In this document: positions 1 to 64,000 of the stretch, piece after piece | Position numbering within the stretch: the first letter of the stretch is position 1 | How the letters are laid out: every line of letters starts with the position of its first letter | DNA from: Pseudomonadota bacterium | Lineage (GTDB): Bacteria; Pseudomonadota; Gammaproteobacteria; Burkholderiales; Thiobacillaceae | Length of the DNA: 64,000 nucleotides | NCBI GenBank assembly: GCA_021820845.1 | Contig: JAKADC010000007.1 | Span: 101,300 to 165,299, forward strand | Direction: 5' to 3' | Made by a program: the position numbers and the translations under genes | The notes under the pieces: generated by a model | Seen by the model: the letters and a program-made list of their open reading frames with translations, nothing else | Told to the model about the DNA's origin: nothing | Databases searched by the model: none

Positions 1-3000
1 TTGGCCACAAGCAATGCTGCCTGCACAGCGGGTTCCTGAGGGTTGCGATTTTGTGGATAAAGGAAAATTGGAACCTTGTTGCCGAAGCCAACGCCGGGCA
101 TGAGCGCCGCAATCATCGAACGAACATTCGTGGGGGCGGTGATTTCCTTGAAGCCAAGCACCCATTCGGCTGAGCTGATTTTTCCGACTTCCTCCTGCTT
201 GACCCAAAATTGCGGCACCGGATAGCGGTCCGGCTGCTGTTTGACCGAATCCTGAATCACTGCCTGTTGTGCGGCCCGGTGCAGGTTGTTCGCGTTGATC
301 ACCACGTCGGCGGCGCGGTGGTCGTACATCTGCACCATCTTGCCCTCATACAGCGGCACGGCCATTTCATCGTCCTTTTCCCAGCGGTTCTCCCCCGCCG
401 GCTGCCAGCCCTGCTTCTCCAGCTCGGCCCGGGTGAGGAACAGCCCCGAGTCGTTGGTCATGTGGAACATGGTGACGTATTTCACCGGCCAGGCTTTCTG
501 TTCCTGCTTGCCGGTGCGCTTCACCAGCACCGGGTGGGTGCGATAGATGCGCATGGTCAGTTCGGCATCGCGCGGGGTCCTGAAAATGGGTGCGGCGCCG
601 GTATTGGGGTTGACGAGCTGGAAGTCCTTGCCGGTCAGTTGCAGGGCGCGCTGCGGGTCGGCCAGTTCTTCCACGCCGTGAAGATAGAAGGCGCAGCGGC
701 TTTTCGCGAAGCGGCGCTGCCCGCCGCCGAAGACGAGGGCGCAGAATTTGAAGCGCGAATCGACGTCAGGGAAAAAGCCTTTCCTGTTCTCGAAGTCATA
801 CAGAGCGGCCAGCCGGGCCGCACCATCTTCTTCCGGGGTGGTCAGGGTGCGGAAGAAATCCGACGCGCCTTTGTCCGCCGCAATGCCGGAAGGGGTGAGC
901 AGGCCGACAATGCCGGCAGGCGTGACCAGCGCCTGCGAGCGTTCGACGAACAGGCTGTAGAGGTTGATGTCGCCGCTGGACAGCAGCGGATAGTCGCCGC
1001 ATTCGCGCGCCACCCGCGCCGCCGTTTCCGCCGCCTCGCTTGCCGCGGCATACTCGCGCCAGAGCGGCGTGTCGCGTTCTTTTTCCTTGGCGATGAGCTT
1101 CTTGCGGTCGGCGGCGCGGGCCTGCATCGCGATTTCGGGCTGGCGCTCAGCGAACCATTCCACTTCCTGCAGCTTGATGCGATCCCACGGCGGGTTGCCG
1201 ATCACCGCGTCGAAGCCCCCCGCGTCGTTTTGCCATACGGTGGGGAAGGCCAGTTCCCAGTGCAAAAAACGCTCGCGTGCGGCCCGGGCGAGGGCCCGCT
1301 GCACGACGGCATGGGCTTTGCGCTGGCGTTCGTTGAAGAGCTTGATGCCCGACTTGCCGAGCAGATCGATGGATTCCAGCAGGTTTTCGCCGTATTCCTG
1401 GTTAAGCAGCCCGACCCAGGCTTCGTCGTAGTCTTTCTTCTCGGCCTTGCCCGCCCAGCGCCTGGCGTGCAGGAAATCCAGCGCGCGCCAAAGCGGCCGC
1501 AGGCCGTCGTTGACCTGTTCCATCAGCGCCTTGGAGTGATGGGCTTCGGCGATATCGATGTCGGTCAGATCGCCGATGGCCTGCATGGTCATGCGGGCAG
1601 TATCCACCCGGCGCAGGTCGTCCTGCTGCAACAGGCCGCCCTTGAGCCTGGCGAGCTCTTCGCGGATGTGCCGCACCTGCCCGCCAAACAGCGAATCGCC
1701 ATGCCGCAGGTGATGGTCGAGAAATGACAGCGGCGCGCCGACGGTGAAGGTGTGCAACCAGAGTGCGACCTTGGCGAGTTCGACCGCCATGGCATTTTTG
1801 TCCACGCCGAAGATCACGCGCTTGAGGATCATGCGGCGCACGATGTGACGGTCGTCGAGCTGGCGAGAATCCACCGCCCAGCCGTGTTCCTGGGCGGCTT
1901 TGAGGATGCGGCGGCGGATGTCCGCAATTCGTGCCACCACGGGAGAGACCCAGGGACGGTTCTGTTCGACCAGATGTGCGGCGAACCCGAGGGAGTTGAC
2001 CGACTCGGCCGCTTCTTGCGCGGTTTCCAGCACGCGGTCGGCCAGCCAGTCCACCAGCGCGACCAGGAAATGCCCGCTGCCCATGGCGGGATCGCAAATC
2101 TTCAAGGTGAGGAACCGGCTGGCAGGATCGCTGTTGTCGAGCGCGTCCCACTCGGGGGGGTTGAGGCTGGATTTTTTGTGGAGGCGTTTCAGCAGGCCGT
2201 CAAAAGCCTGTTTCCGCTCGACGACCAGGCGCCCCACGGCCTCGTCAAGGATTAGTCTAACGAGTGCATCGTGCGTGTAGTAGCTGCCGGAGCCTTTGCG
2301 GGCGAATCCGGCCTTGTTCACGGTCAGCTTGCCGTTTTCTTCTTCAAGGCGGTATTCGAGTAGACGCTCGTAGATGCCGCCCAGGTGGGCGACGGACAGA
2401 TCGCGGTAGTTGATGCGCGGCTTGAGGATGTCCTCGACGCGGCGCGAGAGCGCATCGATGACCGGCGCAAGTTGCGCATCGGCAACCCGGGCGCGTGCCA
2501 GCAAGGGTGAACGGGCGTTCTCGAACAGGCCGCCATTGTATGCAGGCATGCCAACGGCGTCGTCGCCGTCCGAAATGAGCCGAAAGAGATCGGACAGGAT
2601 GTCCCAGTAGCGGGTGGATCGGCTGGAGAACGTCTTGCCGTCGTCGCGGGCCTCGGCAACGGCGTCGCGAAGAGCGGACAGGCTGTAAGGCGTGTAACGC
2701 GCATCCATGACGGGCAGGAGCCGCCGGTCTTCGGCATAGAACAGGAACAACAGCCGGTAGAGCAGAACGAGTGCCGCTTCACGCAACGCTTCCAGATAAT
2801 CGTCGGTGTAGGCGCCTTGTGCCGTTTTGCGCGCATCAGGGTCGCCGGCTGCCAGTGCCACGCACAGGCTGGGAAACACCTCGGCGAAGACGCGGTTGCC
2901 CAACTGGTCGGAAACGGTTTCCTCATACAGCCGGGCTTCAGACAGCGCAATGGCGTGGAAGGTGCGGCGCTGGCTGTCCCAGGCCTGCGGATTGAAGGCG

Positions 3001-3680
3001 TCGCGCCCGAATAACAGCCAGAAGAGCTTAATGCCGTGGCGCGTCTCGAAGCCGTCGAGTTCGGGCTGAACGCCGGGTAGGCCGAGCAGGCCGCCGAGGT
3101 CGATTTCGAAGAAATCCTCGGCGCGGGAACGGGCGTCCTGCCAATAAAGCCGCCAGATCGAGCCATTGGTGAGGATGCCCCATTTCACCGCCCGGTCGCT
3201 CATGACGTCGGCACGTGAAAGATAACGCAGCATCTGCGAGGACGGTGCGCCAAAGTCGCGGCGCTTGCGGTTGCCGCTGGCATTTTCGTCGCCGCGGTCG
3301 AGGGGGCGCAGCCAGCGTTTGGCTTCGAGCAGCGCAACACCGTATCGGGTGCGTTGGTCGTCGCTCTTTTCCGCCATCGCTCGATCCTTTGCGGTGGGCT
3401 CGCCGAAAAGAAGAAAATCCGGAACGTCTTCGCGGCCGGATTGCGACAGATTGATTTGTGACGTCCAGGCGTTTTCCCAGCCGAGGAGGTCGATCACCGG
3501 CTCGATCAACTCGTCTTCGGTCTGGCCTTCGTTCAGAGAGGATTCAGCCGAGTAGGGGGCGTAATGTGCCTTGAGCTGGGCAATGAATGCATCCAGCTCC
3601 GCGTCCGAAATGACCTTCCATGCGTCGGTATCCCGGATGCCTCGTAGCAGGAAATCGGTGGAAAAGAGCTGGCCTTGCAT
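1..3680 (-). CDS. Type IIG/Eco57I-like fused restriction endonuclease-N6-adenine methyltransferase (3'-truncated by window edge, >=1226 aa)
   Basis: Manual translation from ATG at 3680 ([14 protein letters not shown]...). PD...EAK nuclease motif (VPDF ~3422, LEAKR ~3326), MTase motif [11 protein letters not shown] (~2093) and motif IV GNPPW (~1196) were all checked to be in the same frame, which continues to base 1. Missing from the ORF track, presumably because its stop lies outside the window. Confidence 0.88.
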
Positions 3681-3682
3681 GG

Positions 3683-4462
3683 CTACGGAGTGTAGTCGTA
3701 ATCCACGATCAACGGCGCGTGGTCCGAGAAGCGCTGGTCCTTGTAGACGAAGGCGGACCTGGCCTGCGCCGCGATGCCGGGCGTCGCGATCTGGTAGTCG
3801 ATGCGCCAGCCGACGTTCCTGGCCCAGGCCTGGCCGCGGTTGCTCCACCAGGTGTAGGCCTCGCCGGCGTGGTCCGGGTAGAGGTTGCGGTAGACGTCGA
3901 CCCAGCCGAGCTCGTCGAACAGCCGCGTCATCCACGCGCGTTCCTCGGGGAGGAAGCCCGAATTCTTCTGGTTGGATTTCCAGTTCTTGAGGTCGATTTC
4001 CCTGTGGGCGATGTTCCAGTCGCCGCAGATGACGATTTCGCGCCCGCACTTCACGAGCTTTTCGAGATGCGGAAAGAACGCGTCGAGGAAGCGGAACTTG
4101 GCCTGCTGGCGCTCCTCGCTGCTGGAGCCGGATGGCTGGTAGAGCGAGATGACGGCGAGATCTCCGTAGTCGGCCTCGATGTAGCGCCCCTCGGCGTCGA
4201 ACTCGGGGACGCCGAGGCCTTCGACGATGCGCTGCGGCGGCTTTCGCGTGTAGACGCCGACGCCGCTGTAGCCCTTCTTCTCGGCGTAGTGGAAGGCGCC
4301 GGTCAGACCGTCGCAGGCCGTGAATTCCGGCTTGAGGTCGGCGGCCTGGGCCTTGAGTTCCTGCACGCAGACCACGTCGGCGCCCTGCGCGGGCAGCCAC
4401 TCGAAGAAGCCCTTGGTGGCGGCGGAACGGATGCCGTTGAGGTTGGCCGATATAATTCGCAT
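3683..4462 (-). CDS. xth: Exodeoxyribonuclease III / AP endonuclease
   Basis: [34 protein letters not shown] and FSDHAP EEP-family motifs; divergent from pyrE. Confidence 0.92.
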
Positions 4463-4489
4463 CAAGATCGATTCAAGAAATTTGCGGAA

Positions 4490-5128
4490 ATGTCCGATTA
4501 CAAAGCCGAGTTTGTGGAGTTCGCCATCGCTTCGAACGTGTTGTGCTTCGGCGAGTTCAAGACCAAGGCGGGGCGCATGAGCCCCTATTTTTTCAACGCA
4601 GGGCTGTTCAACGACGGCGACCGGCTGAAACGGCTGGGGGAATTTTACGCGAAAGCCATCGTCGACTCGGGGATCGCGTTCGACGTGCTGTTCGGTCCGG
4701 CCTACAAGGGCATTCCGCTGGCGGCGAGCATCGCGATCGCGCTGGCGGGCATGGGCAGGAACGTGCCGTACGCCTACAACCGCAAGGAAGCCAAGGACCA
4801 CGGCGAGGGCGGCACGGTGGTCGGCGCGGCGCTCGAGGGCCGCGTGCTGATCGTCGACGACGTGATCTCCGCGGGCACCTCGGTGCGCGAGTCGGTGAAC
4901 CTGATCCGGAGCGCGGGCGCCGAGCCGGCCGGCGTGGTGATCGCGCTGGACCGCATGGAACGCGGCACCGGCGAGAAGTCGGCGGTGCAGGAAGTGCGGG
5001 AACAATTTGGCATCCCGGTGGTGGCGGTGGTCACGCTGGACAATCTGGTGGAATTTCTGAAACGCGATGCGAACCGACAAACCGAATTGCAGGCCGTGGC
5101 CGCTTACCGTTCGACGTACGGCGTCTAG
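4490..5128 (+). CDS. pyrE: Orotate phosphoribosyltransferase
   Basis: [34 protein letters not shown]-binding [13 protein letters not shown]. Confidence 0.97.
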
Positions 5129-5711
5129 CCTGCTGGCCGCCGCGCTGCTGCTCGCGGCGGGCGCGAGCCAGGCGCAGTTGTATCGCTGGGTCGACGGCAG
5201 CGGCCGCGTGCATTACGGCGACACCCCGCCGACGACGTATCAGAAGAGCGGCGGCGCCGAGATGAACAAGCAGGGGCTGGTGATCAAGCGCACGCAGTCC
5301 GAGGCGGAGCGCAAGGCCGAGGCCGAGCGCCTGGCCGAGCAGCAGCGGGTGCTGGCGGAGCAGCAGCGGCAGGCGCAACTCGATCGCGCGCTGACCCAGA
5401 CCTATACCTCGGAAGCGGAAATCGACCTCGCGCGCGATCGCGCGCTGGAGAACTACAAGCTGATGAACCTCGGCGCCGAAACGCGGGCGCGCGCGGTCGA
5501 CGCGAATCTGGCCGACCTGCGCAACCGGATCGCCGCGCTGCGCAAGGCGGGCCGCGCGCCCGGGCAAAACCTGCAGGACCAGCTGGATCAGGCGGTGCGC
5601 GAAAGCGGCGAGCTGAAGCGGACCCTGCAGAACAACCAGGCCGCGATGGACGAGGTGCGGCAGAAGTATGCTGCCGACAAGCTTCGCTTTCGCGAACTGA
5701 CCGGCAAGTAA
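5067..5711 (+). CDS. DUF4124-domain exported protein with coiled-coil C-terminus
   Basis: Signal-like [15 protein letters not shown] followed by [18 protein letters not shown] (DUF4124 signature). The only in-frame ATG overlaps the pyrE end by 62 nt. Confidence 0.8.
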
Positions 5712-5735
5712 GCGGCGGCGCGCCGGGTCGGCGAC

Positions 5736-5766
5736 TGCGCCGGCCGGAGACACCCGGTCCGGCGCA
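5736..5766. terminator. GC-rich hairpin between convergent DUF4124 gene and gatB
   Basis: tgcgccgg-ccgg-agacac-ccgg-t-ccggcgca; no clear U-tract. Confidence 0.4.
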
Positions 5767-5777
5767 CCATACTCACG

Positions 5778-7223
5778 TTATTGCAGCCTGGCTTTCAGCA
5801 GCTCGTTGACCTGCGCCGGGTTGGCCTTGCCGCGGCTGGCCTTCATCACCTGGCCGACCAGCGCGTTGAAGGCCTTCTCCTTGCCGGCGCGGAACTCCTC
5901 GACCGACTTCGCGTTGGCGGCGAGCACTTCGTCGACGATCTTCTCCAGTTCGCCGGAATCGGACATCTGCTTCAGGCCGCGCGCCTCGATGATGGCGTCG
6001 ACTTCGCCGGCGCCTTCCCACAGCCCTTCGAACACCTGCTTGGCGAGCTTGCCCGAGAGCGTGCCGTCCTGGATGCGGGCAATCAGGGCGCCCAGTTGCG
6101 CGGCCGACACCGGGCTTCGCGCGATGTCGAGCTCGGCCTTGTTGAGCGCGGCGGATAACTCGCCCATCACCCAGTTGGCGGCGAGCTTGCCCTGGCCGCA
6201 CGCCTTCGCGGCGGCCTCGAAGTAATCGGCGAGCGCGCGCGACCCGGTCAACACGGCTGCGTCATAGGCCGACACGCCGTAATCGTTCTGGAAGCGCGCC
6301 TGCATCGCGGCGGGCAGTTCGGGCAGCGTCGATTTCACCCGCTCGATCCAGGCGTCGTCGAGCCTCACCGGCAGCAGGTCGGGATCGGGGAAGTAGCGGT
6401 AGTCGTGCGCCTCTTCCTTGCTGCGCATCATGCGCGTCTCGCCGCTGTCGGGATCGAACAGCACGGTGGCCTGCTCGATGCGGCCGCCGTCCTCGAGCGT
6501 CTCGATCTGCCAGCGGACTTCATAGTCGATCGCCTGCTGCAGGAAGCGGAACGAGTTGAGGTTCTTGATCTCGCGGCGGGTGCCGAATTCGGCCTGGCCC
6601 AGCGGGCGCACCGAAACGTTGGCGTCGACGCGGAAGCTGCCTTCCTGCATGTTGCCGTCGCAGATGCCGATCCAGGTCACCAGGCTATGCAGCGCACGGG
6701 CGTAGGCGACGGCCTCGGCGCTCGAACGCATCTCCGGCTCCGAGACGATCTCGAGGAGCGGCGTGCCGGCGCGGTTGAGGTCGATTCCGGTCATGCCGTG
6801 GAAGTCCTCGTGCAGCGACTTGCCGGCGTCCTCCTCCATGTGGGCGCGGGTGAGATGGATGACTCTTTCTTCCGACTGTCCTGAGCCTGTCGAAGGGACG
6901 ATGATGGTCAGCGTGCCGCCCTCGACGATGGGCTTCGCGAGCTGGCTGATCTGGTAGCCCTTCGGAAGGTCCGGGTAGAAATAGTTCTTGCGGTCGAACA
7001 CGTTGACGCGATTGAGCGTCGCGCCGATGGCGAGGCCGAACTTGATCGCGCACTCGACCGCGCCGCGGTTCAGCACCGGCAGCACGCCCGGCAGCGCGAT
7101 GTCGACGGCGGAGGCCTGCGTGTTGGGCGCGGCGCCGAAGGCGGTGCTGCTGCCGGAAAAGATCTTGGATCGGGTGGCGAGCTGGGTATGGACCTCCAGC
7201 CCGATGACGGTCTCCCATTTCAT
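5778..7223 (-). CDS. gatB: Asp-tRNA(Asn)/Glu-tRNA(Gln) amidotransferase subunit B
   Basis: [51 protein letters not shown]. Confidence 0.97.
6877..6897. repeat. REP-like short element TGTCCTGAGCCTGTCGAAGGG inserted in frame in gatB (encodes PSTGSGQ)
   Basis: The 21-mer is read directly. From memory it resembles a widespread CCTGAGCxTGTCGAAGG dispersed-repeat family. Only one copy was seen in this window. Confidence 0.55.
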
Positions 7224-8683
7224 CGCAAACCCTCCGGCGCGCGCGCATGCCAGTCGGTGACGCGCTGGTACTGATGGGCGACGTTGAGCATTTTCGCCTC
7301 GGAAAAATAGTCGCCGACGAGCTGCAGGCCGATCGGCAGGCCCTTCGAATCGAATCCGCAGGGCAGGCTCATGCCGGGCAGGCCGGCCAGGTTGGCGGGG
7401 ATCGTGTAGAGGTCGTTGAGGTACATCTCGACCGGATCGTCGGACTTCTCGCCGAGCGTGAACGCGGTGCCCGGCGCGGTCGGGCCGAGGATGACGTCGC
7501 AGGCCTTGAACGCCGCGGCGAAGTCGTCGGCGATCAGCCGGCGGATCTTTTGAGCCTGGAGATAGTAGGCGTCGTAGTAGCCGTGGCTCAGGACGTAGGC
7601 GCCGATCAGGATGCGGCGCTTGACCTCGGCGCCGAAGCCCTGCGCCCGCGTCTTCGAATACATGTCGTTGAGGTCCGCATACTCGGGCGCACGGTAGCCG
7701 TAGCGCACGCCGTCGAAGCGCGACAGGTTCGACGACGCCTCGGCGGGCGCCAGCACGTAATAGACCGGGATCGCGAGTTGCGAGTTGGCGAGCGAGATCT
7801 CGACGGTCGTCGCGCCAAGCTTCTTCAGCTCGGCGACCGCGGCCTCGACCGCGGCGGCGACGTCGCTGTTGAGCCCCTCGGCGAAGAATTCCTTCGGCAG
7901 GCCGATGCGCAGGCCCGCGAGCGGCCGGTCCAGGTCGCGCGTGTAGTCTTCCTTGTCGCGTTCCAGGCTGGTCGAATCGTTGGGGTCGAAGCCGGTCATC
8001 ACGTTCAGGAGCAGCGCGCAGTCCTCGGCCGAGGGCGCCATGGGTCCTGCCTGGTCGAGGCTGGAGGCGAACGCGATCATGCCGTAGCGCGACACCAGGC
8101 CGTAGGTCGGCTTGAGTCCCGTGATGCCGCACAGCGCGGCCGGCTGGCGGATCGAGCCGCCGGTGTCGGTGCCGGTCGCGGCGGGCGCCATGCGCGCGGC
8201 GACGCAGGCCGCGGCGCCGCCCGACGAGCCGCCGGGCACGCGAGCCGTGTCCCAGGGATTCTTCACCGCGCCGAAATGGCTCGTCTCGTTGGACGAGCCC
8301 ATGGCGAATTCGTCCATGTTGGTCTTGCCCAGGCTCGGCATGCCGGCCGCCTTGAAGCGCTGGATCACGTGCGCGTCGTAGGGCGCGACGAAGTTGGACA
8401 GCATTTTCGAACCGCAGGTGGTGAGCCAGCCGTCGGTGCAGAAGATGTCCTTGTGGGCGACCGGGACGCCCGTGAGCGGACCGCCCCGGCCGGCGGCGAT
8501 CAGCGCGTCGGCGGCGGCGGCTTCGGCCAGCGTCTTCTCGGCGTCCACGGTGATGAAGGCGTTGATCGCGGGGTTGAGCGCGGCGATGCGGTCGAGATAC
8601 TGCCGGGCGAGCTCGCGGCTGGAAATCTGCCCGGCCGCGAGCTGCGCGGCGAGCGCGGAAAGGGAGGTCTGAAGCATGGTCAT
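7220..8683 (-). CDS. gatA: Glu-tRNA(Gln) amidotransferase subunit A
   Basis: Amidase signature [35 protein letters not shown]. Confidence 0.97.
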
Positions 8684-8967
8684 TCGATGACTTTAGGCAC
8701 GAGATACAGGCCGTTCTCGACCGCCGGCGCAATCGCCTGGAAGGCGGCGTGGCGGTCCGTCTCGGTCACGGCATCGTCGCGCAGGCGTTGCGTCACGTCC
8801 TGCGCGTGCGCCATCGGCGCGACGCCGTCGGTGTTCACCGACTGCATGGCGGCGATGAGATCGAATATGGTGTTGAGCCGGGCCTGCGTGGCCAGCGCCT
8901 CGGCATCGCTGGTTTCGATGCGCGCGAGGCGGGCGATGCGCTTGACGTCGTCCGGGGTGAGGGACAT
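8680..8967 (-). CDS. gatC: Amidotransferase subunit C
   Basis: [17 protein letters not shown]...LYLVPKVIE; gatCAB order. Confidence 0.95.
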
Positions 8968-9019
8968 GGTGGGGGAGGCCTGAAGACTTACGGGAACGAA
9001 ACGCGTTAGGGTATCATAG

Positions 9020-10114
<1,095 letters not shown>

Positions 10115-10142
10115 GCGCGTCCGCCGTCGACGGGGTCTGCTG

Positions 10143-10988
10143 ATGGCGATGCCGGGTCAGCTCATGTTCGCCCGCCGGCTCGGGCCGACGGCGCGCCTCG
10201 CGATCTGGCTCCTGGCGGGACTGGCCTGCGTGGTCATCGACAGCCGCTATCACGCGCTCGACGGCTTGCGCAGCGGGTTTTCCGTGCTGCTGCAGCCGGT
10301 GCGCGACGTCATGCGCGTGCCGGCCGACGTCGCCGCCGAACTCGCAGGCTTCTTCACCCGCCACCGTCTTCTGCAAAACGAACGCGATGCCCTTCTGCTT
10401 GAGCGGGCGCAACTCCTCGTCGGCGTGAACGATGCGAAGGAACTGGCGCGCGAAAATGCGGAACTGCGCGCGCTGCTGCGGCTGCGCGACCGCCCGGGCC
10501 AGGAGGTGGTGCACGCCGCGCTGCTGTACAAGGGACACGACTGGTTCGCCCAGCGCCTCACCCTGGACCAGGGCGCGAGCGGCGGCCTGCGCACCGGCAT
10601 GCCGGTGATCGATGCCGCCGGCCTCGTGGGGCAGGTGACCCGCGTGTATCCGGGGTCGAGCGAGGTCACGCTGGTGAGCAGCCCGGATCAGCTGACGCCG
10701 GTGCTCGTCGAGCGCACCGGCCAGCGCGGGCTCGCCGCCGGCACCGGGCGCGGACAGATGGAGCTGCGCTACATGCCCGCGCAGACTGATCTCAGGCCCG
10801 GCGACCGCCTGCTCACTTCGGGCATCGACGGCGTCTACCCCGCCGGCATCCCGGTGGCCGCCGTGAACCGCGTATCCCGCTCGCAATCGAGTCCCTACCT
10901 GCGCGTCGAGTGCATGCCGCTCGCCGGAATCGACCGCGCGCGCGGCGTGCTGGTGCTGATCGCGAAACCGCAGGCGAAGACCCGATGA
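10143..10988 (+). CDS. mreC: Rod shape-determining protein MreC
   Basis: N-terminal TM, coiled coil ENAELRALL, LVGQV, GDRLLTSGIDGVYPAGIPV; follows mreB. Confidence 0.93.
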   Translation: MAMPGQLMFARRLGPTARLAIWLLAGLACVVIDSRYHALDGLRSGFSVLLQPVRDVMRVPADVAAELAGFFTRHRLLQNERDALLLERAQLLVGVNDAKELARENAELRALLRLRDRPGQEVVHAALLYKGHDWFAQRLTLDQGASGGLRTGMPVIDAAGLVGQVTRVYPGSSEVTLVSSPDQLTPVLVERTGQRGLAAGTGRGQMELRYMPAQTDLRPGDRLLTSGIDGVYPAGIPVAAVNRVSRSQSSPYLRVECMPLAGIDRARGVLVLIAKPQAKTR

Positions 10989-11485
10989 ACGTATCCTCCC
11001 ACGCTTCCGGAAACTGGCGCCGCATCCTCGGCACGCTGACGCTCGCGGTGCTGCTGGAGCAGCTGCCGTGGTCCGGCTGGGCGCTCGTCGCGCGGCCGGA
11101 TTTCGTGCTCGTCGCCGTCCTGTTCTGGGCGCTGCATCAGCCCGCCCGCGTCGGCTTCGGCGTGGCGTTCTTCCTGGGCCTGCTCGCCGATTTCCAGGAT
11201 GGCGTGGTGTTCGGCCAGCATGCCATCGCCTATGTGGTCGGTGTCTATCTGGTGCTGTATCTGCGCCTGCGGCTGCTGCAGTTCGATCCGCACCGCCAGG
11301 CCGCCCAGATGTTCCCGATCTTTCTCGGCGCGCAGGCGGCGGTGCTGCTGGTCGGCTGGCTGGCGGTCAATCCGCCCACCGGGCTGAGCATCCTGGTGCC
11401 GGCGCTGGGAAGCACCCTGCTGTGGTACCTGATCGCCCTGTTCATGTGCCTGTGGCATGGCAAGGGTGCGCAGGACCGGGCGTGA
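10985..11485 (+). CDS. mreD: Rod shape-determining protein MreD
   Basis: Hydrophobic, RPDF/GLLADF motifs, ATGA overlap with mreC. Confidence 0.9.
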   Translation: MNVSSHASGNWRRILGTLTLAVLLEQLPWSGWALVARPDFVLVAVLFWALHQPARVGFGVAFFLGLLADFQDGVVFGQHAIAYVVGVYLVLYLRLRLLQFDPHRQAAQMFPIFLGAQAAVLLVGWLAVNPPTGLSILVPALGSTLLWYLIALFMCLWHGKGAQDRA

Positions 11486-11492
11486 GCAGGAC

Positions 11493-13385
11493 ATGCCGCT
11501 AGCCACGCCGCTCAAGAACCTGGATCGCGAGCTGGGCCGCTTTCACGGACGCATCAAGGCGGGCGCGGCGTTCGTCGCGCTGCTTGCCGTCGCGTTGCTC
11601 GGGCGCGGCTTTTACCTGCAGATCATGCAGAACGAGTACTACAACCAGCGCGCGGAAAACAATCGCATCTCGCTGGTGCCCGTCGCGCCCAACCGTGGCC
11701 TGATCCTGGACCGGAAAGGCCGCATTCTGGCGGAGAACTATTCCGCCTACACGCTCGAACTGGCGCGGGCGCAGCCGCGCGAACTGGAGGCCACGCTGGC
11801 CGAGGTGGGCAAGCTGATCAAGATCACGCCGGGCGAGCTGAGAAGCTTTCGGCGCCTGCTTGCCGAATCGCACGAGTTCGAGACCGTGCCGCTGAAAAGC
11901 AAGCTCACCGACGAGGAGGTGGCGATTCTGGCGGCCAATCATTACCGCCTGCCGGGCGTGGAGGTGAAGGCGCGCCTGTTCCGCAACTATCAGGCCGGGG
12001 CCGGCATGTCGCACGTGGTCGGGTTCATCGGCCGCATCAACGACCGCGATCTCAAGGCGCTGCGCGAATCCGGGCGCGAGCAGAACTACCGCGGCACGGT
12101 GCATATCGGCAAGACCGGCCTGGAACAGAGCTATGAAACGGTGCTGCACGGCCGCACCGGCTTCGACCAGATGGAAACGGACGCGAGCGGCCGCGCGGTG
12201 CGCGCGCTGTCGCGGATACCGCCGGTGCCGGGCAAGGATCTGCGCCTGTATCTCGACCGCGACCTGCAGGCGATCGCCGAACAGGCGTTCGGCGATTACA
12301 CGGGCGGGCTGGTGGCGCTCGATCCCAATACCGGCGGCGTGCTGGCATTGGTGAGCAAGCCCGGCTTCGACCCCAACCTGTTCATCGACGGCATCGACCC
12401 CGAAACGTGGAAGGCGCTCAACGACTCGCCCGAGCGGCCGATGGTGAACCGCGCGCTGCGCGGGCTCTATCCGCCGGGCTCGACGATCAAGCCCTTCATG
12501 GCACTGGCGGGGCTGGAACTGGGCGTGCGCAAGCCGACGGACCTCACGGTCGATCCCGGGTATTTCAGCCTGCCCAACAGCACGCACCAGTTTCGCGACT
12601 GGAAGCACGGCGGCCACGGGCTCGTCGACATGCGGCGGGCGATCGCGCAGTCGTGCGATACCTATTTCTACAAGCTCGCGTTCGACATGGGGATCGACCG
12701 CATGCACGATTACCTGGCGAAGTTCGGTTTCGGCGAAAAGACCGGCATCGACCTGGATGGCGAATCGCCGGGCCTGCTGCCTTCGCGCGAGTGGAAGCAG
12801 CGTCGCTGGAAGAAGGAGTGGTATCCCGGCGAAACGGTGATCGCGGGCATCGGCCAGGGCTACCATCTGGCGACGCCGCTGCAGCTGGCGACGGCGGTGG
12901 CCATGATCGCCAACGGCGGCAAGCGGATCGAGCCGCGCCTGGTCCAGGCGATGCGGGATCCGTTCACCCACGCCTGGCAGCCGCAGCCGGTCGCGGTGCG
13001 CGGGCAACTGGCGATCAAGCCCGAAGACCTCGCGGTGATCCGGCAGGGCATGATCGACACGATGCGGCCCGGCGGCACGGCCGCGGCGGCCGCGGCCGGC
13101 GCACCCTACACGATCGCCGGCAAGACCGGCACTGCCCAGGTGGTCGGCATCAAGCAGGGCGCCCGCTACGACGCCGCCACCCTGTCGCGGAAAAATCGCG
13201 ACCATGCCCTGTTCATCGCCTACGCCCCGGCCGAAAATCCGACCATCGCGGTCGCCGTGCTGGTCGAAAACGGCGGACACGGCGGCTCCGCCGCGGCGCC
13301 GATCGCGCGCGCGGTGTTCGATTACTACCTGACCGGGAAGCGTCCCGGCAAGATCCAGCCGGAGGGGAGCGATGCCTCGGATTAG
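11493..13385 (+). CDS. mrdA: Penicillin-binding protein 2
   Basis: YPPGSTIK (SxxK), QSCDTYFY (SxD), AGKTGTAQ (KTG). Confidence 0.96.
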   Translation: MPLATPLKNLDRELGRFHGRIKAGAAFVALLAVALLGRGFYLQIMQNEYYNQRAENNRISLVPVAPNRGLILDRKGRILAENYSAYTLELARAQPRELEATLAEVGKLIKITPGELRSFRRLLAESHEFETVPLKSKLTDEEVAILAANHYRLPGVEVKARLFRNYQAGAGMSHVVGFIGRINDRDLKALRESGREQNYRGTVHIGKTGLEQSYETVLHGRTGFDQMETDASGRAVRALSRIPPVPGKDLRLYLDRDLQAIAEQAFGDYTGGLVALDPNTGGVLALVSKPGFDPNLFIDGIDPETWKALNDSPERPMVNRALRGLYPPGSTIKPFMALAGLELGVRKPTDLTVDPGYFSLPNSTHQFRDWKHGGHGLVDMRRAIAQSCDTYFYKLAFDMGIDRMHDYLAKFGFGEKTGIDLDGESPGLLPSREWKQRRWKKEWYPGETVIAGIGQGYHLATPLQLATAVAMIANGGKRIEPRLVQAMRDPFTHAWQPQPVAVRGQLAIKPEDLAVIRQGMIDTMRPGGTAAAAAAGAPYTIAGKTGTAQVVGIKQGARYDAATLSRKNRDHALFIAYAPAENPTIAVAVLVENGGHGGSAAAPIARAVFDYYLTGKRPGKIQPEGSDASD

Positions 13386-14469
13386 CCATTGGGCACTGAG
13401 CGGCCTGCGTCACGTGGACGGCATCCTGCTGACGCTGGTGCTGCTGATGCTGGGCATCAGCCTGGCGGTCGTGACGAGCGCGTCGGGGGAAAGCCCGGCC
13501 CGCATCAGCGGCCATCTCGTCAACATGGGGCTGGCGCTGCTCGTGATGGTGATGATCGCCAACGTGCCGCCGCATCTGCTGTCGAAGGCGGGGCCGCCGC
13601 TGTACGTGGCGGGCGTGGTGCTTCTCGTCGGCGTCGCGCTGTTCGGCGAAGTCCGCAACGGCGCGCGGCGCTGGCTCAACCTCGGCTTCGCGTTCCAGCC
13701 GTCCGAACTTCTGAAGCTGGCCCTGCCGCTGATGCTGGCCTGGTATTTCCATCGCAACGAGGCGGTGCTGCGCGCCAAGCACTACCTGGTAGGCGGCGTC
13801 CTGTTGCTGGTGCCCTTCCTGCTCATCCTGCGCCAGCCCGACCTCGGCACCGCGCTCATGCTCGGCGCGTCCGGGTTTTACCTGCTGTTCTTCGCCGGCC
13901 TGCCGTGGAAGGTGATTGTCGGCGGCGCCGCGCTCGGCGCGGCCAGCCTGCCGGTCGTCTGGGGGTTCATGCACGATTACCAGCAGCGCCGCGTGTTGAT
14001 GCTGCTCGACCCCTCGTCCGACCCGCTCGGCGCCGGCTACCACATCATCCAGTCGACCATCGCCATCGGTTCCGGCGGCCTGTTCGGCAAGGGCTGGATG
14101 CAGGGCACGCAGAACCAGCTCGACTTCATCCCCGAGCGCACGACCGACTTCATCTACGCGGTGTTCGGCGAGGAATTCGGGTATGCCGGCGCGATCCTTC
14201 TGGTCGGCCTGTATCTGGCCATCGTCGCGCGCGGCCTCACCATCGCCGCGCGCGCGCCGACGCTGTTCGGCCGGCTGATGGCGGCCACGCTCAGCCTCAA
14301 TCTGTTCACCTATGTATTCGTCAACATGGGCATGGTGTCGGGCATCCTGCCGGTCGTCGGCGTGCCCTTGCCCTTGATGAGCTACGGCGGGACCGCGCTC
14401 GTCACGCTGTTGCTGGGCGTGGGCATCATGATGAGCGTGGCGACGCACCGTCAACTCAACAAATCATGA
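13372..14469 (+). CDS. rodA: SEDS glycosyltransferase RodA
   Basis: GARRWL, FQPSELLK, QPDLGT, FIPERTTDFI, PLMSYGGT. Confidence 0.96.
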   Translation: MPRISHWALSGLRHVDGILLTLVLLMLGISLAVVTSASGESPARISGHLVNMGLALLVMVMIANVPPHLLSKAGPPLYVAGVVLLVGVALFGEVRNGARRWLNLGFAFQPSELLKLALPLMLAWYFHRNEAVLRAKHYLVGGVLLLVPFLLILRQPDLGTALMLGASGFYLLFFAGLPWKVIVGGAALGAASLPVVWGFMHDYQQRRVLMLLDPSSDPLGAGYHIIQSTIAIGSGGLFGKGWMQGTQNQLDFIPERTTDFIYAVFGEEFGYAGAILLVGLYLAIVARGLTIAARAPTLFGRLMAATLSLNLFTYVFVNMGMVSGILPVVGVPLPLMSYGGTALVTLLLGVGIMMSVATHRQLNKS

Positions 14470-14481
14470 CGGGGTAAAATC

Positions 14482-15375
14482 ATGGGCATGAAGACACTAT
14501 CGCTCCTGGGCGTCGCGGCCCTCGCACTGGCCCTCGGCGGCTGTGCCAGCACGCCGCCCGAAAAACAGGCGCCGCAGGCCCCGCAGGCCCCGCAGGCCCC
14601 GCAGGCCCCGCAGGCGTCGAACGCTCCCCGCGGCGGCGGCTATTACCTGGACGACGGCCCCGAGGCGAACCCGCCCGGGAACCTGGACGCCGTTCCCGAC
14701 GCCGTGCCGCGCAGGGAGCCGTTGAACGCCACAGCCAACCGCACCTACGTCGCGCTGGGCACCACCTACACGCCGCAGACCACGCTGCGTCACTACAGCA
14801 AGGTGGGACTGGCCTCGTGGTACGGCCGCCGCTTCCAGGGCAAGAAGACCTCGTCGGGCGAGCGCTACGACATGTACGCCATGACGGCGGCGCATCCGAC
14901 CCTGCCCATCCCGAGCTACGCCCGGGTCACCTCGCTCGAGACCGGCAAGTCGGTGGTGGTTCGCATCAACGATCGCGGACCGTTCCACAGCAAGCGCATC
15001 ATCGATCTCTCGTACACCGCCGCCCACAAGCTTGGCTACCTGAAGAAGGGCAGCGCGCGGGTCCGGGTGGAAAGCATCGATCCCGACGCCGACGTCGCAC
15101 AGGTCGAGGCGCCGCAGGACGCGCAGGCCAAGGCGCCGCAGAACGGGATCTACCTGCAGGTCGGCGCGTTTTCCCGCGCCGACAACGCCCGCCAGTTGCG
15201 CGACCGGCTGCAGCGCAGCCTCGGCATCGACGCCGGCCAGGCGAGCGTGATCGTCGACGGCCGCCTGCACCGGGTTCAACTCGGCCCGTACGCCAGCGAC
15301 GACGCGGCGCAGTCGGCCCGGGAGCGGGTGCGGGAACGCCTGGACCTGAATGCAGTCCTCGTCAGACGCGATTGA
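14482..15375 (+). CDS. rlpA: Septal ring lytic transglycosylase lipoprotein RlpA
   Basis: Lipobox LGGC, GLASWYG, MTAAHPTLP, VRINDRGPF, C-terminal SPOR domain (IYLQVGAF). Confidence 0.95.
   Translation: MGMKTLSLLGVAALALALGGCASTPPEKQAPQAPQAPQAPQAPQASNAPRGGGYYLDDGPEANPPGNLDAVPDAVPRREPLNATANRTYVALGTTYTPQTTLRHYSKVGLASWYGRRFQGKKTSSGERYDMYAMTAAHPTLPIPSYARVTSLETGKSVVVRINDRGPFHSKRIIDLSYTAAHKLGYLKKGSARVRVESIDPDADVAQVEAPQDAQAKAPQNGIYLQVGAFSRADNARQLRDRLQRSLGIDAGQASVIVDGRLHRVQLGPYASDDAAQSARERVRERLDLNAVLVRRD
14572..14616 (+). repeat. 9-bp tandem repeat (CCGCAGGCC) x4 + 1 imperfect copy, encoding (PQA)n in the RlpA linker
   Basis: Read directly from the sequence. Confidence 0.9.
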
Positions 15376-15389
15376 TCGAAAGGACGAGC

Positions 15390-16505
15390 ATGAAAATCTT
15401 CTGGCTGGCGCTCACGCTCCTGTTTTCCGCGGCGGCGTGGGCGGCCCCGCCCGTCGCCTCGTCGCGCGCCTGGATCGTGATCGATGCGGCGAGCGGGCGC
15501 GACCTGGCATCCCAGCAGGCCGACCTGCCGCTGGCGCCCGGCTCGCTGACGCAGATGATGACCGCCTACGTCCTGCTCGGCGACATCCGCAGCGGCAAGT
15601 TGCGTCTGGACCAAACCGTCACCGTGCCGCAAGCCGCGGCCGTCGCCGACGGCGCGCGCATATTCCTCAAGCCCGGCGAGAAGGTCAGCATCGACGTCCT
15701 CCTGCGCGGCATGCTGGTGGAATCGGCGAGCGACGCGACGCTCACGCTCGTGACCGCGGCCGACGGCAGCGAGGCGGCATTCGTCGAGCGCATGAACCGC
15801 GAGGCGAGGCGGCTGGGCATGACGAAAACCCGTTTCGTCAACGCGACCGGCCTCGCCGCGCCCGGTCATCAGTCGAGCGTGCGCGACCTTGCCCTGCTCG
15901 CGCGCGCACTGCTCCGCGATTTTCCGGGCCAGTCGGCATTCTTCGGCCAGAAGGAGCTGGCGTTCCAGGGCGTCACGTATTACAACGGCAACCGCCTGCT
16001 GTGGCGCGACGATACCGTGACCGGCGTGAAGGCCGGACGGACGCCGCAGGCGGGCTACTGCCTGGCGGCGTCGGCGCAGCGCGGCGACCAGCGCCGCATC
16101 GCGGTCGTGCTGGATGCGCGGTCGGATGCGCAGCGCACGCAGGATGCGCTGAAGCTCCTGAACTACGCTTTCGAGACCTTCGACAGCATCCCGCTCTATC
16201 GCGCGGGCCAGACCATCAAGATCGTCAACGTTTACCGCGGCGAGCGCGCGCTGCTGCGGATCGGGTTCGCGCAGGATTTCCATGCGGTCGTGCCCCGCGG
16301 GGCCGCGTCGCGCATGAAGGCGGAGCTCGTCACCCGGCAGCCCATCGTGGCGCCGGTGCGCAAGGGGGAACAGGTCGGCAGCCTGCGGCTCACGCTCGAC
16401 GGCCAGCCGCTCGGCGACTATCCGCTGGTCGCGCTGCACGACGTCGGCGTGGCCGGCATCCTCGGACGCGGCTGGGATTCGCTGCGGCTGTTTTTCGCGA
16501 AATGA
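15390..16505 (+). CDS. D-alanyl-D-alanine carboxypeptidase (PBP5/6, peptidase S11) homologue with degenerate catalytic motifs
   Basis: Syntenic dacA position, S11 fold-like sequence and PBP5_C-like tail, but the motifs read SLTQ, SAS and KAG. Confidence 0.85.
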   Translation: MKIFWLALTLLFSAAAWAAPPVASSRAWIVIDAASGRDLASQQADLPLAPGSLTQMMTAYVLLGDIRSGKLRLDQTVTVPQAAAVADGARIFLKPGEKVSIDVLLRGMLVESASDATLTLVTAADGSEAAFVERMNREARRLGMTKTRFVNATGLAAPGHQSSVRDLALLARALLRDFPGQSAFFGQKELAFQGVTYYNGNRLLWRDDTVTGVKAGRTPQAGYCLAASAQRGDQRRIAVVLDARSDAQRTQDALKLLNYAFETFDSIPLYRAGQTIKIVNVYRGERALLRIGFAQDFHAVVPRGAASRMKAELVTRQPIVAPVRKGEQVGSLRLTLDGQPLGDYPLVALHDVGVAGILGRGWDSLRLFFAK

Positions 16506-17365
16506 GCGTCTATCTCAACGGCCGCTTCCTGCCGCTCGGCGAGGCGAAGGTGTCGGTGCTCGACCGCGGCTTTCTCTTCGGCGACGGCGTCTACGAGGTG
16601 GTGCCGGTGTATTCGAACAAGCCGTTCCGCCTCGACGATCACCTGCGCCGATTGCAGCGCAGCCTCGACGGCATCCGGCTGGCCAACCCGCACACCATCG
16701 CCGAATGGCGCGAGCGCATCCTGCAGCTGATCGCGCTGCAGGACTTCGCCGACCAGTCGGTCTACGTGCAGGTGACGCGCGGCACGCCGGGCGAGGGGCA
16801 GCCGCCGCGTGACCACGTGTTTCCGCAAGCCACGCCGCCGACGGTATTCCTGTTCGCGCAGCCGCTCGTGACCGCCACCCCGGCGCAGAAGGCGGCGGGC
16901 GTGTGCGCCGTCAGCGCGGTCGACAATCGCTGGCTGCGCGGCGACATCAAGGCGATCTCGCTGCTCGCCAACGTCCTGCTGCGGCAGCGGGCGATCGACG
17001 CGGACTGCGCCGAAACCGTGATGCTGCGGGACGGCTTCCTCACCGAGGGCTCGGCAAGCAATATTTTCGTGGTGAAGGACGGCGTGCTGCGGACGCCGCC
17101 GGCGTCCAACCTGATGCTCACCGGCATCACCCACGACGTGGTGCTCGAACTCGCCGCCGCCCACGGCATCCCGCACGAGGTGCGCGCGATTCCCGAGGCC
17201 GAGGTGCGCGCGGCCGACGAACTGTGGATGACCTCGTCGACGCGGGAAATCCTGGCGATCGTGAAGCTCGACGGCGTGCCTGTCGGCGCCGGCGCGCCGG
17301 GACCGCTGGCGCGTCGCATGGATGCGCTGTACCAGACCTTCAAGCAGGAGGTGATGCGGGCATGA
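16502..17365 (+). CDS. dat: D-amino acid aminotransferase (class IV PLP)
   Basis: [38 protein letters not shown]. Confidence 0.88.
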
Positions 17366-17628
17366 GCCAGGAGGACACGCTGCTCGAGTTCCCCGCCGAC
17401 TTCCCGATCAAGATCATGGGCGAGCGGCGCGAGGGCTTCGCGCAAGCCATGGTCGAACTGGTCCTGCGCCACGCGCCGGATTTCAAGGCCGAAACCGTCG
17501 AAATGCGCGCGTCGCGCAGCGGCAACTACCTGTCGGTGACGTGCGTGGTGCGCGCCACCTCGAAAGCGCAGCTCGACGCGCTGTACCGCGAGATCACGTC
17601 CCACCCGTGGGTGAAGATGGCATTGTGA
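17362..17628 (+). CDS. ybeD: YbeD / DUF493 family protein
   Basis: [24 protein letters not shown]; upstream of lipB. Confidence 0.9.
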
Positions 17629-18263
17629 ACGCCGGGCGCGAAGGCGAACGCGGGGAGCGGGCGGTCGTGCGCCGCCTCGGACGGGTCGAGTACGAGCCGA
17701 CGTGGCGGGCGATGCGGGATTTCACCGCGCGGCGCACGCCGGCGACGCCGGACGAATTGTGGCTCGTCGAGCATCCGCCCGTTTACACCCAGGGACAGGC
17801 CGGCAAGCCCGAGCATCTCATCGCATCCACCGACATCCCCGTCGTGCAGATCGACCGCGGCGGCCAGATCACCTATCACGGCCCGGGGCAGGCGGTCGTC
17901 TACGTCCTGGTCGACCTGCGCCGCCGCGGCTATGGCATCCGCGAACTCGTGACGCGCATGGAACAGGCGGTGATCGACCTTCTCGCGGTCCACGGCGTCG
18001 CTGCCGAACGGCTGGCCGGCGCGCCGGGCGTGTACGTCGGCGGCGCCAAGATCGCCGCGCTGGGGCTGCGCGTCAGGCACGGCTGCACCTATCACGGGCT
18101 GGCATTCAACGTCGACATGGACCTGGCGCCGTTCGCCGCCATCAACCCCTGCGGCTACGCCGGACTGCCGGTGACGCAATGCCGCGACCTCGGGATTTCG
18201 TTGCGGTTCGCGGACGCCGGCCCGGCCCTGGCGGATGCGCTGCTCGACCGCATCTATTCTTGA
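17625..18263 (+). CDS. lipB: Lipoyl(octanoyl) transferase
   Basis: [43 protein letters not shown]; GTG start overlaps the ybeD stop. Confidence 0.96.
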
Positions 18264-18289
18264 CCCCTTCAGTCAAGCATTAGTATTCT
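18256..18289 (+). promoter_or_regulatory. IscR type-1-like dyad overlapping a sigma70 promoter (TTGACC-18-TATTCT)
   Basis: ATTCTTGACCCCTTCAGTCAAGCAT (18256-18280) versus the IscR type-1 consensus ATASYYGACTRwwwYAGTCRRSTAT: the central YYGAC-N7-GTCRR is intact. Confidence 0.65.
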
Positions 18290-18312
18290 TGTAACTTCTG
18301 ATGGAGTTACCC

Positions 18313-19428
18313 ATGCGCATCGACACCCTTCCGTCCGACCCCAAGCTGCTCATGCGCTCGATCATCCAGCGCATCGCCACCGGCCCGGACCTGTCCAAGA
18401 ACATCAGCCGCGCTGAAGCGCGTCTCGCCACCAAGGCCGTCATCGACAACCTGATCGACCCGGTGCAGGTCGGCATCTATTTCATCGCCCTGCGCATGAA
18501 GCGCGAAACGATGGACGAAAACCGCGGCGTGCTGGACGCGGTGCTCGAAACGACGCGCCGCGTCACGGCCGACGTGGACGAGGTGGTCGACATCGGCGAT
18601 CCCTACGGCGGCTACAACCGCTGTCTGCCCGCCGCACCCTTCCTCGGGCCGCTGCTGGCGGAGTTCGGGCTGCACGTGGTCAGCCACGGCCTCGACGCCG
18701 TCGCCCCGAAATACGGCGTGACCGCGCGCCACGTGCTCGAAGCCGCCGGCGTGCCGGTCGACCTCAAGCCGGAAGAGGCCGCGGCGCGGCTGGCCGATCC
18801 GTCGCTCGGCTGGACCTATCTCGATCAGGCGCAATCCAACCCCGGCCTGCACAACCTGGCCGCGCTGCGCGGAAAGATGGTCAAGCGGCAGACGCTGACC
18901 ACGGTGGAGGTGCTGTCGAGGCCGGTCGCCGGCAGAAAACGGACGCATTTCGTCACCGGCTTCGTCCACAAGCCCTATCCGCCCGTGTACGCCGAGCTTG
19001 CGCGCGAAGCGGGCTTCGATACCGCCTGCATCGTGCGCGGCGTCGAGGGCGGCGTGATCCCCTCGCTGCGCCAGACCGGCAAGTATTTTCATTACCACGA
19101 CCGCGGCGCCGAGACCGAGGCGGACATCGATCCGATGGCGCTCGGCATCGACCAGCCGATGCGTGCCGTGCCGCTGCCCGGCGCGGTCGCCGCCGAGGCG
19201 GGCGAAGACGAGATCGTCGCCGCCATCGACGTCAAGGCAGCCGCCCATGCCGCGGCCGAGGCGGGCATCCTCGCGCTCAAAGGCGACAAGGGTGCGACCT
19301 ACGATTCGCTGGTGCTGGGCGGCGCGATCATCCTGCACCATGTCGGCAAGGCGGCAAGCGTGGCCGACGCCGCAGCGCAGATTCGTGCCGTGCTGGATTC
19401 CGGCACGGCCGTCGCCAGGGTCAGGTGA
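18313..19428 (+). CDS. Glycosyltransferase family 3 / TrpD-like (YbiB/TrpD2-type) protein
   Basis: IALRMKRET N-terminal helical domain, GVEG, GFVHKPY. The TrpD GTGGD motif is replaced by GDPYGG. SD GGAG at 18303. Confidence 0.75.
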   Translation: MRIDTLPSDPKLLMRSIIQRIATGPDLSKNISRAEARLATKAVIDNLIDPVQVGIYFIALRMKRETMDENRGVLDAVLETTRRVTADVDEVVDIGDPYGGYNRCLPAAPFLGPLLAEFGLHVVSHGLDAVAPKYGVTARHVLEAAGVPVDLKPEEAAARLADPSLGWTYLDQAQSNPGLHNLAALRGKMVKRQTLTTVEVLSRPVAGRKRTHFVTGFVHKPYPPVYAELAREAGFDTACIVRGVEGGVIPSLRQTGKYFHYHDRGAETEADIDPMALGIDQPMRAVPLPGAVAAEAGEDEIVAAIDVKAAAHAAAEAGILALKGDKGATYDSLVLGGAIILHHVGKAASVADAAAQIRAVLDSGTAVARVR

Positions 19429-19736
19429 TGAGCGAATACGTCGCCGTCGCCGCCGCCGACGAACTCAAGCCGGCCGAGATGAAGCGCGTCGTCGTCGGCG
19501 GCAAGCGCCTGTTGCTGTGCAACTCGAACGGCACGCATTACGTCGTCGACGAGATGTGCAGCCACGAGGATTCGTCGCTGTATCTGGGATGCATCAAGGA
19601 CGGCAGGATCAAGTGCTCGCTGCACGGCAGCTACTTCGATCTCGCCACCGGGCAGCCCACCTGCGAGCCCGCCGAGGAGCCGATCCGGACTTATCCGGTG
19701 AAGGTCGAAGCCGGGCGGATCTGGGTCAAGGCCTGA
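19428..19736 (+). CDS. Rieske [2Fe-2S] ferredoxin
   Basis: CSH...CSLH Rieske ligands; TGATG overlap with the upstream gene. Confidence 0.92.
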
Positions 19737-19836
19737 CCCGGTCGTCGTTCCCTCCCCGGGACGAGCCTGCGCCCGGCGCCGCGAGTCGCCGGACGCATGG
19801 GCTAAAATCCCGTTTCGATATCCTTGCGAGTCCGTC

Positions 19837-20763
19837 ATGGCAGACCCCCTCCAGCACAAAGGCGCCGCGAAAACCGCGCGCATCCCGATCAAGATCGTGC
19901 AACAGCCGCGCATGCGCCTGCCGTCGTGGATCCGCGCCAAGTCGCCCAACGTGCCGAACGTCGCACGGCTGAAGGGCATCCTGCGCGAGGCGAAGCTGCA
20001 TACGGTGTGCGAGGAAGCGTCGTGCCCCAACCTGGGTGAATGCTTCGGCCACGGCACTGCGACCTTCATGGTCCTCGGCGACCTCTGCACGCGGCGCTGC
20101 CCGTTCTGCGACGTCGGCCACGGCACGCCGCTGCCGCCCGATACCGACGAGCCGCGCCATCTCGCCGAGACGATCGCGGTGATGGCGCTGAAATACGTGG
20201 TGATCACGAGCGTCGATCGCGACGACCTGCGCGACGGCGGCGCCGGGCATTTTGCGCAGTGCATCGCGGCGGTGCGCGAGGCCTCGCCGGCCACCCGCAT
20301 CGAGATCCTCGCGCCGGATTTCCGCGGCCGCCTCGACAAGGCGCTCGACGCGCTCGACGCCGCGCCGCCCGACGTGATGAACCACAACCTGGAAACCGTG
20401 CCGCGCCTGTACAAGGCGGCGCGTCCGGGCGCGGATTACGCGCATTCGCTGAAGCTCCTCAAGGACTTCAAGGCGCGCCACCCCGGCATTCCGACCAAAT
20501 CCGGCCTGATGCTGGGGCTCGGAGAGGAGGACGACGAGATTCTCGAGGTGATGCGCGACCTGCGCGCGCACGACGTCGACATGCTGACGCTCGGCCAGTA
20601 CCTGCAGCCCTCGCAGCACCACCTGCCGGTGCTGCGCTTCGTGACGCCCGAACGCTTCGCCCGGTTCGAAGAGGAGGCGCTCGCAATGGGCTTCAGGCAC
20701 GCCGCCTGCGGGCCGATGGTGCGATCGAGCTATCACGCCGACCGCCAGGCGGCCGGCATCTGA
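19837..20763 (+). CDS. lipA: Lipoyl synthase
   Basis: [12 protein letters not shown] (auxiliary cluster), CTRRCPFC (radical SAM), RSSY. Confidence 0.98.
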
Positions 20764-21549
20764 TCATTTCAGCAGCCGCCGCCGGGTCAGCGCCAGCGCG
20801 ACGACATAGCCGAGGCTGCCGTAGATCAGCAGCGCCGCGACGTGGGGGACGATGTCGTCGGGCACGCGGCCGACGACCAGGGGACGCGCCAGATCGATGG
20901 CGTGGGTGAGCGGCAGCCAGGAGGAGACGCCCTGCACCGCGGCAGGAAGCTGCGAGACGGGGAAGAACACGCCGCACAGCAGCACCATGGGCGTGATCAC
21001 CAGCGTGAAGTAATAGAGAAAGAAGTCGTAGCTGGGCGACACCGCGTTCATCACCAGCCCCAGCCCGCCGAAACAGAAACCGACCAGCGCGACGACCGGG
21101 ACGATCCACAGCGTCATCCAGAAATCGCCGTACAGGCCGAGCCCCCAGATCACCGCGAGGATCGCCAGCCCGGACAGCAGACTCTTGGACGCCGCCCAGG
21201 TCAGCTCGCCGAGCATGACGTCGTCTAGCGTGAGCGGCGCGTTGAGGATTGCGTCCCAGGTGCGCTGCACGTGCATGCGCGAAAAGCTCGAATAGAGCAC
21301 CTCGAAGGTGGCGGCGTTCATCGTGCTGTAGGCCACCGTGCCTGCCGCGAGGAAGGTCAGGTAGGGCATGCCGCCCACATCCGGCAGCAGGCTGCCGAGG
21401 CCGTAGCCCAGTCCCAGCATGTAGAGCATGGGGTCGGCGAGGTTGCCGAGAATGGACGGAATCGCGAGCTTCTTCCACACGAGGTAGTTGCGCTGCCACA
21501 CCGGGACGAAGCGCCACGACAGAAGCGGAAACCGGAAAAAATGGCGCAT
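20764..21549 (-). CDS. ABC-2 permease, NodJ-like
   Basis: Six hydrophobic segments, TWDAILNAP, LFFPVSQLP-type motifs. Confidence 0.85.
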   Translation of the reverse strand: MRHFFRFPLLSWRFVPVWQRNYLVWKKLAIPSILGNLADPMLYMLGLGYGLGSLLPDVGGMPYLTFLAAGTVAYSTMNAATFEVLYSSFSRMHVQRTWDAILNAPLTLDDVMLGELTWAASKSLLSGLAILAVIWGLGLYGDFWMTLWIVPVVALVGFCFGGLGLVMNAVSPSYDFFLYYFTLVITPMVLLCGVFFPVSQLPAAVQGVSSWLPLTHAIDLARPLVVGRVPDDIVPHVAALLIYGSLGYVVALALTRRRLLK

Positions 21550-21553
21550 GGCT

Positions 21554-22459
21554 TCAGTCCCTCAGGTCGCGTCCGGTGAGCTTGAGGAAGACGTCTTCCA
21601 GGTTCGACGGCCGGTGCAGGTAGCGCAGTGCCGGCGCGTTCCCGAGCGCTTCGATGACGGTGTCGGGGCTGCGGGTGTAGCAGAACAGCGTTTCGCCGAC
21701 CGTCTCGAAGCGCTGGCACAGGCCGGCCGCATGCCGCGCGGTCCAGTCGGCGAGCCCTTCGCCGAACACCTCGACCACGGCCGGTTCGATATGCGTTTCG
21801 ATCAGCGCGCGCGGCGCGCCCTCGGCGACGACGCGCCCGTGATCGAGAATGGCGAGGCGGTCGGTAAGGCGCTCGGCCTCGTCCATGAAATGCGTCGTCA
21901 GCACGATCGTCTTGCCGGCGCCGATCAGCCGCCGCAGCCCCTGCCAGATGAGGTGGCGCGCCTGCGGGTCGAGCCCGGTGGTGGGCTCATCCAGAAACAG
22001 GATGTCGGGATCGTGCACCAGCGCGCGCGCGAGCGTGAGGCGCCGCTTCATGCCGCCCGAGAGCTGGGCGATCTGCGCGTCGGCCTTGCTCGCGAGGCCG
22101 GCGAACTCGAGCAGCTCGGGCACGCGCGCGGTGACCGCCGCCTTGCTCATGCCGAAATAGCGGCCGTAGGCGAGCAGGTTCTCGCGCACCGAGAAATCCG
22201 GATCGAGGTTGTCCATCTGCGGCACGACGCCGACTTTCATGCGGGCCTCGCGCGCGCGCCGCGGCACCTCGATGCCGGCGAGCTCGATGTGCCCGGCGTC
22301 GGGTTCGATCAGGCCCAACAGCAGGCGCAGCGTGGTGGTCTTGCCCGCGCCGTTCGGGCCCAGCAGCCCGAAACATTCGCCGCGCTCGACGTCGAGGTCG
22401 AGGCCGCGCACCACTTCGGCGTCGCCATATCGTTTCGTGAGGCCGCGCGCCTTCAGCAC
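21554..22459 (-). CDS. ABC exporter ATP-binding protein, NodI-like
   Basis: Walker [28 protein letters not shown]; GTG start inferred. Confidence 0.9.
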
Positions 22460-23055
22460 GGGCAGGCCTCGAGAAACGCCTGCTTCAACTCCTTGAGCTT
22501 GCCGTGGAAGAAGTGCCCGGCACCGGGGATGGCCTTCGCGGCAAGCTTCTGCTGTCCCGCCCAGAGCTGGATCGCGGCGGGCGGGATGAGCTCGTCGGCG
22601 TCGCCGAAGATCACCCGGGTGTCGGGCGGTACGGGGTCGAATTCGTACATGGTGACGGCCGGCGCGACCAGGATCAGCCGCCGCGCTGGGAGCGCCTGGC
22701 GCAGCCGGTGCTGCACGAAAGCACCGAACGAGAAGCCGGCCAGCGCCCATGGCAGGTCGGGATAGCTCGCTTCGACGAAACGGGCGACCGCCAGCAGATC
22801 GTCGGTCTCGCCGACCCCGGCGTCGAACTCGCCGTCGCTCATGCCGACGCCGCGGAAATTCGGCCGCACGCTGACCCAGCCGGCCTCGTTGGCGGCCTTG
22901 GCGATCGTCGTCACCACCTTGTTGTCGAGGCTGCCGCCGTGCAGCGGATGCGGGTGCGCCACGAGCAGGAGGCCGCGGCGGCCGGTCTCGGGGTCGTCGA
23001 TGACGGTTTCCAGTTTCCCGGCCGGAACCGGGATGCGCAGCTTGTAGCGTTTCAT
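22453..23055 (-). CDS. Alpha/beta hydrolase
   Basis: [27 protein letters not shown] nucleophile elbow, GHFFHG. Confidence 0.88.
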
Positions 23056-23077
23056 CGGGCCGCTCCGCTCGGCCGCC

Positions 23078-23395
23078 TCACTTCACGCGGAGGCGGTCGA
23101 CGACGCGGCCTTGCTTGAGATGGGCCTCGAAGATTTCGTCGATGTCGGCCTCGTCGACGTAGGTGTACCAGACGCCTTCGGGATACACGACCAGCAGCGG
23201 TCCTTCGTCGCAGCGGTCGAAGCAGCCGGCGCTGTTGATGCGGCACTTGCCTTCGCCGTTCAGGCCGGCGAGCTTGACCTTCTTCTTCAGGTAGTCGCGC
23301 ATGTGCTGGCCGCCGGAGGCGCCGCAGGATTTGGCGCCGTCGTCGCGCTCGTTGGTGCAGAAGAAGACGTGGCGTTTGTAGTACGGGTCAGTCAT
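23078..23395 (-). CDS. Thioredoxin-like [2Fe-2S] ferredoxin
   Basis: HVFFCTN...SC...GCFDRC..GP..VVYPEGVWY. Confidence 0.9.
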   Translation of the reverse strand: MTDPYYKRHVFFCTNERDDGAKSCGASGGQHMRDYLKKKVKLAGLNGEGKCRINSAGCFDRCDEGPLLVVYPEGVWYTYVDEADIDEIFEAHLKQGRVVDRLRVK

Positions 23396-23759
23396 TGGAG
23401 AAGTCCGAATATTTGCGCGCATTGCCGTGCGCCTTGTCGATGGGATATTTCGCGGCGTTGATCGCAAGCTTGTCCGCCGCCGCGGCGAGCAGGTCGATGT
23501 CGAGCACGTCGGCCAGCCGGGTGAGGTAGATCAGCACGTCGGCGATCTCCTGGCGCACCGCTTCGCGCTGCTGCGGTTCCAGCGCCTGGCTTTGTTCCGC
23601 CGTCAGCCACTGGAACGGCTCGAGCAGTTCCGCGGCCTCCACGGAGAGCGCCATCGCCAGGTTCTTGGGCGTATGGTAGCGCTCCCACGCGCGTGCCTGC
23701 GCGAAGTCGCGAATGTGCCGGCGCAGGGCGTCCAGGCTGTCGATCTCGGGCGTACTCAT
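23388..23759 (-). CDS. MazG-like nucleotide pyrophosphohydrolase (dCTPase type)
   Basis: HTPKNLAMAL, EAAELLE, QEIADV, KLAINAAKYP. Confidence 0.88.
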   Translation of the reverse strand: MSTPEIDSLDALRRHIRDFAQARAWERYHTPKNLAMALSVEAAELLEPFQWLTAEQSQALEPQQREAVRQEIADVLIYLTRLADVLDIDLLAAAADKLAINAAKYPIDKAHGNARKYSDFSND

Positions 23760-23884
23760 GGCCCGCATGATAACGCGGCAGGCAAGCGGCCCGCCACGCG
23801 TGCCCTAAAACCGCGCGGGACGCGCCAAATCCGCGGCCGTTGCTACAATGTGCCGTCTCCGTCTTCCTCCCAGCCGTCGCACGC

Positions 23885-24964
23885 ATGCAAACCCTCAACG
23901 TCGATCTCGGCGAGCGCGCCTATCCCATCCATATCGGCTCCGGCCTGCTGGATCGCGCCGAGCTGATCCTGCCGCACCTTGCGCAAAAGCGCGTGATGAT
24001 CGTGACGAACACCACGGTGGCACCGCTTTACCTGGCGAGGCTGACGGCGACGCTCGAGACGGGCGCGGTGGCTGTGTCGAGCGTGGTGCTGCCCGACGGC
24101 GAGGCATACAAGAACTGGGAGACGCTGAACGAGATTTTCGATGCGCTGCTGACCGATCGCGCCGAGCGCAAGACCACGCTGATCGCGCTCGGCGGCGGCG
24201 TGATCGGCGACATGACCGGCTTCGCGGCGGCGAGCTATCAGCGCGGCGTGCCCTTCATCCAGATTCCGACGACGCTGCTGTCGCAGGTCGATTCCTCGGT
24301 GGGCGGAAAGACCGGCATCAACCACCCGCTCGGCAAGAACATGATCGGCGCGTTCTATCAGCCGAAGCTTGTGCTGGCGGACACCGACACGCTGAAAACG
24401 CTGCCGGCGCGCGAGCTGTCGGCGGGGCTCGCCGAGGTCATCAAGTACGGCCTCATCTGGGATGCCGATTTCTTCGCCTGGCTGGAAGCGAACATGGACA
24501 AGCTGCGTGCGCTCGATCCGGCGGCGATCACCCATGCGATCTACCGCTCGTGCGAAATCAAGGCGCAGATCGTGGCGCAGGACGAGCGCGAGGGAGGCAT
24601 CCGCGCCATCCTCAACCTTGGCCACACGTTCGGCCATGCGATCGAGACCGGCATGGGCTACGGCAACTGGCTGCACGGCGAAGCCGTGGCGGCGGGCATG
24701 GCGCTGGCGGCGGAAACGTCGCGGCGCCTGGGGTGGCTCGCCGACGCGGACGTCGAACGCGCCCGCGCACTGATCCGCGCGGCGGGGTTGCCGGACGTCG
24801 CCCCCGACCTGGGCGTGGAGACCTATCTCGAATACATGGGCCACGACAAGAAGGTCGAGGGCGGCAAGATGCGTTTCGTGTTGCTGAAGAAGCTGGGCGA
24901 GGCGGTCGTCACGGGCGACGTGCCGGTCGATGTGCTGACCGGCGTGTTGACCGCGCCGCATTGA
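23885..24964 (+). CDS. aroB: 3-dehydroquinate synthase
   Basis: [43 protein letters not shown]. Confidence 0.97.
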
Positions 24965-24978
24965 CACAAGGAGCGTTG

Positions 24979-26109
24979 ATGGAACCGTCGTTCGCCTCCT
25001 ACGCAGCGCATTCCAGTCAATCCCGCGGCCGCATGCACGCGGAAGCGCCCGCGGCACCGCGTTCCGAGTTCCAGCGCGACCGCGACCGCGTCATCCATTC
25101 CACGGCGTTCCGGCGGCTGGAATACAAGACCCAGGTGTTCGTGAACCACGAAGGCGACCTGTTCCGCACGCGGCTGACGCACAGCATCGAGGTGGCGCAG
25201 ATCGGACGCACGATTGCGCGGCTTCTGAATCTCAACGAGGACCTGGTGGAAGCGATTTCGCTGGCGCACGACCTCGGCCACACGCCCTTCGGGCATGCCG
25301 GGCAGGATGCGCTCAACGCGTGCATGCGCGAACACGGAGGCTTCGAGCACAACCTGCAATCGCTGCGGGTGGTCGACCTGCTGGAAGAACGCTACGCCGA
25401 TTTCGACGGGCTGAACCTCAGCTTCGAGGCGCGCGAGGGCATCCTCAAGCATTGCTCGCTCGCGAATGCGGAGAAGCTCGGCGAGGTGGGGCGGCGCTTT
25501 CTCGACAAGCGGCAGCCCTCGCTCGAGGCGCAGGTCGCCAACCTGGCCGACGAGATCGCCTACAACAACCACGATGTCGACGACGGCCTGCGCTCCGGCT
25601 TGATCACGCTGGAACAGCTGAGCGAAGTGCAACTGTTCGCACGCCATCTCGCCGACGTGCGGGCGAAGCACCCGGACCTGCAGGGTCGCCGCGTGGTGAC
25701 GGAAACCGTGCGCCGCATCATCAATACGCTGATCCTCGATCTGGTGAGCACGACGCGGGCGAACATCGAGCACAGCGGCGTCCGCAGCATCGACGACGTC
25801 CGCGCCGCGCCGCCTCTCGCGGCTTTCAGCCCCGCCGTGCTCGACGAACACCGCGAGCTCAAGCGCTTCCTGATGCATCACCTGTACCGTCATTACAAGG
25901 TGGCGCGCATGAGCGCGAAGGCCGCTCGCATCGTCAGCGACCTCTACACGGCGTTCACCGGCGATGCCCGCCTGCTGCCGCCCGAGCATCAGGCGCGCGA
26001 ATCGCTCGAAGGCGCGCGCGCGGTGGCCGATTACATCGCGGGGATGACCGACCGCTACGCGATGCGCGAGCACCGGCGGATTTTCGCGGTCGAAGAAATC
26101 TACGGCTGA
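24979..26109 (+). CDS. dgt: Deoxyguanosinetriphosphate triphosphohydrolase
   Basis: [40 protein letters not shown]. Confidence 0.95.
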
Positions 26110-26133
26110 GGCAGGTCCCGGTCGTGCGCCGGT

Positions 26134-26826
26134 TCAACCGCCGCGAGGCAGCGTGCGTGCCGCCACCCAGCACGTCACCTCCGACGCGCCCGCCCGCTTC
26201 AGCGTCGCGGCCAGCTCGTCGAGACTGGTTCCGGTGGTCATCACGTCGTCGATCAGCGCGATGCGCTGTCCCCGCATGTCGGCCGAGCACGCGAATGCCC
26301 CGCGCAGATTGCGGCGCCGTGCGTCGTGCTTCAGGCCCATCTGCGGCGGGGTGTCGCGGATGCGCGTGCAGCTGTCGACGTCGAGCGGCAGGGCGAGCCG
26401 CTTCGCCACCTCGCGGGCGATCTCGGTGGCGTGGTTGAAGCCGCGGTCACGGATGCGTTTCGCGTGCAGCGGCATGGCGATCAGGCGATCCGGCGCGGCG
26501 AGGCGCTCCACCGCGCGGGCGAGGCACTCGCCCAGGACCGGCGCGACGGCGAGGCGACCGTGATACTTCAGGCGCGGGATCAGGCGGTCGAGGGGATAGG
26601 CGTAGGCCAGCGCGGCGACCGTGCGCTCGAACGCAGGCGGACGCTTGAGGCAGGCGCCGCAGACCTGTCCGAGCGGCGTGGGCGTCGCGCATTGCGGGCA
26701 CTGGGGCCGCGTGTGCCAGGGCAGATCGGCCAGGCAGGCGGGGCAGACCCTCGCCGCGCCGCTCGCGTCTCCGCAGAGGAGGCAATTCTGCGGAAACAGG
26801 CGATTAAAAAATAATCGAATGTTCAA
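26134..26826 (-). CDS. comF: ComF family protein
   Basis: CxxC pairs, RGFN, PRT-like LIDDVMTTGTS; TTG start inferred. Confidence 0.88.
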   Translation of the reverse strand: MNIRLFFNRLFPQNCLLCGDASGAARVCPACLADLPWHTRPQCPQCATPTPLGQVCGACLKRPPAFERTVAALAYAYPLDRLIPRLKYHGRLAVAPVLGECLARAVERLAAPDRLIAMPLHAKRIRDRGFNHATEIAREVAKRLALPLDVDSCTRIRDTPPQMGLKHDARRRNLRGAFACSADMRGQRIALIDDVMTTGTSLDELAATLKRAGASEVTCWVAARTLPRGG

Positions 26827-26844
26827 GTTTCGAGTGGGCCAAAA

Positions 26845-26873
26845 TTGACAGCGGGCGGTCCCTATCCGAGAAT
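26845..26873 (+). promoter_or_regulatory. Putative sigma70 promoter for the hypothetical-bio operon
   Basis: TTGACA (26845-50), 17 nt, GAGAAT (26868-73). Confidence 0.5.
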
Positions 26874-26879
26874 GCGACG

Positions 26880-27338
26880 ATGAAAGCAAAACGCGTCATC
26901 ACGGCCTCGTCGTCACGCTTCTCCGCGCAGTTGTTCAATCTCATCACCGTCGGCGTGCTGCTGGCTTCGCTGACGGCCCTGCTGCTCGGAAAGCTGCTCG
27001 TCAGCCAAAAAATCGGTTTCCTGCCTCTGGTGCTGTCGCTGCCGCCGATCATGATCTGGCTCGGCGCGTCGATCTTCGTCTACGCGAGTATCGCTCATCA
27101 TCCGAATCCGCGCACCGCGTATTACAACAAGTGGGCGGGCTACCGCTATTACGGCGTGATGGGGGGGCTGGTCGTGTTCGGCCAGCCGCTGTACGACATG
27201 CTGGGCGGCTGGCAGGGCCTGATGCTGGTGTTGGGACTGGCCATCGCGATCATCGTGCCGTGGGCGCTGTTTGATGTTTTCAAGGCCGCGCGCGAACCGT
27301 GGCAAGACATGACCATCGAGGTGGCAATCAATGAATGA
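26880..27338 (+). CDS. Hypothetical multi-pass membrane protein, first gene of the bio operon
   Basis: 152 aa, ~4 hydrophobic segments, overlaps the bioB start by 8 nt. Confidence 0.75.
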
Positions 27339-28284
27339 CATGATCCAACCGGCCGCCAGGCAGTCCGTCGCGGCCATCGAGGTGCTCTTCGCCCTGCCGT
27401 TTGCCGACCTGATGTTCCGGGCGCAGACGGTGCATCGCGAGCACTTCGACCCCAACCGTGTGCAGCTGTCGACGCTCTTGTCGATCAAGACCGGCGGCTG
27501 CTCCGAGGACTGCGGCTACTGCCCGCAGTCGGTGCACTACGATGCGGGGGTCGAGAAGCAGGGCATGCTCGACATCGACGACGTGCTGAAGGCCGCGAAG
27601 GCCGCCAAGGATGCGGGCGCCTCGCGCTTCTGCATGGGTGCGGCCTGGCGCGGCCCCAAGCAGCATGACCTCGAGCCCGTGCTCGACATGGTGCGCGAGG
27701 TGAAGGCACTCGGCCTGGAGACCTGCGCGACGCTGGGCATGCTGAAGGACGGCCAGGCGGAGCAGCTGAAGGAAGCCGGCCTCGACTACTACAACCACAA
27801 CCTCGACACCTCGCCCGAGTTCTACGGCGAGATCATCACCACCCGCGACTACCAGGACCGCCTCGACACGCTCGAGCGCGTGCGCCAGGCCGACCTGCAC
27901 GTGTGCTGCGGCGGCATCGTCGGCATGGGCGAGTCGCGCACCCAGCGCGCGGGACTCATCGCCCAGCTGGCCTCGCTCGACCCGCAACCCGAATCCGTGC
28001 CGATCAATCTGCTGGTGCAGGTCGAGGGCACGCCGCTGGCCGGCACCGAGACGCTCGATCCGCTGGAATTCGTGCGCACCATCGCGGTCGCGCGCCTCTG
28101 CCTGCCGAAGAGCTTCGTGCGCCTGTCCGCCGGCCGCCAGCAGATGAGCGACGCGGTGCAGGCGTTGTGCTTCCTCGCCGGGGCCAATTCGATCTTCTAC
28201 GGCGACAAGCTCCTCACCACGGGCAACCCGGAGTGGGAGCGCGACCAGCGCCTGTTCGACACCCTCGGGCTGACGCCGTTGTGA
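27331..28284 (+). CDS. bioB: Biotin synthase
   Basis: [30 protein letters not shown]. Confidence 0.98.
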
Positions 28285-29441
28285 CCCATGCGGCGCTGAC
28301 CCGCCTGCAGCAGGGGCTGGCGGCGCTGAAGGACGATCATCTCGATCGCCGGCGCCGGCTGCTCGACGGCGCGCAGGGCGCTCACGTCACGATCGACGGC
28401 CGCCGCGTCGTTTCCTTCTGCAGCAACGATTATCTGGGACTTGCCGCCGATCCGGCGCTGATCCGCTCCGCCCACGCCGCGCTCGATGCGTGCGGCGTCG
28501 GCGCCGGCGCCGCGCACCTCATCACGGGCCATCACCGTTTTCATCACGACTTCGAGACCGCTTTCGCGCGTTTCGTCGGCAAGCCGGCGGCGCTGCTTTT
28601 CTCGACCGGCTACATGGCGAACCTGGCGGTGCTCACCGCGCTGGTCGGCCGCCGCGGCGCCGTGTTCTCGGACAAGCTCAACCACGCCTCGCTGGTCGAC
28701 GCGGCAAAGCTGTCGGGCGCGAACTGCACCCGCTATCGCCACGGCGATCTTGCCCAGCTCGAATCGCAGCTCGCGAACAGCGCGGCGCAGGACAAGGTCA
28801 TCGCCTCCGATCTGGTATTCAGCATGGACGGCGATATCGCGCCGGTCGACGCGCTGCTCGATCTGGCGGAGCGCTACGACGCCTGGCTCTATCTCGACGA
28901 CGCCCACGGCTTCGGCGTGCTGAACGCGGGCCGCGGCGGACTGACCGAGCGCGCGCGCGCAAGCGACCGCGTGATCTACCTGGCCACGCTGGGCAAGGCC
29001 GCCGGAGTCGGGGGCGCGGCGGTTGCGGCTCACGCGAGCGTGACCGACTGGCTGGTCCAGAAGGCGCGGCCCTACATCTACACGACCGCATCGCCGCCGC
29101 TGCTCGCGGCGTGCCTGCTCGAGAGCCTGCGTCAGATCGAGGCCGGAGACGCCCGCCGCGAGCGTCTGGACGGCCACGTCCGGCAGCTGCGCGAAGGCCT
29201 CGCCGATCTGAAGCGAGGGCACCTGATGCCGTCCGCCACGCCGATCCAGCCGTTCGTGGTCGGCGCGAATGCCGATGCAGTGCGGATGTCGCACGCCTTG
29301 CTCGAGCGCGGCCTGCTTGTGCCGGCGATCCGCACGCCCACGGTTCCCGCCGGCACGGCGCGGCTGCGCATTACGCTGTCGGCCGCGCACAGCGGGGACG
29401 ATGTCGCACAACTCGTCGAGGCCATGCATGCGGTCGCCTGA
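28281..29441 (+). CDS. bioF: 8-amino-7-oxononanoate synthase
   Basis: SNDYLGL, LNHASL, FSMDGD, DDAHG, TLGKA. Confidence 0.96.
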
Positions 29442-30174
29442 ACGTGCCCTGGCGCTCCTGCACGGCTGGGGCATGAATGCCCGCGTGTTCGACGCACTGG
29501 CCGCTGAGCTTTCCGGCGAATTCGAGGTGCGCGCGCTCGACCTGCCCGGCCACGGCGGGCGCGACCCTTTGCCCGCCAACACCCTTCGGGACTGGGCCGA
29601 CGACCTCGCGCACCGGCTTCCGGAAGGCGCCATGGTGCTGGGCTGGTCGCTCGGCGGCCAGGTGGCGATGCGCGCCGCCCTCGATCACCCGCGCAGGATC
29701 GCACGCCTGGTCCTCCTGGCGTCGACGCCGCGCTTCGTCGTGGCGGAGGACTGGCGGCACGGCATATCGTCTGCCGACCTGCAGGACTTCGGCGCGGCAC
29801 TCATCGCCGATCCGCAGGCGACGCTCCTGCGCTTCCTCAGCCTGCAGACGCGTGGCATGGCCGGGCAGAAAGGCCTGCTGCAGACGCTGCGGCAGACGCT
29901 CCTGGCCGCACCGGCGGCACACCGTGACGCGCTCGCCGCCGGGCTGGCGATGCTGCGCGACACCGACTTGCGGACGGAATTGCCCGCGCTCGCGCAACCG
30001 ACCCTGGTGCTGCACGGCGCGCTCGACACGCTCACGCCCGCGGCGGCAGGCGCGTGGCTCGCCCAAACGCTGCCGGCCGCGCGGCATCTCGAACTGCCGC
30101 GCGCCGCGCACGCGCCGCACCTGTCGCATGCCGCAGACGTGGCCGCCGCAATCAGGGAATTCGCACATGACTGA
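29428..30174 (+). CDS. bioH: Pimeloyl-ACP methyl ester esterase
   Basis: LHGWGMN, GWSLGG, GALD, AHAPHLSH. Confidence 0.93.
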   Translation: MRSPERALALLHGWGMNARVFDALAAELSGEFEVRALDLPGHGGRDPLPANTLRDWADDLAHRLPEGAMVLGWSLGGQVAMRAALDHPRRIARLVLLASTPRFVVAEDWRHGISSADLQDFGAALIADPQATLLRFLSLQTRGMAGQKGLLQTLRQTLLAAPAAHRDALAAGLAMLRDTDLRTELPALAQPTLVLHGALDTLTPAAAGAWLAQTLPAARHLELPRAAHAPHLSHAADVAAAIREFAHD

Positions 30175-31147
30175 CGAGCACGTGCCGCTTCCTTCGCCGC
30201 TGCACGGCGGCGCCGACGAGGCGCGCCAACGCGCGGATGAACTCGATTACGCCGAAGTGCGGCGCTCGTTCGACCACGCGGCCGCGCATTACGACGCACA
30301 CGCCGTGCTGCAGCGCGAGGTGTGCGACCGCCTGCTGGAGCGGCTCGGCTTCATGACGCTGCAACCGCGGCGCGTGCTCGATGTCGGCACAGGAACCGGT
30401 TATGGGCTGGCGCATCTGCTTGCGCGTTATCCGGCAGCCGAGCACTGCGCGCTCGACATCGCGCCGGCCATGCTGGCGGCGGCGCGCGCGCGCGTGCCAC
30501 AACCGACATGGACCCGACGCGCGCTGCAGCGCCTCGCCCCCGGGGCGTCGGCCTCGACACACTTCGTGTGCGCGGACATGGAGCGCTTGCCCCTCGCGGC
30601 CGACAGCGTGGACCTCGCCTGGTCGAGTCTTGCGCTGCAGTGGGCGCACGATCCGGAAGCCACGTTCCGGGGCTTTCACCGGGTGCTGGCGCCCGGCGGA
30701 CTGCTGATCTTTGCCACCTTCGGTCCCGACACGCTGAAGGAACTGCGCGCGGCCTTCGCGGAAATCGACGACGCGCCGCACGTGAACCGCTTCATCGACC
30801 TGCACGATATCGGCGACATGCTCATCCATGCCGGGTTCGCGAGCCCGGTGATGGAAATGGAGATGCTGACCCTGACCTACGCCGACCTGAAAACGCTGAT
30901 GCGCGATCTCAAGGGAATCGGCGCGCACAACGCCGCATCCGCGAGACGGCGCGGGCTGCTGGGCAAGTCGGCGTGGTCGCGGCTCGAGCGGGCGTACGAA
31001 TCGAGTCGCGTCGAGGGACGCCTGCCGGCCACCTTCGAGGTGGTCTACGGTCACGCCTGGGCAGGCGACAAGACGCGGCGCGAGGATGGGCGCCAGGTGG
31101 TTCAGTTCAACATCGGCGAGCGCCGCCGCAAGCTGGGTCTGGCATGA
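30167..31147 (+). CDS. bioC: Malonyl-ACP O-methyltransferase
   Basis: VLDVGTGTG, SSLALQW, TFGPDTLKEL, DLHDIGDML. Confidence 0.95.
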   Translation: MTDEHVPLPSPLHGGADEARQRADELDYAEVRRSFDHAAAHYDAHAVLQREVCDRLLERLGFMTLQPRRVLDVGTGTGYGLAHLLARYPAAEHCALDIAPAMLAAARARVPQPTWTRRALQRLAPGASASTHFVCADMERLPLAADSVDLAWSSLALQWAHDPEATFRGFHRVLAPGGLLIFATFGPDTLKELRAAFAEIDDAPHVNRFIDLHDIGDMLIHAGFASPVMEMEMLTLTYADLKTLMRDLKGIGAHNAASARRRGLLGKSAWSRLERAYESSRVEGRLPATFEVVYGHAWAGDKTRREDGRQVVQFNIGERRRKLGLA

Positions 31148-31836
31148 CGGCGCGCGGCGTGTTCGTGACCGGCACCGATACGGGCGTGGGCAAGACGCGC
31201 GTAGCCGTCGCGTTGATCCACGCGTTGCGCCTGCAAGGGTTGCGCGTGGCGGCGATGAAGCCGGTGGCGGCGGGGCACGCGCCGGGCGAGTTGAACGAAG
31301 ACGTGGCGGCCTTGCGGCAGGCCGCCGACGTGAAAGGCGATCCGCGCGACGTGAATCCCTACGCGTTCGAGCCCGCGGCGGCGCCGCACATTGCCGCTGC
31401 GCAGGCCGGCGTGCGCATCGAACTGGACGCGATCGCCGCGGCGCATGCGCGGCTCGCGGCGCAAGCCGACGTGGTCGTGGTCGAAGGCGCGGGCGGCTGG
31501 CGCGTCCCCCTGAACGAGCGCGAAGACATGGCGGACCTGGCAAAGCGGCTTGGCCTGCCGGTCGTGCTGGTGGTGGGCTTGCGCCTGGGCTGTCTCAACC
31601 ATGCGCTGCTCACGGCCGAGTCGATCGCGCGCCGGGGGCTGCGATGGGGCGGCTGGATCGGCAACCATCTCGAGCCGTCCATGCCGCTGGCAGCCGAAAA
31701 TCTCCTCGCCCTGCAAGCCCGTCTGCCCGGCCCGAGCCTCGGCGTGCAGCCTTTCCTCGGGCGCGACATTTCCTCCCCCAATCCGCTCGAATGGCTGACG
31801 CTGCCTGAAATGTTAGCAAATCAGAATAATCGATAG
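31144..31836 (+). CDS. bioD: Dethiobiotin synthase
   Basis: FVTGTDTGVGKT, MKPV, VEGAGG, LGCLNHALLT. Confidence 0.96.
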   Translation: MTARGVFVTGTDTGVGKTRVAVALIHALRLQGLRVAAMKPVAAGHAPGELNEDVAALRQAADVKGDPRDVNPYAFEPAAAPHIAAAQAGVRIELDAIAAAHARLAAQADVVVVEGAGGWRVPLNEREDMADLAKRLGLPVVLVVGLRLGCLNHALLTAESIARRGLRWGGWIGNHLEPSMPLAAENLLALQARLPGPSLGVQPFLGRDISSPNPLEWLTLPEMLANQNNR

Positions 31837-31913
31837 TAGCAATTTAATTATACGAATCAATCACTTAATGTCGATTTGTGCTTGTTCCCGCAAGCGCGCT
31901 CGTGTTACTGTCC

Positions 31914-31928
31914 GCGACATATTGCCGC
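31914..31928. promoter_or_regulatory. RegA/PrrA/RegR-type box upstream of DUF2244-cox
   Basis: GCGAC-ATATT-GCCGC, the reverse complement of the consensus GCGGC-N5-GTCGC. Confidence 0.65.
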
Positions 31929-31947
31929 ATGTGATTTCCTCGTTCCC

Positions 31948-32433
31948 ATGGACCAGACGAACAAGGAAGACCGTGAAGGCGTGTCGGAAGGCGCGTTCGT
32001 ATTCCAGTCCCGCCCGAACCGTTCGCTGACGCAAAGCCAGCATCGGCTCGCATTCTGGAGCCTGGCGGGGTCGTGTTGTGCGACCGCAGGCGGCTTCGCG
32101 CTGCTGGGCTACTGGCCGGTCCTGCCGTTTGCGGGCCTCGAGGCGGGCCTTCTGGCATGGTCGTTCGCGGCGCTGCGCAGGCAGGACGGGAATTACGAGA
32201 CGCTCACGATCGACGGCGACAAGGTGGTGCTGGAATGGTGCACCGGAACGCATCGAGAACGACGTGAAATGAACCGCCGATGGGTGTGCGTGGTATGCGA
32301 TTGCGGGACGCCGGGCAGGAATTGCCGTCTCAGCCTGCGTTCCCACGGCCGCGAGACAAGGATCGGACAGTATTTGAGCGACGAGGCGCGACTGCATCTG
32401 GCCGCGACCTTGCGCAAAAAGTTGCGGGCTTAA
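31948..32433 (+). CDS. DUF2244 membrane protein
   Basis: RPNRSLT, GYWPVLPFAGLE, IGQYLS; usual position upstream of coxB. Confidence 0.8.
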   Translation: MDQTNKEDREGVSEGAFVFQSRPNRSLTQSQHRLAFWSLAGSCCATAGGFALLGYWPVLPFAGLEAGLLAWSFAALRRQDGNYETLTIDGDKVVLEWCTGTHRERREMNRRWVCVVCDCGTPGRNCRLSLRSHGRETRIGQYLSDEARLHLAATLRKKLRA

Positions 32434-32488
32434 AGCGGCATACGTCTGCGACGACTACCCATAACGAAGCCGAGAGGATGGGGAAGCG

Positions 32489-33637
32489 ATGAAAAGCATG
32501 TTGCAACGGGCAGGGGTGTTGGGCGTCGCGTGGGGAGCAAGCCGGCCGGCACTCGCGGACTATGCATACAACCTGCAACCGCCGGTGAGCCAGGTGGCGC
32601 GGGACGTGTTCCATCTGCACAACCTCATCATGCTGGTGTGCATCGGGATTTTCATCGTGGTGTTCGGCGCGATGTTCTATTCGCTGCTGAAGCACCGCAA
32701 ATCGGTGGGCCACAAGGCCGCGCACTTCCACGAAAACACGACGGTCGAAGTCATCTGGACCGTCATCCCCTTCATCATCCTCGTCGGAATGGCGTATCCG
32801 GCCGCCAAGGTCGTGATCGAAATGAAGGACACGTCCAATCCCGACATGACCGTCAAGATCACCGGCTACCAGTGGAAATGGGGCTACGACTACCTCAACG
32901 ACGGCGTGCATTTCTACAGCACCCTGGCGACCCCGCGCGAGCAGATCGACGGCACCGCCCCGCGCGACCCGCATTATCTGCTGGAGGTCGACCAGCCGAT
33001 GGTGGTGCCGGTCGGCAAGCGCGTGCGTTTGCTGATGACCGCGAACGACGTGATCCATTCCTGGTGGGTGCCGGCGTTCGGCGTCAAGCAGGACGCGATC
33101 CCGGGCTTCATCCGCGACACCTGGTTCAAGGCCGACAAGATCGGGACCTATCGCGGCCAGTGTGCCGAGCTATGCGGGAAGGACCACGGTTTCATGCCGA
33201 TCGTAGTCAAGGTGGTTTCGCAGGACGACTACAAGGCCTGGGTGGCGCAGAAAAAGGGCGCCGCGCAGACGGCTGCCGCCGACAACGGCAAGACTTTCAA
33301 GCTCGAAGAACTGGTGGAGCGGGGCAAAAAGGTCTATCAAGCCAACTGCGTCGCCTGCCACCAGGCTAACGGCATGGGCCTGCCGGGGACGTTCCCGGCG
33401 CTCAACGGCTCCAAGGTCGCGACCGGGCCGATCGATGCGCATATCAAGATCGTGCTCCACGGCGGCCGTCCTGGCACGGCGATGGTCGGGTTCGCCGACC
33501 GCCTCTCCGACGCGGAAATCGCAGCGGTCGTGACCTACGAGCGCAATGCCTGGAACAACAAGATGGGTGATGCGGCGCAACCCGCGGACATCGCCGCGGC
33601 CCGCGGCGCCGCCGCGGTCACCGCCGCCGCGCAATGA
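32489..33637 (+). CDS. coxB: Cytochrome c oxidase subunit II with fused C-terminal cytochrome c
   Basis: DVIHSWW, CuA motif [12 protein letters not shown], heme motif CVACH. Confidence 0.97.
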
Positions 33638-33660
33638 ACAACCGAGAGGAGAGCACAGCC

Positions 33661-35241
33661 ATGTCTGACGCAGCAACTGACCACGCCGACCATGGACACC
33701 CCGTGCATCCCACGGGGATCATGCGCTGGCTGACCACGACCAACCACAAGGACATCGGCACGATGTACCTGTGGTTCGCGCTGATCATGCTGTTCTCCGC
33801 AGGAACCATGGCGCTCCTGATCCGCGCCGAACTCTTTCATCCGGGCCTGCAGCTGATGCGCCCGGATTTTTTCAACCAGCTCACGACGATGCACGGCCTC
33901 ATCATGATCTTCGGCGCGATCATGCCGGCCTTCACCGGCTTCGCGAACTGGCAGATTCCGCTGATGCTCGGCGCGCCGGACATGGCTTTCCCGCGCATGA
34001 ACAACTGGAGCTTCTGGCTGTTGCCGGTCGCCGGCGTCATGCTGCTGGGTTCGTTCTGGTTGCCCGGCGGCGCGGTCGCCGGGGGCTGGACGATGTATCC
34101 GCCCCTCTTCATCCAGGGCGGCGTGTCGTATGACCTGACGATCCTGGCCATCCACATCATGGGCCTGTCGTCGATCATGGGCTCGATCAACATCATCACG
34201 ACGATCCTCAACATGCGCGCCCCCGGGCTCACGCTCATGAAGATGCCGCTTTTCTGCTGGACCTGGCTGATCACCGCCTATCTGCTCATCGCCACCATGC
34301 CGGTGCTGGCGGGCGCGGTGACCATGCTGCTCACCGACCGCAATTTCGGCACCCATTTCTTCAACGCGGCCGGCGGCGGCGACCCGGTCATGTTCCAGCA
34401 TATCTTCTGGTTCTTCGGGCACCCCGAGGTCTATATCCTGATCCTGCCGGCGTTCGGCATCGTCTCGCAGATCATCCCGACCTTTGCGCGGAAGCCGCTC
34501 TTCGGCTATGCCTCGATGGTGTACGCCACCGCATCCATCGCGATCCTGTCGTTCATCGTCTGGGCGCACCACATGTTCGCCGTCGGGTTGCCGGTCGCGG
34601 CGCAGCTGTTCTTCATGTTCTCGACCATGCTGATCGCCGTGCCCACCGGGGTGAAGGTGTTCAACTGGGTGGCCACCATGTGGAAGGGCTCGCTGACCTT
34701 CGAGACGCCGATGCTGTTCGCCATCGCGTTCGTGTGCCTGTTCACGATCGGGGGCTTCTCGGGGCTGGTGCTGGCGATGGCGCCCGTCGACATCCAGTTG
34801 CAGGACACGTACTACGTGGTCGCGCATTTCCATTACGTCCTCGTCTCCGGCGCGCTGTTCGCCATTTTCGCGGGGATCTATTTCTGGCTGCCGAAATGGA
34901 CGGGCCACATGTACAACGAAACGCTCGGCAAGATTCATTTCTGGTTCTCGGTCGTCGGCATGAACATCGTGTTCTTTCCGATGCACTTCCTCGGCCTGGC
35001 GGGCATGCCGCGGCGCATTCCCGACTATGCGCTGCAGTTCACGCAGTTCAACCAGATCGCGAGCGTGGGCGCGTATATCTTCGGCTTCAGCCAGTTGATC
35101 TTCGTGGCCGTGGTGCTGAAGGCGATCAGGGGCGGCGCCAAGGCGCCCGACCGGGTATGGGAGGGCGCGGAAGGGCTGGAGTGGACGGTGCCGTCGCCGG
35201 CGCCCTACCACACCTTCGAAACCGCCCCCGTCGTGAAATGA
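33661..35241 (+). CDS. coxA: Cytochrome c oxidase subunit I (aa3, A-type)
   Basis: [26 protein letters not shown]. Confidence 0.98.
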
Positions 35242-35357
35242 GCGGCGAGGCGGCACCGATGGCGGACAAGCGAAACGGCAAATACGTCACGGCCGGCATT
35301 CTCGCCGCGATCGCGCTCGCCCTGTTTCTGTTCACGCTGTACAACGGACTGAACTAG
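35238..35357 (+). CDS. Small single-TM protein between coxA and ctaG (putative oxidase small assembly protein)
   Basis: [39 protein letters not shown]; ATGA overlap with the coxA stop; alternative start at 35259. Confidence 0.65.
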
Positions 35358-35360
35358 ATC

Positions 35361-35915
35361 ATGGCGGACGGCAAATCCACGACGCTCACCAAGCTCATCG
35401 TTGTGGCCATCGGCATGTTCGGGTTCGGATTTGCGATGGTGCCGTTTTATTACAAGATCTGCGCGGTGACGGGGATCAATTCCGGCGACGAGCAAAGCCT
35501 GGTGAAGAACACGCAGGTCGACAAAAGCCGATGGGTGACGATCGAATTCGACGCCAACACCAACGAAGACCTGCCGTGGAAGTTCACACCGGAGCAGCGC
35601 AGCCTCAAAGTGCATCCGGGCCAGCTGGTGCAGGTCGAGTACGACGTGGCCAATACGAGCAAGCATGCGATCGTGGGGCAGGCCATACCGAGCTACGGCC
35701 CGGCCCGCGCCGGCGCATTTTTCAGGAAGATCGAGTGCTTCTGCTTCACGCCGCAGAAGCTGGCCGCGGGCGAGCGGCGGCGCATGCCGGTGCTGTTCGT
35801 GCTGGACCCGGCGCTGGACAAGGACCTGCACACGGTGACCCTGTCGTACACGTTCTTCAACACGGATACGAAGGCGCAGACGGCGGCGCTGCGAAAGACG
35901 GGAGTGCATGGCTGA
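35361..35915 (+). CDS. ctaG: Cytochrome c oxidase assembly protein CtaG/Cox11
   Basis: FGFAMVPFY, CAVTG, KIECFCFT. Confidence 0.95.
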   Translation: MADGKSTTLTKLIVVAIGMFGFGFAMVPFYYKICAVTGINSGDEQSLVKNTQVDKSRWVTIEFDANTNEDLPWKFTPEQRSLKVHPGQLVQVEYDVANTSKHAIVGQAIPSYGPARAGAFFRKIECFCFTPQKLAAGERRRMPVLFVLDPALDKDLHTVTLSYTFFNTDTKAQTAALRKTGVHG

Positions 35916-36105
35916 TCGCGGGAGTCTCAGGGCTGCGCTCGCCGTCTTCTGGGGGTTTTTCGGCGTACGCAAACGGCGCGAGTACGAGGCCGATGCAAAA
36001 GACCTGACCCCCGCGCAGATCATCGTCGCCGGGCTGCTCGGCGCCCTCGCATTTATTCTGACGTTGCTGCTGGTGGTGTACCTGGTGCTGAAGTTCGCGA
36101 AGTGA
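35908..36105 (+). CDS. DUF2970 small membrane protein
   Basis: AVFWGFFGVRK...QIIVAG; usual position ctaG-coxC. Confidence 0.8.
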   Translation: MADRGSLRAALAVFWGFFGVRKRREYEADAKDLTPAQIIVAGLLGALAFILTLLLVVYLVLKFAK

Positions 36106-36135
36106 ACGATCAATAGACGAGGAAGAGGGGACGAC

Positions 36136-37002
36136 ATGAGCCTGGCGCAAACCGATCGATATTATCTGCCGCAGCCTTCACTCTGGCCGATCATCGGCTC
36201 GGTCGCGCTGCTCACGATGGCCGTGGGCGGCGTCATGACCATTCACGACGTCAACCATGGCGGCTGGGTGCTTCTCGCGGGCGTGGCGATCCTGTTTTTC
36301 ATGATGTTCGGTTGGTTCGGCGAAGTCATACGCGACAGCGAGGCGGGGCGATACAACAAGCAGGTCGACTCGTCGTTTCGCTGGTCGATGAGCTGGTTCA
36401 TCTTTTCCGAAGTGATGTTCTTCGCCGCCTTCTTCGGCGCGCTCTTTTATACCCGCGTCCTGTCGGTGCCGTGGCTCGGCGAGTCGGACACGATGCAACA
36501 GCTGTGGCCGACGTTCAAGGCGACCTGGCCCACCGCGGGGCCGGGCCTGACCGCAGACGGCATGAAATTCACGCCGATGGAGGCGTGGGGCATCCCGGCC
36601 ATCAACACCCTGCTGCTGCTCAGTTCCGGGGTGACGGTCACGTGGGCGCACTGGGGCCTGAAAAGGAACAACCGCGCGCAGTTGATCCTGGGACTGGCGA
36701 TGACGGTCGCGCTCGGCGCGACCTTTCTCGGCCTGCAGGCCTTCGAATACCACCATGCCTATACCAAGATGGGACTGACGCTCGGCGCGGGCGTCTACGG
36801 CGCGACCTTTTTCATGCTGACCGGCTTTCACGGGTTCCATGTGCTGGTCGGGACGACGATGCTGATCGTCATGCTGCTGCGTTCGATCGCCGGGCATTTC
36901 ACCCCCGAACATCACTTCGCATTCGAAGCGGTGTCGTGGTACTGGCACTTCGTCGACGTGGTATGGGTGCTGCTGTTCGTGCTGGTCTACTGGCTCATCT
37001 GA
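36136..37002 (+). CDS. coxC: Cytochrome c oxidase subunit III
   Basis: FIFSEVMFF, NTLLLLSSG, TGFHGFHV, WYWHFVDVVW. Confidence 0.97.
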   Translation: MSLAQTDRYYLPQPSLWPIIGSVALLTMAVGGVMTIHDVNHGGWVLLAGVAILFFMMFGWFGEVIRDSEAGRYNKQVDSSFRWSMSWFIFSEVMFFAAFFGALFYTRVLSVPWLGESDTMQQLWPTFKATWPTAGPGLTADGMKFTPMEAWGIPAINTLLLLSSGVTVTWAHWGLKRNNRAQLILGLAMTVALGATFLGLQAFEYHHAYTKMGLTLGAGVYGATFFMLTGFHGFHVLVGTTMLIVMLLRSIAGHFTPEHHFAFEAVSWYWHFVDVVWVLLFVLVYWLI

Positions 37003-37049
37003 TTCGCGCGCGGCCGACACGAGCGGCCTGGGCGCGGCCCCCGTTCGGC

Positions 37050-37076
37050 AAAAAGCCGCGTCCAGCGCGGCTTTTT
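37050..37076. terminator. Bidirectional intrinsic terminator
   Basis: AAAAAGCCGCG-TCCAG-CGCGGCTTTTT between convergent genes. Confidence 0.85.
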
Positions 37077-37090
37077 GTTGGGGAAGCCGG

Positions 37091-37291
37091 TCAGCGCAGT
37101 CCGCTTTGCGGGACGATGCCGAAGTAGTAGCCGCCCATCAGCAGGAGAAAGAGGGCGAGCGAGAGCGCGATGCGCACGGTGAGCATTTTCACCGTGCGGT
37201 CCGACTGTCCCTTGTCCTTGATGAGATAGTAGAGCGCGCTGGCAAGGCTCGCCAGGATGAACACGATGAAGAGCAGGGCAATGATACGCAT
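37091..37291 (-). CDS. Twin-transmembrane small protein (DUF2909 type)
   Basis: SLASALYYL...LTVRIALS; usual position in cox loci. Confidence 0.8.
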   Translation of the reverse strand: MRIIALLFIVFILASLASALYYLIKDKGQSDRTVKMLTVRIALSLALFLLLMGGYYFGIVPQSGLR

Positions 37292-37339
37292 GGATCGCTA
37301 CGCTCCTGAAAATCTCAGTCTAGCCGGATTGGGCGCCCA

Positions 37340-38077
37340 ATGCACCGCGTGATGCTGCGAGCCGGTGCATGGCAATTCACGCCGGGCCTGTTGCCGACCC
37401 TCGCCACGGCGTTCTTCCTGGTGCTGACGGTGTGGCTCGGAAACTGGCAGGTCGGGCGAGCCGAATCGAAGCACGCGCTGCAGGTTCGCTACGACACGGC
37501 GATGCGGGAAGCGCCCATCCATGTCGGCAGCGCCCCGCTCGATCGCGACAGCGTCCTCTACCGCAAGCTGGAAGTGCGCGGCGTCTTCGATCCCGCGCAC
37601 ACGATCCTGCTCGACAACCGGATCTACAAGGGCGTGGCGGGGTATCACGTGCTGACCCCGCTCATCATCGACGGCGGGACACTGGCCATCCTGGTCAATC
37701 GCGGCTGGGTGGCGGTGGGGCGTTCGCGCGAGCAGGTTCCCGTGCCGCCGACGCCGGCGGGGCAGGTGCGCCTCGAAGGCATGGCGGTCGAGCCGCAAAG
37801 CCGCTACGTCGAACTGATGCCTGCCGTCCCGCAGGGGCGCGTGTGGGAGAACCTGGATTTCGCGCGCTACGCAGCGGCCACCCGGCTGGCGCTGCAACCG
37901 GTGCTGTTGCTCCAGACGAGTGCTCAGCCGGACGGCTTGCGACGCGACTGGCCGCGTCCCGACGCGGGCGTGAGCATGCACGTGGGCTACGCGATCCAGT
38001 GGTACAGTCTGGCGGCGACGCTGGTGGTTTTGTGGCTGGTCCTGAATGTGAAACGTCGTCGGGGTGATGACGACTGA
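37340..38077 (+). CDS. SURF1 family protein
   Basis: LGNWQ, LLDNR, GYHVLTP, VNRGWV, HVGYAIQW. Confidence 0.92.
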   Translation: MHRVMLRAGAWQFTPGLLPTLATAFFLVLTVWLGNWQVGRAESKHALQVRYDTAMREAPIHVGSAPLDRDSVLYRKLEVRGVFDPAHTILLDNRIYKGVAGYHVLTPLIIDGGTLAILVNRGWVAVGRSREQVPVPPTPAGQVRLEGMAVEPQSRYVELMPAVPQGRVWENLDFARYAAATRLALQPVLLLQTSAQPDGLRRDWPRPDAGVSMHVGYAIQWYSLAATLVVLWLVLNVKRRRGDDD

Positions 38078-38670
38078 TGTCCCCAACGTCCGGAGTGATG
38101 TCGAGTATGCGATTGACCGCGCGCAGCAAGTTCCTGTTTCTGATGGGCGTGTTTCTGATGCCCGTGCTGGCCGCCTATCTGGCCTACGCGGGCTGGCGTC
38201 CGAGCGAGCGCTCCAACTACGGCGACCTGCTCAAGGTGACGCCGTTGCAGCGGACGGCGGGGTCCACCGTCGACGGCCGGCCGTTCGATCTCGATGCGCT
38301 GCGCGGAAAATGGGTGATGGTGCACGTGGGCCCGGCGCGCTGCGACGCGGCATGCGCATGGCAGCTCTACCTGATGCGCCAGACCCGCGTCGCGCAGGGG
38401 AAGGAGCAGGACCGCATCGAGCGGCTGTGGGTGATGACCGACGGCGGGGCGCCGGACGCCCGGTTGTTGCAGGCGCATCCCGGACTCCACGCATGGCGGC
38501 CCGCCGATGCGGCGTTCGCGGCGCAGTTTCCGGCCGCCGGAAACCAGGCCGAACACATCTATCTGGTCGATCCGCTGGGTAACCTGATGCTGCGTTTCCC
38601 GGCGCGGGCCGATTTCAAGGGCATGATGAAAGACCTCGGGCTGCTGCTCAAGGCGTCCCAGATCGGCTGA
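38077..38670 (+). CDS. SCO/thioredoxin-like oxidase assembly protein
   Basis: N-terminal [26 protein letters not shown]. Confidence 0.75.
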
Positions 38671-38682
38671 CCGGACCGCCCC

Positions 38683-39666
38683 ATGACGATCTACCGCAAA
38701 GTCATACTCGCCGCCCTGATCCTCGCATTCGGCGTGATCACGCTCGGCGCTTACGTGCGCCTGTCCGACGCGGGACTGGGCTGTCCCGACTGGCCCGGCT
38801 GCTACGGCAAGCTGACCCCGCAGAATGCCTCGGAAGCCATCGACGCCGCACTGGCGGTGCGCCCCGACGGGCCGGTCTCGCATGCGAAGGCCTGGAAGGA
38901 AATGGTGCATCGTTACTTTGCCGGCACGCTCGGCCTCCTGATACTGGTGATCGCCGTGCTGGCGTGGCGGGGGCGTCGCGACATGCGCGGCGGCGTCGCG
39001 CTGCCATTGCTGCTGCTCGGCCTCGTCGTGTTCCAGGCGCTGCTGGGGATGTGGACGGTCACCCGGCTGCTGAAGCCGCTCATCGTCAGCTCGCATCTTC
39101 TCGGGGGAATGGCGACGCTCGCCCTGCTCGCCTGGCTGTGGTTTCGCGAGCGCGGCCGGTCCGGCCACGTCTACTACGCCGACACCGGCCATCTGCGCGA
39201 TCCCGCCCTGCTCGGGCTGGCACTCGTGATTGCGCAGATCGCTCTGGGCGGATGGGTGAGTACAAACTATGCAGGCCTCGCCTGTCCGGATTTTCCGGTT
39301 TGCCATGGCGCGTGGATGCCGCCGATGGATTTCGAGCAGGGCTTCACCCTGCACCGAAGACTGGGCGAGACTGCCACGGGCGCGCTTTTGCCGCTGACGG
39401 CATTGACGGCGATCCACTGGACCCATCGCGTCATGGCGCTGCTGGTGACGCTGTATCTCGGCTGGCTGGTGGTGCGCCTGTTGCGCAGCCCCGGCTACGC
39501 CGGCATGGGCCTCGCCATCGGCGTCCTGCTGGCGCTGCAGGTTTCGCTGGGGATCGGCAATGTTCTGTTCAGCCTGCCGTTGCCCGTGGCGGTCGCGCAC
39601 ACCGCCGGCGCGGCGCTGCTGCTGGTGAGTCTGGTGCGCCTGAACTACCGGGTCCGCAGGAGATGA
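38683..39666 (+). CDS. ctaA: Heme A synthase
   Basis: [30 protein letters not shown]. Confidence 0.93.
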
Positions 39667-40565
39667 CGATGGAATCGTTGATGGTTCAGGGAGCGGCGTG
39701 TCGCTGCCAGCAGTTTCTGGCCTTGTGCAAGTTGCGCGTGGTGAGTCTCATCGTGTTCACGGCGGTCATCGGGATGTTCCTCGCCGTCCCGGGTTGGCCC
39801 GGCTGGAATGCGCTGTGGGCGGGGACGCTCGGCATCGCGTTGGTCGCCGCGGCGGCGGCCGCGTTCAATTGCCTGATCGAGCAGAAAATCGACGCCGTGA
39901 TGGCGCGCACGCGCGCCCGGCCATTGCCTCGCGGCGAGTTGACGAGCGCGCAGACGCTGGCGTTCGCCGGCGTCGTGGGCGGCCTCGGCCTCTATCTGCT
40001 GAACACCTTCGTCAATCCCCTCACGATGTGGCTGACGCTGGCGACGTTCGTCGGTTATGCCGTGATCTATACGGCACTGTTGAAGCCGGCCACGCCGCAG
40101 AACATCGTCATCGGCGGCGCGTCCGGCGCCATGCCGCCGGTGCTCGGCTGGGCGGCCGCCACGGGAGAGGTTCACCACGACGCCCTTTTGCTCTTCCTCA
40201 TCATCTTCGCCTGGACGCCGCCGCACTTCTGGGCACTCGCCCTGTACCGGCGCGAGGAATATGCCCGCGCCGGCCTGCCCATGCTGCCGGTGACGCACGG
40301 CGAGGCGTATACGCGCCTGCATCTTCTCCTCTACACCCTGCTGCTGTTCGCCGTGAGCATGCTGCCTGTCGGCACGCGGATGGGCGGATGGATCTATCTG
40401 GCGGGGGCGGTCGCGCTCGGCGGCCGTTTCATTCACTACGGATGGCGTCTTTACCGCGGCTACAGCGACGAGCTGGCGAAGCGGACTTTCCGCTATTCCA
40501 TCTGGTATCTGAGCGCGTTATTCGCGATCATGCTGGCGGATCACTATTTTCCGATACCCATATGA
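39663..40565 (+). CDS. cyoE: Heme O synthase (protoheme IX farnesyltransferase)
   Basis: [35 protein letters not shown]. Confidence 0.96.
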
Positions 40566-40591
40566 TTTGTATGGAAATTTGATATATTATC

Positions 40592-40620
40592 TGGATATTC
40601 GGACAGGATTGTTTTATATT
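40592..40620 (+). promoter_or_regulatory. Putative sigma70 promoter for rrf2-sco in an AT-rich island
   Basis: TGGATA-17-TATATT; TATATTATC occurs twice (40583-91, 40615-23). Confidence 0.45.
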
Positions 40621-40649
40621 ATCCCCATTTGTTCCCTTGGGGTAAATGG

Positions 40650-41114
40650 ATGATCCTATCACGCACCAGTCAGTATGCCGTCCAGGCGCTGATATACATG
40701 GCTACCCAGCCAGACGCCACGCCGGTGCTGAACAAGGATATCGCTGCCAAGCTGGGCGTGCCCGCTCCGTATCTGGCCAAGATCCTGCAAAGCCTCGCCA
40801 AGGGCAACCTGCTGTTTTCCTTTCGCGGCCGGCTCGGCGGATTCTGTCTGCGTGAAGGTGGTGAGAAGATCACGCTGATGCAGATCCTGCTCCTGACCGA
40901 AGGGCCGGCCTTTACCCAGAGCTGCCTGCTGGGCCTCAAGAAGTGCAGCGACGAAACCGCATGCCCGCTGCATTTCCGCTGGGTCCCGGTGAAGAAGAAA
41001 ATCATCGATCTCCTGCTGGAAACGACGCTGGACAAGCTGGCGAAGGCCGTCGAATCCGGAAAATACCGGCTCGCAGACGTTCCTGGAGAGCTGTTCGAGC
41101 AGATCAAGCTATGA
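40650..41114 (+). CDS. Rrf2 family transcriptional regulator, probably Fe-S binding
   Basis: SRTSQYAVQAL, wHTH PYLAKIL, GRLGGF, C-x6-C-x5-C-x2-H. Confidence 0.92.
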   Translation: MILSRTSQYAVQALIYMATQPDATPVLNKDIAAKLGVPAPYLAKILQSLAKGNLLFSFRGRLGGFCLREGGEKITLMQILLLTEGPAFTQSCLLGLKKCSDETACPLHFRWVPVKKKIIDLLLETTLDKLAKAVESGKYRLADVPGELFEQIKL

Positions 41115-41704
41115 CGCGTCGCCTGGTCGCGGTCTGGCTCGCAGCGCTCATCGCGCTGACCGCCTGCCAGCCCGCCGCCCAGCCGCCCGCGTTCAAGGCA
41201 ACCGACATCACGGGCGCCAGCTTCGCGCAGGATTTCCGGCTGACCGATCACAACGGCCGCGTGCGGACGCTCGCGGACTTCAGGGGCAAGGCCGTCGCGA
41301 TCTTTTTCGGCTATACGCACTGTCCCGATGTGTGCCCGACGACGCTGTCCGATTTTGCCGCCGCGCTCAAACTGTTGGGCCCGCAGGCCGACCGCGTTCA
41401 GGTGATTTTCGTGACCCTGGACCCGCAGCGCGATACGCCGGCCATCCTGAAACAGTTTGTCCCTGCCTTCAACCCGGGCTTTCTCGGCATGTACACCGAC
41501 CCCGAAGCATTGAAGCGCTTGGCGAAAGAATACAAAGTGGTCTATCAAAAAACTTCGGTCAAATCGGCGGACGATTACCTGCTCGACCACAGCGCGGGGA
41601 CTTACGTCTACGATCCCCAAGGGCGTCTGAGGCTTCTCATGCCATATGGGAGCAGTCCCGAGGCGATCGCCCACGATCTGAAGCTGTTGCTGCAGACGTC
41701 CTGA
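41111..41704 (+). CDS. senC: SCO1/SenC copper chaperone lipoprotein
   Basis: Lipobox LTAC, FGYTHCPDVCP, LDHS. Confidence 0.92.
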   Translation: MTRRLVAVWLAALIALTACQPAAQPPAFKATDITGASFAQDFRLTDHNGRVRTLADFRGKAVAIFFGYTHCPDVCPTTLSDFAAALKLLGPQADRVQVIFVTLDPQRDTPAILKQFVPAFNPGFLGMYTDPEALKRLAKEYKVVYQKTSVKSADDYLLDHSAGTYVYDPQGRLRLLMPYGSSPEAIAHDLKLLLQTS

Positions 41705-41737
41705 GCCGCATTTTCGGGCTTGCGGGACCGGGCCGGG

Positions 41738-41770
41738 GCGACATATAATTCCGCGGTTTCTTAATATAAT
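41738..41770 (+). promoter_or_regulatory. RegA-like box and two TATAAT hexamers upstream of ccoN
   Basis: GCGAC-ATATAAT-TCCGC (41738-54); TATAAT at 41744-49 and 41765-70. Confidence 0.45.
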
Positions 41771-41828
41771 CATATGCTGTTAAGGCGCCTTCGCGGGCGC
41801 TATTTCGGGTACAACAGGAGAGCGGTCC

Positions 41829-43283
41829 ATGGCGGTAACCACATATTCCGGTGCGGAGCAGTACAACTTCGAAGTCGTTAAGAAATTTGCCGTCATGTCG
41901 CTCGTATGGGCGGTCGTCGGCATGTTCGTGGGCGTGTATATCGCTTCCGAACTGGCTTGGCCCTTCTTGAATTTCGACAGCCCGTACATTTCGTTTGGGC
42001 GGTTTCGGCCCGTCCACACCACCTCGGTGATTTTCGGTTTCGGTGGCTCGGCCCTGTTCGCCACCTCCTATTACGTGGTTCAGCGCACCTGCCAGACCCG
42101 CCTGATTTCGGACGGCATGGCGAGCTTCACGTTCTGGGGCTGGATGGCGGTGATCGCACTCGCCGACGTCAGCTACATGCTCGGCTATACGCAGTCGCGT
42201 GAATACGCCGAGATGGAGTGGCCGATCGACATCCTGATCGAGGTCGTCTGGGTGACCTACCTGATCTTATTCGTCGGTACCATCATGCGCCGCAAGCAGC
42301 CGCACATCTACGTCGCGAACTGGTTCTACCTCGCCTTCATCCTGGCGACGGCGCTGCTGCACACGTTCAACAACCTGGCGGTCCCCATCAATCTGTTCTC
42401 GATGAAGTCCTACAGCCTTTTCTCGGGCGTGCAGGACGCGATGACGCAATGGTGGTATGGCCACAACGCGGTGGGCTTCTTCCTGACCGCCGCCTTCCTC
42501 GGCATGATGTACTACTTCGTGCCGAAGCAGGCCGGCCGCCCGATCTACTCCTATCGGCTGTCCATCGTCCACTTCTGGGCGCTGGCCTTCATGTACATGT
42601 GGGTGGGCGCCCACCACCTGCACTGGACCGCGCTGCCCGACTGGACCTCGTCGCTCGCCGCCGCGTTCTCGATCCTGCTGCTGATGCCTTCGTGGGGCGG
42701 CATGATCAACGGCATCATGACCCTGTCGGGCGCGTGGGACAAGCTGCGCACCGACCCGATCATGCGCTTCATGATCGTTGCGCTGTCGTTCTACGGCATG
42801 TCGACCTTCGAAGGTCCGATGATGTCACTGAAGGAAGTCAACGCGCTGTCGCACTACACCGACTGGACCGTGGGCCACGTGCACTCCGGCGCGCTGGGCT
42901 GGGTGGCGATGATCACCTTCGGTTCGCTGTATCACATGATCCCCAAGCTGTGGGCGACCAAGATGTATAGCCGCAAGCTGATCGAATGGCATTTCTGGCT
43001 CGCGACCATCGGCATCGTGCTGTACATCGTCGCGATGTGGATCTCCGGCATCACGCAGGGTCTGATGTGGCGCGCGTTCGACGAGTTCGGCAATCTGCAG
43101 TACTCGTTCGTCGAAACCGTCGCGGCCATGCATCCCTTCTACGCGATGCGCGCGATTGGCGGCATGTTCTTCCTGACCGGCATGTTGACGATGGCCTTCA
43201 ATATCTTCATGACCATCCGCCAGGGCAAACGTGAAAACGCTGCCCTCGAAGGCAAGCTTGCAAGCAAGCTCGCTCATGCATGA
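41829..43283 (+). CDS. ccoN: cbb3-type oxidase subunit I
   Basis: [27 protein letters not shown]. Confidence 0.98.
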
Positions 43284-43307
43284 TTCGGAAAGAGATAGAA
43301 ATAAACC

Positions 43308-44054
43308 ATGAACCTGAATTTCAAACACGAATGGGTTGAAACCAACATCGGCCTGATGGTGGTGTTGACGATGCTGGCGATCAGCATCGGCGGCCTGGTG
43401 GAAATCGCCCCGCTGTTCTTCATCGACAACACGATCGAAAAGGTCGACGGCGTGCGGCCCTACACGCCGCTCGAGCAGCGCGGCCGCGACATCTATCAGC
43501 GCGAGGGCTGCTACCTTTGTCACTCGCAGATGATCCGCCCGTTCCGCGACGAGAAGCTGCGCTATGGCCACTATTCGCTGGCGGCGGAATCGCAATACGA
43601 CCATCCGTTCCAGTGGGGTTCCAAGCGTACCGGCCCGGATCTGGCGCGCGTGGGCGGCAAGTACTCGAACGAATGGCATGTCCAGCACCTGACCGCGCCG
43701 CGTTCGATGGTTCCCGAGTCGGTGATGCCGAACTACCCGTGGCTGAGCAAGACGCCGCTCGATATCTCCGATATCACCGACCGCATGAAGGCCCTGCGTG
43801 AGGTCGGCGTCCCGTATTCGCTGACCGACGCCGAATACAAGGCGAACGTGGCCAAATTCGGTGAGACCGTCGCCAAGCAGCTGCACATTCCCAATGCGCA
43901 GCAGAGCATCGTCGAGCAGGCCAACTTCGGCAACTACGACGGCGATCGGTCCGGTATTTCCGAAATGGACGCATTGGTAGCCTATCTGCAGGTATTGGGC
44001 ACCATGGTCGATTTCAACAAATACAAAGACGACACGTTCGTCAACGACCGTTGA
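43308..44054 (+). CDS. ccoO: cbb3-type oxidase subunit II
   Basis: [23 protein letters not shown]. Confidence 0.97.
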
Positions 44055-44078
44055 TCCAAAGCGATCCAGGGGTTTGAA

Positions 44079-44264
44079 ATGGAAATCTTGATGTGGCTCT
44101 CCAAGCCCGAGAACGCCAAACCCTTGGGACTGGTCATTTTTTTCGTCACCTTCATCGGCATCGTGATCTACGCCTACGGTAGCAAGCAGCGCAGCGAGCG
44201 ACTCGAGTCTCGCGGCAACATACCGTTCCTGGACGATGAGGAAGACACGAAGGACAAGCAATGA
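44079..44264 (+). CDS. ccoQ: cbb3-type oxidase subunit CcoQ
   Basis: Single TM, IPFLDDE; lies between ccoO and ccoP. Confidence 0.9.
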   Translation: MEILMWLSKPENAKPLGLVIFFVTFIGIVIYAYGSKQRSERLESRGNIPFLDDEEDTKDKQ

Positions 44265-45181
44265 GCGAGCAAAAACTACAATCTCAAACTGTGCAAACCA
44301 CCGGTCATGCCTGGGACGGGGACCTTCAGGAATACAACAATCCGCTGCCCGTCTGGTGGGTCTACACGTTCTACATCACGGTGCTCTTCGCGATCGTGTA
44401 CTGGGTCATCTACCCGTCCTGGCCGTTCGGCAAGACGTGGATCGGCGGGGTTTCGAACGTGACCTACGTCAACAGCGACGGCCAAACCAAGACGCACGCC
44501 TGGAACACGCGCGCGCTGCTCATGGCGGACCTCAACAAGGCGGATGCGGCGCAAAAGCCCTACTTCGACAAGGTTGCCGCCATGTCCTACGCGCAGATCG
44601 CCAAGGATCCCGAGATGAGCGGCTTCATCCTGTCGGCGGGCAAGGCGCTCTTCGCCGACAACTGCGCGCCGTGCCACCAGGCGGGCGGCCAGGGCAAGCT
44701 CGGGTTCTTTCCCAACCTGACCGATGACGACTGGCTGTACGGCGGCACGTTCGACAAGATCCATCAAACCATCACCGGCGGTCGCCACGGTTACATGCCG
44801 ACTTTCAGCGAAGTGCTGTCCGGCGACCAGATCGACCAGCTTGCCAATTACGTGGCGAGCCTCTCGGGCATCGGCCACGACGCAGCCAAGGCGGCGGCCG
44901 GCAATACGCTCTTCCACAGCGAGACCGCGGCCTGTTACTACTGCCACGGCGTCGACGCCAAGGGACGCAAGGAGATCGGCTCGGCGAACCTGACCGACGA
45001 CATCTGGCTCTGGGCCAACGTGCCCGGCGCAGCGACCGCGGAAGGGAAGGTTGCAGCGATCCACAACGTGATCGCGAGCGGCCTCAACAAGGGTGTGATG
45101 CCGGCGTGGGGCGGCCGCCTTTCACCCGAACAAATCAAGGTTCTCACGGTCTATGTTCATGAATTGGGCGGTGGCCAGTAA
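44261..45181 (+). CDS. ccoP: cbb3-type oxidase subunit III
   Basis: TTGHAWDG, EYNNPLP, heme motifs CAPCH and CYYCH. Confidence 0.96.
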   Translation: MSEQKLQSQTVQTTGHAWDGDLQEYNNPLPVWWVYTFYITVLFAIVYWVIYPSWPFGKTWIGGVSNVTYVNSDGQTKTHAWNTRALLMADLNKADAAQKPYFDKVAAMSYAQIAKDPEMSGFILSAGKALFADNCAPCHQAGGQGKLGFFPNLTDDDWLYGGTFDKIHQTITGGRHGYMPTFSEVLSGDQIDQLANYVASLSGIGHDAAKAAAGNTLFHSETAACYYCHGVDAKGRKEIGSANLTDDIWLWANVPGAATAEGKVAAIHNVIASGLNKGVMPAWGGRLSPEQIKVLTVYVHELGGGQ

Positions 45182-45202
45182 AGGCGCGGAATGAGATGAG
45201 CG

Positions 45203-45226
45203 AAGCCCCCGTTTCCGGGGGCTTTT
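45203..45226 (+). terminator. Intrinsic terminator after ccoNOQP
   Basis: AAGCCCCCG-TTTC-CGGGGGCTT-TT. Confidence 0.8.
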
Positions 45227-45254
45227 GCTTCCCGCGGATTCAACCGGTCGAATC

Positions 45255-46694
45255 ATGCAAACAGGCTTAGAAGAGCAGCTCGGTCTTTACCAGAAACGCA
45301 TTCCCATCTTTACGCGGTCGGTGAAGGGGCGATTCCGCCGTTTCAAGACCTCCGTTCTGGCGCTCGCGTATGCGATTTATTTCCTGCTGCCGTGGCTGCC
45401 GTGGTCGCGCGTCGATGCACCGGCGCAGGCCGTGCTGTTCGACCTGCCCGGCCGGCGGTTCCTGATTTTCGGCCTGACGGTCTATCCGCAGGACGTCATC
45501 TGGCTGGCGCTCTTGCTCTTCATCGCAGCGATCCTGCTCTTCTTCGTCACAGGCCTGGTGGGGCGCGCGTTCTGCGGCTACTTCTGCTTCCAGACGCTGT
45601 GGACCGATTTCTACATCTGGATCGAAACCGTGATCCAGGGCGAACGTCCGGCCCGTATCCGCCTTTACCGGCAGCCGTGGAACCGCGAGAAGGTGGTCAA
45701 GGTCGGCGGCACCCATGCGCTGTGGGTGCTGGCCTCGTTCTGGACCGGCATGACGTTCGTCGCCTACTTCACCTACGCACCGCAGCTCGTGGTGGATTTC
45801 TTCACGGGCCAGGCGGCGTCCGCCGCCTACATCACCGTCACCGTGCTGACCATCTCGACCTATGCCGCGGCGGGCCTGATGCGCGAGCAGATCTGCACCT
45901 ACGTGTGCCCCTACGGCCGTTTCCAGAGCGTGATGTACGAACCGGAAACGCTGGCGGTGCACTACGACGCCAGGCGCGGCGAGGCGACGCACGGACGCGC
46001 GAGCGCACGCGCCGGCCAGCGCACGCTTGCCGAGCGCCATGACAAGGGCGTCGGCGATTGCGTCGACTGCGGCCTGTGCGTCCAGGTGTGTCCGACCGGC
46101 ATCGACATCCGCGACGGGCTTCAGTACAAATGCATTTCCTGCGGGCTTTGCATCGACGCCTGCAACAGCATCATGGACTCGTTCAATTTTCCGCGCGGCC
46201 TGATCCGCTACGACTCGGAGAAAAACCTGGCCGCAGACGTCCCCGCGCCGCCCAGGGTCGAATGGAAGCGTCTCAAAACGATCGGGTACGGGGTTGCACT
46301 GATCCTCATGGGCGGCTATCTCGCCTACAGCATCGGCAGCCGCGGCAGCTACGACCGGGCCGTCAATCAGATCCGGCAACCGTTGTACGTGGTGCTCTCG
46401 AACGGCGACATCCGCAATCGCTATCAGATCCGCATCACGAACAAGGCGCCGCAGGATCAGACCTACGTCATCAGCGCGAAAGGGATACCCGCGAGCGCGC
46501 TCGATCTCGGCAATTTCCGGGAAATAACGATCCGGCCCGGCCACAGCGGGCTCGTCCAGGCCAGCGTGCGCCTTGATCCCGAATTGGCAGAGCACACCCG
46601 GCGCTTCGAGCTGGTCATCACCCCGCGGGGCAAGCCCGGCGAAGCGCGTTCCGAAACCGTCCGTTTCGACAGTCCGAAAGAGCTGCATGGATAA
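45255..46694 (+). CDS. ccoG: Cytochrome oxidase accessory Fe-S protein CcoG/FixG
   Basis: CGYFCFQT, CTYVCPYGRFQ, CVDCGLCVQVCPTG, CISCGLCIDAC. Confidence 0.96.
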   Translation: MQTGLEEQLGLYQKRIPIFTRSVKGRFRRFKTSVLALAYAIYFLLPWLPWSRVDAPAQAVLFDLPGRRFLIFGLTVYPQDVIWLALLLFIAAILLFFVTGLVGRAFCGYFCFQTLWTDFYIWIETVIQGERPARIRLYRQPWNREKVVKVGGTHALWVLASFWTGMTFVAYFTYAPQLVVDFFTGQAASAAYITVTVLTISTYAAAGLMREQICTYVCPYGRFQSVMYEPETLAVHYDARRGEATHGRASARAGQRTLAERHDKGVGDCVDCGLCVQVCPTGIDIRDGLQYKCISCGLCIDACNSIMDSFNFPRGLIRYDSEKNLAADVPAPPRVEWKRLKTIGYGVALILMGGYLAYSIGSRGSYDRAVNQIRQPLYVVLSNGDIRNRYQIRITNKAPQDQTYVISAKGIPASALDLGNFREITIRPGHSGLVQASVRLDPELAEHTRRFELVITPRGKPGEARSETVRFDSPKELHG

Positions 46695-47463
46695 CACCGT
46701 CATCACCCTGTTCGGCGGCCTGGCCGGCGTGCTCGTCCTGTATGCCATCGGGAGCCTCGTGCGCCTGCCCGCCATCCTGCGCGCCGTCCTGGCAGGACTG
46801 ATCCCGCTCTTCGCGTACTTCGTGTATATCGTCGGGCACTGGCCGGGGCTGGACGTGGTGGCGATCCACATCTCGGTTTTCTTCGCGACCGCGCTGGTGC
46901 TGTTTGCCCTGACCCTGTTCCGGCGGCGTGGCGGACGCATGCACTGGGTGCCGAAGCTGCTCATGTCCTTCTTCGTCGGACTGGCCGTGCTGATGGGGGC
47001 GTTTCTTTACATCGCGAACAACGGCCTGCCCGAGCCGATCGGCCGGGCGTGGCTGGGCAGCAAGACCGGAGGCCCGGTCTACAGTGGATTTTCCGGCGTG
47101 GTTCCCCACAACCAGGAAGCGGCCACCGCGATTTCCTCGGAGCTCTCGAAACGCCACCGCGAGGCCGCGCTCGGCTGGAATATCGACGTCAGCGGACTCG
47201 ACGGAAGCGGCCTGGACCGCAACGTGCGGGTCCGCGTCAGGAACCAGACCGGCCTCCCGGTCGACGGGGTCGAGGCCGAACTCCGGCTGGAGCGTCCCGG
47301 CGCAACGCTGCCCGAACTCACGGTGCCGTTGGTCGAGCTGGACGGCGGCGTCTACGGCGGGGCGGTACACATTCCGGCGAGCGGGCGCTGGCTGGCCGAA
47401 GTCCGTCTTTCGCGTGAGCGCCAGCTCCGCTACCAGCACACGCGGGAGCTCGAAATACCGTGA
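46687..47463 (+). CDS. ccoH: FixH/CcoH family protein with extra N-terminal TM segments
   Basis: Position after ccoG; C-terminal Ig-like part (RPGAT...GVY.G...SGRW). Confidence 0.7.
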   Translation: MDNTVITLFGGLAGVLVLYAIGSLVRLPAILRAVLAGLIPLFAYFVYIVGHWPGLDVVAIHISVFFATALVLFALTLFRRRGGRMHWVPKLLMSFFVGLAVLMGAFLYIANNGLPEPIGRAWLGSKTGGPVYSGFSGVVPHNQEAATAISSELSKRHREAALGWNIDVSGLDGSGLDRNVRVRVRNQTGLPVDGVEAELRLERPGATLPELTVPLVELDGGVYGGAVHIPASGRWLAEVRLSRERQLRYQHTRELEIP

Positions 47464-47657
47464 GCGGGATCCTGGGCTTCCTGTTCCTGTTGTCGGGGGT
47501 GTTCGTGCTGTTTATCGTCCTGGGGGTGTTCTGGTCGATCAAAAGCGGGCAGTTCGACGACCTGGAAGGCCCGGCCGAACGCATCCTGATGGACGACGAC
47601 GACCCGCTGCTGCCGACCCAACGGCCGAAGGAAAAAGACGACCGCCCGCGCAAATAG
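47460..47657 (+). CDS. ccoS: cbb3 oxidase maturation protein CcoS
   Basis: FWSIKSGQFDDLEGPAERILMDDD. Confidence 0.95.
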   Translation: MSGILGFLFLLSGVFVLFIVLGVFWSIKSGQFDDLEGPAERILMDDDDPLLPTQRPKEKDDRPRK

Positions 47658-47732
47658 CCGAACCGGCACCGGACCGTACCCAAACGGACGCAAGTACATT
47701 AAAATTCATCAAACTTTTATGGAGTACGCACA

Positions 47733-47840
47733 ATGAAGCAGCTTCTGACCTTTCAAGGTTTCCCCATGATCGTGGTGGTCGGATTGATCGTTTGGGCGTG
47801 GATCAGCCTTTTTTCGGTCATCATCGGCTCTTTCTTCTGA
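47733..47840 (+). CDS. Unannotated 35-aa single-TM small protein
   Basis: MKQLLTFQGFPMIVVVGLIVWAWISLFSVIIGSFF*; GGAG upstream at 47721-24, followed by a terminator. Confidence 0.6.
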   Translation: MKQLLTFQGFPMIVVVGLIVWAWISLFSVIIGSFF

Positions 47841-47857
47841 CCGTTCCCTTTTCGATT

Positions 47858-47890
47858 AAAAACGCCCCGCAGTCATCGCGGGGCGTTTTT
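47858..47890. terminator. Bidirectional intrinsic terminator
   Basis: AAAAACGCCCCGC-AGTCATC-GCGGGGCGTTTTT. Confidence 0.88.
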
Positions 47891-47993
47891 ACGTCCGTCT
47901 TCCGCTCGGCGGTCCATGGCGAGCCAACACCGCCTGTTCTTACCTGTCCGCCTCTGACTGAGACAAGGCTTGGCTCGAGACTTGTGCCTCCGC

Positions 47994-50900
47994 TCACGCC
48001 GCGCGGCGCGGCTTCCGCACCCGCAGTCCCCACCACGCCAAAAGGGGGAGCAGGGTAAGGGTAAACAGCGTGGCAGTGATGACGCCTCCGACAATCACCA
48101 CGGCGAAGGGACGCTGCGTCTCCGAGCCGATGGCATGGGAGAGCGCGGCCGGCAACAGGCCGAGCCCGGCCATCAGCGCAGTCATGAGAATGGGGCGCAG
48201 GCGGGAGACCGCTCCCTCGGTGACGGCACGCAGCAGGCTGGCGCCGTTGTCCACCAATCGCACCACTTCCTCGAGAAGGATCACGCCGTTCTGCACGGAG
48301 ATCCCCGCGACGGCAATGAAGCCGACCGCGGCCGAGATGGAGAGATGCAGCCCGGCCAGACCGAGGGCAAAGAACCCGCCCGTAATGTTGAAGGGCAGCA
48401 TGGCGAGGATCAGGCCGGCCAGTCGCACGGAGCGGAAGGCCCAGAAGAGCAGGGCAAAGATGCCCAGCAGCGAGGCTGGGACGATGACCGCCAGGCGTTT
48501 CATGGCGCGCTGCTGGTTCTCGAATTGCCCGCCCCAGACGATGCGGTAGCCGGGAGGAAGTTGTACCGCCTTGACCACCTTGGCCATGGCCTCGGTGACG
48601 AAGCTGCCCTGGTCGCGGCCCAGCAGGTTGGCCTTGACCGCGACGTTGCGCCCTCCTGCTTCGCGGGAGATCCGCGAAGCGCCTTCGCGCACTTCAACCG
48701 TGGCGACATCGGCGATCCGTACGGTGCCTGCATTGTTGGGCAGCGCGATGGGAACCGCGCCCACGTCTTCCACCGAATTGCGATACGCCTTCGCGAAGCG
48801 GAGCGTCAGGTCGAAGCGGCGTTCGCCTTCGTAGAAAGCGCCGGCGGTGCTGCCGCCCAGCGCGGTCTGCACCGCGTTGGCGAGGTCGGCCATCGACAAG
48901 CCGAGGCGTGCCAGTTTGACGCGATCGGGCAATACCACCACCTCGGGCTGGCCCCCGGGCAGGATGGCCGCGACGTCGCGGCTGCCCTGGACGCCGCGCA
49001 GGATCGAGGCAATCTGTTCGGCCTTATCCTGCAGGACATCGAGATCGGGACCGAAGACTTTCACGGCGATCTCACCCTTCACGCCGGACAAGGCTTCCTC
49101 GACGTTGTCCTGGATGACCTGGGAGAAATTGGTGGGCAGGCCGGGCAGGACCGCGAGCTTCTTCTCCATGTCGGCCACCAGCGCATCCTTGGTGGGGAAG
49201 CGCCACGTGTCCCGTGGCTGCAGGTCGGCAAGGATCTCCATGTTGTTCGGGCCCTTGGGGTCGGTGCCGTCATCGGGGCGCCCCACTTGCGAGACGACCA
49301 TCTTCACTTCCGGATAGCTGCGCAGGGTCGTGCGCACCACCCGTTCCACGTCCTTGGTGTGCTCGAGCGACGAGCCGGGCGGCAAGGTGATGGTCAGCCA
49401 CAGGTTGCCTTCGTCCAGTTGCGGAAGGAATTCGCTGCCGAGCAACGGCACCAGGGAAAATGCCAAGACGACGATCGCGCCGGCGATGCCGAATGCCATG
49501 CGCGGATGGCGCCGAATCCGGCTGAGCAGGCGGCGGTAGCCATGCTGCAGGCGAACCAGCCAGTCGATGTGTTTTTCCGCAAGATCTCGCCAGTTGAGCA
49601 CGACCGACAACAGGGCGGGAACCAGGGTGAGCGTGAGCAGCACGGCGCCCAGCAAGGAAAAGGACAGGATCAGGGCCACCGGGGAGAAGATCCGTCCCTC
49701 CACCCGCTGGAAGGTGAAGATGGGCAGAAAGGCAAGGATGATGATGGCCTTGGAGAACAGGATGGGTTTGGCCAGATCTGCGGTGACCCAGCGCAAGGCT
49801 TCGAAGCGGCGCGTGATCGGCGATTCGGCGCTGGCATCCACATGATGCAGCGCGAGTCGGACCATGAGGGCTTCCACCAGCACGACGGCGCTGTCGATGA
49901 TGATGCCGAAGTCCACGGTGCCGAGCGAGATGAGGTTCGCCGGCACCCCCTTCAGGTCCATGAGCGTGAAGGCGAAGAGCAGCGTCAGCGGAATGATCGC
50001 CGCCACGACCAGGGCCGCCCGCCATTCGCGCAGGAAAATCACCAGTACCGACACGACCAGAAGGGCACCGGTCAGCAGGTTCTCGCTCACCGTATGGACG
50101 GTATGGTGAACCAGGTCGGTGCGCTGATAGATGGGTTTGATGCTCACGCCCTTGGGCAGCTGGCCGTGGTTGAGCTCGTCGACCCGCCCCAGCAGGTCGG
50201 CCACCACCTTCGACGGATCGCCGCCCTTGGTCATGAGGACGATGCCCTCGACAACCGAATCCTGATCGTCGTAGGCGACGATCCCGGAAAGCGGACGGTC
50301 GCCGACTTCGATCGCTGCGATGTCGCCGACCGTCACGGTTTTGCCGTCCCGGGCGCTGACGACGGCGGCGCGGATGTCCTCGATCCGGGAGAACAGACCG
50401 ATTGCGCGAACGACCAGGGTTTCGTCGCCCCGCGTCATCAGGCCGCCTGAAGCGTTCTGGTTGCCATTGGCGAGCGCCTGCGAAACCTGGTCCAGGCTGA
50501 CGCCATAGCGGGCCATGGCGTCGGGGTTGAGCCGTACCTGATATTCCTTGATCGCGCCGCCGAAACTGTTGACATCGGCCACGCCGGACACCCGGCGCAG
50601 GGCAGGGCGCACCACCCAGTCCTGCAGGGCGCGCACCTCGCGGGCCGGCATGCCGGGGGGCGCTTGCAGCACGTAGCGATAGATCTCGCCGACCGCGGTC
50701 GACAGCGGGGCCAGTTGCGGCTGGATACCGGGCGGCAGGGTGACGTTCTGCAGCTTTTCCAGCACCTGGTTGCGCGCGAAGTAGTCGTTGGTTCCATCGT
50801 CGAAGGTCAGGGTCACGACCGACAGACCGGTGATCGACACCGAGCGCACCTGGGTTGCCCGCGGTACGCCGCTCATTTCCCTTTCGATGGGGATGCTGAG

Positions 50901-51092
50901 GGTGCGCTCGACGTCCTCCGGCGACTGTCCGGGATACTGGGTCACCACCTGCACCTGCACGTCCTGGACGTCGGGGAAGGCCTCCACCGGCAGGTTCTGC
51001 AGGGCGCGTACGCCGATCACCGCGAGGGCTACCGCCATCACCAGGATGAAGAGCCGCTGGCGGATGACGAAAATCGAGAGGTGGCCGAACAC
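47994..51092 (-). CDS. CusA/CzcA-family heavy-metal RND permease
   Basis: EAFPDV, DFGIIIDSAVVLVE, GSEFLPQLDEG, RLRPILMTA, GSETQRPFA. Confidence 0.92.
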   Translation of the reverse strand: MFGHLSIFVIRQRLFILVMAVALAVIGVRALQNLPVEAFPDVQDVQVQVVTQYPGQSPEDVERTLSIPIEREMSGVPRATQVRSVSITGLSVVTLTFDDGTNDYFARNQVLEKLQNVTLPPGIQPQLAPLSTAVGEIYRYVLQAPPGMPAREVRALQDWVVRPALRRVSGVADVNSFGGAIKEYQVRLNPDAMARYGVSLDQVSQALANGNQNASGGLMTRGDETLVVRAIGLFSRIEDIRAAVVSARDGKTVTVGDIAAIEVGDRPLSGIVAYDDQDSVVEGIVLMTKGGDPSKVVADLLGRVDELNHGQLPKGVSIKPIYQRTDLVHHTVHTVSENLLTGALLVVSVLVIFLREWRAALVVAAIIPLTLLFAFTLMDLKGVPANLISLGTVDFGIIIDSAVVLVEALMVRLALHHVDASAESPITRRFEALRWVTADLAKPILFSKAIIILAFLPIFTFQRVEGRIFSPVALILSFSLLGAVLLTLTLVPALLSVVLNWRDLAEKHIDWLVRLQHGYRRLLSRIRRHPRMAFGIAGAIVVLAFSLVPLLGSEFLPQLDEGNLWLTITLPPGSSLEHTKDVERVVRTTLRSYPEVKMVVSQVGRPDDGTDPKGPNNMEILADLQPRDTWRFPTKDALVADMEKKLAVLPGLPTNFSQVIQDNVEEALSGVKGEIAVKVFGPDLDVLQDKAEQIASILRGVQGSRDVAAILPGGQPEVVVLPDRVKLARLGLSMADLANAVQTALGGSTAGAFYEGERRFDLTLRFAKAYRNSVEDVGAVPIALPNNAGTVRIADVATVEVREGASRISREAGGRNVAVKANLLGRDQGSFVTEAMAKVVKAVQLPPGYRIVWGGQFENQQRAMKRLAVIVPASLLGIFALLFWAFRSVRLAGLILAMLPFNITGGFFALGLAGLHLSISAAVGFIAVAGISVQNGVILLEEVVRLVDNGASLLRAVTEGAVSRLRPILMTALMAGLGLLPAALSHAIGSETQRPFAVVIVGGVITATLFTLTLLPLLAWWGLRVRKPRRAA

Positions 51093-51093
51093 C

Positions 51094-52284
51094 TTATTCT
51101 CCCTGCGCCAGTTCGGACGCGAGCAGCAGCGCGCCCCGCACCACGACCTTGTCGCCGGGCTTGAGGCCGGAGTCGGGCGTCAGGTAGGCAAATTCGGCAT
51201 CCTGGCGGGCGACGCTCACGCGACGGCGCTCGAATGTGCGTGGGCCGAGCTGGACGAACAGGCGAGTCGTCAGGCCGTCCGTCAGCAAAGCGCCGACGGG
51301 CACGCGGAGGACCGTGGCGGCCTTGGGATCACTGATGGTGGCGCGGGCGAACATTTCCGGCTTGAGCCGGCCGTCGCCGTTGTCGACCAGTGCCCGTACC
51401 GGAATGCGCCGGGTGGTCGGGTCGACCATGGCGCCCACCCGTTCGATGCGCGCGGAAAATTCCTCGCCCGGGAAAGCCTCGACGCTGAAATTCACTGCCG
51501 CCCCTGGCTTGGCCAGGGCGGCGGCCTGTTCCGGCAGATCGATATTGAGCCAGAGGCGGCGCAAGTCGGACAGGATGAACAAGGGCGTCGCCGCATCGGG
51601 CCTTACCTCCGTGCCGGGATTGGCCTGGCGGTCGACGACGACGCCGCCGAGCGGCGCGCGCAGGACCAGGCGCTGGCCTTCGATGCGGCTGCCCGGGGGG
51701 GCGAGATTGGCAAGCCGCAAGCGGGCACGATCCGCCTCCGCGTCGGCGGCGCGAGCGTCGGCTTGCGCGGCTTCCAGATCGCGGCGCGCCAGCGCTTCGC
51801 CCCCGAACAGGGTCTGCGCGCGCGCCAGGGCCTTTTTCTTCAGGGTGGCGTCGGCTTGTGCCTTGCGCAGGTCGGCTACGGCCTGGCCGAAATCCGGCGC
51901 ATCGAGGATGGCAAGGGGCGTGCCGGAGACGACGGCATCGCCGGGATCCGCTTTCAGCGCAAGGATGCGTCCCGCAAGCGGCGGAAAGATCCGCGCCGTC
52001 CGGTCTTCGGCCAGGGCCAGACGGGCGTTCATCGGATCGCTGGCGGGCAGCGGCGCGAGGCCGGCCGCTTCGAGTTTAAGAAAAGCCAACTGCGAAGCAT
52101 CCTGCGGCAGGACCACCTGGTTGGCGGGCGCCTTGGGCGTGTCCTTCTGCTGCGGGGAGGGCGGCGCGGCGTGTTCGGCGCGCCAGGCGGCGACCCCACC
52201 GATCGCGAGGAGGGTGGCGAGGACAAGCGGGGCGACGCGCCTGGTGCGGGCGCGCGTGCGCCGGCCGGAAGAAGATCGGGTCAT
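51094..52284 (-). CDS. RND periplasmic adaptor (MFP, CzcB-like)
   Basis: Lipoyl-like repeats, RAPLGG, VDPTTR, LKPEMFA. Confidence 0.92.
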   Translation of the reverse strand: MTRSSSGRRTRARTRRVAPLVLATLLAIGGVAAWRAEHAAPPSPQQKDTPKAPANQVVLPQDASQLAFLKLEAAGLAPLPASDPMNARLALAEDRTARIFPPLAGRILALKADPGDAVVSGTPLAILDAPDFGQAVADLRKAQADATLKKKALARAQTLFGGEALARRDLEAAQADARAADAEADRARLRLANLAPPGSRIEGQRLVLRAPLGGVVVDRQANPGTEVRPDAATPLFILSDLRRLWLNIDLPEQAAALAKPGAAVNFSVEAFPGEEFSARIERVGAMVDPTTRRIPVRALVDNGDGRLKPEMFARATISDPKAATVLRVPVGALLTDGLTTRLFVQLGPRTFERRRVSVARQDAEFAYLTPDSGLKPGDKVVVRGALLLASELAQGE

Positions 52285-53531
52285 GGCAATTCCTGGAGAT
52301 TCGTTGCGGCGGCCCAGGCGGCACGGGCCTTGGCCGCGTCGTCGAGCGCATTGACGGTGTCGATTTCGACGGCGTAGAGGCTGCGCCGGGCATCGATGAC
52401 ATCGAGGGTCGAGGCGCCGCCCTGGCTGAAGGCGAACTGGACGGCGGTATTGGCCTTGCGCGCTGCCGGCAGCGCTTCGTCGCGCAGGCGGCTCGCGCGC
52501 TCGCTCAGGCGCTCGGCCTCGAAGGTGGACTGGCTGAAATCGGCGGCGGCCGTGGCCTTGACGCGTTCGAGTTCATCCTGCGCGGAATCGCGCGCGATGA
52601 AGGCCTGGCGGATTTCGCCGCGGAAGTCGTAGCCGGTGAACAGGGGAACGCTGACGCCGACGCCGACCAGGTTGCTGCCGGGATACTGGTTGTTGCGCTC
52701 GAACTGGGCGCCGACGGTGACATCGCGCACCTGCTGGGATTTGGCCAGATCGATGGCTTTCCCCGCCGCAGCCAGCCGCTGGCGGGCGGCGATGACATCC
52801 GGACGCTTGTCCAGATCGGGTGGCGTGGATGGCAAGGGGCCGAGCGAGGGCCAGGAATCGGCGGTTGCGAGCTGCGCGGCGTCGGCTTCCATGGCCAGCA
52901 ACTGGGCGAGGGCGAGCCGCGCGCGCTGGCGGTCGATCTCGGCCTGGCTGGCGTCGCTGTCGGCACGCAAGGTGTCGGCGCGGATGCGCTCGACGTCGGA
53001 GGGCGCGAGGTCGCCGGCCTTCAGACGCAACTCGGTCTTGCTCAGCAGCTCGTGCGCCAGGTGGGCCGATTCGATGCTCAGGCGGGCGCGGTCCTCGGCT
53101 GCCTTGAGGTCGAAGTAGGCCTGACGGGCCAGCATGCGCTGCTGGCGCAGGCTGTCGGATTCGTCAGAGCGGCTGGCCTGGAGCAGGGCATCCGCCACGC
53201 CAAGGCGCAGTTCCCGCTTGTTGCCGCGCTCGAGCGGCTGGTCGATGCGCAGGGCCGTATCGAGAGACCCGTTGTCGCCGGGAGACTTGGCGTTGATTCC
53301 GCTGGTATTCAGCGACACCGTCGGATTGGGCCGACCGGAAGCGATCGTGACGGACGCCTCGGCAGCCATCGCGGCGCGGCGGGACGCGGTGAGGGTGCGG
53401 TTGTGTTCCACAAGCAGTTGCTCGACGTCGGCAAGACGCAGCCGGCCGAGGTTTGCGGGTTCGGCTGCTGCCGCCGGACCGGTCAGGCAGACGGCCAGAA
53501 GGATGTACGTGAGGAAGGAGGGCGTTCGCAT
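52281..53531 (-). CDS. TolC/CzcC-family outer membrane factor
   Basis: DKRPDVIAA, GVSVPLF, repeated OEP halves. Confidence 0.9.
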   Translation of the reverse strand: MRTPSFLTYILLAVCLTGPAAAAEPANLGRLRLADVEQLLVEHNRTLTASRRAAMAAEASVTIASGRPNPTVSLNTSGINAKSPGDNGSLDTALRIDQPLERGNKRELRLGVADALLQASRSDESDSLRQQRMLARQAYFDLKAAEDRARLSIESAHLAHELLSKTELRLKAGDLAPSDVERIRADTLRADSDASQAEIDRQRARLALAQLLAMEADAAQLATADSWPSLGPLPSTPPDLDKRPDVIAARQRLAAAGKAIDLAKSQQVRDVTVGAQFERNNQYPGSNLVGVGVSVPLFTGYDFRGEIRQAFIARDSAQDELERVKATAAADFSQSTFEAERLSERASRLRDEALPAARKANTAVQFAFSQGGASTLDVIDARRSLYAVEIDTVNALDDAAKARAAWAAATNLQELP

Positions 53532-53695
53532 GGGCAAGCACGATAGGGCATGCCACCTGTCGCGACCCTGACAGGGAAGGCGCGCGTTTACCGTGCAGGC
53601 GGAAAGGCGTTGGGGCACGCTGGGATGCGTGAACCCGAGGCCGTTTGGCGCATGCCGCAGGAATGCTTCAGGTGGCCCGCGCGGACGGGTGCGAA

Positions 53696-55078
53696 TCAGG
53701 CACGGGGCAGGAAGCTGACCCGGATGCGCGTACCGCCTCCGGCGCCGGAGGCAGCGATATGGATGGTGGCGTTGTGCCGGTCCGCCACTTCCTTGACGAT
53801 GGCGAGGCCGAGCCCGCTGCCCGAACCGGGGGATCCCGCCGCCCGGTAAAAACGGTCGAAGATGCGCTGGTGCTCGGCTTCCGGGATGCCAGGTCCATTG
53901 TCCTCGACTTCGATGAAGGGACGGTCGTCCTCGCCGATGCCGCTACGAGCAGTGACCCGCCCGCCGGCAGGCGTGTACTTCAGGGCATTGTCGATCAGGT
54001 TCGCCAGCAATTCCCGTAATAGCCATTCGGCACCGTCGATTACCCCTGGCTCCGGTTCGAAGCCGAGATCGATGTCGCGGGCGAGTGCCCGGTCGTACCA
54101 GGTGGATGCGTTTTCCTGCAGCAGGTGGGCGAGGTTTACCGGGCGCCGCTCGTGGGCGATGTCGGCTTCCGGCCCCGAGCGTGCGAGGGCCAGGAACTGG
54201 TGGACAAGATGGCCGAGGCGCTGGGTGGCATCGCGCAGGTTCACCACCCGGTGACGATATTCCCGGGGAAGTTCCGCCGCCGTCAGTTCCAGTTGGGTCT
54301 GCAAGGCCGCGAGCGGAGTCTTGAGCTGATGGGCAGCATTCGCAAGGAAGGACTGTTGCGCCATCGCCGCCGCCTGCAGGTCGTCGATCAGCGTCGACAT
54401 GGCGTTGACCAGGGGCTCGATCTCGCCCGGCACGTCCCCCGTGGGCAACGGGCTGAGATCGTGCGGGGAGCGGCGGCCGATTTCCTCGCTGAGCTCCGCG
54501 AGAGGTGCCACGCCCCTGCGTACGCCGATGTACACCAGACCGAGGGTGGCGAGGATGAGAACGACATTGGGGGCGACCATCGCGGCCAGAATCTTTGAGC
54601 CGGCTCGTTTGCGCTTCTTGGTGGTTTCGGCGACGACGACGGTGACTGGACCGCTGGATGTTTCCAGCCGATAGCTTGCCTTGCGTATGGCCTTGCCTCC
54701 CTGGCTGTCATCCGACAGGGCCGGGGGCTGGCCGGGCATTGCCGGCCCGGGCTTGAGATTGGCGTCGCCTGCCAGCAGCTCGCCGGTCGGCCCGCGCACT
54801 GCGAGAAATTCCTGATCCCTGCCATTGCTTCGCAGGACCGCCTCGGCGGCGGGCGGAAGGTCAACGGCCACGGCGTGTCGCTGGACATGAACCCGGCCAG
54901 CCAGCGCGACCACATCGTCGGCGAGGGCATGGTCGTAGGCATCGTTGGCCGGGTCGAACGCGATGTGATAATCGGCGGCGAGGCTGACGACGAGCAGCGC
55001 TGCCAGCGGCGCCAGCAGAAAGACGAGCAGCCGCCTGCGCAGGGTCTGTCGCGATCGCTCAGGCCGGTGAGAGTTCAT
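53696..55078 (-). CDS. Sensor histidine kinase (TctE/QseC-like)
   Basis: Two TMs, H-box AAHQLKTPL, NLIDNALKY, DNGPGI, GSGLGLAIV. Confidence 0.93.
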   Translation of the reverse strand: MNSHRPERSRQTLRRRLLVFLLAPLAALLVVSLAADYHIAFDPANDAYDHALADDVVALAGRVHVQRHAVAVDLPPAAEAVLRSNGRDQEFLAVRGPTGELLAGDANLKPGPAMPGQPPALSDDSQGGKAIRKASYRLETSSGPVTVVVAETTKKRKRAGSKILAAMVAPNVVLILATLGLVYIGVRRGVAPLAELSEEIGRRSPHDLSPLPTGDVPGEIEPLVNAMSTLIDDLQAAAMAQQSFLANAAHQLKTPLAALQTQLELTAAELPREYRHRVVNLRDATQRLGHLVHQFLALARSGPEADIAHERRPVNLAHLLQENASTWYDRALARDIDLGFEPEPGVIDGAEWLLRELLANLIDNALKYTPAGGRVTARSGIGEDDRPFIEVEDNGPGIPEAEHQRIFDRFYRAAGSPGSGSGLGLAIVKEVADRHNATIHIAASGAGGGTRIRVSFLPRA

Positions 55079-55733
55079 CGAGGCGGTAGCCGATGCCGCG
55101 GATCGTGCGGATTTCCACGCCGCATCCCTGCAGTTTGCTGCGCAGACGCGATATGTAGATTTCGACGGCATTGGTGGTCAGTTCGTTGTCCCACTCGCTC
55201 AGACTTTCCACCATCTTCTGCTTGGCGACGACATTCGGCGTGGCGAGCATGAGCTGTTGCAGTATTTCCCACTCGCGGCCGGTAAGCTCGAGTGGCATGC
55301 CGTTCGAACTGGCGGTTCTGCGTGCCAGGTCGAGGCGAACCGAGCCTGCGCTCAGTTCGGAAGTGGCGGCCGAGCGGCTGCGGCGGATCAGCGCGCGCAG
55401 CCGGGCCAGCAGTTCGGGCAGGTGGAAGGGCTTGACCATGTAATCGTCGGCGCCGAGGTCGAGTCCGTTCACCCGGTTATCCAGCCCGTCGTGGGCCGTA
55501 AGAATGAGGACGGGCACCTGGATGCCTCGGCGGCGCAAGCGGCGGATCAGTTCATGGCCATTCATGCGTGGCAGGCCGATGTCGACGATCGCCAGATCGT
55601 AATGGGTGAGTTCGAGTGCGGATGCGGCCGGCTCGGCCGCGGCCGCGTGGTCCACCGCGAATCCTGCTCTTTCCAGGCCTTCGCGGATACCCTCGGCCAC
55701 CATCGGGTCGTCTTCAACGAGCAGGATGCGCAT
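55059..55733 (-). CDS. OmpR-family response regulator (TctD/QseB-like)
   Basis: MRILLVEDD, DIGLP, GADDYMVKPF, TIRGIGY. Confidence 0.95.
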   Translation of the reverse strand: MRILLVEDDPMVAEGIREGLERAGFAVDHAAAAEPAASALELTHYDLAIVDIGLPRMNGHELIRRLRRRGIQVPVLILTAHDGLDNRVNGLDLGADDYMVKPFHLPELLARLRALIRRSRSAATSELSAGSVRLDLARRTASSNGMPLELTGREWEILQQLMLATPNVVAKQKMVESLSEWDNELTTNAVEIYISRLRSKLQGCGVEIRTIRGIGYRLDELSPA

Positions 55734-55925
55734 GGCGGCCGTTGGCTTGATACCACCGAACGGCAAGCGAAACGTCGCTCCCCTCGAAGGCAAAGATATC
55801 GTGCATTAGGGCTCCGTTAATGACGAAGCCACCTTAGCGGACGGGTGCTTACACTCGCCTGACAGCAGTCGGCTCGCACTAGGGCGCCGGCAGGCTGTGT
55901 ACTCGGCGCCGACGCATCAAAATAA

Positions 55926-55954
55926 AATGGCCATGGGCTTGGCCCATGGCCATT
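55926..55954 (-). terminator. rpoH intrinsic terminator
   Basis: 13-bp perfect stem AATGGCCATGGGC/GCCCATGGCCATT with a T-rich tail on the minus strand. Confidence 0.8.
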
Positions 55955-55990
55955 GCAGCCATCCCGCTACTGGGTCGGGTTATTCGACAT

Positions 55991-56836
55991 TCACTCCGGA
56001 ATCGCGCTCCGCATTTTTTGCAGTGCCCGCGCCTCGATCTGGCGGATACGTTCGGCGGAGACACCGTATTTCGCCGCCAATTCATGCAATGTCGCCGCTT
56101 CGCCTTCGGTCAGCCAGCGCGCCTGGATGATGTGGCGGCTGCGCGCATCGAGATTTTCCAGGGCGAGGGTCAGGCCGCTATGGCGCAGGCGTTCGGTCTG
56201 CTCGCGCTCGAGCAGTTGCGCCGGGTTTTCGTCCGGGCTCGCCATGTAGGCGAGGGGGCTGAAGCTTTCCTCGCCGTCCTCCACGCTCGGATCGATCGAG
56301 ACGTCGTGCCCCGAGAGGCGCGTCTCCATTTCCAGCACGTCCTTGCGGCTCACGTTCAGCTCGCGCGCAACGGCGTCCGCTTCCTGCAGCGTCAGCGCGT
56401 TGAGCGACTGTTTCAGGCTGCGCAGATTGAAGAACAGCTTGCGCTGCGACTTGGTGGTCGCGACCTTGACCAGGCGCCAGTTCCGCAGGACGTATTCGTG
56501 GATCTCGGCGCGGACCCAGTGCAGCGCAAACGAAACCAGCCGCACGCCGCGGTCGGGGTCGAAACGCTTCACCGCCTTCATCAGGCCGACGTTGCCTTCC
56601 TGGATAAGGTCGGCGTGCGGCAACCCGTAGCCGAGGTAATGGCGCGCCACGCTCACCACCACGCGAAGATGCGATACCACCAGCTGCCGGGCAGCCTCGA
56701 CATCCTGTTTTTCGAGCCACGCCCGCGCGAATTGCTGCTCTTCCTCCATGCTGAGCATGGGATAGCGATTCACGGTCTGGATATAGCTCTCCAGGCTGTA
56801 TGCGGCAGGAATCGGTAAAGACATCGATTGGCTCAT
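55991..56836 (-). CDS. rpoH: RNA polymerase sigma-32 factor
   Basis: DLIQEGNVGLMKAV, RpoH box QRKLFFNLR, VSAERIRQIE. Confidence 0.96.
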   Translation of the reverse strand: MSQSMSLPIPAAYSLESYIQTVNRYPMLSMEEEQQFARAWLEKQDVEAARQLVVSHLRVVVSVARHYLGYGLPHADLIQEGNVGLMKAVKRFDPDRGVRLVSFALHWVRAEIHEYVLRNWRLVKVATTKSQRKLFFNLRSLKQSLNALTLQEADAVARELNVSRKDVLEMETRLSGHDVSIDPSVEDGEESFSPLAYMASPDENPAQLLEREQTERLRHSGLTLALENLDARSRHIIQARWLTEGEAATLHELAAKYGVSAERIRQIEARALQKMRSAIPE

Positions 56837-56863
56837 ATATGTAACTCCCTTCACCGCACAATT

Positions 56864-56890
56864 TTAGCACTCTCGATTTATGAGTGCTAA
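56864..56890. promoter_or_regulatory. CIRCE element (HrcA operator) upstream of rpoH
   Basis: Perfect TTAGCACTC-N9-GAGTGCTAA. Confidence 0.95.
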
Positions 56891-56906
56891 GAGCGGGGAG
56901 GGTTCC
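56879..56906 (-). promoter_or_regulatory. Putative sigmaE-type promoter of rpoH overlapping CIRCE
   Basis: Minus strand GGAACCC-16 nt-TCATA versus the consensus GGAACTT-16-TCnnA. Confidence 0.45.
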
Positions 56907-57202
56907 CGGGTCGGGGGCATGGTTTCAAGTAATAAAGTCGTAAACGGCTTAATAGTGTCGGCATATTTCTCGATCAGATGGTTTTTGTCTTCTGATCGGA
57001 GGCGCACGCCGCCCCGGCAAGCGAAATTCCGTACGCCGCGGCGTCCAATGCGGATAATGGCGTGCTCTCCTGGATCGTCCTGTCGGCGATGCACTAGGCA
57101 TGTGGGCAGCGCCGGAATCGCGAGCCGCATCGTCCGGCGGCGCTCCGACAGTGGGCGACCGGCGACGAGACTTTGAAAATTGACACCATGGGCCATCCAA
57201 AT

Positions 57203-58249
57203 ATGAAGCGCATCCTCCTCGTTTCCGCGATCACCCTGGGGGCGTTGCCAACGCTCGCGCAGGCCTGCGCAACCTGTGGATGCTCATTGTCGTCCGACGC
57301 GGCCACGGGGTATTCGTCGAGCACCGGCTGGACCGTCGGCCTGCAGTACGACTACATCAACCAGAGCCAGCTTCGTTCCGGAACCCATGCGGTGTCGGCT
57401 GCCGAGGTGGCCGCGATCAATGACATGGGCGGGGACCAGGAGGTCGAGAAAAACACGACCACCCACTACATCACGCTGGGTATCGGCTACGCGTTCAGCC
57501 AGGACTGGAACGTCCGGATGCTCCTGCCCTACGTTGACCGCAGCCATTCGACCTATGGCGACGCAGCCAATCCGCTGACGCCGAATATGCTGAGCGAGGG
57601 CAGCGTGTCGTCAATCGGCGATGCGAAGCTCATCGCGAGCTACCAGGGCTTTCTGCCGACGCACAACTTCGGGCTTCAAGTCGGCGTGAAGCTTCCCACC
57701 GGAAATTACGGCGGGCCCGACGCATTCGGGACCGGCGTCGCGGGACGCAGACCCGCCGCCTTCACTTCCGGGCCGCTGTCCCTCAATCCGTCGCCCGCGA
57801 ACCTCATCGACAGCAGCCTCCAGGCGGGGACCGGAAGCACCGATATCATCCTCGGGGCCTACTATTACCAACCCGTGAGCCAGGACTTCGACGCGTTCGT
57901 CAACGGGCAATTCCAGAGCGCGGTCAAAGAGGAACTGGATCAGGCCGGTGCGAACTTCCGGCCGGGAAATCTCGCCACGGTGAGCTTCGGGCTGCGGTAC
58001 GAGGCCACCCCCGACATCGTGCCCCAGGTCCAGGTGAACATCACGCACAAGAGCCATGATCAGGGCACGCTCGCCGATACGGGAAATACCAGCGGGACCG
58101 CCGTATACCTGAGCCCCGGCCTCACCGCGAGAGTGGGGCAGCGCAGCCAGGTCTATGCCTTCGTGCAGCTTCCGGTGCACAGCAACCTGCAGGGCTACCA
58201 GCTCTTCCCGCGCTGGACCGGTACGCTTGGCGTCAGTTATGCGTTCTGA
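57203..58249 (+). CDS. Putative outer-membrane beta-barrel protein with N-terminal CxxCxC
   Basis: Signal peptide ending AQA, mature start CATCGC, alternating amphipathic strands, C-terminal LGVSYAF. Confidence 0.7.
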   Translation: MKRILLVSAITLGALPTLAQACATCGCSLSSDAATGYSSSTGWTVGLQYDYINQSQLRSGTHAVSAAEVAAINDMGGDQEVEKNTTTHYITLGIGYAFSQDWNVRMLLPYVDRSHSTYGDAANPLTPNMLSEGSVSSIGDAKLIASYQGFLPTHNFGLQVGVKLPTGNYGGPDAFGTGVAGRRPAAFTSGPLSLNPSPANLIDSSLQAGTGSTDIILGAYYYQPVSQDFDAFVNGQFQSAVKEELDQAGANFRPGNLATVSFGLRYEATPDIVPQVQVNITHKSHDQGTLADTGNTSGTAVYLSPGLTARVGQRSQVYAFVQLPVHSNLQGYQLFPRWTGTLGVSYAF

Positions 58250-58265
58250 CGAGGGCGTCCGCCGG

Positions 58266-58892
58266 ATGCGATCAACCCACTCTGGAGCGACCATGGCGCT
58301 GCTTTCCGCGAATGCCGGCCCGGGACGCGCGCCCGCCGCACCGGTGGCGTCGTCGTGGAAAACCTTCCGGCGAGCGACGGCCGCGCTGCTGGTTGCCGCA
58401 ATCTGCGCGATATGCGCGGCGCCGGCGAGCGCCAATGCGCTCAAACTCGGCGAGGAGGCCCCGCCGCTCGTCCTGCATACGCTGGACGGCCGCAGCATCG
58501 CCACGCGCGATCTTCGAGGCCAGGTCGTAGTCGTCACCTTCTGGGCGACCTGGTGCAGCTTCTGCAACGAGGAATTACCGTTGCTGTCCGCCTTCGCCAA
58601 ACGCCACGCGGCCGACGGCCTGCAGGTGCTCGGTTTCAGCCTTGACGATGACGTCGCGAAAGTGAAGGACGTGTCCTCACGGCTGCAATTCCCGGTAGGG
58701 CTGCTCGGAAGTCCGTGGGCAGGGGGCTACGGCCGTATCTGGCGCCTGCCGGTTACCTTCGTGATCGACCGGTCGGGGCGGCTTGCCTATAACGGGTGGA
58801 ACGACAAGCAGCCCGTCTGGACGCGCGAGCGGCTCGAAAGCGTGGTCGCTCCGCTTCTGGCTCAACCGAACAAAGAGCCGCCCGAGCGATAG
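58266..58892 (+). CDS. TlpA-family redoxin
   Basis: VVTFWATWCSFC, LPVTFVIDRSG; start uncertain. Confidence 0.85.
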   Translation: MRSTHSGATMALLSANAGPGRAPAAPVASSWKTFRRATAALLVAAICAICAAPASANALKLGEEAPPLVLHTLDGRSIATRDLRGQVVVVTFWATWCSFCNEELPLLSAFAKRHAADGLQVLGFSLDDDVAKVKDVSSRLQFPVGLLGSPWAGGYGRIWRLPVTFVIDRSGRLAYNGWNDKQPVWTRERLESVVAPLLAQPNKEPPER

Positions 58893-58965
58893 CGGAAAAC
58901 GAGACGCGTGCGGGGCTGTCGGAAACGAACGAAACGCAGAGCTTTCGACACCGGAAAGGATCGCC

Positions 58966-59429
58966 ATGAAACAACGTCTCGATTACAAACAGGTCGCTCC
59001 CATGGCCCTCAAGGCCATGCTCGAGCTTGAGCAGCATGTGCGCCGATCGGGGCTGGAAGACAGCCTGCTCGAGCTCGTCAAGACGCGCGCCTCGCGGCTA
59101 ACCGCTGCGCCTGGTGCCTCGACATGCATACCAAGGATGCGCGCGCGTGCGGCGAGGCCAAGCAACGCCTGTATCTGCTGCCGGCCTGGCGCGAGGCGCC
59201 GTGCTACAGCGAACGCGAGCGGGCCGCGCTCGCCTGGACCGAGGCGGTCACCCTGATTTCGCAGGATGAGGTTTCCGATGCGCTCTACGCCGAGGTGCGG
59301 CGCCATTCGAGCGAAAAGGAACTGGTCGACCTCACGTTTGCGATCATTGCGATCAACGGCTGGAACCGTCTCAACGTTCCGTTCCGCACAACGGTAGGAA
59401 AGTATCAGCCCGCCCAAGGCGCGAAGTGA
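58966..59429 (+). pseudogene. AhpD/carboxymuconolactone decarboxylase-family gene with a 1-nt deletion
   Basis: Frame 1 gives MKQRLDY...LVKTRAS; the shifted frame continues CAWCLDMHTK...INGWNRLN; break at ~59101. Confidence 0.85.
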
Positions 59430-59482
59430 TGGAAAATGGGTCTGCTTAGCCGCGGCGACGCCCGGCAAACGGAACCGCTAAC

Positions 59483-60070
59483 ATGCGCGCAATGAAGCCA
59501 TTCGCCCTCCGCACACTTCCTGCCCTTCTGCTGGCCGTCGCGGCGACGGCCACGGCGGGCACCGTCGAAAGCACGAACCCGAGCAACGGCCTGTCGAACT
59601 GGCAGTCCGAGGGCACGCCGTTCAGCCTGCAACTCTTGCAGCTCATGCCGGACAACGTGCGCGCCATCTATTCGAGAAACGATTTTCCGCCGGCGCTGGT
59701 CGAGGAAATGGCGGGCTACTGCGTGTTCGGTTCCGTCATCCGCAACCTCGCCGACGAGCCCGTCAGCTACGACGTCGCCGACTGGCGGGCGATCACTGCG
59801 GACGGCGTGCGGCACCGGCTGCGGACGAAGACCGACTGGCTGAAGATATGGCAGAGCCAGGGCGTCGATTTCGGCTGGTCCATCCTGCCCGCGGCCCAGA
59901 CCCTCGAAGTCGGCGACTGGGGCCAGGGCTTCACCACGCTCAAGCTGCCCCACGGCTCGCGTTTCGATCTCGATTATTCCTGGAGGCAACATGGCAAAAC
60001 ATTCCACGCCATTCTCGAAGGGCTCCAGTGCGCGCCCGAAGAACTCCCCGTCCCGCCCCGCCAGCCCTGA
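59483..60070 (+). CDS. Hypothetical exported protein
   Basis: Sec signal (LLLAVAATATA), good codon usage, two Cys (YCVF, LQC). Confidence 0.75.
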   Translation: MRAMKPFALRTLPALLLAVAATATAGTVESTNPSNGLSNWQSEGTPFSLQLLQLMPDNVRAIYSRNDFPPALVEEMAGYCVFGSVIRNLADEPVSYDVADWRAITADGVRHRLRTKTDWLKIWQSQGVDFGWSILPAAQTLEVGDWGQGFTTLKLPHGSRFDLDYSWRQHGKTFHAILEGLQCAPEELPVPPRQP

Positions 60071-60614
60071 GCGGCGCGATGCCCTGATCGCCCTGGGCGG
60101 GCTCGGCCTCGGCCTGCTGACCGCGGGCGTTGCGCGCGGCGCGCTGCCCGAGCCGCCGCTCACCCACGTCATGGCCCCGGTGAAGCCGCACCGGCCCGCG
60201 CCGGATTTCAGCCTGCCGGACATCGACGGCAAGATCCACAAGCTGTCGGATTATTCGGGCAAGGTGGTGCTGCTCAACTTCTGGGCGACCTGGTGCCCGC
60301 CCTGCAGGCGCGAGCTGCCTTCGATGGAAACGCTCTATCTCGACCTCAAGGGCAAGCCGTTCCAGGTTCTGGCCTGCGACCAGCAGGAGGATGCCGACAC
60401 GGTGTTCGCCTTCAGCGGGCAGCTGGACCCGGCGCCCGACTTCCCCCTGCTGCTCGACAGCAAGAGCGTCGTCTCCAAGGCCTACGCCGTTCCCGGCCTG
60501 CCCACCACCTTCCTCATCGACAAGAAGGGGCAGATCGCCTACCGGGCGGTCGGGGGACGCGAATTCGACCATCCCGCCATCCGCGCGCTGATCGACGAAT
60601 TGATGGCCACCTAG
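59991..60614 (+). CDS. TlpA-family redoxin with possible Tat signal
   Basis: ERRDALIALGG, LLNFWATWCPPC, LPTTFLID; start uncertain (overlaps the upstream gene). Confidence 0.85.
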   Translation: MAKHSTPFSKGSSARPKNSPSRPASPERRDALIALGGLGLGLLTAGVARGALPEPPLTHVMAPVKPHRPAPDFSLPDIDGKIHKLSDYSGKVVLLNFWATWCPPCRRELPSMETLYLDLKGKPFQVLACDQQEDADTVFAFSGQLDPAPDFPLLLDSKSVVSKAYAVPGLPTTFLIDKKGQIAYRAVGGREFDHPAIRALIDELMAT

Positions 60615-60639
60615 CGCGGGCCGGGCAGGCGCGGCACTG

Positions 60640-63600
60640 TCAGGCCTTCCGCTCGGCCTTCTCCGATAGCTCGCTCGCCAGGCGCCGCCGCTTCACCAGG
60701 GCGTAGATCGCCGGTATCACGCCGAGCGTCAGGATCGTCGACGAGATCATCCCGCCGACCATGGGCGCCGCGATCCGGCGCATGACGTCGGAGCCGGTGC
60801 CGTGGCCCCACATGATCGGGAGGAGGCCGGCCATGATCGCCACCACCGTCATCATCTTGGGCCGCACCCGCTCCACCGCGCCTTCGACGATGGCGAGATA
60901 CAGGTCGGCCACCGCCGGTTCGCGCCCCTCGGCCTGCCGTTCGGCACGAATCCGGGTCCACGCCTGGTCCAGGTAGATCAGCATCACCACGCCGGTTTCC
61001 GCCGCCACCCCGGCGAGTGCGATGAAGCCGACGGCCACCGCCACGCTCATGTTGTAGCCGAGCCACCACATGAGCCAGATGCCGCCGACCAGCGCGAAGG
61101 GAACCGACAGCATGACGATCAGCGTCTCGGCGAGCCGGTTGAAGTTCAGATACAGCAGGGCGAAGATGATCAGCAGCGTGGCGGGGATGACCAGCTTGAG
61201 CTTGGCCTTGGCGCGTTGCATGTACTCGTACTGGCCCGACCACGTGGCGTAATAACCCGGCGGGAACTTGACCTTCTCCGCCACCGCGCGCTGGGCATCC
61301 TCGACATACGAACCGACGTCGCGGTCGCGGATGTCGACGTAGACGTACGCGGCGAGCAGCGCGTTTTCGGTCTTGATCGCGGGCGGGCCGCCGCGGATGA
61401 CGATGTCGGCGACCTGGCCGAGCGGCACCATGCCCGTTCCGGTCGGGACGTAAACTTCATGGGCGATGCGGTAGGGATCGTCGCGCAGCGCGCGCGGATA
61501 GCGCACCGTGATGTTGTAGCGCTCCAGTCCCTCGACCGCCGTCGTGACGGTTTCGCCGCCCAGCGCGGCGGCGACCACCCGCTGAAAGTCGCCGACGCTC
61601 ACGCCGTAGCGGGCAAGCTGTTCGCGCTTGGGCGCGATGTCGAGGTAGTAGCCGCCGTCGACCCGCTCGGCGTAGGCGCTGCTGGTGCCGGGCACCGTCT
61701 TCACCGCCGCCTCGATCTCGCGCGCCAGTTTCTCGATCGTGGGCAGGTCCTTGCCGAACACCTTGACGCCCACCGGCGTGCGGATGCCGGTCGACAGCAT
61801 GTCGATGCGAGCCTTGATCGGCATCGACCAGGAGTTGGCGACGCCCGGAAACTTCAGCGCCGCGTCCATCTCGGCGACCAGCTTGTCGGTCGTCATGCCC
61901 GGCCGCCACTGCGATTCCGGCTTGAGGTTGATCACCGTCTCGAACATCTCGAGCGGCGCCGGGTCGGTGGCCGTGTCGGCACGGCCGGCCTTGCCGTACA
62001 CCGATTCCACCTCGGGGAAGGTCTTGATGATGCGATCGGTGGTTTGCAGCAGCGCGGCCGCGTCGGTCACCGACATGCCGGGCAGCGCCGAGGGCATGTA
62101 GAACAGCGTGCCCTCGTTGAGGGTGGGCATGAATTCGGAGCCGATCTGGCGCGCCGGCAGGACGGTCAGGGCGAGGGTGGCGACGGCGAGCGCGAGGGTC
62201 AGCACCGGATGCGCCAGCACCTGGCGGATGATCGGCCGATAGGCATTCACCAGAAAGCGGTTCACCGGGTTGCGCGCCTCCGGCATGATCCGGCCGCGCA
62301 CGAAGAGGACCATCAAGACCGGGACCAGGGTCACCGACAGCAAGGCCGCGCCGGCCATGGCGAAGGTCTTGGTCAGCGCCAGCGGCGCGAAGAGGCGACC
62401 CTCCTGGCCTTCAAGGGTCAGCACCGGAAGGAAGGACACGGTGATGATCAGGAGCGAAAAGAACAGCGCCGGCCCCACTTCCTTGCAGGCGTCGACGATG
62501 ACCGCCACGCGTTCCGCCCGGCCGGCTGCCGGCGGCAAGCGCTCGATCCGCTTGTGCGCGTTCTCGATCATCACGATGGCGGCGTCGACCATGGCGCCGA
62601 TCGCGATCGCGATGCCGCCGAGGCTCATGATGTTCGACCCGATGCCCATGAAATGCATGGCGACGAAGGCGAACAGCACGCCGAGCGGCAGGGTGACGAT
62701 GGCCACGAGCGCGCTGCGAACGTGGAGCAGGAACAGGATGCAGACCGCCGCGACGATCAGGCTTTCCTCGACCAGCGTGTCCTGAAGATTGGCGATGGCG
62801 CGCTCGATCAGGCCCGAGCGGTCGTAGACGGAGACGATCTCGGTGCCGGACGGCAGGCCCGCCGCGATGTCCCGGAGCTTTGCCTTGACCCCGGCGATGA
62901 CGTCGAGCGCATTCTGGCCGAAGCGCGCCTCGACGATCCCCGACGCGACCTCGCCGTTGCCGTTCAGCTCGGCGATGCCGCGCCGCTCGGCGGGCACGAT
63001 CTCGACCTTGGCCACGTCGCGCACCAGCACGGGCGTGCCGCCGTCGGCCTTCAGGACCAGGCTGCCGATGTCGCCCGCGCCGTGCAGATAACCGAGGCCG
63101 CGCACCATGTATTCACGTTCCGACACCTCGACCACCCGCCCGCCGACGTCGCGGTTCGATTCGCGAATCACGCCGATCAGCTTGTCGAGCGAGATACCGT
63201 AGGCGGCGAGGCGGTGCGGGTCGACCGTGACCTGGTACTCCTTGACGAAGCCGCCGACGCTGGCCACCTCGGCGACGCCGCCGGCCTTGGCCAGCTGGTA
63301 GCGCACGTACCAGTCCTGCAGGCTGCGCAGGTCGGCCAGTGACTGGTTCTTGCCGGTGAGGGCGTACTGGTAGACCCAGCCCACGCCGGTCGCGTCCGGC
63401 CCGATCTGCGGCGTCACCCCCGCCGGCAGCCGGCCGCGCACGCTGCTCAGGTACTCGAGCACGCGCGAGCGCGCCCAGTAGAGGTCGGTGCCGTCCTCGA
63501 AGATGACATAGACGTAGGAGGCGCCGAACATGGACAGGCCGCGCACCACCTTGGCCTTGGGCACCGCCAGCATGGCGGTGGTGAGCGGATAGGTGACCTG

Positions 63601-63789
63601 GTCCTCGACGACTTGCGGCGCCTGCCCCGCGTCGGGCGTGTAGATGATCACCTGGGCATCGGACAGGTCGGGCAGCGCGTCGAGCGGCGCCCGGGCGATG
63701 GCGTAGAGACCGCCCGCGATCAGTGCCAGCGTCGCCAGCGCGACGAGAAAGCGGTTGCGGATGGAGAGTTCGATCAGGCGCGCCAGCAT
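60640..63789 (-). CDS. cusA: Cu(I)/Ag(I) RND permease
   Basis: GAMVDAAIVMIEN, Met triad contexts YMPS / PLEMFE / IDMLSTG, GPDATGVGW. Confidence 0.95.
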   Translation of the reverse strand: MLARLIELSIRNRFLVALATLALIAGGLYAIARAPLDALPDLSDAQVIIYTPDAGQAPQVVEDQVTYPLTTAMLAVPKAKVVRGLSMFGASYVYVIFEDGTDLYWARSRVLEYLSSVRGRLPAGVTPQIGPDATGVGWVYQYALTGKNQSLADLRSLQDWYVRYQLAKAGGVAEVASVGGFVKEYQVTVDPHRLAAYGISLDKLIGVIRESNRDVGGRVVEVSEREYMVRGLGYLHGAGDIGSLVLKADGGTPVLVRDVAKVEIVPAERRGIAELNGNGEVASGIVEARFGQNALDVIAGVKAKLRDIAAGLPSGTEIVSVYDRSGLIERAIANLQDTLVEESLIVAAVCILFLLHVRSALVAIVTLPLGVLFAFVAMHFMGIGSNIMSLGGIAIAIGAMVDAAIVMIENAHKRIERLPPAAGRAERVAVIVDACKEVGPALFFSLLIITVSFLPVLTLEGQEGRLFAPLALTKTFAMAGAALLSVTLVPVLMVLFVRGRIMPEARNPVNRFLVNAYRPIIRQVLAHPVLTLALAVATLALTVLPARQIGSEFMPTLNEGTLFYMPSALPGMSVTDAAALLQTTDRIIKTFPEVESVYGKAGRADTATDPAPLEMFETVINLKPESQWRPGMTTDKLVAEMDAALKFPGVANSWSMPIKARIDMLSTGIRTPVGVKVFGKDLPTIEKLAREIEAAVKTVPGTSSAYAERVDGGYYLDIAPKREQLARYGVSVGDFQRVVAAALGGETVTTAVEGLERYNITVRYPRALRDDPYRIAHEVYVPTGTGMVPLGQVADIVIRGGPPAIKTENALLAAYVYVDIRDRDVGSYVEDAQRAVAEKVKFPPGYYATWSGQYEYMQRAKAKLKLVIPATLLIIFALLYLNFNRLAETLIVMLSVPFALVGGIWLMWWLGYNMSVAVAVGFIALAGVAAETGVVMLIYLDQAWTRIRAERQAEGREPAVADLYLAIVEGAVERVRPKMMTVVAIMAGLLPIMWGHGTGSDVMRRIAAPMVGGMISSTILTLGVIPAIYALVKRRRLASELSEKAERKA

Positions 63790-63790
63790 G

Positions 63791-64000
63791 TCAGGGGCCG
63801 TCCCGATCGATCCCGGTGACGACGTAGTCGCCCTGCCCGCGCGCCTCCAGTTCGAAGCGGATCGGCGTGTGCGGCGCCAGTCCTCTCGCCAGGCCGGCGT
63901 CCGCCAGGCGGAAGTCCATCGTCATGCCGGGCCATTGCAGTTCCGGAATCGCCTGGTGCGTGATGGTGACGGTGCCGGCGCCGACATCGATCGAATCCAG
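63791..64000 (-). CDS. 3' end of a probable CusB-type adaptor carrying a CusF-like domain (partial)
   Basis: Manual translation LDSIDVGAGTVTITHQAIPELQWPGMTMDFRLA...GP*, with the CusF H/W/M/M ligand pattern; stop 2 nt before the cusA start. Confidence 0.75.
   Translation of the reverse strand: MDSIDVGAGTVTITHQAIPELQWPGMTMDFRLADAGLARGLAPHTPIRFELEARGQGDYVVTGIDRDGP

Follow-up and report, generated by a model that had tools for sequence, protein, structure and literature searches.

The gene dac*, found in a window of 64,000 nucleotides (the whole stretch of DNA analysed here), probably encodes an exported, anchored protein that has the complete PBP5 fold, that is no longer a D,D-carboxypeptidase or PBP, and that selection has maintained because it serves the cell envelope in a non-catalytic way. 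Low-molecular-mass PBPs are usually regarded as dispensable trimming enzymes. The Thiobacillus case presents an apparently dead copy that is selected genus-wide within an elongasome operon, with visible intermediates, and with a replacement that seems to have been acquired beforehand. Such a case would represent a clean natural experiment on the PBP5 fold apart from catalysis. The gene and its parts are arranged as follows, with positions given in the window:

15381 to 15384, plus strand: Shine-Dalgarno-like AGGA, 5 nucleotides 5' of the dac* ATG, read from the sequence
15390 to 16505, plus strand: dac* (P0001), a 371-residue PBP5/DacA-type putative pseudo-carboxypeptidase (ORF without stops; Pfam S11 and PBP5_C; AlphaFold2 model)
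15390 to 15446, plus strand: putative signal peptide, residues 1-19, MKIFWLALTLLFSAAAWA with A following the cleavage site, which was judged by eye
15543 to 15554, plus strand: motif 1, S52-L-T-Q55 (SxxK in which Gln takes the place of Lys; codon CAG at 15552-15554), from sequence and alignment
15723 to 15731, plus strand: motif 2, S112-A-S114 (SxN with Asn lost), from sequence and alignment
15987 to 15989, plus strand: Gly200 at the place of PBP5 Arg198 (NRN to NGN), from alignment A1
16029 to 16040, plus strand: motif 3, K214-A-G216-R217 (KTG-H in which Thr is missing and Arg stands for His; K-A-G at 16029-16037), from sequence and alignment
16134 to 16136, plus strand: Arg249, equivalent to PBP5 Arg248 and kept (invariant in 40/40 rows of alignment A1 and in 99% of the clade)
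16179 to 16445, plus strand: PBP5_C beta-sandwich domain, residues 264-352 (Pfam PF07943, 66.7 bits; AlphaFold2 beta strands)
16458 to 16502, plus strand: C-terminal amphipathic helix, residues 357-371, a predicted membrane anchor of the PBP5 type (AlphaFold2 helix 357-370; conserved residues)

A sequence-only reading of this DNA had described a full-length ORF with a signal peptide, a C-terminal domain and three degenerate motifs, S-L-T-Q, S-A-S and K-A-G, and its placement of the motifs is correct to the base. The architecture is likewise borne out, as the leader is a hydrophobic N-terminus ending in AWA, Pfam assigns Peptidase_S11 (PF00768) to residues 19-244 with 204 bits in addition to PBP5_C, and residues R360, W362, D363 and L367 of the C-terminal helix are common to canonical and degenerate sequences in the alignment. 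The AlphaFold2 model, built from a 40-sequence alignment, has a pLDDT of 91.5 and a pTM of 0.85, with an N-terminal helix at residues 2-13 followed by a low-confidence linker, both domains, and the C-terminal helix. The structure prediction suggested by the earlier reading thus returns a confident PBP5/6 fold, and Foldseek superimposes the model on PBP5 and PBP6 with TM scores of 0.87-0.93, an rmsd of 1.7-2.0 A, and E values of 1e-36 to 1e-41.

In PBP5, Lys47 is the general base for both acylation and deacylation, and in PBP5 and PBP6 the residues Asn112, Thr214 and Arg198 hold acyl-D-Ala-D-Ala. In the HMMER alignment of dac* with P. aeruginosa PBP5 (4k91; E 2e-76), the residues Q, S and A of dac* exactly face K, N and T. 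The losses extend beyond the three motifs, with Gly200 as the equivalent of PBP5 Arg198 and Arg217 as the equivalent of His216, where the correspondence of Gly200 to Arg198 follows the numbering of E. coli PBP5. Since the equivalents of the four residues Lys47, Asn112, Thr214 and Arg198 are gone, normal carboxypeptidase or penicillin-binding activity is judged, with considerable confidence, to be lost. Kept are the nucleophile Ser52 and the residues Ser112, Lys214, Gly216 and Arg249. Set against the definition of a type-5 low-molecular-mass PBP (MEROPS S11), dac* has the homology and fold of both domains, the signal peptide and the anchor, and lacks intact SxxK, SxN and KTG motifs; an intact ORF with broken catalytic motifs that is conserved under selection places it among degenerate type-5 PBPs. 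Its score against the NCBIfam equivalogs for DacA (NF008059), DacC-type (NF007445) and DacD (NF008489) is 237-250 bits, below the cut-offs of 610-765 bits.

The neighbouring genes are the following:

11457 to 13385, plus strand: mrdA (PBP2), with Pfam PBP_dimer and Transpeptidase
13372 to 14469, plus strand: rodA, with Pfam FTSW_RODA_SPOVE
14482 to 15375, plus strand: rlpA (DPBB and SPOR), ending 14 nucleotides upstream of dac*
16502 to 17365, plus strand: dat (class IV aminotransferase, Aminotran_4), the ATG overlapping the dac* stop codon (ATGA)
17362 to 17628, plus strand: ybeD (DUF493)
17541 to 18263, plus strand: lipB, start codon uncertain

The overlap of the dat initiation codon with the dac* termination codon is suggestive of translational coupling. 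A terminator-like match at 16467-16486, in the 3' end of dac*, is put down to chance, as 10 such matches occur in a region where 4.6 are expected, and the start of dat overlaps the dac* stop. The rlpA-dac-dat-ybeD-lipB position noted from the sequence alone is confirmed by the Pfam matches of the neighbours and by synteny with intact DacA elsewhere. In seven other families of the order, an intact DacA (SLTK/SGN/KTG) occupies the same dac-dat-(ybeD)-lipB arrangement, so that by position dac* is orthologous to the active DacA of sister genera (mrdA-rodA-rlpA-dac-dat-ybeD-lipB). The operon context is ancestral, and tells nothing new about the dead form.

The degenerate state is a property of the genus and not of one genome. 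The orthologue is present as an intact ORF of ~371 residues in 23 other Thiobacillus species, with 64-74% identity, and in a family-level sample it is found in 45/45 genomes of the genus (57-80% identity), whereas the other 14 genera have only a gene that is 43-52% identical. Gln stands at the place of the SxxK Lys in 23/23 crown species genomes and in 121/121 metagenomic cluster representatives (at least 69% identity), and Q55 is invariant in 143/143 crown-clade sequences. In the clade, motif 2 reads S-A-[S/G/V/A/T] and motif 3 reads K-[V/A/S]-G, and the Arg200 position, which is R in 100% of canonical sequences, is G, A, S or D in the Gln-type clade. The orthologues therefore do not carry K, N and T, the outcome that the earlier reading had named as evidence against itself. 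In one 70%-complete genome, the orthologue is found in two overlapping pieces (G012:C126:1085-2117), owing to a frameshift or an assembly error.

The rate of evolution, a second check that had been proposed, also speaks for the earlier reading. The median pairwise dN/dS (NG86) of the dead copy is 0.21, equal in effect to the 0.22 of the intact paralogue in the same genomes. These are pairwise Nei-Gojobori estimates only; dS comes near 1 between distant genomes, and the weight therefore lies with the closest pairs, for which the dead copy has a dS of 0.26-0.5 and an omega of 0.09-0.31. Over the same genome pairs, the ratio of dN in the dead copy to dN in the live copy is 0.5-3.3, with a median of ~1. 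The dead copy is under normal purifying selection across the genus, and its rate of evolution is as low as that of the live copy.

The distribution of constraint within the protein is uneven. Only 27% of mature residues are invariant in the 143 crown sequences, and these include Ser52, Leu53, Thr54, Gln55, Ser112, Ala113, Lys214, Gly216 and Arg249, as well as the clade-specific invariant residues P47, D65, D87, R134, Y198, Q234, R236, Q251 and E262. Positions 114, 200, 215 and 217 are variable. The replaced substrate-contact positions thus appear relaxed, and Gln55 and the rest of the pocket appear constrained, which is the main reason for still entertaining a reading with ligand binding or with residual or altered chemistry.

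The maximum-likelihood tree and two basal species allow the losses to be ordered. The Gln-type clade (23 rows, SH-aLRT 97) adjoins G080 and G139, two species of the same genus, and the group so formed (SH-aLRT 100) is nested among the syntenic DacAs of the family. The two basal genes, G080 (L034) and G139 (L035), are intermediates, in that SLTK and KTG are kept, motif 2 reads S-A-[S/T], and Arg or Ser is found at His216. Of the positions that hardly vary in active relatives, 16 have been replaced in the clade, and 13 of the 16 are changed already in both basal species, including S80P, S89A, M91V/I, N114S/T, Q197Y/F and D211T; E122T is found, among the basal species, in G139 only. The changes specific to the crown are K55Q, T215V/A and, mostly, R200G. 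The SxN Asn and several loop residues were lost in the ancestor of the genus, followed in the crown by the SxxK Lys, the KTG Thr and, mostly, the equivalent of Arg198.

A search of the genome for a second, intact dacA, also called for by the sequence-only reading, was successful. The genome has three S11 genes, namely the dead dac*, a PbpG-like endopeptidase, and an intact DacA of 385-392 residues (SLTK/SGN/KTG) that lies beside pyrD on another contig and is 40% identical to dac*. Against P. aeruginosa PBP5, the intact paralogue scores 528 bits and the dead copy 261 bits, and in the tree the paralogue sits on a long separate branch. It is possibly a horizontally acquired, Pseudomonas-type paralogue, the one ground for a foreign origin being its much higher similarity to the Pseudomonas PBP5. 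Arrival on a mobile island was considered and rejected, as the neighbours are housekeeping genes (pyrD, 2-oxoacid dehydrogenase) and show no sign of a mobile element.

The intact paralogue is present in every Gln-type genome of the samples. It is also present in G139, where Lys55 is kept, with 72% identity to the copy of the genome studied here, and the simplest order of events is thus that the paralogue came first and the loss of Lys later. In the case of G080, whose genome is 100% complete, there is no paralogue, and only the Asn-less copy and PbpG are found. Activity may persist in the Asn-less form; if not, this species manages without any PBP5-type carboxypeptidase. Degeneration accordingly needed no backup in its first steps, which may have left activity in place.

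Two subtypes of the paralogue can be distinguished within the genus (L001, L044-L053), one found beside pyrD and 72-91% identical to the copy of this genome, the other found elsewhere and 62-67% identical. Their distribution departs from the tree of the dead copy, hinting at exchange or at two acquisitions. Contig C5 of the same genome (L071) carries on its minus strand, at 10415-13417, a 1000-residue ORF with two lipoyl domains, an E3-binding domain, an E2 core and a complete dihydrolipoamide dehydrogenase (E3), an apparent E2-E3 fusion adjoining the E1 alpha and beta genes. Also on the minus strand, at 3724-6120, is a 798-residue ORF whose alanine dehydrogenase/PNT domains are confined to residues 442-788; Pfam matches nothing in the first 440, and the ORF may be over-extended in high-GC DNA.

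Degeneration of this kind is not confined to Thiobacillus. Among the 150 nearest relatives, taken as the best matches of a HMMER scan of 1.84 billion cluster representatives, ~23 are full-length with broken motifs. Examples include AMAQ/GAN/ADA in Uliginosibacterium, ELVR/GAN/AAA in an Acidiferrobacteraceae member, and DLVK/SSN/AAA, and replacement of the SxxK Lys by Gln arose independently in P0133 (AMAQ). On the tree of representatives there are at least 10 state changes, at least 6 of them forced by well-supported branches, and the Thiobacillus clade has its own origin. In these other degenerate lineages, retention is down to 35% for Ser52, 13% for Lys214 and 39% for Gly216, with core and domain-II positions 83-100% conserved.

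All four of the degenerate genes whose context is readable (P0133, P0242, P0212 and P0162; L072, L073, L075 and L076), from Uliginosibacterium, Acidiferrobacteraceae and two further assemblies, share one locus, (mreCD-mrdA-rodA-mltB-rlpA)-dac*-(dat)-ybeD-lipB-lipA. Three of these genomes were searched whole: one has an intact DacA too, one has only PbpG besides, and one has no other S11 gene, the sole member in the whole assembly (G181, GCA_050485545.1; L075/L080) being the degenerate DLVK/SSN/AAA form. In 16 other families of the order sampled by one genome each, the gene is intact in 15; the remaining genome, G026 (L093), has S112N and KTG changed to MAG, and contains a PbpG-like gene and no intact PBP5-type enzyme. 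Because one locus has repeatedly undergone this conversion, a single tractable model might account for many lineages.

A mechanism consistent with these observations would have the acquired paralogue take over pentapeptide trimming, and would leave the native dac* copy in one transcript with mrdA-rodA-rlpA, its translation coupled to that of dat. The product of dac* would then act by binding and not by chemistry, as a scaffold or regulator at side-wall synthesis sites or, alternatively, by binding a wall ligand in a remodelled pocket. That the protein is under selection and is predicted to be exported, anchored, folded and expressed from an elongasome operon hints at such a non-catalytic role, be it as scaffold, regulator or binder, at the sites of side-wall synthesis, and the strict invariance of Gln55, Ser52, Ser112, Lys214, Gly216 and Arg249 points to a pocket that remains in use. 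A broader and speculative proposal, for which the odds are rather poor, is that PBP5-type proteins have a second, catalysis-independent role, structural or regulatory, in the Rod system or elongasome, one that is kept at each of the turns from syntenic dacA to pseudoenzyme, of which Proteobacteria show at least 6, with the Thiobacillus variant, given its invariant Gln55 and largely preserved pocket, still binding a wall ligand non-covalently.

A special case of the non-catalytic reading, and an unlikely one, is that the protein is a non-covalent reader of peptidoglycan stems (pentapeptide or tetrapeptide), which would shield stems from the paralogue or localise to new wall. Retention of Ser52, Ser112, Lys214, Gly216 and Arg249 in the pocket is in keeping with this role, as are the membrane anchor, the stalk domain, and the position of the gene in the elongasome operon, from which it is presumably expressed. 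However, the contacts to the terminal D-Ala-D-Ala, the equivalents of Arg198, Thr214 and Asn112, are exactly the ones lost, and independent dead lineages drop the whole pocket and keep the gene. Thus, while the non-catalytic role favoured by the sequence-only reading is supported, D-Ala-D-Ala stem binding in the classical sense has the least support among the roles it suggested.

It is more doubtful still that dac* encodes an enzyme in which Ser52, together with Lys214, Ser112 and Gln55, carries out a slow or different acyl transfer, whether on another substrate, as an esterase-like activity, or as a sensor with a long-lived acyl-enzyme. The invariance of Ser52, Ser112, Lys214, Gly216, Arg249 and Gln55 in all 143 sequences, in a protein where 27% of mature positions are invariant, speaks for chemistry, and the Thiobacillus pocket is unusually well preserved given that the same residues are freely lost in other degenerate lineages. 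However, the SxxK lysine is absent, and we know of no PBP or serine beta-lactamase that works without it. The equivalents of Asn114, Thr215 and Arg200 have moreover become variable small or hydrophobic residues, which has the appearance of relaxation and not of re-tooling. The view that the gene is a pseudogene, has decayed in this strain or was misread in sequencing has nothing in its favour besides the three substitutions themselves, and is rejected with near certainty, as the earlier reading had anticipated, because 23 species genomes and 121 independent metagenomic clusters show the same substitutions, in ORFs that are all intact at ~371 residues with a dN/dS of ~0.2.

If dac* is indeed a selected protein without carboxypeptidase activity, annotations as 'D-alanyl-D-alanine carboxypeptidase' would be functionally wrong in Thiobacillus and in several sulfur-oxidising and related Proteobacteria. 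Dead PBP5 homologues are a published, barely explored kind of protein, and the Thiobacillus form is not unique; a literature search found no paper on a dead PBP5 of Thiobacillus or on recurrence at this locus. The published example is DacC of Neisseria (PMC6365954, citing Obergfell et al. 2018). According to that review, the pathogenic Neisseria have no other type-5 PBP homologue, and the N. gonorrhoeae protein has none of the three motifs; its mutation is reported to change the composition of the sacculus little and, together with that of dacB, to cause loss of pili, and a scaffold role is proposed. The likeness to dac* is that both are degenerate type-5 homologues from a betaproteobacterium, intact and exported, with a proposed scaffold role. 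The differences are that all three motifs are gone in the Neisseria protein, whereas Thiobacillus keeps the SxxK Ser, the SxN Ser, and the KTG Lys and Gly, and that the other DD-carboxypeptidase of Neisseria is a PBP4-type DacB, whereas Thiobacillus has a second PBP5. It is unlikely that the two dead forms descend from one another or from a shared dead ancestor, and likely that they arose independently, given that the nearest relatives of the Thiobacillus clade are intact, that intact forms lie between the two in the tree, and that at least 6-10 state changes are counted.

With the active enzymes PBP5 (DacA) and PBP6 (DacC) of E. coli and PBP5 of P. aeruginosa (1nzo, 3it9, 4k91), dac* shares the two-domain fold, the signal peptide, the amphipathic anchor, and the genomic position after rodA-rlpA and before ybeD-lipB. 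It differs from them in the replacement of the general-base Lys, the SxN Asn, the KTG Thr, and the equivalents of Arg198 and His216, and in ~16 near-invariant positions overall, mostly around the active site and in the loop over it. A further parallel is provided by the inactive LytM factors EnvC, NlpD and DipM, where degenerate peptidoglycan hydrolase folds likewise persist and regulate or scaffold the remodelling of the wall (for DipM, PMC10336132), although these have the unrelated M23 metallopeptidase fold, and both their partners and their activation mechanism are known.

Follow-up and report, generated by a model that had tools for sequence, protein, structure and literature searches.

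The stretch of DNA analysed here, referred to as the window, comprises 64 kb of a Thiobacillus genome and contains, all on the forward strand, lipB, a GT3-like gene, a Rieske gene and lipA in that order. The octanoyl transferase gene lipB (17625..18263) scored 305 bits with the NCBIfam LipB model NF010922 (cut-off 235). Its start, a GTG overlapping the ybeD stop, is approximate, and its TGA stop (18261-18263) falls inside the -35 hexamer of a promoter for the genes that follow. The second gene (18313..19428) encodes a protein of 371 amino acids with the GT3 fold (TrpD fold) that was recognized by the Pfam families PF02885 (Glycos_trans_3N) and PF00591 (Glycos_transf_3). The start codon was placed at ATG 18313, preceded by a GGAG at 18303-18306; homologues of 370-371 amino acids begin at the corresponding ATG and an upstream ATG at 18301 was rejected for that reason. 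The third gene (19428..19736) encodes a Rieske-type [2Fe-2S] ferredoxin of 102 amino acids (PF00355, 65.8 bits against a threshold of 20.3). Stop and start of these two genes overlap in a TGATG at 19426-19430 that is kept in most related loci, and the sequence supports a translationally coupled pair. The lipoyl synthase gene lipA (19837..20763; TIGR00510, 441.6 bits) completes the locus. The description given in the first-pass annotation, a TGATG-coupled GT3-like and Rieske pair between lipB and lipA, was borne out by gene order, profile matches and the overlap itself. No Rfam families, terminators or structured RNAs were found in the intergenic regions of the locus.

The ligands of the Rieske protein, C44-S-H46 and C63-S-L-H66, follow the CxH-X15-17-CxxH pattern. 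The nearest curated families were HcaC (81.3 bits, cut-off 113) and AndAb (71.6 bits, cut-off 150), with which the protein shares a length of roughly 100 amino acids, CxH...CxxH ligands and the lack of the disulfide cysteines found in bc1-type Rieske proteins. It differs from both in scoring below their equivalog cut-offs and in having a GT3-fold protein as its constant neighbour. No oxygenase or reductase gene was found near the Rieske gene in any of the neighbourhoods read.

The AlphaFold2 model of the GT3-fold protein had a pLDDT of 93.7 and was matched by Foldseek to TrpD structures at TM 0.71-0.85 and approximately 20% identity. The two-domain GT3 fold of TrpD is thereby shared, and the LRxKxE helix motif and the counterpart of the arginine that binds anthranilate are also retained. 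Missing, however, are the motifs of TrpD for PRPP and Mg2+, as alignment to Xanthomonas TrpD (4hkm) placed GDPYG, SHGL and GGV (within E-G-G-V) where GTGGD, KHGN and DE are expected. Anthranilate phosphoribosyltransferase was rejected as an identity on account of the absent PRPP motifs and of a TIGR01245 score of 65.5 bits against a cut-off of 199.05. No trp genes were seen around the pair in the contexts read. The protein in fact scored below every NCBIfam cut-off, the best model being PRK07394, a 'hypothetical protein' family (132.8 against 287), and its clade has invariant residues of its own (R61, K63, E65, E69, W167, R186, K191, R192, H219, Y222 and E245-G-G). A TrpD fold without PRPP motifs is also what YbiB/TrpD2 has, and the anthranilate phosphoribosyltransferase label that public databases give the protein is probably mistaken.

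The resemblance to YbiB extends to PxYxG and V-HG motifs common to both and to 26% identity over approximately 190 residues. Each of the two proteins is moreover paired with an Fe-S protein, as ybiB follows dinG in E. coli and DinG is an Fe-S helicase. The helicase neighbourhood of YbiB has been described (PMC5445326). The GT3-fold protein nevertheless fell short of the YbiB cut-off (NF006005; 85.5 of 185 bits), its partner is a Rieske ferredoxin rather than a helicase, and the operator of its gene is a predicted IscR box rather than a LexA box; no dinG-type helicase was found near the pair in any context read. The calculated pI was 6.3 for the GT3-fold protein and 6.4 for YbiB. Net charge was discarded as a clue to DNA binding since these values are practically the same. 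A Rieske domain was looked for in the N-terminal extension of about 100 amino acids carried by distant GT3 homologues and was not found, that is, no domain fusion was observed.

Between positions 17300 and 20900 one promoter-like site was found, while shuffled sequences had 0.2 on average. This predicted sigma-70-type promoter (18260..18289, forward strand) consists of TTGACC at 18260-18265, a spacer of 18 nt and TATTCT at 18284-18289. Depth in metatranscriptome contigs steps up at the lipB/GT3 boundary and is approximately 4-10 times higher over the pair than over lipB. Superimposed on it is a predicted IscR type-1 operator, ATTCTTGACCCCTTCAGTCAAGCAT (18256..18280), which matches 20 of the 25 positions of the consensus ATASYYGACTRWWWYAGTCRRSTAT taken from PMC6599224 and includes a perfect CTTGAC-N7-GTCAAG dyad. 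The box extends over the -35 hexamer and the larger part of the spacer, leaving 3 nt to the -10 hexamer, and is thereby positioned to occlude the predicted promoter. Within the window it was the sole site scoring at least 20/25, and any site of at least that score occurred in just 1.5% of 200 Markov-simulated 64-kb sequences. No other box in the window scored above 18/25; the 18/25 sites at 6855 and 42094, the latter inside ccoN, were dismissed as chance-level matches. The window's box is of a more degenerate kind, with a GC-rich centre (CCCTTC) as opposed to the AT-rich centre of the consensus. Footprinted IscR sites of P. aeruginosa are only 64-76% identical to the same consensus (PMC6599224).

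Comparison to related loci showed the box at the same place in 65 of 66 Thiobacillus-type loci, 57-63 bp before the ATG (58 bp in 54 of the 65); the earlier observation of a 25-bp type-1-like dyad holding the -35 stands. Scores of these orthologous boxes ranged over 17-24/25 with a mode of 23, were 21-24/25 in 57 of the 65 loci and lay mostly above the 20/25 of the window. The box also stays with the pair in loci where extra genes separate the pair from lipB. The Thiobacillus variant ATAGTTGACTGATTTACTCGGATAT is identical at 21 of 25 positions to E. coli iscR site B (NC_000913) and, again at 21 of 25, to the footprinted P. aeruginosa site B (PMC6599224).

The specificity of the motif was evaluated by scanning metagenomes for the box core with the pattern ATAGTTGACNNNNTTACTCGG. 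This resulted in 120 matches, 85 of which were upstream of iscR; among the others, 8 preceded cysE-like, 6 ErpA-like, 3 NfuA-like, 2 SufB-like and 2 IscA-type genes, and 1 lay at the GT3 pair. For most of the gene classes NCBIfam confirmed the identity of one representative, and of two in the case of ErpA. Roughly 106 of the 120 matches (approximately 88%) hence precede iscR or genes of the cysE, erpA, nfuA, sufB and iscA type. The box is also carried by betaproteobacterial iscR genes (Vogesella, Sulfuritalea and Burkholderiales MAGs), and a trmJ-cysE-iscRSUA-hscBA locus from another taxon, found via a homology search with betaproteobacterial IscR, has two boxes in tandem. IscR type-1 control of the pair is, on these comparisons of sequence, strongly supported because the box is conserved in the Thiobacillus loci and because matches to its core concentrate at iscR and Fe-S promoters.

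The conservation could in principle have another origin. The left half-site doubles as the -35 hexamer; TTGAC is invariant across the related loci, and a TAGTAT(T/C)CT region recurs in them. Part of the conservation of this half-site could be that of the promoter, and the dyad might be plain promoter sequence without any Fe-S-dependent control. Alternatively, the dyad could be bound by some other regulator, for example an Rrf2 paralogue such as the one encoded at 40629-41114, which has a Cys-x6-Cys-x5-Cys-x2-His motif and is the only Rrf2 protein of the window, where no iscR gene was found. The right half-site argues against both ideas, as it lies in the promoter spacer and is nevertheless conserved in a manner that fits the IscR consensus (T18 invariant, G20 and G21 near-invariant). 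The same holds for the specificity of the core motif for iscR and Fe-S biogenesis promoters in the unbiased scan. The Rrf2 protein was furthermore rejected for this role. With 63 bits, where the IscR model requires 207.55, it does not qualify as an IscR orthologue, its gene adjoins SCO1 and the cbb3 oxidase genes ccoNOP, and no such box was found in its upstream region. Taken as one alternative, a different regulator or a plain promoter is therefore considered quite improbable. A homology search seeded with betaproteobacterial IscR returned no match labelled Thiobacillus, and a cognate IscR in Thiobacillus is assumed here.

Outside Thiobacillus the box and the pair part company. Upstream of the orthologues from Gallionellaceae, from a lineage at 70% identity and from more distant relatives, the best sites scored 15-18/25, which is background; the exception was one locus (L077) with a 20/25 site at -130, whose relative (L068) scores 18. 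The Gallionellaceae orthologues have no box, and Fe-S responsiveness therefore does not extend to the whole family. The two genes themselves were neighbours in each of the 66 Thiobacillus-type loci whose sequence extended far enough and also in 15 Gallionellaceae-type loci, in the 70%-identity lineage and in relatives at 51-57% identity, where the order of the two genes is reversed. Every relative of at least 51% identity whose neighbouring DNA was read in fact had a Rieske gene next to its GT3 gene, and among the Gallionellaceae contexts these two were the only genes in common. One Gallionellaceae genome has the pair between nifHDK-fdx-DUF4202 and draTG/nifENX, as would be expected if the pair belonged to nitrogenase maturation or another specific Fe-S-rich pathway and its position in Thiobacillus were secondary. 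This arrangement was however confined to a single genome (L071, L081 and L082 are identical sequence) among the 15 Gallionellaceae-type loci, and the Thiobacillus-type loci examined yielded no nif genes. Such a pathway-specific role is highly improbable.

The neighbourhood of lipA invites a further explanation. The auxiliary [4Fe-4S] cluster of LipA is consumed at every turnover, and the pair might assist lipoate synthesis in response to Fe-S status, sharing both regulation and transcript with lipA, with the Rieske protein giving LipA electrons or a cluster. IscR control would suit an enzyme with such a high Fe-S demand, and the pair sits between lipB and lipA in Thiobacillus-type loci wherever these two genes were found. 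In the window neither a terminator-like site nor any unusual structure was found in the 100-nt spacer between the Rieske gene and lipA; read-through from the pair into lipA is therefore possible in this genome. In three further loci (L039, L052 and L058) lipA begins only 36-37 bp after the Rieske stop, and metatranscriptome contigs from relatives bridge the 3' end of the Rieske gene to the 5' end of lipA. A local link between the pair and lipA may thus exist in some strains.

Gap lengths and promoters speak against a general link of this kind. In 41 of the 57 loci measured (56 related loci and the window), 1.1-1.4 kb separate the pair from lipA, and in the one such gap that was read (L004) two genes lie on the opposite strand, one of them a redoxin gene. 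In addition lipA retains a conserved element of its own, GGCTAAAAT, present in the window as CATGGGCTAAAAT (19796..19808, forward strand). Its -10 hexamer TAAAAT at 19803-19808, listed in the first-pass annotation as a possible -10 of lipA, proved to be real and conserved in relatives: the majority of the 57 loci, with short and long gaps alike, have CAT(a/g)GGCTA(A/G)AAT or a near variant approximately 30-45 bp upstream of the lipA start codon. In L004 the CAT of this element serves as start codon for a minus-strand gene of 187 aa. The window seems to have lost a minus-strand gene here by deletion, with the CAT left over as its start codon. The persistence of minus-strand gene remnants in short-gap loci suggests that the long-gap arrangement is ancestral.

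Further counterevidence came from the survey of gene neighbourhoods. Neither lipA nor lipB nor isc genes were found near the pair in the 15 Gallionellaceae-type loci (77-80% identity), in the 70%-identity lineage or in the 51-57% relatives. Linkage to lipA is accordingly limited to one genus, and because of this it is explained by descent. An Fe-S-responsive module for lipoate synthesis had been proposed in the first-pass annotation, in which missing linkage to lipA was counted against the idea, and it is this that the survey encountered in the Gallionellaceae and the distant lineages. Of that proposal the predicted IscR control and the coupled pair are upheld, whereas the role in lipoate synthesis is not. 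What connects the pair to the sacrificial cluster of LipA is solely synteny at the level of a genus, lipA is a neighbour rather than a demonstrated part of the module, and a lipoate-specific function is regarded as unlikely.

We favour instead, with a probability of roughly 65%, an autonomous two-gene operon under an IscR operator that serves general Fe-S homeostasis or stress rather than LipA specifically. The operon would make a TrpD2-like GT3-fold protein and a Rieske [2Fe-2S] ferredoxin of the low-potential type, coupled through the TGATG, and in the Thiobacillaceae it would have come under a canonical IscR type-1 operator placed over the -35 hexamer and spacer. With an ample supply of Fe-S clusters, holo-IscR would sit on the operator and keep RNA polymerase from the promoter. 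Under cluster shortage or oxidation IscR would lose its cluster and leave the type-1 site, and the pair would be expressed. Both the binding of IscR to the box and the direction of its effect are what we infer from comparison with known operators. The two proteins would most likely cooperate, either as a complex or as a donor/acceptor couple, with the Rieske protein as an electron carrier and the GT3-fold partner as a ligand-binding or nucleic-acid-binding subunit instead of a phosphoribosyltransferase. Their position between lipB and lipA would reflect inheritance within Thiobacillus and not functional coupling. In the genome of the window a deletion would have brought lipA within 100 bp, making IscR-dependent read-through possible, though secondary.

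The model draws on the type-1 operators of iscR, erpA and nfuA in E. coli and P. aeruginosa, which are likewise 25-bp AT-flanked dyads matching ATASYYGACTRWWWYAGTCRRSTAT and for which, by analogy, repression by holo-IscR would be the expected logic here. Site B of iscR in E. coli and site B in P. aeruginosa overlap the -35 hexamer and spacer just as the box of the pair does. Differences are that the pair does not consist of known Fe-S biogenesis genes, that its promoter has one site whereas iscR promoters have two in tandem, and that its predicted site overlaps the 3' end of lipB. A functional analogy, though no more than that, is offered by Fdx of the isc operon, a small [2Fe-2S] carrier whose gene is IscR-controlled and induced at Fe-S scarcity; Fdx has however a fold and ligands of the plant/adrenodoxin type in contrast to the Rieske type found here.

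IscR regulons are the main guide to the proteins that are needed when Fe-S clusters run short, and a strongly predicted new member made up of two uncharacterized proteins is a concrete lead. In the literature searched, no report was found of a GT3/TrpD-like protein being paired with a Rieske protein, nor of either belonging to an IscR regulon. The GT3 clade is widespread and is labelled anthranilate phosphoribosyltransferase in public databases despite its absent catalytic motifs; flagging this mislabel avoids wrong pathway calls in sulfur- and iron-oxidizing autotrophs. The constant pairing with a Rieske protein, together with the known pairing of YbiB and DinG, suggests by analogy that TrpD2-type proteins work with Fe-S partners. 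More tentatively, and with considerable doubt, the TrpD2-like protein and the Rieske ferredoxin could be a previously unrecognized two-component effector of the Fe-S stress response. One form it may take is a redox-active module, a counterpart of the DinG-YbiB pairing, for the repair or re-reduction of damaged clusters or their targets, possibly at nucleic acid. If true, it would provide the first physiological handle on the long-uncharacterized TrpD2 branch of the TrpD fold.

On the forward strand, the region reads dacC, dat (16502-17365), ybeD/DUF493 (17362-17628), lipB (about 17625-18263), a GT3-fold gene (18313-19428), a Rieske ferredoxin gene (19428-19736) and lipA (19837-20763). Its source is a Thiobacillus-like betaproteobacterium, with top protein matches at 83-89% identity (Thiobacillus MAGs and isolates) and one further sequence at 98%. 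The start of the GT3-fold gene was set at the ATG at 18313, with GGAG ahead of it (18303-18306), rather than at the ATG at 18301, because homologues are 370-371 aa in length. The stop codon of this gene and the start codon of the Rieske gene share TGATG (19426-19430), an overlap retained in most related loci. Gene order and junction confirm the first-pass annotation of a translationally coupled GT3-like and Rieske pair between lipB and lipA.

Between lipB and the GT3-fold gene lie 49 bp that contain the sole sigma-70-like promoter found within 17300-20900, predicted on the forward strand as TTGACC (18260-18265) and TATTCT (18284-18289) with an 18-nt spacer, the -35 hexamer enclosing the lipB stop codon. 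The 25-mer at 18256-18280, ATTCTTGACCCCTTCAGTCAAGCAT, shares 20 of 25 positions with the IscR type-1 consensus ATASYYGACTRWWWYAGTCRRSTAT, which was verified in PMC6599224. No other site scoring at least 20 was found anywhere in the 64-kb window, and any such site occurred in 1.5% of simulated 64-kb sequences. The comparison covered the window and 65 loci from public genomes, all of Thiobacillus type; 65 of these 66 keep the box, at 57-63 bp 5' of the ATG and in 54 cases at 58 bp. Scores span 17-24 of 25, most often 23; the window copy is among the weaker boxes, typical Thiobacillus forms being ATTCTTGACTGATTTAGTCGGTTAT and ATAGTTGACTGATTTACTCGGATAT. The right half-site, which lies inside the promoter spacer, is conserved in these loci, T18 being invariant and G20 and G21 nearly so; the spacer of ordinary promoters is free to vary. 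The box also remains with the pair at loci in which inserted LuxR-type and DsrE-like genes separate the pair from lipB. At the level of sequence, this comparative conservation is the decisive evidence for the predicted operator.

The intervening genes, a minus-strand LuxR-type regulator and a DsrE/DrsE_2-family sulfur-relay-like gene, lie between lipB and the box in loci L005, L032, L041, L050 and L052, while L051 has no more than a regulator remnant. A final dozen bases similar to the 3' end of lipB (gcgatctattc) still precede the box in the insertion loci, and the interval from lipB to lipA behaves as a hotspot for insertions. The sole Thiobacillus-type locus without the box is that of Thiobacillus sp. 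63-78 (L059), where box and TTGAC -35 are replaced by unrelated GC-rich sequence; this natural operator-loss variant would be a useful comparison strain.

Site B of the E. coli K-12 iscR promoter, ATAGTTGACCAATTTACTCGGGAAT, read directly from the promoter, is identical to a Thiobacillus box variant at 21 of 25 positions, and the right arm of site A, TCAGTCAAG, is the same as that of the window box. The footprinted site B of P. aeruginosa likewise agrees with the Thiobacillus variant at 21 of 25 positions (PMC6599224). Public metagenome contigs were scanned with the core pattern ATAGTTGACNNNNTTACTCGG, giving at least 120 matches. Among the matches listed, 85 were followed on the same strand, at a distance of 38-152 bp, by an IscR homologue, and the remaining classes comprised serine acetyltransferase cysE at the head of cysE-iscR operons (8), ErpA-like (6), NfuA-like (3), SufB-like (2), IscA-type carriers (2), rpoH (2) and the GT3-Rieske pair on a Thiobacillaceae contig (1), where NCBIfam confirmed one representative for most classes (two for ErpA) and other members were assigned by N-terminal similarity. 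The same promoter layout with the box was observed at betaproteobacterial IscR genes of Vogesella, Sulfuritalea/Rhodocyclales and Burkholderiales MAGs. Based on the scan and these iscR promoters, the motif is highly specific for IscR regulons, and the promoter of the Thiobacillus GT3-Rieske pair resembles a copied iscR-type promoter. IscR type-1 control of the pair, as the first-pass annotation had proposed, is a prediction strongly supported by the match to the consensus, its conservation and the specificity of the motif.

The scan also returned a perfect core box about 100 bp upstream of rpoH (sigma-32) on two metagenome contigs (L119, L182) and, among the matches listed, boxes before a 449-459-aa membrane protein (L109, L181) and a 705-aa protein without assigned family (L194), all possibly unrecognised IscR targets in other bacteria. 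In a Burkholderiales MAG with a cysE-iscR operon (L216), the iscR promoter (9920-10000) follows cysE immediately and carries two type-1 boxes in tandem; a second Rrf2 gene on this contig heads a divergent sufA-sufBCD-sufS-sufU-nfu cluster.

The only Rrf2 gene of the window (40629-41114; motif C-x6-C-x5-C-x2-H), earlier named as a candidate regulator, was rejected as IscR, with 63 bits where the cut-off is 207.55. It adjoins SCO1 and ccoNOP-ccoG, and its upstream region holds AT-rich repeats (40570-40630) and no IscR-type box. The order through 46694 is Rrf2, the SCO1/SenC copper chaperone (41111-41704), then ccoN, ccoO, ccoP and ccoG (cbb3 oxidase).

The neighbourhood survey identified the pair itself as the conserved unit. 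The GT3-fold and Rieske genes are adjacent in every Thiobacillus-type locus with enough sequence, in 15 Gallionellaceae-type loci (77-80% identity; same order, similar junction) and in a 70%-identity lineage with unrelated neighbours (methyltransferase, KTSC, Fic and restriction-modification genes). Relatives at 51-57% have them adjacent but reversed, Rieske then GT3, and at 42-44% the Rieske gene is 2 kb off in a divergent cysG operon, or absent. Beyond the pair, the Gallionellaceae loci have no gene family in common. In one of these genomes only (L071/L081), the pair lies within a nif cluster, ordered in L081 (2438-16724) as nifHDK, 2Fe-2S ferredoxin, DUF4202, a 47-aa ORF, the pair, draG/draT, nifENX, DUF269, Rop-like, fdx and nifQ. 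None of the non-Thiobacillus loci had lipA, lipB or isc genes near the pair, and IscR-consensus scores upstream were at background. Judged by these comparisons, the predicted IscR control and the lipB/lipA location are Thiobacillaceae-specific additions. Of the linkages named for survey in the first-pass annotation, that of GT3 with Rieske held beyond Thiobacillus and that with lipA did not; synteny gives no support to a module dedicated to lipoate synthesis, which is a minority possibility for particular strains.

The Rieske-lipA interval measures 1.1-1.4 kb in 41 of 57 loci (56 related plus the window). In L004 the gap (7425-8623) holds two minus-strand genes, which encode a redoxin/TlpA-like protein of the periplasm and a secreted protein of 187 aa; it was read in detail in this locus only, the other long gaps being assumed alike from their length and conserved flanks. 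In most loci, whether the gap is short or long, the lipA ATG is preceded at about 30-45 bp by the motif CAT(a/g)GGCTA(A/G)AAT or something close to it; in L004 the CAT of this motif is the start codon of the 187-aa gene. The window retains the motif (19796-19808) without the two genes, so its 100-bp spacing is most simply read as a deletion derivative of the long-gap arrangement. The CAT remnant and the lipA -10 element are all that is left in 19737-19836, and other relatives show intermediate remnants. The -10 that the first-pass annotation had allowed lipA (TAAAAT, 19803-08) is kept. In three loci lipA follows the Rieske gene by 36-37 bp without the motif, and RNA-derived contigs of sludge metatranscriptomes run from the 3' end of the Rieske gene into the 5' end of lipA; lipA is therefore probably transcribed in some strains by read-through from the predicted IscR-controlled promoter. 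Partial read-through is possible in the window as well, since no terminator or unusual structure was found in its spacer. Metatranscriptome contigs showed the pair at roughly 4-10x lipB depth with a step at the lipB/GT3 boundary, which, contig depth being a poor measure of expression, is weak evidence that the pair is expressed in situ.

Public annotation (NCBI, JGI) designates the GT3-fold protein (window 18313-19428; public entries P0002-P0120) an anthranilate phosphoribosyltransferase. It falls under all curated cut-offs: TrpD (65.5 vs 199), YbiB (85.5 vs 185) and PRK07394 'hypothetical protein' (132.8 vs 287). A confident AlphaFold2 model (41 sequences, pLDDT 93.7) superposes on TrpD structures at TM 0.71-0.85 with only about 20% identity. 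In HMMER alignments GDPYG, SHGL and E-G-G-V stand in place of the TrpD motifs GTGGD, KHGN and Mg2+-binding DE, and these regions resemble PSYNG, VHG and TEGEV of YbiB. The scores, the low identity and the missing PRPP and Mg2+ motifs argue against the label, which is likely a systematic misannotation. The protein is TrpD2-like in being without transferase machinery, yet forms a separate clade of about 147 representatives (50% clustering, E below 1e-30) with invariant R61, K63, E65, E69, W167, R186, K191, R192, H219, Y222 and E245-G-G. Distant members of 420-460 aa (P0207, P0223, P0229, P0235 and similar) are extended at the N-terminus by roughly 100 aa with no Pfam match; the 'KKKGTGP-MgK-L' helix motif typical of the N-terminus of the family recurs in this extension, which therefore has the appearance of an internal duplication.

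The Rieske protein has intact cluster ligands (C44-x-H46, C63-x-x-H66); its nearest families are the dioxygenase ferredoxins HcaC and AndAb, with scores below both cut-offs. The disulfide cysteines of bc1-type Rieske proteins are absent, and a low-potential ferredoxin type is therefore expected.

In the proposed mechanism holo-IscR would cover the -35 hexamer and spacer and repress transcription, and Fe-S shortage or oxidative stress, through loss of the IscR [2Fe-2S] cluster, would lift repression. Translational coupling would then yield the two proteins together, and they would act as partners: electrons would be carried by the Rieske protein, and the GT3-fold protein would be a binding partner of non-catalytic or non-PRT type. 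Making more Fe-S protein under cluster scarcity is sensible mainly for Fe-S homeostasis, which the Fdx of the isc operon serves, and a general Fe-S stress role is accordingly the one we would favour. A suggestive parallel is the co-location of E. coli ybiB with dinG, whose product is an Fe-S helicase. We infer partnership, electron carriage and stress role alike. The analysis makes a well-supported addition to the IscR-type regulon, of two proteins of as yet unassigned function, and corrects a widespread annotation as anthranilate phosphoribosyltransferase.

Follow-up and report, generated by a model that had tools for sequence, protein, structure and literature searches.

Gene organization at the cbb3 locus

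The window, by which we mean the whole 64,000-nucleotide stretch of DNA analysed here, carries a cbb3 oxidase gene cluster (41829-47657) that includes ccoG, ccoH, and ccoS and is devoid of ccoI (Table 1). Two cbb3 operons are present in this genome. The second ccoNOQP-ccoG set, encoding a short CcoO, is located on contig C5, and the copper ATPase gene ccoI and a second ccoS are on contig C20. Throughout this study, ccoO was classified as the full-length type when the protein (about 245-285 aa) matched the entire FixO profile (positions 1-219), and as the short type when the match ran from position 1 to about position 180 only. The CcoH protein of the window is long: alignments with its homologues extend over about 256 residues, but the 150-position FixH profile covers only residues 177-284 of this ORF, and no family match was obtained for the N-terminal half.

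Directly downstream of ccoS and on the same strand, we identified a gene of 35 codons, with the translation product MKQLLTFQGFPMIVVVGLIVWAWISLFSVIIGSFF. The original prediction made from this DNA had proposed a 35-aa ORF preceded by a GGAG sequence 8 nt before the ATG and by an A+T-rich upstream region, and each of these elements was found at the coordinates it had given. Within the genome, the peptide is encoded only at the full-length-CcoO operon, which is the one in the window. Its gene is followed by a hairpin and then by a block of about 8 kb (47994-55793) of RND-efflux and two-component genes, which separates it from the convergent rpoH gene for sigma-32.

Table 1. Positions of genes and signals around the peptide gene, in window coordinates
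Feature	Position	Strand	Evidence or remark
ccoN	41829-43283	+	Pfam
ccoO, 248 aa, full-length FixO type	43308-44054	+	Pfam
ccoQ	44079-44264	+	Pfam
ccoP	44261-45181	+	Pfam
ccoG	45225-46694	+	Pfam
ccoH, inside ORF	46573-47463	+	Pfam; CcoH homologues align from ORF residue 41
ccoS (FixS family)	47460-47657	+	Pfam PF03597, 9.3e-18; TIGR00847, 4.7e-12
19-nt spacer unit TACCCAAACGGACGCAAGT	47677-47695	+	Located where other Thiobacillus have -35 TTGAGC in register
-10-like hexamer TAAAAT	47700-47705	+	Conserved sigma-70-type -10; ends 27 nt before ATG
Shine-Dalgarno core GGAG	47721-47724	+	8 nt before ATG; conserved across Thiobacillus loci
Peptide gene, 35 codons	47733-47840	+	Frame and translation; ATG at 47733, TGA at 47838-47840
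Predicted intrinsic terminator hairpin	47854-47895	.	A-tract on one side, T-tract on the other; dG -25.8 kcal/mol
RND pump	47994-51092	-	Next gene downstream of the peptide terminator
Membrane-fusion protein	51094-52284	-	In the ~8-kb block
Outer-membrane factor	52281-53618	-	In the ~8-kb block
Sensor kinase	53696-55171	-	In the ~8-kb block
Response regulator	55059-55793	-	In the ~8-kb block
rpoH (sigma-32)	55991-56854	-	Convergent with the peptide gene; TIGR02392, 400 bits (cut-off 323); Pfam

Coding nature of the 35-codon frame

Conservation in related genomes had been suggested as a check on the ORF, and it bore the ORF out: by six-frame search, the peptide was found in 22 of 24 other Thiobacillus genomes, and the two genomes without a match are 59-67% complete. 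In all of 20 Thiobacillus loci compared, the frame was open and 35 codons long. Among the five alternative frames, two were interrupted by stop codons in every locus and two in some loci; one remained open throughout, but its codon-position pattern was wrong for a coding sequence. The peptide frame was likewise intact, again at 35 codons, in each of 80 further Thiobacillus loci, of which 79 start with ATG and one with GTG; the stop codon of the 79 loci with the ATG pattern was TGA in 69 and TAA in 10.

The pattern of variation among the Thiobacillus loci was that of a coding sequence. The entropy at codon positions 1, 2, and 3 was 0.43, 0.13, and 0.85, respectively, dN/dS was about 0.12 by the method of Nei and Gojobori, and the divergence between loci begins right past the stop codon. 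It is near certain that the frame represents a genuine gene, evolving as coding sequence under strong purifying selection.

In a different reading frame, an uninterrupted stretch of 324 codons (47084-48058, plus strand) overlaps ccoH, ccoS, and the peptide gene alike; none of the 20 loci checked has a stop codon of this frame within the peptide gene. By its codon-position pattern, this long frame is a non-coding, G+C-rich shadow, one that could mislead gene callers.

Predicted promoter, ribosome-binding site, and terminator

The Shine-Dalgarno core is not restricted to Thiobacillus, for it was detected in 46 of 56 unique homologues outside this genus, against 7.2 expected from shuffled sequences. 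Upstream of GGAG, the A+T-rich segment of the window (47696-47720) contains the -10-like hexamer TAAAAT, and at this site a -10 sequence matching at least five of the six positions was observed in 74 of 79 Thiobacillus loci (16.6 expected). When the upstream regions were aligned on TAnAAT, the sequence TTGAnn was found to sit exactly 17 nt further upstream. The full TTGAnn-17-TAnAAT promoter was present in 28 of 58 unique upstream regions from outside Thiobacillus, against 0.23 expected from shuffles, and the regions with the complete promoter include loci whose upstream gene is not ccoS. In Thiobacillus itself, 49 of 78 unique spacers carry the -35 sequence TTGAGC within the last codons of ccoS, together with the -10 past the ccoS stop. 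An FNR/Anr box, such as the one associated with ccoM, was considered and rejected, as the motif that recurs upstream has the make-up of a common -35/-10 promoter.

In the window, the peptide gene has no recognisable -35 and retains only the -10 TAAAAT; a promoter scan of the window gave no promoter-like site near the peptide gene on either strand. In the position of the -35 lies the 19-nt unit TACCCAAACGGACGCAAGT. This unit is lineage-specific: of 78 unique Thiobacillus spacers, about 29 have one or two copies of it in the interval from ccoS to the -10. A dispersed repeat was ruled out by its single occurrence in the genome. The unit could be the site for a regulator, or else a sign that this lineage depends on read-through from ccoS.

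On the downstream side, the strong terminator that had been placed 17 nt after the stop codon was recovered as an extended hairpin (47854-47895) that begins about 17 nt after the TGA, with a folding energy of -25.8 kcal/mol and a z value of -4.5; none of 200 shuffled sequences was as stable. Its core (47858-47890) consists of AAAAACGCCCCGC-AGTCATC-GCGGGGCGTTTTT. A simple terminator scanner did not report this hairpin. By its predicted fold, it would terminate the peptide transcript, and because an A-tract and a T-tract flank it on the two sides, it probably works in both directions. Among Thiobacillus loci, the mean minimum free energy of the 70 nt downstream of the peptide gene was -43 kcal/mol, compared with -10.8 for the 70 nt upstream, indicating that the strong hairpin is placed after the peptide gene and not after ccoS.

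Since a TTGAnn-17-TAnAAT promoter precedes the gene and the hairpin follows the peptide gene rather than ccoS, we infer for most lineages a compact transcription unit of its own, consisting of a sigma-70-type promoter, a short leader with the Shine-Dalgarno sequence, about 35 codons, and the terminator; from the putative promoter to the terminator, the unit measures about 190 nt. The peptide gene had first been read as closing the cbb3 cluster. It does lie at the end of the cbb3 biogenesis genes, but with a predicted promoter of its own in most lineages it is not simply the last cistron. With such a promoter, expression of the peptide need not follow that of the cco genes.

Distribution of the peptide family

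The phmmer search against 1.84 billion representatives detected 13 relatives, several of which had previously been called as proteins of 33-35 aa. A profile search at the order level (GTDB Burkholderiales) identified the family in 54 of 401 genomes, representing 23 genera and about 11 families, and a class-level search with a broader profile identified it in 59 of 401 genomes of 46 genera, adding about 40 further gammaproteobacterial families. Within a sample of 401 genomes taken at the level of the phylum, no match was obtained outside the window's own family. The peptide is widespread in Gammaproteobacteria as delimited by GTDB, with Burkholderiales included. Besides Thiobacillus, the named members are the sulfur oxidisers Thiogranum longum, Thiohalophilus thiocyanatoxydans, Sulfuritortus calidifontis, and Sulfurirhabdus autotrophica. 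As far as can be judged from genome content, the peptide is confined to those sulfur oxidisers and related bacteria in which the cbb3 cluster is of one particular type.

The named members are all annotated as hypothetical or uncharacterised. The description of the peptide as unannotated had to be narrowed: the exact protein is deposited in public collections, with relatives entered as 'hypothetical protein' in NCBI, IMG, and UniProt, but it belongs to no curated family. No Pfam or NCBIfam family matched the peptide, nor did any Pfam family match the 32 homologues scanned. A profile search of all PDB chains with E values up to 10 gave no match to the peptide, no Rfam match to the peptide region reached the threshold, and a search of full-text literature found no description of the family. 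Natural fusions of the peptide were considered and discarded; the long frames around some homologues are other reading frames that run across ccoS.

Some genomes encode two or three paralogues of the peptide (loci L113, L116, L152, and L158; genomes G080, G330, and G366). The paralogous genes are arranged in tandem after ccoS or are unlinked, as in locus L136, in which the gene lies beside ANTAR and GGDEF-EAL genes.

Linkage to cbb3 genes and to rpoH

The usual arrangement of the locus is ccoNOQP-ccoGH(I)S-peptide. The gene immediately upstream, in the same orientation, was ccoS in 19 of 20 and 79 of 80 Thiobacillus loci, in 21 of 29 loci of the order-level set, and in 17 of 19 of the class-level set. 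Outside Thiobacillus, ccoI-ccoS-peptide was the commonest order, and in another genus the peptide directly follows ccoI, with ccoS elsewhere. In 32 of 52 order-level genomes, a copy of the peptide gene was found downstream of ccoO of the full-length type and in the same orientation, at a distance of 3.7 kb in clusters without ccoI and of 6.1-7.0 kb in those with ccoI. Several profile matches as weak as E ~1e-3 were also located at the expected distance downstream of ccoO.

Co-occurrence with the full-length type of CcoO was also observed at the level of genomes, where the two are paired nearly one for one. Among 51 order-level genomes with this type, 49 carried the peptide; of the remaining two, one carries a divergent copy immediately behind ccoS, and the contig of the other stops 61 nt past ccoS. 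Conversely, cbb3 was present in 57 of 58 peptide-bearing genomes of the class-level set, including all 50 of high quality, and the CcoO of nearly all peptide-bearing genomes in this set was of the full-length type. One genome with two full-length-CcoO clusters carries a separate copy of the peptide gene after each. Even those lineages in which the peptide is unlinked from cco genes keep a cbb3 of the full-length-CcoO type. In one genus, three genomes without the cbb3 cluster have rpoH and no peptide, and genomes of the same genus with the cluster show ccoI-ccoS-peptide facing rpoH. A single deletion of neighboring genes could account for the combined loss of peptide and cco cluster, and the co-occurrence as a whole may in part reflect shared ancestry of the lineages.

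The rpoH gene is as constant a neighbor as ccoS. It follows the peptide gene convergently in 73 of 80 Thiobacillus loci, 26 of 29 order-level loci, and at least 12 of 19 class-level loci, and in most relatives ends about 70 nt past the peptide stop. The RND-efflux and two-component block that intervenes in the window looks like an insertion common to only about 6 of the 80 relatives. In two genera of the same family, including Sulfuritortus-type genomes, the peptide gene is flanked by moaA or hipA on one side and by rpoH on the other, and no cco gene is present within 8 kb of it.

In more than 40 gammaproteobacterial families, the cco cluster is followed by the peptide gene and the latter by a convergent rpoH (loci L101-L167). 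Such stability is unusual for genes without a known shared function and deserves study.

Since rpoH is as constant a neighbor as ccoS, position alone is ambiguous between cbb3 and rpoH. Three observations favor cbb3: genomes of the one genus without the cluster keep rpoH in the absence of the peptide, genomes with an unlinked peptide retain the full-length-CcoO cluster, and none of the high-quality genomes with the peptide is without cbb3. From gene order and co-occurrence taken together, the peptide is likely to be tied to cbb3.

Predicted structure and orientation of the peptide

Near its N-terminus, the peptide carries the short conserved motif T6-F7-Q8-x-x-P11-M12; behind it, one predicted transmembrane helix extends to the C-terminus. 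The peptide contains a single Lys and would escape tryptic detection. AlphaFold2 (66 sequences) predicted a single helix of residues 10-32 with a pLDDT of 93.7, in agreement with the one transmembrane helix originally proposed. In the alignment of 121 unique homologues, the near-invariant residues are P11, M12, V15, L18, W23, S25, S28, and V29. Positions 15, 18, 22, 25, 28/29, and 32 share one face of the helix that is rich in Ala, Ser, and Gly; this small-residue face is composed of V15, L18, A/S22, S25, S28/V29, and A/G32, with W23 adjoining. Helix faces rich in small residues are typical of tight helix-to-helix packing.

The C-terminus is predicted to end inside the bilayer without a tail, and the last six residues have a net charge of 0 in 114 of the 121 homologues. 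The N-terminus has a net charge of +1 in most members. Because of this charge, and because the C-terminus ends in the bilayer without a tail, the N-terminus is likely to be cytoplasmic, an assignment of low confidence. In the model, the motif T/S-F/K-Q/E-x-x-P-M would be placed at the surface of the membrane, probably its cytoplasmic face. The predicted N-in orientation would be opposite to the published topology of CcoQ and CcoS (PMC12648545) and to the orientation indicated for CcoM by its basic C-terminal tail (PMC4742706).

Comparison with known small proteins of respiratory oxidases

The cbb3 oxidases support respiration at very low oxygen in many bacteria, and their assembly is incompletely understood. 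CcoQ, CcoS, CcoM, and the anchor of CcoH are small one-helix proteins, each important for assembly or stability. Other oxidases also have small subunits: CydX, CydH, and CioY are those of the cytochrome bd oxidases. The peptide resembles these three in its length of less than 50 aa, its one helix, and the location of its gene beside an oxidase operon, but they belong to another oxidase family, and no Pfam family, that of CydX included, matched the 32 members scanned.

A close parallel is provided by CcoM of Pseudomonas stutzeri (PstZoBell_05036 family), a protein of 36 aa that forms an additional helix in the crystal structure of cbb3, its place in the enzyme being shown experimentally (PMC4742706). 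CcoM has an N-terminal helix and a basic C-terminal tail; the ccoM gene is distant from the cco genes, and reports of it are almost confined to Pseudomonas (PMC4742706). The two proteins are alike in their similar size, single transmembrane helix, tie to cbb3 (a likely one for the peptide), restriction to particular lineages, own promoter (a predicted one for the peptide), and annotation as hypothetical before study; stabilisation of the complex is proposed, by analogy, for the peptide too. They differ in that the helix of CcoM is N-terminal and followed by the basic tail, whereas the peptide begins with a polar motif and its helix runs to the C-terminus. In addition, the peptide gene is usually found after ccoS and occurs in many families of Gammaproteobacteria, and the place of the peptide in the enzyme is a proposed one. 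Homology to CcoM, in which M17, F20, and F24 are conserved, was rejected: the comparison of the CcoM sequence with the peptide profile by hhalign gave a probability of 0.2% with one aligned column, and no PDB chain matched.

Both CcoQ, which stabilises cbb3, and CcoS, which aids cofactor insertion, have cytoplasmic C-terminal tails (PMC12648545). As small single-pass membrane proteins encoded in cco clusters, CcoQ/FixQ (PF05545) and CcoS/FixS (PF03597) are similar to the peptide, but they differ by those tails, which the peptide lacks. Homology was rejected for CcoQ (PF05545; hhalign against CcoQ of the window, 0.7%; no Pfam match) as well as for CcoS (PF03597 and TIGR00847; hhalign against CcoS of the window, 0.6%; no Pfam or NCBIfam match). 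Genes for CcoQ and for CcoS are both present in the window, so that the peptide is an additional protein. Extra single helices on the cbb3 oxidase have firm precedents: besides CcoM in P. stutzeri (PMC4742706), CcoH and cytochrome cy provide them in R. capsulatus (10.1101/2020.06.27.175620).

The peptide shares the general features of small accessory proteins of oxidases, namely 35 residues with one predicted helix, and a gene that lies beside oxidase genes and co-occurs with them. On this basis, it is best filed as a new family among the small one-helix partners of respiratory oxidases.

Discussion

Taken together, gene order and co-occurrence, from which a role with cbb3 is inferred here, make the peptide a good candidate for a small partner of this oxidase, either a subunit or an assembly helper. 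The explanation that we prefer, and regard as reasonably probable, is that the gene encodes a genuine one-helix peptide of 35 residues that acts as a partner of the full-length-CcoO cbb3 system. The peptide would pack through its small-residue face against a membrane protein of this system: CcoN if it acts in the mature oxidase, and CcoS or CcoH if it acts while the oxidase is being assembled. In doing so, it might lend stability to the complex or to an intermediate of its assembly, a function that CcoM and CcoQ have in other bacteria. The near-consensus promoter of its own would fit subunit-like amounts more than those of a catalytic helper. A more specific proposal, which we put forward only tentatively, is that the peptide is a stoichiometric subunit of the full-length-CcoO cbb3 oxidases of sulfur-oxidising and related Gammaproteobacteria, produced from its own strong promoter and bound to CcoN via the small-residue face.

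The strongest challenge to a partnership with cbb3 comes from the constancy of rpoH. The peptide might be a real small membrane protein that has no role in cbb3 and is kept in an old, slowly rearranging block between ccoS and rpoH, where it might serve, for instance, in membrane stress or in the control of sigma-32. The counts of convergent rpoH given above (73/80, 26/29, and at least 12/19), the loci with moaA or hipA, the peptide, and rpoH but no cco gene within 8 kb, and a predicted promoter by which co-expression with cco genes is not required are all in line with such a protein. However, rpoH is present in relatives that have no peptide, while every high-quality genome with the peptide has cbb3; the number of peptide copies tracks that of cco clusters in one genome; and the window and six other Thiobacillus loci keep ccoS adjacent to the peptide even though rpoH is not adjacent. 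We therefore consider a role apart from cbb3 rather unlikely.

Two further explanations concern the nature of the unit itself. In its size, strong hydrophobicity, and compact promoter-to-terminator organization, the gene generally resembles those for hydrophobic toxins of type I toxin-antitoxin systems, and the product could be such a toxin or another membrane-depolarising peptide. With a good Shine-Dalgarno sequence, a short leader, and a near-consensus promoter, however, a toxin would be lethal; moreover, the gene is usually single-copy, has kept its chromosomal position in more than 50 families, and evolves under purifying selection. On the opposite strand there was no conserved frame, the promoter scan found no promoter-like site near the gene on either strand, and no Rfam family matched the region. 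We regard a toxin as highly improbable. The length of the unit, about 190 nt, would also suit a small non-coding RNA in which the open frame is incidental. Against an RNA stand the distribution of variation, highest at third and lowest at second codon positions, the preservation of the peptide sequence across lineages in which the DNA has diverged, the conservation of start codon, stop codon, and Shine-Dalgarno sequence, and the lack of an Rfam match at threshold; we give this explanation hardly any weight. A partner of the full-length-CcoO cbb3 system is then the reading that we retain. Of the original prediction as a whole, the conserved single-helix peptide gene linked to cbb3 stands, its part as a subunit or assembly factor is a candidate one, and its description as closing the cluster has been qualified.

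A short frame labelled "hypothetical" in some records and outside all curated families has thus turned out to be a widespread gene. The peptide family it encodes, uncharacterised and without a Pfam or NCBIfam model, accompanies a single type of cbb3 cluster in dozens of families, and offers specialists a concrete target that is easily deleted and easily tagged. If the peptide were indeed a stoichiometric subunit, a much larger group of bacteria would have its counterpart of CcoM, and the cco gene set would gain a ninth member.
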